Origin: an archaeon
GTDB taxonomy: Archaea > Iainarchaeota > Iainarchaeia > Iainarchaeales > CSSED10-239
Reading direction: 5' to 3'
DNA length: 9,974 bases
NCBI GenBank assembly: GCA_037147375.1
Contig: JBAWVI010000031.1
Span: 1 to 9,974, forward strand
The translations under genes were made by a program, and so were the position numbers. Shown here one piece after another: positions 1-9,974 of this stretch (positions within the stretch are counted from its first letter, which is position 1; the number at the start of each line of letters is the position of its first letter). The notes under the pieces are model-generated. The model was not told the origin of the DNA. It saw only the letters and a list, made by a program, of their open reading frames with translations, and made no database searches.

Positions 1-2
1 AG

Positions 3-206
3 AAAGAATATGATATTGCTACAAAGATAGGAAATAGATATTCTCTGGATTTTCTAAAGAAAGAAGTAGATAAATGTGTTCTTGTTTGTGAGAATTGTCA
101 TAGAGAAATCCATCAAGAAGAAATAGATAAGATAAACGAGCCAATAGAAGATGCTTATGTAGCTAAATTAAATGAAGTAAGTAAAGCATCTTTGTTTAAA
201 ATTTAA
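3..206 (+). CDS. HNH endonuclease, C-terminal fragment (5' end lies outside the window)
   Basis: Frame 3 is open from the window edge to TAA at 204-206. My translation is KEYDIATKIGNRYSLDFLKKEVDKCVLVCENCHREIHQEEIDKINEPIEDAYVAKLNEVSKASLFKI. The CENCHREIH block (C-x-x-C-H-x-x-x-H) is the distal Cys pair plus His of the HNH/His-Me finger motif. It is absent from the ORF track because it has no start codon in the window. Confidence 0.6.
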   Translation, partial: KEYDIATKIGNRYSLDFLKKEVDKCVLVCENCHREIHQEEIDKINEPIEDAYVAKLNEVSKASLFKI

Positions 207-221
207 TTTAATTTGTAAAAG

Positions 222-239
222 TGTCCAACAAATATAGCA
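222..239 (+). repeat. Direct repeat copy 1: TGTCCAACAAATATA(G)CA
   Basis: 15 nt (222-236) are identical to 2362-2376, and 17 of 18 nt match over 222-239 versus 2362-2379. It lies in the 37-nt spacer between the HNH fragment and the convergent 244-867 gene. Confidence 0.5.
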
Positions 240-243
240 AACT

Positions 244-867
244 CTATTTATATCTATTGGGTATTTTCACATAGTTTGGCAAGATAATTATTTCTCTTGT
301 GAATTTTTCCTTGCTCACTAAATCAAGCTTTATATTCTTTGGAACTAATTGGTTATGTTTAATGTCTGAGAACCTAGCCTCTATTTCCTTAACAAACTTT
401 GGGTTTGAGAGGTTCTCTGTCGTAAACTTAATAGGCAAAGGAACAGAATGTCCTCTCAGACCCATATACCCTTGGAAACTAAAATAATTATCAAAATAAC
501 TCATTGCAAGTTCGCGAAGAGTCTTGTATACTGGATGCCTATATCTTAGCCCAAGAAATTTACTTTGAGCAATAGCTCCATATAATCCTTTCACCTTAAA
601 CACACACAAGACATGATCTTCATCTTTAACAGCAGTTAAATCTATTAAAAAAGTTTTAATCTTATGCTCTTGCAAAACAAAGCAAGCAAACATTGCTGCT
701 TCAAGGCAGTCTCCTTTCTTTTCTCTCATTACATTAAAAACAGATATTCTCTTTCCTGTGTTGTATCCAATTACATTAACAAACTCTTGGATCTTCCAAG
801 GAGCCTTAAGAGAAGTTATTATTCTCTGCTCTTCTTTACTAAAAATATTAAGTTTATTATTCTTCAT
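244..867 (-). CDS. Transglutaminase-like / papain-fold cysteine peptidase superfamily protein (putative)
   Basis: 207-aa ORF. KKGDCLEAAMFACFVL resembles the G-x-C-x-x-x-A nucleophile helix of transglutaminase-like cores. A downstream EDHVLCVF could supply the His, and several Asp residues follow, consistent with a Cys-His-Asp triad. No Shine-Dalgarno-like element is present. A TATA-like box sits about 26 nt upstream of the ATG. Confidence 0.55.
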   Translation of the reverse strand: MKNNKLNIFSKEEQRIITSLKAPWKIQEFVNVIGYNTGKRISVFNVMREKKGDCLEAAMFACFVLQEHKIKTFLIDLTAVKDEDHVLCVFKVKGLYGAIAQSKFLGLRYRHPVYKTLRELAMSYFDNYFSFQGYMGLRGHSVPLPIKFTTENLSNPKFVKEIEARFSDIKHNQLVPKNIKLDLVSKEKFTREIIILPNYVKIPNRYK

Positions 868-889
868 CTAAAAATAAAGCATGCAAAGT

Positions 890-897
890 TATTTAAA
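890..897 (-). promoter_or_regulatory. Candidate archaeal TATA box (TTTAAATA on the minus strand) for a leaderless 244-867 transcript
   Basis: The reverse complement of 890-897 is TTTAAATA. Its centre is about 26-27 nt from the A of the ATG at 867, the canonical archaeal TATA-to-TSS distance, and no SD lies between. AT-rich DNA produces many TATA-like strings, so confidence is low. Confidence 0.3.
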
Positions 898-963
898 CCT
901 AATATACTACATATAATTAAGGTTTTAAAGAAAAATAAGGTAATATTTGAGAGATGATTATAT

Positions 964-1200
964 ATGTACGGTGATGTTAGACCATCTATGTTTGGTAATA
1001 AAGCAAAAGAAAAACAAGAACAAGTAAAAGCATCAACTAAAGATGTAGCTTATCTTAGAAGACCATATAGAGGAAGAGAAGTAATAGTTTTTATTGATAA
1101 AGATGATAATTTTTATACAAATTTTGATAATACTAGATGTTCACATTTCTCTGAAGCTTTGCAGAAAGCTTATGAGAAGATTAATCAAGGAGAATTTTAA
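964..1200 (+). CDS. Hypothetical small protein (78 aa)
   Basis: ORF with no competing frame and a weak purine-rich stretch (gagagatga) upstream. I recognise no motif. It is divergent from 244-867. Confidence 0.5.
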   Translation: MYGDVRPSMFGNKAKEKQEQVKASTKDVAYLRRPYRGREVIVFIDKDDNFYTNFDNTRCSHFSEALQKAYEKINQGEF

Positions 1201-1226
1201 TTAAAAGATATTGGAGGGTATAAAAA

Positions 1227-1526
1227 ATGGAAATTTTCGCATTATTAGGACTTACTTTAGTAATTGTTGCATGGGTAATGCAGTTATTATCAACTATTAA
1301 AGGAAGTAAATCAATTCAACCACAATTCGTTTTATTTTATTTAATTGGTGTTATATTTCTTGTAATTGATGGTTTTATAAGCGGACTTAATGATATTGCT
1401 TTCTTAAATTTAGTGTGTTTACTTATATCATTTGCTGTATTTGTTAGATTAATAAGTATAGATCATGAACACCCAAAAGCAATCGTTGTTAAAGCAAAAC
1501 CTAAATCAAAAAGAAAGAAGAAATAA
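1227..1526 (+). CDS. Small 3-TM membrane protein with a Lys-rich tail (possibly SemiSWEET/PQ-loop-like, not established)
   Basis: GGAGGG lies 8 nt upstream of the ATG. There are three hydrophobic segments (about residues 3-21, 34-52, 57-76) and a KAKPKSKRKKK tail. The size (99 aa), 3-TM layout and the I-x-G-x-x-S-G...N-x-V pattern in TM2-TM3 recall SemiSWEET. The canonical PQ after TM1 is not clearly present. Confidence 0.6.
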   Translation: MEIFALLGLTLVIVAWVMQLLSTIKGSKSIQPQFVLFYLIGVIFLVIDGFISGLNDIAFLNLVCLLISFAVFVRLISIDHEHPKAIVVKAKPKSKRKKK

Positions 1527-1528
1527 AT

Positions 1529-1551
1529 CTTTCTTTTTTTTCTTATTTTTT
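1529..1551 (+). terminator. Oligo-T tract downstream of 1227-1526
   Basis: tctttcttttttttcttatttttt begins 3 nt after the TAA and contains a T8 run (1534-1541) and a T6 run (1546-1551). Oligo-T is the usual archaeal termination signal. The tract overlaps the 3' end of the convergent vapC. Confidence 0.4.
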
Positions 1552-1974
1552 AATTACTTTTCTTGGATTAATTACTTTAATTCCTTTGATCTTTTTAAAA
1601 TCATTTTCATTAAAAGTGTAAATTGTTGTTATGTTATTGTCCAACATATTCTGTAATAGTAAAGCATCATAAAAGTTTATATTTTTCTCGAAAGATAAGC
1701 TTAATGCATCAGAAACTGTGGATTGATTATAGTGAATTATTTCAAACATATTTTGGATGTTAATAAGATCTTCCTTTAGCTTCTCTTTATCACTTATCTT
1801 TAACTTACCCCTTGTAATATTTGCATATTCTTCTAAGTTTTGGATACTTATACAAGCTTTATGCTCGTTATATAGCTTTAGGATAAGGTTTCTTGCACTC
1901 TCTTTTCTATCTTTATCATTATTTGTGTAAGCTGCAATAAGTACATCTGTATTAATCAAGCATTTATCTACCAT
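1543..1974 (-). CDS. vapC: PIN-domain ribonuclease toxin, VapC family
   Basis: 143 aa. The N-terminal LINTDVLI gives the first PIN acidic residue (D10). NLEEY gives E48/E49, NFYDALLL gives D103, and TFNENDF gives D125. Together these form the conserved acidic quartet in the usual order and spacing. The gene overlaps the upstream antitoxin gene by 11 nt. Confidence 0.8.
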   Translation of the reverse strand: MVDKCLINTDVLIAAYTNNDKDRKESARNLILKLYNEHKACISIQNLEEYANITRGKLKISDKEKLKEDLINIQNMFEIIHYNQSTVSDALSLSFEKNINFYDALLLQNMLDNNITTIYTFNENDFKKIKGIKVINPRKVIKK

Positions 1975-2209
1975 AATAATCAGCTCTTATTTTTGGGTTT
2001 TTTGCTCCCTTTCCTACTTTTGTAGATCCTTCAATTGATGTTAATTTTAAGAAATCTTCAGAAATATTTGCTTTTTCAGTAGCTAGTTTTAATATAGCTT
2101 TGATAATAGTTTTTGAAAGAGCATCCTTTCTATCTCCATAATGTGCTTTAGCTGCATCACGAAGCATTTTTTCAGAAGTCTTATCAAGAGATATTGTAAT
2201 TACACCCAT
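1964..2209 (-). CDS. vapB: Antitoxin, ribbon-helix-helix (VapB-like)
   Basis: 81 aa. The N-terminal ITISLDKTSEKMLRDAAK fits an RHH beta-strand plus helix. It sits immediately upstream of the PIN gene and overlaps it (1964-1974). GAGGGG lies upstream of the ATG. Confidence 0.7.
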   Translation of the reverse strand: MGVITISLDKTSEKMLRDAAKAHYGDRKDALSKTIIKAILKLATEKANISEDFLKLTSIEGSTKVGKGAKNPKIRADYYGR

Positions 2210-2361
2210 ATAATCCCCTCACATTGATTTCGGCTTTATTTATATTATAACGAATAGAACAAAAGGTTTTTAAATCTTGTTAATTAAGTAACTAACTAAT
2301 TAAATAGTTAATTATTTAAATAAACCATTAAGTAGATAATTTAAATTATTTTAATAACTAC

Positions 2362-2379
2362 TGTCCAACAAATATAACA
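2362..2379 (+). repeat. Direct repeat copy 2: TGTCCAACAAATATA(A)CA
   Basis: Second copy of the 222-239 motif, in the same orientation. It lies in the 268-nt spacer upstream of vapB. Confidence 0.5.
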
Positions 2380-2447
2380 GGTAAATAATAGAGACTGCAA
2401 TTGTGTATTATGTTTATCAATCTATTTTTGATCTTAAAAAATAAGAA

Positions 2448-2469
2448 ATAAACCCTAATTAGGGTTTAT
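2448..2469 (-). terminator. Perfect 22-nt palindrome followed by a T-run: hairpin terminator of the 3287-2478 secreted-protein operon
   Basis: ATAAACCCTAA/TTAGGGTTTAT is self-complementary over 2448-2469. On the minus strand it starts 8 nt after the stop codon and is followed by TTCTTATTTTTT (2447-2436). Confidence 0.55.
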
Positions 2470-2477
2470 CTTTTTTA

Positions 2478-3008
2478 TTAATTACAGATTCCATCATATG
2501 CGATTGGGACATTATCTGCAACACATTCATTACAATAGGTCTTTCCATCAACTCCACACACGCCAGGACAATCCATTGTACAAATCTTTTCTGGTATTGT
2601 TTTTTCGTAAACCCCATCTTTGCATAACTCTCTCATGAATGCCCATTCTTCACAAGCTGTTCCATTTGCAAAATTACAAATTCCAATCTGCCCAGCTGAT
2701 GTATCTATTATACTTAAAGTTCCACCATTATTTATACAATAAGTAGAAGCTGGATTTGCAATCTGAGTTGTTGGGCAAGAAGTTACTTCCCATCCACAAG
2801 TTTTTTCTGCAGTTAATAAACATCTTCCAGTAGGTCCAGAATAATTTATTCCATCAGGGCACAATATGATTGGTCTATCCATTGCAGGCCCACACTTAGA
2901 TACATCACAAGTACTACCAATTGTTTTTGGTATATAGTTACTCCAGATTAATAATCCAGCAACAACTGCAACCAAAATAACAATTCCAATAATTATTACT
3001 TTATTCAT
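2478..3008 (-). CDS. Secreted or membrane-anchored cysteine-rich protein with DUF333 and Kazal-type inhibitor-like domains
   Basis: The N-terminal signal anchor is MNKVIIIGIVILVAVVAGLLIW. Residues 84-129 (nt 2622-2759), ANPASTYCINNGGTL...GICNF.NGTACEEWAFMRELC, match the DUF333 pattern NPAS.YC...GG...G.C.....C.EWAF.RG.C. Residues 143-175 (nt 2484-2582), CTMDCPGVCGVDGKTYCNECVADNVPIAYDGIC, match the Kazal core [PG]VCG.DG.TY.N.C.A...G.C. I count 16 Cys. Confidence 0.8.
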   Translation of the reverse strand: MNKVIIIGIVILVAVVAGLLIWSNYIPKTIGSTCDVSKCGPAMDRPIILCPDGINYSGPTGRCLLTAEKTCGWEVTSCPTTQIANPASTYCINNGGTLSIIDTSAGQIGICNFANGTACEEWAFMRELCKDGVYEKTIPEKICTMDCPGVCGVDGKTYCNECVADNVPIAYDGICN

Positions 3009-3017
3009 TTAATTTCC
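2974..3017 (-). repeat. Duplicated RBS plus signal-anchor module, copy 1
   Basis: 44 nt match 3253-3296 with one mismatch (2999 c versus 3278 a). The module covers the GGAAATTAA-ATG ribosome-binding region and codons 1-11 (MNK[V/L]IIIGIVI). Confidence 0.8.
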
Positions 3018-3287
3018 CCCTTTTTGTTTAATACAAGTGCCCATCGAATCAGATGTAGTTGGATTTTTCTGCATTTTACATGTATATCCATCTGGACATC
3101 CAAATCCAGCAATTCCTCCACACACACAAACTCCTGTTCCAAATATTATATTTACTCCATAACTTGAATTTCCTGCTTCACAAAATTCTCTTGTAACTGC
3201 TTCTGATTTATATTTTTGTAAAAATAAGAATCCAGAAATCAAGATAGCAATTAAAATAACAATTCCAATAATTATTAATTTATTCAT
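3009..3287 (-). CDS. Small secreted cysteine-rich protein (92 aa)
   Basis: GGAGGAAATTAA precedes the ATG. The signal anchor MNKLIIIGIVILIAILISGFLFL is nearly identical to that of the downstream gene. The mature part has 6 Cys, including CGGIAGFGCPDGYTC. Its stop codon abuts the ATG of 2478-3008 with no gap. Confidence 0.7.
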   Translation of the reverse strand: MNKLIIIGIVILIAILISGFLFLQKYKSEAVTREFCEAGNSSYGVNIIFGTGVCVCGGIAGFGCPDGYTCKMQKNPTTSDSMGTCIKQKGGN

Positions 3288-3296
3288 TTAATTTCC
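3253..3296 (-). repeat. Duplicated RBS plus signal-anchor module, copy 2
   Basis: See 2974-3017. It has the same orientation and lies 279 nt away. Confidence 0.8.
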
Positions 3297-3378
3297 TCCA
3301 TATCCACTGATACCAAATAACTTAACTTCCAAAAGTCTATTAAACCTTATCTTTCTATTATATATAGGGGTTTATTTT

Positions 3379-4767
3379 ATGAAGAACAAAGAAAGATCTA
3401 ATTTTAAAGCTAATAAAAGCATATATGATGTTATAATTGTTGGTGCAGGACCTGCTGGTCTCTTTTGTGCAACAGAAATATCTAAACTAAGTAAAGATAC
3501 TAAAATTTTAATTATTGATAAAGGAAACCTAGTTGAAAACAGAAAAAAGAATGAAGTTATGACTGGTTTTGGAGGAGCAGGTACCTTCTCTGATGGTAAA
3601 CTCCATTTCACTCCAGTTCTTTCTCATGAAAAAATGTTCCATCTTTATTCAAAGGAAGAATATCAAAAATATCTAGATTATGTTGAAGAAGAATTTCTAT
3701 CTTTAGGAGTTCCAAAAGACTATTATCCAAAGAACCTAAAAGAAGCTCAAGAGATGGTTGATAAAGCAGAAAGAAACAATATTAAGCTATTTATTAGAAA
3801 AACAATTCATGTTGGAACAGATAAGCTAGTACCAATCATCAAAAAGATTCAAGATAAGCTAAAGAACAACAAAAACATCACTCTCCTCCCATTAACAGAG
3901 GTTACTGACCTAATTGTTAATAAAAAACAAGTGGAAGGAGTAGTAATTTCTAATGGAAAGAAAGTCTATGGTAAGAAGATAGTTTGTGCTCCAGGAAGAT
4001 ATAATGCTTCTTGGGTTGAAAAAATAACAGATAAATACAAAATAGATAAGGTATTTGATAAGGTTGAAGTTGGAGTAAGAGTTGAATTCCCATCTTCAAT
4101 TAATTCTGCTCATTCAGAGCAAATGTATGAAACTATCTATTATATGTATACTCCAACCTTTGATGATGTTGTAAGAACCTTCTGTCCTTGCCCTAAAGGA
4201 TATGTAGCTTTAGAAGATTATAAAGATTATGTTTGTGTAAATGGATATTCTAACTCAACTAATGATGGAGTTAATTCAAACTTTGCTTTAGTTGTTGAGA
4301 TTAATCTAACAGAACCACTTGAATCTACAAGAAAATATGCTGAGTTCATAGCTCGTGGTGTTACTTTAATAGGTGCAGGTAAACCAATAGTTCAAAGATA
4401 TAAAGATCTTAAAATGGGAAGAAGATCAACTACAGAAAGATTAGGAAATGCACATATTACTCCTTCTTTAAAGGAAGCTGTTCCAGGAGATATTGGAATG
4501 GCTATGCCTTACAGAATAACTAAAGATTTAATTGAAGGAATTGAGATGTTATCAAAGATTCTTCCTGGCCTTAACGGAGATTCAACTTTCCTTTATGCTC
4601 CTGAAGTTAAGTTTAGATCAAATAAGATAAAGACAGATAAGTATCTAGAAACAGATATTAAGAATCTTTATATGCTTGGAGATGGAGCTGGAGTTTCTGG
4701 TAATATAATAGGAGCTGCAATTTCTGGTGTTGTTTGTGGAAGAGGAATCTTACACAAAAAGAAATAA
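3379..4767 (+). CDS. FAD-dependent protein, COG2509-type uncharacterised dehydrogenase family
   Basis: 462 aa. YDVIIVGAGPAGLFCA is a GxGxxG dinucleotide-binding fold, followed by IIDKG. FGGAGTFSDGKL and the C-terminal LGDGAGVSGNIIGAAISGVVCG are typical of this family. AGGGG lies upstream of the ATG. Confidence 0.85.
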   Translation: MKNKERSNFKANKSIYDVIIVGAGPAGLFCATEISKLSKDTKILIIDKGNLVENRKKNEVMTGFGGAGTFSDGKLHFTPVLSHEKMFHLYSKEEYQKYLDYVEEEFLSLGVPKDYYPKNLKEAQEMVDKAERNNIKLFIRKTIHVGTDKLVPIIKKIQDKLKNNKNITLLPLTEVTDLIVNKKQVEGVVISNGKKVYGKKIVCAPGRYNASWVEKITDKYKIDKVFDKVEVGVRVEFPSSINSAHSEQMYETIYYMYTPTFDDVVRTFCPCPKGYVALEDYKDYVCVNGYSNSTNDGVNSNFALVVEINLTEPLESTRKYAEFIARGVTLIGAGKPIVQRYKDLKMGRRSTTERLGNAHITPSLKEAVPGDIGMAMPYRITKDLIEGIEMLSKILPGLNGDSTFLYAPEVKFRSNKIKTDKYLETDIKNLYMLGDGAGVSGNIIGAAISGVVCGRGILHKKK

Positions 4768-4799
4768 TTTATAAACCTAAGTTAACTAAATAATTACTA

Positions 4800-5186
4800 G
4801 TGATATTTATTATGGTTGAGAAACAAGAGCAAGAAAGTGCAGCAGCAGGTGTTGTAGATTTTATTTATAGAACTATTTATGGATTATTATTATCAACAGG
4901 TCTTGTTATCTTAAATAATATAATTGACTTCTTTTGGGGTTCTCAAATAATTCAGATATATATTACAATAACTTCATCAATAATTCTTTCTGCGTATTTT
5001 ATATTTCATAAATTTTCAAAGGTTAGTTTTGTTTATTTACTTGGATGGGTTATTGGATTATTTATTTTATATAAGCTTGATTTATCATTTTTTAGTTTAA
5101 GTATGCAACAATTAGTTTTATGGGTTGTTTTACCAGTAATAATTTTAATAGTTAGAGGAATAACTAGTAGGAAAAGAGGAAATTAG
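4800..5186 (+). CDS. Small polytopic membrane protein, paralog A
   Basis: 128 aa from GTG 4800. ATG 4812 (MVEKQEQ...) is an equally plausible start. It has about four hydrophobic segments. It aligns along its length with the next ORF: FSKVSFVYLLGWVIGLFILYKLDL versus FTKANFFYLVGWIVGIFLLYEAEL. Confidence 0.7.
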   Translation: MIFIMVEKQEQESAAAGVVDFIYRTIYGLLLSTGLVILNNIIDFFWGSQIIQIYITITSSIILSAYFIFHKFSKVSFVYLLGWVIGLFILYKLDLSFFSLSMQQLVLWVVLPVIILIVRGITSRKRGN

Positions 5187-5193
5187 ATTAGAT

Positions 5194-5586
5194 ATGCAAC
5201 CACCAAAACTTTATCATCATGCACATCATACTTGGCATGGAACAACTGCCTTTGTTTTAAAAATTATTAAAAGTTTATTATTGTTAGGTGCACTATTATT
5301 AATTAATGGATTTACTGAATATTTTTTAGGTAAAGAAGTTATATCTTATCTTGCAATTCTTTTAATAACTGTTTTATTTTCAATGTATGCAGTAATTTCT
5401 CATTTCACTAAAGCTAATTTTTTTTATTTAGTTGGATGGATTGTAGGTATATTTTTATTATATGAAGCAGAACTTCCATTCTTAGAGTTTGATGCAATAC
5501 ATCTATCAATCTATATCGGAGTTCCATCAATAATGTTTATAGTTAGATTTATTATGTATCTTTATTCAGATAGAGAAAAATTTTAG
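5194..5586 (+). CDS. Small polytopic membrane protein, paralog B, with a His-rich N-terminus
   Basis: 130 aa, starting 7 nt after the stop of paralog A. It has the same hydrophobic pattern and the conserved GW[VI][VI]G[IL]F[IL]LY core. The N-terminus, YHHAHHTWH (nt 5212-5238), has 5 His in 8 residues (H8-H15). Confidence 0.75.
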   Translation: MQPPKLYHHAHHTWHGTTAFVLKIIKSLLLLGALLLINGFTEYFLGKEVISYLAILLITVLFSMYAVISHFTKANFFYLVGWIVGIFLLYEAELPFLEFDAIHLSIYIGVPSIMFIVRFIMYLYSDREKF

Positions 5587-5602
5587 TAGGTAAGGAATAG
5601 AT

Positions 5603-6247
5603 ATGGCTAAATTAATGAATAAACTAATTGATCCAATATTTAAAAGGAAAATCAATAAACGCTTAGACGCAATTAGAAAAACACATATTGAATCTCTTCC
5701 TAAGAAATCATTTGCAAAGAAATTTCAAGATAAATTTAAATCTCGCAAGGATATGGGAAAAGAGAGAGCATTAATAAGATTTAAAGAAGATAAATCAATG
5801 CATGATATATCTTTAATTAGAAATTTAGGAGGAGCATTAAGTGCAGATTTTTTATTACGAAGAATAGCAAGAAAACATGGTTATAATATAAAAGAAGCAA
5901 CTGATATTCATCAGCATCCAATGTCAGAAAATACAATTTGTAAACCATCAGCTACTGATTTAATTACCTTTGGTGAATTTTATATAGAACACAAAATACA
6001 TAAATTTCAAATTTCATATATGGATAATAATAATATAAAAGAAATTGGAAGAACATATCTTCAAATTAAGCAAGATAAAAGATCAGTACAAGCTTTAATG
6101 AATGAAATTACAAATATTAATAAATTAAATAATAAATCTAGAAAAACCACTGATAATTATAATAATTTAATTGAATGTTTCAACATTAAACAAATTGGGT
6201 TAAATGGATATAAATATAATCTAGAAACAAAAAAGTTTATTAAATAA
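5603..6247 (+). CDS. Hypothetical protein, highly basic N-terminal third, no recognisable domain
   Basis: 214 aa. AGGTAAGGA lies upstream of the ATG. It starts 16 nt after the previous gene and ends 14 nt before the CDPS gene. The N-terminus is Lys/Arg-rich (KRKINKRLDAIRK...KKSFAKKFQDKFKSRK). I recognise no motif. Confidence 0.65.
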   Translation: MAKLMNKLIDPIFKRKINKRLDAIRKTHIESLPKKSFAKKFQDKFKSRKDMGKERALIRFKEDKSMHDISLIRNLGGALSADFLLRRIARKHGYNIKEATDIHQHPMSENTICKPSATDLITFGEFYIEHKIHKFQISYMDNNNIKEIGRTYLQIKQDKRSVQALMNEITNINKLNNKSRKTTDNYNNLIECFNIKQIGLNGYKYNLETKKFIK

Positions 6248-6261
6248 TAATTCTGATTTTC

Positions 6262-6951
6262 ATGCAAATTAAAAATATATTTTCTCCAGATAATAAAATA
6301 TTTACACTGGAAACTATAAAACACAATAATTTCATGCTTGGAATAAGCATAAACAATAAATATTTTACAAAAGATAATATTCATAAATTTATAGATTGGA
6401 TGCTTCAAAATACAGATGGTAAAGTTTGTATTATGATTGTAGATACAATTCAAGCAATTAATAATGAAATCTTAAACCATCAATCTAAAGAAAAAGCATT
6501 AGAGAAAGCAATGAGAGATGCAAAAAAGATACACAATCGTTGTAAATTAATTCTTGATAGCTATTCAAAAATCGAAAAAGATAGATTAGTTATTATAAGA
6601 TGGACAGACATTAATAAAGATCCAGCATATGTTAATAATTTAAAAATCATCAAAGATGAATTTAATCAAAATCCAAAGTTTAAAGAATTTATAATTGGCT
6701 TTGTAAAAAAGCAGTTAGGAGATATAACTAATAGATTAAATACAGATGAAACTACATATATCTCTGATTATTTATTATGTGAAATCCCTGAATTATTAAA
6801 TGGAATAAATTATAATAATACTATATATGATGTTTGTATATATCCAGGTAGTTTTAAAGAACTTATGTTAGGAATATGCACTTTTGAAAAACTAATGTCT
6901 AAACTCAAAATACAAAATAAAAATAAATTTATAGAAATTTATGTGGATTAA
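6262..6951 (+). CDS. Cyclodipeptide synthase (CDPS), a tRNA-dependent diketopiperazine synthase
   Basis: 229 aa. [23 protein letters not shown]...VCIMIVDT aligns without gaps to AlbC ALIGISAGNSYFSQKNTVMLLQW...VVYVDT and to YvmC [34 protein letters not shown] aligns to NYVLAEAPLF and [19 protein letters not shown] aligns to LCYHIDTP and AYHRPWK. The inferred catalytic residues are S29 (nt 6346-6348), Y170, E174 and Y194. Their spacing (141, 4, 20) equals that of AlbC S37/Y178/E182/Y202. Reference sequences are recalled from memory. Confidence 0.85.
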   Translation: [229 protein letters not shown]

Positions 6952-6953
6952 AT

Positions 6954-7406
6954 ATGATAAAATTTACTTGGGAAGATATAGAAAAATATTCTTTTGAATT
7001 ACTTAAAAAATTTAATAAATCTAAACTTAAATTTGATTATATTATTGGTATTAATAGAGGTGGATTAATTCCTGCTTTAATTATTTCTAATCAGCTTGAT
7101 TCTAAGCTTATTTGTATTGGAGCAAAATCATATAACGGAAAGAAAAGAAATAAGCTAAATATATATAGTTATCCTATTGTCAATCTAAGAAATAAGAATG
7201 TATTAATAATTGATGAAATTTGTGATACGGGGATTACGTTAAATACTATAAAAAAGAAAGTTAAACAGAAGTACAATCCAAAGCAAATAATTACTTCTTC
7301 TTTAATCATAAATAAGCTAAACTGCAAGATTTATCCTGATTTTCATGTAATTGAGATCGAAAATAAGACTAAAGAATGGATTGGATTTCCTTGGGATAAA
7401 AAATAG
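6954..7406 (+). CDS. Type I phosphoribosyltransferase, Gpt-like (xanthine-guanine PRTase family / COG2236)
   Basis: 150 aa. The PRPP-binding motif is VLIIDEICDTGITL (nt 7200-7241). The layout resembles E. coli Gpt: N-terminal FTWEDI (Gpt VTWDML), IIGINRGGLIPA (Gpt IIAVSRGGLVPG), SY in the flexible loop, and C-terminal EWIGFPWD (Gpt TWIEQPWD). The ATG is 2 nt after the CDPS stop codon. Confidence 0.8.
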   Translation: MIKFTWEDIEKYSFELLKKFNKSKLKFDYIIGINRGGLIPALIISNQLDSKLICIGAKSYNGKKRNKLNIYSYPIVNLRNKNVLIIDEICDTGITLNTIKKKVKQKYNPKQIITSSLIINKLNCKIYPDFHVIEIENKTKEWIGFPWDKK

Positions 7407-7440
7407 TATCTAATTTTTGATTTTAAAAAGAAATGAGGTT

Positions 7441-7462
7441 AGAACATCATTTCTGATGTTCT
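7441..7462. terminator. Hairpin between the convergent PRTase gene and ftsZ (9-bp stem, 4-nt loop)
   Basis: AGAACATCA-tttc-TGATGTTCT is perfectly complementary, and extra AGG/CCT pairing is possible at 7436-7438 with 7465-7467. On the minus strand it is followed by CATTTCTTTTT. On the plus strand it is preceded by TTTTTGATTTT (7414-7424). Confidence 0.55.
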
Positions 7463-7475
7463 TTCCTATTTAGAT

Positions 7476-8579
7476 TTATAATTCGTCAAGTCCGAAGTCG
7501 TTATCGTAAGATCTTCTTGAGCCGCCTTTTGCTGCTTGTTGATTGTTCTTACCATTGAATCTTGTACTTCCTTTGATGAATGGAGACTTAACTCCTGTGA
7601 AGATAGCAATTACTTCAATCTTGTTATCGAATGTGGGATCTATTCTAGCACCCCAGATAACATTTGCGTTTGGATCGATTTCGTCTGTTAACATTTCACC
7701 AACAGCATTTGCTTCTCCAAGTGTTAACTCAGCTCCGCCTGTAATGTGTATTAAACATCCAGATGCTCCTCCGATATCAACATCTAATAAAGCGTTCTTT
7801 AATGTGTCTTCAACAACTTCTTCAACCTTATTAACTGATTGTGATTCTCCAACAGCAATAACTGATAATCCTTTACCGCCCATTACTGTTCTAATATCAG
7901 CGTAATCTAAGTTAATTAATGAAGGTTGTGTAATTGTTTCTGTAATTCCTCTAATTGTTCTTGCAATTACTTCATCAGCAACTTTGAAAGCATCTTGTAC
8001 TGGTAAGTTTGGAACTAATTCAACTAATCTATTGTTATCAATGATTATGATTGTATCACAAACATCCTTTAATACATCAATTCCTTCTTCAGCCTTCTTA
8101 GCTCTTGCTCTTTCAAGTACGAATGGGAATGTAACTATAGCAATAACGATTGCTCCTTGTTGTTTAGCTATTTGAGCAACTACTGGAGATGCTCCTGTTC
8201 CTGTTCCTCCACCCATTCCAGATGTTATGAATAATAAATCTACACCATCAAGTATTTCTTCAAGTGCACCCTTTGAAACTTCAGCAGCCTTAGCTCCGAT
8301 TTCTGGATAAGCTCCTGCACCAAGTCCGTTTGTTATTGATTTTCCGATTAATAATTTAGTTATGTCATCAGATATTATTCCTAAATGTTGTCTATCTGTG
8401 TTAACAGCTACTATGTGTGCTCCAGCAACTCCCATTGCTGCAATTCTATTTACAGAGTTATTACCAGCACCACCAACACCAACTACCATGATCTTTGGAG
8501 CTGCAAATTCCTCATCCTTTGAGAAAGATGCAGTGTTTTCTGATTTATCATTTATTGCTTTTGATACAATTGACTTCAT
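7476..8579 (-). CDS. ftsZ: Cell division GTPase FtsZ (archaeal FtsZ1-type)
   Basis: Motifs present are VGVGGAGNN, the tubulin signature [12 protein letters not shown], the T7 loop [11 protein letters not shown], and the archaeal-type [22 protein letters not shown] and [13 protein letters not shown]. The ORF track starts at GTG 8588. I prefer ATG 8579 (MKSIV...) because AGGTG (8590-8586) then lies 6 nt upstream. Confidence 0.95.
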
Positions 8580-8872
8580 CTTATACACCTTTTTTTTATT
8601 TTTTTTGTTTTTTATTAATAATATTTTAATATTATTTCAACCTATTTTAACCCCTTTGTTTGATAATCTTTTAAAAGTTATACTGATGTTTCTATAATGA
8701 AATTCCGATTAAAGGCAGATTTTCTAATATAATTTGTATAACTCCGTTTACGTTAAAATAATATCTTTGATATTATAAATTAGGACAAATACTTTTTAAA
8801 TAGATATTATGCATAATCTTTTTGAAAAACTAATTAAAATATATTAAAATTTGAATCAAAGTTGGGAATTAC

Positions 8873-9430
8873 ATGTATAAATTATTGTTTATTGTTGTGT
8901 ATGTTTTAATCTATTACTATCTAATTTATAGATTAACTAGAAAGCATATGGATACTACTACAGAAACAATAAATATGTTTAAAACTGATTTTTATACTTC
9001 TCAATACTTTGTAAGCTTTTTCATTCTAGCTTTATTTTCTTTAATATATTATATATTTTATACTAATTTATTCACATTTACTGTCCAAGATATTGTGTTT
9101 TCTATAGTGATTATTTTTTCTGGTTTAATAGAATATAATGCAATTAAAAATCTTGCAGAAAACTATTATCCTCAAATTGGACCTGAAAAAAGATTAGTTA
9201 CAAGTGGTATCTATTCATTGATTAGACATCCAATTTATTTATCTGCTTTAGTTTTAGGCTTAGGTCTCTATGCTCTTCTTGCTTTAAATATTTTAATGTA
9301 TACTTACCCTCTACTAATCATTTCAGTAGTAATAAAAGTAGAACAAGAAGATAAATATCTAACTAAAAGATTTAAAGCATACAATAAATATAAGACTAAA
9401 AGCTATAAGTTAATTCCTTATATCTATTAA
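8873..9430 (+). CDS. Isoprenylcysteine carboxyl methyltransferase (ICMT) / phospholipid methyltransferase family membrane protein
   Basis: 185 aa with multiple TM segments. RLVTSGIYSLIRHPIYLSALVLGLG matches the family core L.T.G.Y...RHP.Y. Confidence 0.7.
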   Translation: MYKLLFIVVYVLIYYYLIYRLTRKHMDTTTETINMFKTDFYTSQYFVSFFILALFSLIYYIFYTNLFTFTVQDIVFSIVIIFSGLIEYNAIKNLAENYYPQIGPEKRLVTSGIYSLIRHPIYLSALVLGLGLYALLALNILMYTYPLLIISVVIKVEQEDKYLTKRFKAYNKYKTKSYKLIPYIY

Positions 9431-9440
9431 AAAGAACTAA

Positions 9441-9959
9441 TTATTCGCCAAGCTTATATCCATGTCTTTCAAACACTACTTTTTTATGACTTGTAAATCT
9501 TGTAAAGTTTATAATAAGATCAGCAATAACTTTTGCCCAGAATGCACTGAAATGCAAAAACTCAACAAAAAGGATTATCAATACAAATACAAGAATTACT
9601 CCAACAATATTAATGAAATAATATCTAATAAACGATTTTATGTTTCTTATAGAAAATGTTTTACTTTCATCTTTAAATGTATACTTTTTATGTAACGAAA
9701 AGTTTACAAACCCTTTACTTAAGTCCGATATAACTACTACTGGGATATAAAAAAAATTTAACCAGTTAACAAATATTAAGATTAGACCTAAATCTACGAT
9801 TGTACCAACCATTCCAAGAGTAACATACTTAAGATATCTCTTATATTTATAAAAAAAGCTATAACTAATTAAAAAGTAATAAAATCTATGGAATATAGTA
9901 TGTTTGCTTATTTCAATTAATGATTTAGAAAACCTATACTTATTTTTATTAGATCTCAT
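9441..9959 (-). CDS. GtrA-family membrane protein
   Basis: 172 aa. AGGAG lies 10 nt upstream of the ATG. Four TM segments carry the GtrA pattern: VTLGMVGTIVDLGLILIF...ISDLSKGFVNFSLHKKYTF, then ...AKVIADLIINFTRFTSHKKVVF. There is an N-terminal extension of about 40 aa, so an internal start cannot be excluded. Confidence 0.65.
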   Translation of the reverse strand: MRSNKNKYRFSKSLIEISKHTIFHRFYYFLISYSFFYKYKRYLKYVTLGMVGTIVDLGLILIFVNWLNFFYIPVVVISDLSKGFVNFSLHKKYTFKDESKTFSIRNIKSFIRYYFINIVGVILVFVLIILFVEFLHFSAFWAKVIADLIINFTRFTSHKKVVFERHGYKLGE

Positions 9960-9974
9960 TTATATTGTTCTCCT

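Follow-up and report, generated by a model that had tools for sequence, protein, structure and literature searches.

A putative dispensable cassette of a cyclodipeptide synthase and a JAMM-like hydrolase in a composite gene block of a DPANN-type archaeon

Six genes at positions 3379-7406 of the window, the 9,974-nt stretch of contig JBAWVI010000031.1 analysed here, had been proposed in a first-pass annotation to form a single diketopiperazine gene cluster. Comparison of the sequence with related genomes indicates that the block is a composite and not one biosynthetic cluster. We lean towards a reading in which a dispensable cassette, consisting of a cyclodipeptide synthase (CDPS) and a JAMM-like hydrolase, is read through from the promoter of an upstream gene pair for membrane proteins, TM1-TM2. 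As gene order in close relatives shows, their common backbone comprises a FAD gene and the TM1-TM2 bicistron, which appears to have its own promoter, next to a convergent ftsZ. The same comparison places an accessory cassette between TM2 and a conserved hairpin; here it holds an orphan gene, the CDPS gene and a Gpt-like phosphoribosyltransferase (PRTase) gene. The host is a tiny-genome, DPANN-type archaeon.

Locus Organization

The six co-directional open reading frames are all present on the + strand at the positions given in the first-pass annotation, and the spacers of 32 nt (44 nt from ATG 4812), 7, 16, 14 and 2 nt are as it described. Its statement that the block lacks any known CDPS tailoring enzyme is also correct: a family profile search of 3379-7406 found no cyclodipeptide oxidase, P450, prenyltransferase or 2-oxoglutarate oxygenase, and the sole methyltransferase gene of the window, a member of the ICMT family, lies past ftsZ at 8873-9430.

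Cyclodipeptide Synthase

The CDPS gene (6262-6951, + strand) is real and lies within the operon-like block, as proposed; its product matches PF16715 with 48.2 bits (cut-off 27) and TIGR04539 with 78.6 bits (cut-off 45). Among solved structures, its nearest relatives by sequence are 7QAY, 7QAW and 7QB8, all of ParcuCDPS (E 3e-21 to 4e-21, ~30% identity). With residue roles as given in PMC7613923, the predicted residues are the nucleophile Ser29, Asn32, Asp61, Tyr170, Glu174 and Tyr194-Pro195, and the mapping is consistent across 40 clade members. Judged by these sequence features, the protein is an intact XYP-type enzyme of the ParcuCDPS clade.

ParcuCDPS, the cyclodipeptide synthase of Parcubacteria bacterium RAAC4_OD1_1 (7QB8), produces cyclo(His-Pro) and cyclo(His-Glu). 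Both enzymes are of the XYP type and have in common the Ser, the Asn, the unusual Asp partner of the serine, the Tyr, the Glu and the Tyr-Pro; both hosts have ultra-small, symbiont-type genomes, and the pocket residue Glu174 of ParcuCDPS is retained in the window CDPS as Glu177. In contrast, two of the three histidine-pocket residues are changed (Tyr55 to Met and Tyr189 to Cys), so that the product of the window CDPS is not predictable. The ParcuCDPS locus itself (L043) further differs in having no JAB-family, TM1/TM2, FAD or PRTase neighbour.

The Orphan Protein

The gene at 5603-6247 (+ strand) was originally described as a domain-less basic orphan. The protein is indeed basic, with a pI of 10.0 overall and 10.7 over residues 1-55, but it does not seem to be domain-less: its sequence motif and its model suggest a divergent zinc hydrolase of the JAMM/MPN type that carries a basic helical extension at the N-terminus. 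The motif E...HxH...S..D (E54, H103-x-H105, S116 and D119) is conserved across the orphan family. The AF2 model (pLDDT 82.8, pTM 0.80) was compared with the PDB by Foldseek, and JAB/MPN proteins, including BRCC36, Rpn11, AMSH/Sst2 and RadC, make up ~30 of its 33 top matches, with probability up to 0.99. The scores are weak, with a best E of 1.7e-3, none at or below 1e-3 in the PDB, and TM of 0.3-0.5. The orphan has no match in Pfam or NCBIfam at curated thresholds, and single members of its family show weak Pfam matches, below those thresholds, to Toxin-JAB1 (E 0.0056) and RadC (E 0.11).

With the JAMM/MPN+ proteins (Rpn11, BRCC36 and AMSH; in prokaryotes RadC-like proteins and Toxin-JAB1), the orphan shares the Glu...His-x-His...Ser-x-x-Asp motif on a strand-loop-helix arrangement, and MPN domains account for nearly all of its best structural matches. 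It differs from them in that no curated profile reaches threshold, in the longer distance from HxH to S (10 residues, where 7 is usual), in an extra conserved E-x-G-R motif, in the basic helical N-terminal extension of ~55 residues, and in the lack of a ubiquitin-like, E1-like or sulfur-carrier gene nearby. The family is also very small: a set of 5.8 billion proteins contains 6 clusters of it, and one of 1.84 billion proteins contains 18 representatives.

Gene Order in Relatives

At least five arrangements were found in close relatives, whose FtsZ is 96-98% identical. The window and L054 carry FAD-TM1-TM2-JAB-CDPS-PRT, where JAB stands for the orphan; the order is TM1-TM2-JAB-JAB-CDPS in L002/L056, TM1-TM2-JAB-CDPS in L011, and TM1-TM2-CDPSfold-JAB-JAB in L008/L057. 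L065-67 and L068-69 have FAD-X-TM1-TM2 and nothing more before ftsZ, and no CDPS, orphan or PRTase was found there within 10 kb. Among these close relatives the orphan, in one or two copies, occurs in all three CDPS-bearing arrangements and is missing where the CDPS is missing, and it is the sole gene of the block that co-varies with the CDPS. The comparison of the five arrangements thus indicates that the JAB gene and the CDPS-fold gene are present together or absent together. Of the companions suggested for the CDPS at 4800-6247 and 6954-7406, the orphan accompanies it and the PRTase does so only in the window's own lineage; TM1-TM2 also occur without it. In the proposed six-gene cluster, the link between CDPS and orphan therefore holds, and the membership of FAD, TM1, TM2 and PRTase does not.

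In L008, a gene of 239 aa that looks unrelated takes the place of the CDPS, and the orphans stay. The replacement has no CDPS match in Pfam. Its AF2 model (pLDDT 89.9) is nevertheless predicted to fold as a CDPS; every one of its 39 top PDB matches is a CDPS (lowest E 9e-7), and hhalign against a 40-sequence CDPS profile gives a probability of 79% and E 1.6e-5. A further case is the independent Woesearchaeota locus L024, in which an orphan-family member (E 1e-7, HQHP...PSEAD) lies 740 nt upstream of a CDPS of 35% identity.

These observations bear on the reading that the CDPS stands alone and releases an unmodified cyclodipeptide, as in most DPANN/CPR relatives, with the orphan and the other genes being unrelated and adjacent through a compact genome and shared descent. 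A JAB-family neighbour is missing at 37 of the 38 related CDPS loci; no recurrent partner is seen in those 37, and the only repeated neighbour is GNAT (4 loci). Members of the orphan family can also lack a CDPS nearby, as in L061, where a more distant one is located between a GNAT and a methyltransferase gene. Apart from L024, the loci with a cassette are confined to one narrow clade, a single genus-level group, so most of the co-occurrence reflects shared descent. Against this, the exchange of the CDPS for a different CDPS-fold gene in the same slot of L008, with orphan paralogues retained, makes chance adjacency unlikely; the adjacency in L024 is independent; the two gene types are lost together; and chance would not be expected to bring so extremely rare a family next to CDPS-fold genes repeatedly. 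On balance we consider the stand-alone explanation unlikely.

The variability of the cassette could also suggest a module for conflict or host interaction that evolves fast in an episymbiotic archaeon. The JAB-like proteins would then serve as effectors or toxins of the protease or nuclease type (Toxin-JAB1 or RadC-like), the CDPS-fold enzyme would either target the aminoacyl-tRNA pool or produce a signal, and the membrane pair would provide immunity or delivery. The duplicated orphans diverge far faster (40-52% identity) than FtsZ (96-98%) and the FAD protein (84-91%), cassette content is variable and deletable between near-identical backbones, Toxin-JAB1 is the lowest-E Pfam match of any orphan-family member, and the G+C content of the cassette (0.22-0.24) lies below that of FAD (0.32) and ftsZ (0.37). 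Yet PADLOC defence models match none of the orphan, CDPS and TM proteins, a search of viral contigs found no relatives, and the window's orphan has neither a secretion signal nor a toxin-delivery domain. The dN/dS values of 0.13-0.17 moreover indicate purifying rather than diversifying selection, and all six genes of the block are under purifying selection (0.06-0.17 against the nearest relative). We regard such a module as quite improbable.

FAD Gene, Membrane Proteins and Promoter-like Block

The FAD-dependent oxidoreductase (3379-4767, + strand) is COG2509-like and matches PF21688 (FAD-depend_C) with 53.7 bits (cut-off 27); its identity in relatives is 84-97%. TM1 (4812-5186, + strand; 124 aa) and TM2 (5194-5586, + strand; 130 aa) were proposed to be paralogues with four transmembrane segments, which is borne out by a BLASTP identity of 30% across 82 aa (E 2e-16) and by ~4 hydrophobic stretches in each. 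Neither has a match in Pfam or NCBIfam, and both are present without a CDPS in L065-L069. TM1 evolves fast, with 48-66% identity between lineages. TM2, which has a His-rich N-terminus (LYHHAHHTWHG), shows 83-95% identity among genomes with the cassette; comparisons that involve a cassette-less genome give 67-74%. The true start of TM1 is likely ATG 4812 and not the alternative GTG 4800, since ATGGTTGA(G/A)AA is kept as the start in L054, L065 and L068; the NCBI annotation also gives a product of 124 aa.

A promoter-like block at 4768-4804 (+ strand) can be aligned in the window, L054, L002, L011, L008, L065 and L068. It holds the TATA-like TTTATAAA, found at 4768-4775 as reported, and TAGTGAT (4798-4804), which ends 7 nt ahead of ATG 4812. 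From the archaeal TATA-box spacing, we infer that the block is the TM1 promoter, and its conservation supports the internal promoter proposed by the first-pass annotation. The 8-mer TTTATAAA by itself is not enriched in the AT-rich window (10 matches against 13.2 expected), so the sole evidence is conservation in relatives. The preceding gene varies, being FAD, a 137-aa membrane protein, a divergent GKRP-like gene or protein X. Because the block is kept before TM1 whatever precedes it, the FAD gene is, by sequence comparison, a backbone neighbour and a unit apart from the cassette.

Comparison with relatives speaks against the original proposal of one diketopiperazine cluster, in which the FAD protein would perform redox tailoring, the TM pair export or immunity, and the orphan and PRTase would be further partners. 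In its favour, all six genes run in one direction with short spacers up to a closing hairpin, the FAD gene is immediately followed by TM1 in both the window and L054, and the recurrent neighbours of bacterial CDPS genes include FAD-linked oxidases and small membrane proteins (DUF202; PMC5767969). But the order of FAD, TM1 and TM2 homologues by ftsZ is kept in relatives without a CDPS (L065-67 and L068-69), the FAD gene is missing upstream of TM1 in L002, two opposite-strand genes intervene in L008, and the promoter-like block separates FAD from TM1. The CDPS occurs with neither a PRTase nor an adjacent FAD gene in L002/L004/L056, and TM1, TM2, FAD or PRTase homologues were found near the CDPS in none of 38 distant DPANN and CPR relatives. 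A single six-gene cluster is thus very improbable.

PRTase and Hairpin

The last gene (6954-7406, + strand) encodes a small type I, Gpt/XPRT-like PRTase of 150 aa, which matches PF00156 with 70.4 bits (cut-off 26.3); the best NCBIfam match, xanthine PRTase PRK09177, reaches 68.4 bits, under its cut-off of 138. The gene is lineage-specific, being present only in the window/L001, L005 and L054 and not found in L002, L004, L008 or L065-69. A ~34-nt relic of the PRTase 3' end directly follows the TM2 stop in the TM2-ftsZ spacer of L068, consistent with the loss of JAB-CDPS-PRT from a window-type ancestor in one deletion.

The hairpin at 7441-7462 (+ strand), AGAACATCA-TTTC-TGATGTTCT, lies between the block and the convergent ftsZ as described, with a 9-bp stem, a 4-nt loop and a T-rich tract following. 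The 69-nt spacer that holds it folds at -16.9 kcal/mol (z -2.87). It is kept in L054, L002 and L008 with compensatory stem changes and was not found in the TM2-ftsZ spacer of the cassette-less L065 and L068; it is likely the terminator of the cassette transcript. Most likely, transcription of the cassette is by read-through from the TM1 promoter to the hairpin, since the spacers are only 16, 14 and 2 nt and the cassette has no promoter-like element of its own.

Proposed Mode of Action

In the favoured reading, co-variation points to the CDPS and the JAMM-like protein as the functional unit. The CDPS would take two aminoacyl-tRNAs, Ser29 being acylated with the assistance of Asp61 as in ParcuCDPS, and would then make the dipeptidyl-enzyme and release a cyclodipeptide. 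It may take a polar or basic first substrate, since the equivalent of ParcuCDPS Glu174 (Glu177) is kept. The JAMM-like protein may act as a zinc-dependent amide hydrolase on the CDPS product or intermediate, for example by ring opening or dipeptide release, although its substrate is a guess; binding of tRNA or of the CDPS is a possible role for its basic helical N-terminus. TM1-TM2 may serve in export or anchoring of the system and would also function without the cassette. The PRTase is most likely a purine-salvage enzyme on the shared transcript, and the FAD protein would be an unrelated neighbour.

In the characterised CDPS clusters (albonoursin AlbA/B/C, pulcherrimin YvmC-CypX, mycocyclosin Rv2275-CYP121, and those of methylated and prenylated diketopiperazines), a small CDPS is likewise co-transcribed with at least one dedicated partner, and small membrane proteins near CDPS genes have a precedent in DUF202 (PMC5767969). 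Here, by contrast, the partner is a predicted hydrolase rather than an oxidase, P450, methyltransferase, prenyltransferase or 2-oxoglutarate oxygenase, and the host is a DPANN-type archaeon. Among the papers searched, none contains both 'cyclodipeptide synthase' and 'JAB'. Seen so far in few related genomes, the pairing of a CDPS with a JAMM-like protein would be one not described before for CDPSs.

Composition of the block and its arrangement in relatives

The six plus strand genes at 3379-7406 are as the first-pass annotation described them, together with their spacers, the paralogy of the small membrane proteins TM1 (4812-5186) and TM2 (5194-5586), the TTTATAAA string, and the hairpin at 7441-7462. 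The other four genes encode an FAD protein of family PF21688 (3379-4767), a basic orphan protein (5603-6247), a cyclodipeptide synthase (CDPS; 6262-6951), and a PRTase (6954-7406). All six are real genes, since dN/dS values of 0.06-0.17 against the nearest relative indicate purifying selection. The window, which lies on contig CAYUKR010000015.1 of assembly GCA_964445425.1, has a G+C content of ~28%, and no tRNA or Rfam family was found in it. The block also lacks the known classes of tailoring enzymes, i.e., AlbA/B-type oxidase, P450, prenyltransferase and 2-oxoglutarate oxygenase, as had been noted; the sole methyltransferase of the window is ICMT-like and lies beyond ftsZ. The latter gene (7476-8588, minus strand) encodes a protein that matches the FtsZ equivalog model (TIGR00065) over its entire length with 389 bits. 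Its mechanical ORF starts at GTG 8588 (370 aa), and the recorded product, the sequence of which is found in the public collection, starts at 8579 (367 aa).

Loci for comparison were gathered by four routes, namely exact proteins and their homologues, a metagenome scan, the FtsZ cluster, and a CDPS-profile scan of GTDB species genomes, and every locus was annotated with purpose-built profiles. The arrangements compared are those of relatives with FtsZ 96-98% identical to that of the window, written in the window orientation with ftsZ convergent. The order FAD, TM1, TM2, orphan, CDPS, PRTase, hairpin, ftsZ is found in the window, L001 and L058, and in L054 and L005. L002, L003, L004 and L056 carry an opposite-strand regulator-like gene and a 137-aa membrane protein, followed by TM1, TM2, two orphan genes, CDPS, hairpin and ftsZ; they have no PRTase, and no FAD gene within 7 kb upstream. 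L011 and L060 have the 137-aa protein, TM1, TM2, orphan and CDPS. FAD, two opposite-strand genes, TM1, TM2, a 239-aa protein, two orphan genes, hairpin and ftsZ follow one another in L008, L009 and L057, which contain neither a Pfam CDPS nor a PRTase. In L065-67 (GCA_964496765.1) and L068-69, the order is FAD, protein X, TM1, TM2, ftsZ, and orphan, CDPS, CDPS-fold gene and PRTase are all absent within 10 kb. Protein X (213-217 aa) is an unrelated, helical protein; a degenerate orphan was ruled out, as the two have no similarity. The 137-aa membrane protein (L002 7286-7699, plus strand; L011 758-1171, plus strand) carries the motif PDFDSNHS, precedes TM1 where FAD otherwise stands, and has no Pfam or NCBIfam match.

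The first-pass annotation had proposed a single six-gene diketopiperazine cluster. FAD, TM1 and TM2 keep their order near ftsZ in L065-67 and L068-69, and because they are present in these CDPS-less relatives, a finding that the annotation itself had named as contrary to membership, they are regarded as backbone genes. PRTase is specific to the lineage of the window among the relatives compared. The part of the proposal that stands is the link between orphan and CDPS. The locus is a dispensable cassette of a CDPS and a candidate JAMM-like hydrolase (the orphan), plus a passenger PRTase in the window lineage, and this cassette sits inserted in the TM1-TM2 operon, itself conserved, next to ftsZ. 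Backbone or passenger status is thus a better explanation for four of the six proposed members, and close packing in a compact genome leads to too many genes being counted as members of a cluster.

Several other genes of the window are of note. A PIN-domain protein (143 aa; 1543-1974, minus strand) overlaps the upstream 81-aa gene (1964-2209, minus strand) by 11 nt; the pair looks like a VapBC-type toxin-antitoxin, and its position is conserved in L065 and L068. The adjacent minus strand genes 2478-3008 and 3009-3287 each code for a protein rich in cysteine that begins with a membrane or signal segment; a DUF333 match is recorded for the gene call of the former, and in relatives a Kazal-type inhibitor domain is found in addition (L065). 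The 207-aa protein encoded at 244-867 (minus strand) reaches 22.4 bits against the vasohibin family (E 8.6e-5), short of the cut-off of 24.

Putative transcription signals and probable loss of the cassette

The block 5' of TM1 aligns in all arrangements despite the differing upstream gene and consists of TTT(A/T)(T/A)AAA, ~21-22 nt, TAGTGAT, 7-11 nt, and ATG. It places the conserved TM1 start at ATG 4812 rather than GTG 4800, in agreement with the NCBI gene call of 124 aa. The octamer alone is uninformative in the AT-rich DNA of the window; what agrees with an archaeal TATA box and a short leader behind it is the combination of conservation and spacing from the start codon. The suggestion that TTTATAAA is a possible internal promoter gains from this, as the block is conserved whichever gene precedes TM1, and the most economical reading is that the FAD gene would form a separate transcription unit. 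A bacterial sigma-70 scan, which has no meaning in an archaeon, gave fewer sites than in shuffles. Since no comparable promoter-like element is present in the 16-nt spacer between TM2 and orphan, the cassette is probably transcribed by read-through from the TM1 promoter.

The hairpin at 7441-7462 is kept in L054, L002 and L008, where stem positions change in a compensatory manner, regardless of whether PRTase, CDPS or orphan comes last. The cassette-less relatives lack it in their TM2-ftsZ spacer. Its distribution therefore follows that of the cassette, for which it may reasonably be taken as the terminator.

The L068 spacer provides a glimpse of how the cassette can be lost. Right after the TM2 stop, it contains AAAGAATGGATTGGTTTTCCTTGGGAT, which would encode KEWIGFPWD and hardly differs from the 3'-terminal codons of the window PRTase. 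This relic of the PRTase 3' end (~34 nt; L068 11130-11175, minus strand) lies between TM2 and ftsZ as a deletion scar. The simplest account is that one deletion would have taken orphan, CDPS and most of PRTase from a window-type ancestor; by this account, the cassette is not essential, and that lineage lacks it secondarily. The L065 spacer looks like a more decayed version of the same relic.

TM proteins and PRTase

Pfam, NCBIfam and PDB contain no relative of TM1 or TM2 (the best match is MrpE, at E 0.14), and neither protein matches DUF202 or lycopene-cyclase-type small membrane proteins. The alignment of TM2 with its homologues shows an invariant His-rich N-terminus, LYHHA(H/K)HT, and an invariant core, FTKANFFYLVGWIVG, which suggest a metal-related or catalytic membrane function. 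TM2 is 83-95% identical among cassette-bearing genomes versus 67-74% against or between cassette-less ones (six sequences). This pattern persists even though the FAD protein and TM1 put the window nearer the cassette-less group, and it hints, within these six sequences, that TM2 may be coupled to the cassette; all conserved motifs of TM2 are retained in the cassette-less genomes.

The PRTase scores 70.4 bits against PF00156 (cut-off 26.3), and its PRPP-binding loop VLIIDEICDTGITL is readable in the translation. No equivalog-level match points to its substrate: the best-scoring model, xanthine PRTase PRK09177, gives 68.4 bits (cut-off 138), and HGPRTase comes next with 47.4 bits (cut-off 150).

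Cyclodipeptide synthase

The CDPS scores above the curated cut-offs of TIGR04539 (78.6 bits; cut-off 45) and PF16715 (48.2 bits; cut-off 27). It aligns best to the structures of ParcuCDPS, a cyclo(His-Pro) synthase of Parcubacteria (7QAY, 7QAW, 7QB8; E 3e-21 to 4e-21). The catalytic residues sought are a Ser nucleophile, Tyr, Glu and Tyr, corresponding to S37, Y178, E182 and Y202 in AlbC and to S26, Y167, E171 and Y191 in ParcuCDPS. Ser29, Tyr170, Glu174 and Tyr194 of the window CDPS align to those of ParcuCDPS, and Asp61 aligns to its Asp58. Equivalents of Ser29, Asn32, Asp61, Tyr170, Glu174 and Tyr194-Pro195 are found in the window CDPS and all 40 clade members. With Asn40, Tyr202 and His203 as the signature of the NYH subfamily and Tyr202 and Pro203 as that of the XYP subfamily, Tyr194-Pro195 makes the enzyme, like all 40 clade members, XYP type. 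These features predict an enzyme that makes a cyclodipeptide from two aminoacyl-tRNAs.

ParcuCDPS produces cyclo(His-Pro) and cyclo(His-Glu) (PMC5816076; PMC7613923). Of the three residues in its histidine pocket, the window CDPS keeps only the glutamate (Glu177), the other two being Met58 and Cys192. Only the group of the window has this combination, and the product is therefore not predictable.

The closest CDPS relatives in named genomes belong to Woesearchaeota, Pacearchaeota, Nanoarchaeota and CPR bacteria, so the source of the window is probably a DPANN-type archaeon. Homologues of TM1, TM2, FAD and PRTase are lacking within 6 kb at all 38 CDPS loci of the more remote set (26-39% identity), and all-against-all clustering of their neighbours revealed no strongly recurrent partner. 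The only repeat is a GNAT acetyltransferase at four loci, where it directly adjoins the CDPS (L019 6726-7181, L023 6679-7107, L036 5507-5947, and L037 6624-7178).

The orphan protein as a putative JAMM/MPN-like hydrolase

The orphan family is extremely small, with six 90% clusters in 5.8 billion proteins and 18 hits at E up to 0.001 in an exhaustive HMMER search of 1.84 billion representatives. His103, His105 and Asp119 are invariant across these 18 members, Ser116, Glu147, Gly149 and Arg150 are nearly so, and Glu54 is retained in every member possessing the N-terminal part. The residues match the JAMM metal-site motif E...HxH...SxxD with a spacer of 10 residues instead of 7. In the AlphaFold (AF2) model of the orphan (pLDDT 82.8, pTM 0.80), HxH closes a strand and SxxD opens the helix that follows, the same placement as in JAMM enzymes. 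In a Foldseek search of the model against the PDB, ~30 of the 33 best matches are MPN/JAB proteins (BRCC36, Rpn11, AMSH/Sst2, RadC) with probability up to 0.99; the matches are weak (best E 1.7e-3, TM 0.3-0.5). Matches in BFVD include MPN and RadC proteins.

The window orphan does not match the curated JAB profiles PF01398, PF14464, PF04002 and PF15659, the curated Pfam and NCBIfam libraries return nothing at threshold, and the family profile finds only chance hits among PDB sequences. Sub-threshold Pfam JAB matches among the 18 members are limited to one member each for Toxin-JAB1 (E 0.0056) and RadC (E 0.11). On the strength of the motif and the model, we consider it quite likely that the orphan is a divergent JAMM/MPN+-like metallohydrolase. 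It carries a basic, helical N-terminal extension of ~55 residues (pI 10.7). Prokaryotic JAMM systems are typically linked in the genome to a ubiquitin-like or sulfur-carrier protein or an E1-like enzyme. No such domain is found in the window or the related loci inspected, so the usual prokaryotic JAMM context is absent.

Orphan genes are often tandem duplicates (L002, L008, L064) and, at 40-52% identity versus 96-98% for FtsZ, diverge much faster than the backbone. We also note more distant family members with no CDPS nearby, in the order GNAT, JAB-like, methyltransferase in L061 (5407-7342) and as tandem paralogues in L064 (1-1156). GNAT was considered as a link between the two kinds of locus and set aside, the L061 enzyme being not clearly of the same family as the four CDPS-locus GNATs (best pairwise E 0.001). 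A viral or mobile origin found no support, as CDPS and orphan profiles have no relatives on IMG/VR contigs. A defence system was likewise set aside: PADLOC gave nothing for orphan, CDPS or TM proteins, its only match being a weak PRPP-loop match of PRTase to ShosT (E 2.6e-6, 25 bits), treated as generic.

A second, predicted CDPS-fold family beside orphan genes

The 239-aa protein of L008 (4976-5695, plus strand) has no detectable sequence similarity to CDPS; direct comparison by BLASTP, by a four-sequence profile (probability 1.9%) and by PDB sequence searches failed in each case. The relationship surfaced only via structure prediction and a richer profile. The 39 best PDB matches of its AlphaFold model (pLDDT 89.9) are CDPS structures (best E 9e-7; TM scores ~0.5-0.65 by normalisation), with TrpRS and TyrRS further down the list, and a 40-sequence CDPS profile matches the family profile with a probability of 79%. 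The family of the 239-aa protein, denoted P0011, has 74 or more clusters across DPANN and CPR genomes and no Pfam or NCBIfam model. Its members (~235 aa; 42-52% identical) occur in Pacearchaeota, Woesearchaeota, Moranbacteria and Kerfeldbacteria, and conserve a Ser that closes the first strand, a Glu-Glu pair within one of the late helices, and a Tyr-Pro-Gly that follows a late strand. Confidence is high in the prediction that P0011 proteins adopt the CDPS fold, and current CDPS profile libraries miss the family.

Elsewhere, the P0011 family stands alone in varied contexts (L012, L014), with no TM or orphan neighbours. From the slot that the 239-aa gene occupies in L008 and its CDPS-like model, it follows that a second kind of predicted CDPS-fold gene has replaced the canonical CDPS beside orphan paralogues. 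Among the arguments for a joint function of the orphan and a CDPS-fold enzyme, no other carries as much weight as this replacement.

A further hint, of a second and independent association, comes from the Woesearchaeota contig L024, in which an orphan-family gene (2888-3589, plus strand; motif HQHP...PSEAD) precedes a CDPS by 740 nt, a single gene intervening. The intervening gene encodes 145 aa with a hydrophobic N-terminus and no Pfam or NCBIfam match. The orphan-family member has a hydrophobic, lipobox-like N-terminus (…FLISWAC…) in place of the basic helical extension, and may hence act outside the cell. Apart from L024, all orphan-CDPS co-occurrences come from one narrow clade. Co-occurrence of the CDPS with its neighbours holds for the orphan in the clade of the window and in L024, but not for FAD, TM1, TM2 and PRTase, and an orphan-family neighbour is missing at 37 of the 38 related CDPS genes.

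Implications for CDPS pathways in DPANN

To our knowledge, CDPS pathways are known almost entirely from bacteria, with oxidases, P450s and transferases as partners. No description of a CDPS paired with a JAMM-type hydrolase was found in the literature searched, and such a pair would be a hitherto undescribed form of the CDPS pathway. A speculative reading, to which we assign a rather low likelihood when it is taken as one, is that a CDPS-fold enzyme and a dedicated JAMM-type zinc hydrolase constitute a new tRNA-dependent peptide pathway of two enzymes in DPANN. Ring opening or editing of the diketopiperazine by the hydrolase, or its release of a dipeptidyl intermediate, would yield a dipeptide that is linear or conjugated instead of cyclic; the unannotated P0011 type, which is widespread in DPANN and CPR, would be able to stand in for the canonical CDPS and vice versa; and in the window lineage, the Gpt-like PRTase might also ribosylate a histidine-type product. 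If true, a hydrolase partner would represent a new type of downstream chemistry for CDPS pathways and the first functional handle on the CDPS genes of ultra-small symbiotic archaea and bacteria, in which cyclodipeptides could act in host interaction.

Follow-up and report, generated by a model that had tools for sequence, protein, structure and literature searches.

The window analyzed here, a stretch of 9,974 nucleotides read on its forward strand, contains a cluster of same-strand genes that converges with an ftsZ gene. Within this cluster, an ATG-to-stop open reading frame (6262..6951, + strand) encodes a 229-residue protein predicted to be a cyclodipeptide synthase (CDPS) of the XYP subfamily. 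It is preceded by the gene for a lineage-restricted protein of 214 residues with a JAMM/MPN+-like motif (5603..6247, + strand), which is separated from the CDPS start by 14 nt, and is followed by a gene for a type-I phosphoribosyltransferase (PRTase) of 150 residues (6954..7406, + strand), which starts 2 nt past the CDPS stop. Upstream of the cluster, two tandem paralogous small membrane proteins of 128 and 130 residues (4800..5586, + strand) are syntenic in all relatives, and on the opposite strand the convergent ftsZ gene (7476..8588, − strand; TIGR00065, 389 bits) serves as a taxonomic anchor. Between the PRTase and ftsZ genes lies a 9-bp hairpin with a T-rich tail (7441..7462, + strand), recognized by pattern match only, which possibly marks the end of the transcription unit. 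A scan for sigma-70 promoters returned 25 sites versus 32.9 in shuffled sequences, a result that is uninformative for an archaeon, and no tRNA genes were found within the window.

The initial annotation had read the central open reading frame as a cyclodipeptide synthase, and profile searches and structure prediction bear this reading out. The protein matches the Pfam CDPS family PF16715 with 48.2 bits (cut-off 27, E = 1.5e-12) and the NCBIfam family TIGR04539 (tRNA-dependent cyclodipeptide synthase) with 78.6 bits (cut-off 45, E = 4.6e-22), exceeding the curated cut-off in both cases. A phmmer search of the PDB placed ParcuCDPS first, with seven entries (7QB8 and mutants) at E values of about 4e-21 over residues 19–199, and other CDPSs next. 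An AlphaFold2 model built with 61 homologues as input reached a mean pLDDT of 96.9 and a pTM of 0.91, and its best 50 Foldseek matches in the PDB were all CDPS crystal structures (TM 0.62–0.75), including ParcuCDPS, YvmC, Rv2275, AlbC, and the Nbra-, Fdum-, and Rgry-CDPSs. Through the model and these matches, the protein is predicted to adopt the Rossmann-type single-domain CDPS fold, which resembles the catalytic domains of class-Ic aminoacyl-tRNA synthetases, and in the model strand 24–29 terminates at Ser29. True class-I synthetases bind ATP through HIGH and KMSKS motifs; direct reading of the sequence revealed no HIGH motif, and the sole KMSKS-like candidate, LMSKL at residues 211–215, lacks conservation in relatives. 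By family membership and predicted fold, the product of 6262..6951 is a genuine cyclodipeptide synthase. GenBank contains the exact sequence as MEI8364373.1, encoded on a 17-kb contig and titled ‘MAG: tRNA-dependent cyclodipeptide synthase [archaeon]’.

To compare the protein with AlbC of Streptomyces noursei, an NYH-subfamily enzyme that makes cyclo(Phe-Leu), we used an AlbC sequence identical to PDB 3OQV over residues 2–239. The window model and AlbC share the same fold (TM 0.62–0.69), and their sequences are about 22% identical over 148 residues, with five indels. The two had initially been aligned gap-free, with the offset fixed at 8 residues throughout. The residues singled out in that alignment do stand at this offset (AlbC S37, N40, Y178, E182, and Y202 correspond to S29, N32, Y170, E174, and Y194), as do the GIS..N.YF block and Trp46 (AlbC W54), but the constant register does not hold: the VDT block lies at residue 60 versus 67 in AlbC (offset 7), P.Y lies at 121 versus 126 (offset 5), and along the optimal pairwise alignment the offset takes the values 8, 7, 6, 5, 9, and 8. 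The proteins are in register at their two ends only, because the internal indels cancel. Compared ungapped at offset 8, they share 25 identities over 229 positions, and their BLOSUM62 sum of −108 exceeds by about 3 SD the −156±15 obtained for 2000 shuffles scored at the best of 30 offsets, although the best shuffle was higher at −79; phmmer with the protein against AlbC gave E = 0.088. Given this weak ungapped score and E value, the AlbC comparison alone is a weak argument, and it is the family-level profile matches and the match to ParcuCDPS that lift the CDPS call beyond chance.

The catalytic residues of characterized CDPSs are all kept in the window protein. Alignment identifies Ser29 (codon 6346..6348, + strand; AlbC S37, ParcuCDPS S26) as the predicted acyl-enzyme nucleophile; this residue is at least 90% conserved in a 61-sequence alignment (A2) and invariant in a 12-sequence alignment (A3). 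Asp61 (6442..6444, + strand) aligns with D58 of ParcuCDPS in 7QB8, a residue that positions the catalytic serine (PMC7613923), and both Asp61 and Asn32 (6355..6357, + strand; AlbC N40, the ‘X40’ position of XYP) are nearly invariant in A2. A Y170-L-L-C-E174 motif (6769..6783, + strand) aligns with AlbC Y178...E182, and the XYP signature Y194-P195 (6841..6846, + strand) occupies the positions of AlbC Y202 and H203. In a 121-sequence alignment comprising the window protein, AlbC, ParcuCDPS, and full-length homologues, the Ser/Tyr/Glu/Tyr catalytic quartet is present in the window protein and in 103 of the 121 sequences.

Pro195, which is invariant in A2, lies opposite H203 of AlbC and thereby places the protein in a subfamily other than NYH; judged by its sequence, it falls squarely in the XYP subfamily. 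The initial annotation had likewise put it on the XYP side, in agreement with both the Y194-P195 pair and the fact that the nearest characterized and solved relative, ParcuCDPS, is an XYP enzyme (PMC5816076, PMC7613923). The same annotation had also taken Asn at AlbC position 40 together with Tyr-Pro for a mixed signature, a view that did not survive comparison with the wider clade. Asn occupies position 40 in about 100 of the 121 aligned sequences, and the combination at positions 40/202/203 is N-Y-P in 92, ParcuCDPS included, and N-Y-H in four, making N-Y-P the usual one. Because X40 is non-conserved by the definition of the XYP subfamily (PMC7613923) and ParcuCDPS itself reads N-Y-P, we rejected an NYH/XYP intermediate and regard the signature as that of an ordinary XYP enzyme.

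ParcuCDPS, the enzyme of Parcubacteria bacterium RAAC4_OD1_1 (PDB 7QB8), is the nearest characterized homologue and the best match in both sequence (33% identity over 173 residues) and fold (TM 0.75), although its host is a CPR bacterium and that of the window protein an archaeon. Its residues S26, D58, Y167, E171, and Y191 correspond to S29, D61, Y170, E174, and Y194. ParcuCDPS produces cyclo(His-Pro) and cyclo(His-Glu) (PMC5816076, PMC7613923); its E174 is needed for histidine acceptance, and two pocket tyrosines help to bind histidine (PMC7613923). Using the P1 pocket positions as published (AlbC 33-35-65-67-119-185-186-200), we obtained M25-G27-M58-V60-W114-E177-L178-C192 for the window protein, that is, MGMVWELC versus GAYAWELY in ParcuCDPS. 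The W-E-L core is common to both, including the histidine-binding glutamate (E177, codon 6790..6792, + strand, which alignment and pocket mapping place at AlbC position 185 and equate with ParcuCDPS E174), whereas the pocket tyrosines Y55 and Y189 are replaced by M58 and C192. The P2 pocket starts with F147-K150-Q151-D154-G196 and differs throughout from ParcuCDPS (FKQDG.. versus FEWKYTR). Among the enzymes of Table 2 of PMC5816076, we found no P1/P2 motif similar to MGMVWELC / FKQDG.., and prediction from these motifs yielded no product assignment. The product of ParcuCDPS is not transferable to the window enzyme because the identity is too low. As the histidine glutamate is kept but both pocket tyrosines have given way to Met and Cys, we offer a polar or basic P1 substrate as a guess, and a doubtful one. 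Belonging to the family is also no guarantee of measurable activity: several XYP CDPSs, including the Geminicoccus roseus, Aminiphilus circumscriptus, and Fusarium fujikuroi enzymes, yielded no product when expressed in E. coli (PMC5816076).

From the literature on AlbC and ParcuCDPS (PMC5816076, PMC7613923), we infer how the enzyme would work. Like these two, it would follow a ping-pong cycle that consumes a pair of aminoacyl-tRNAs. One aminoacyl group would first enter pocket P1 and be transferred onto Ser29, positioned by Asp61; a second aminoacyl group, seated in P2, would then attack the acyl-enzyme, yielding a dipeptidyl-enzyme with the help of Tyr170 and Glu174; and Tyr194 would aid the intramolecular cyclization that releases a 2,5-diketopiperazine. 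An archaeal CDPS must also recognize archaeal tRNA acceptor stems, and we found no report of CDPS activity on archaeal tRNAs in the literature searched. AlbC is adjoined in its cluster by the cyclodipeptide oxidase AlbAB, whereas nothing comparable occurs at this locus: Pfam and NCBIfam searches identified no cyclodipeptide oxidase, P450, 2OG oxygenase, or methyltransferase adjoining the CDPS gene.

Neither of the two genes that do flank it encodes a known diketopiperazine-tailoring enzyme. The upstream protein had no match in Pfam, NCBIfam, or the PDB by sequence, and only four homologues among 5.8 billion proteins. It carries the motif E...H103-x-H105-x10-S116-x2-D119, in which the His-to-Ser spacing is 10 residues, versus 7 in the JAMM/MPN+ motif E...H-x-H-x7-S-x2-D. 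E54/E62, H103, H105, and D119 are invariant in two alignments (A1 and A4), and S116 is invariant in A1 but is not among the invariant positions of A4. Its structural model, drawn from four homologues, has a low-confidence pLDDT of 62, and its best Foldseek matches, which are weak, are the JAMM/MPN+ deubiquitinase-type domains of AMSH, Sst2, and Rpn11 (E = 3e-3, TM about 0.3). We tentatively describe it as a JAMM-like protein. The downstream gene is, by its sequence, identified as a purine-type phosphoribosyltransferase (Pfam PF00156, E = 1.4e-19); its best NCBIfam match is xanthine PRTase, at 68 bits under a cut-off of 138.

We drew the taxonomy of the host from FtsZ homologues and from the NCBI protein name. 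In the PDB, the best match to the window's FtsZ is FtsZ1 of M. jannaschii (304 bits), others reaching at most 262 bits. Among 5.8 billion proteins, the homologues at 69–82% identity are, wherever named, from DPANN archaea or plain ‘archaeon’, and include Candidatus Iainarchaeum sp. (82%), Diapherotrites, and Micrarchaeota. The ftsZ gene lies 70 bp past the PRTase gene and 525 bp from the CDPS gene, counting the PRTase. GC content across the window ranges from 0.20 to 0.37, with 0.20–0.22 in the CDPS region and 0.37 in ftsZ. The FtsZ matches and the GenBank label point to a DPANN archaeon, and the AT-rich archaeal origin supposed at the outset holds.

The gene order at the locus (the two small membrane proteins, the JAMM-like protein, the CDPS, in some cases the PRTase, and ftsZ) is kept in three lineages. 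In one set of relatives (L043, L044, and L045), the CDPS is 87% identical to that of the window and the PRTase is present; in another (L001–L003), the CDPS is 70% identical, the upstream protein is duplicated, and the PRTase is absent. The upstream protein measures 210–238 residues across lineages and adjoins the CDPS in all three. A CDPS of the 70% cluster (that of P0003) is encoded on a contig of 978 kb, a size that would fit a small genome. By the Nei-Gojobori method, the CDPS gene has a dN/dS of 0.13 versus L044 and 0.17 versus L001, and the comparison values are 0.05 for FtsZ and 0.09 for the PRTase. These low ratios against syntenic relatives indicate that the CDPS gene is maintained by purifying selection, yet it is evolving faster than its housekeeping neighbors.

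Beyond this lineage, relatives are numerous but distant. A word-indexed protein search returned only four close CDPS homologues, whereas an exhaustive HMMER search of 1.84 billion representatives returned 300 at E ≤ 1e-3, the nearest of which outside the lineage's own cluster are 38–41% identical. We also scanned GTDB species representatives, one genome per species and with the window's own genome not among them, using the 12-sequence alignment A3 as query, the 61-sequence alignment A2 being too diverse for this purpose. The scan identified 35 related loci, at most 39% identical to the window CDPS. Patescibacteria/CPR are the best represented (Saccharibacteria, Parcubacteria, Andersenbacteria, Campbellbacteria, Gracilibacteria, Moranbacteria, and Paceibacterota); six loci carry archaeal titles (four Woesearchaeota, one Nanoarchaeota, and one ‘archaeon’), and a few other bacteria are found among the rest. 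For four of the six archaeal-titled loci, the contig also carries genes that are archaeal or of archaeal type: archaeal Kae1 (424 bits, cut-off 375), RNA polymerase subunit K (RpoK), and exosome Rrp42 at L006; aIF2-alpha and a proteasome-assembly chaperone at L025; archaeal-type ribosomal protein L1 at L016; and an ATP-dependent DNA ligase at L007. The uncharacterized DPANN and Patescibacteria proteins belong to the same family as the window CDPS, likewise read N-Y-P, and come from hosts with small genomes, although they are at most 39–41% identical to it. An archaeal CDPS had initially been presented as a rarity; the rarity is less than implied, since GenBank already names the gene and six of the 35 loci are titled as DPANN or ‘archaeon’.

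In a bootstrapped neighbor-joining tree, the DPANN CDPSs are scattered among those of CPR bacteria, with poor support at the deep nodes. The window lineage (the window protein, P0002, and P0003) stands apart on a long branch of its own (bootstrap support 100%), and its sister, P0007 (68% support), derives from contigs that look bacterial (MerR, Nif11, GGDEF, and toxin-antitoxin genes). The gene neighborhoods differ as well: in the wider CPR/DPANN clade, the immediate neighbors of the CDPS gene encode SET-domain proteins (6 loci), GNAT acetyltransferases (4), or S51 peptidases (3), as opposed to the JAMM-like protein and PRTase of the window lineage. When searched by tBLASTn against all 35 related loci, neither of the latter two proteins gave a match, and these neighbors are therefore specific to the window lineage.

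Taken together, we consider it very likely that the open reading frame encodes an active XYP cyclodipeptide synthase in a DPANN archaeon, probably one like Iainarchaeota/Diapherotrites. Patescibacteria supply both the closest homologue of solved structure and the majority of the related loci, and the CDPS region is lower in GC than ftsZ, as might be expected if this gene were bacterial (CPR/Patescibacteria) and owed its archaeal appearance solely to mis-binning or a chimeric assembly. Mis-binning is nonetheless of no concern because the CDPS gene and a DPANN-type ftsZ share one contig. Independent assemblies of ENA, JGI, Logan, and NCBI data moreover show the same arrangement for three lineages, and other DPANN contigs with a CDPS gene carry Kae1, RpoK, Rrp42, aIF2-alpha, and archaeal-type L1, so that we give this explanation almost no credence. 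That the gene is a horizontally acquired relic, now functionless and decaying, is also very improbable: its product is only 70% identical between lineages in which the neighboring FtsZ is 97–98% identical, and the gene is very AT-rich, but its frame is intact in all copies, the dN/dS values are those of a constrained gene, and the catalytic residues are all kept.

A further explanation accepts the CDPS fold and questions the output, which could be acylation of another acceptor from a single aminoacyl-tRNA, a linear dipeptide, or tRNA deacylation, perhaps in concert with the JAMM-like neighbor. Such a departure would suit a pocket motif unlike that of any enzyme in the published table, the absence of tailoring genes nearby, and a lineage-specific metalloprotease-like gene that always adjoins the CDPS; the CPR/DPANN relatives, too, lie beside SET, GNAT, or S51-peptidase genes and not beside classic diketopiperazine-tailoring genes. 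Against it, every residue for the two-step and cyclization chemistry is kept, including Tyr194, and the nearest characterized relative, ParcuCDPS, is an ordinary cyclodipeptide producer. We judge non-canonical output to be quite improbable and favor an active cyclodipeptide synthase.

Research on CDPSs has dealt almost wholly with bacteria. A 2014 review knew of no archaeal CDPS gene (PMC4159871), a 2018 overview of the family makes no mention of archaea (PMC5816076), and our literature search found no paper connecting CDPSs to DPANN archaea. Because the annotation pipeline already names the protein and related genes occur in several public DPANN genomes, the window gene represents no new kind of system; it is a new and divergent addition to an established enzyme family, from a host that has been little studied, and it leaves the definition of a CDPS unchanged. 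Together with the related loci, it shows several DPANN lineages retaining CDPS genes under purifying selection, and these genes interleave phylogenetically with those of CPR bacteria. Organisms of minimal biosynthesis would thus be investing charged tRNAs in a diffusible small molecule. Given the new pocket motif, the product could widen the known range of cyclodipeptides.

A more speculative proposal, which as a whole we regard as unlikely, is that the JAMM-like metalloprotease and the divergent XYP CDPS form a lineage-specific two-gene module, fixed beside ftsZ in Iainarchaeota-like DPANN archaea after inter-domain transfer within a CPR/DPANN pool of CDPS genes. The module would convert archaeal aminoacyl-tRNAs into a cyclodipeptide of unseen specificity, possibly with a polar or basic P1 residue, and its product would act in the relationship between episymbiont and host. 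If this were true, its synthase would be the first archaeal CDPS with demonstrated activity.

In the window and in its relatives L001 (from the lineage whose CDPS is 70% identical) and L044 (from the 87% lineage), the CDPS gene is in every case directly preceded by a gene for a JAMM-like protein (window 5603..6247, + strand; L044 8001..8633), of which L001 carries two copies (8570..9280 and 9280..9996). The protein contains a conserved E...H-Q-H-P-x9-S-x2-D motif that resembles the JAMM/MPN+ zinc site, although its spacer is longer than in that site. A low-confidence predicted model gave a weak fold match to AMSH/Sst2/Rpn11. A search of 5.8 billion proteins returned only four homologues, and the protein is lineage-restricted. 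Further upstream, tandem paralogous small membrane proteins (4800..5186 and 5194..5586, + strand; ~30% mutual identity), for which no family match was found, are syntenic with the cluster that holds the CDPS in each of the three lineages.

Downstream, a 150-aa type-I phosphoribosyltransferase (PRTase; 6954..7406, + strand) starts 2 nt past the CDPS stop codon. Its best match is xanthine/hypoxanthine PRTase, at scores under the equivalog cut-offs. Because the gene is found in the 87% lineage and is missing from the 70% lineage, the PRTase probably serves purine salvage rather than acting as a CDPS partner.

Across the wider CPR/DPANN clade, the genes that recurrently adjoin the CDPS encode SET-domain proteins (six loci: L014 3194..3685, L015 3813..4250, L016 2664..3140, L020, L026, and L033), GNAT acetyltransferases (four: L008 6726..7181, L013, L025 5507..5947, and L027), and S51 peptidases (three: L017 6939..7568, L028, and L034). 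None of these belongs to the classic diketopiperazine-tailoring enzymes, and they may mark uncharacterized pathways. In a neighbor-joining tree of the CDPSs from loci L005–L039, in which deep support is weak, the Woesearchaeota, Nanoarchaeota, and unclassified-archaeon sequences are dispersed among those of Patescibacteria and form no single archaeal clade. This dispersal suggests that CDPSs have been exchanged repeatedly between these two groups of ultra-small organisms, the DPANN archaea and the Patescibacteria.

Several homologues are far longer, at 321–726 aa (P0009, P0043, P0069, P0074, P0103, P0112, P0122, P0123, P0139, and L035 5968..7122); their extra length, together with the placement of the CDPS domain at one or other end, suggests fusions to other domains. 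A separate hit, P0056 (3015 aa), appears to be a repetitive false positive, with 15 stretches matched to query residues 59–135.

The public contig CAYUKR010000015.1 (L004 3959..12572) aligns to window 220..8833 at 99.45% identity, with 47 substitutions and no indels. The CDPS proteins are identical, and slight differences occur in the PRTase and in the Vasohibin-like protein. The window is a strain or assembly variant of this contig.

The 207-aa Vasohibin-like protein (244..867, − strand) shows a sub-threshold match to Vasohibin, a transglutaminase-like cysteine protease. Its gene lies 5.4 kb from the CDPS, and a 35%-identical homologue in a Saccharibacteria MAG (L033 5160..5729) lies ~200 bp from the CDPS of that locus. 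An 81-aa ORF (1964..2209, − strand) sits upstream of, and overlaps by 11 nt, the gene for a 143-aa PIN-domain protein (1543..1974, − strand), an arrangement typical in form of a VapBC-type toxin-antitoxin pair. Two neighboring cysteine-rich proteins (2478..3008 and 3009..3287, both − strand) share near-identical N-terminal signal/anchor sequences (MNK[VL]IIIGIVIL...), and the larger of the two contains both DUF333 and a segment resembling a Kazal-type protease inhibitor.
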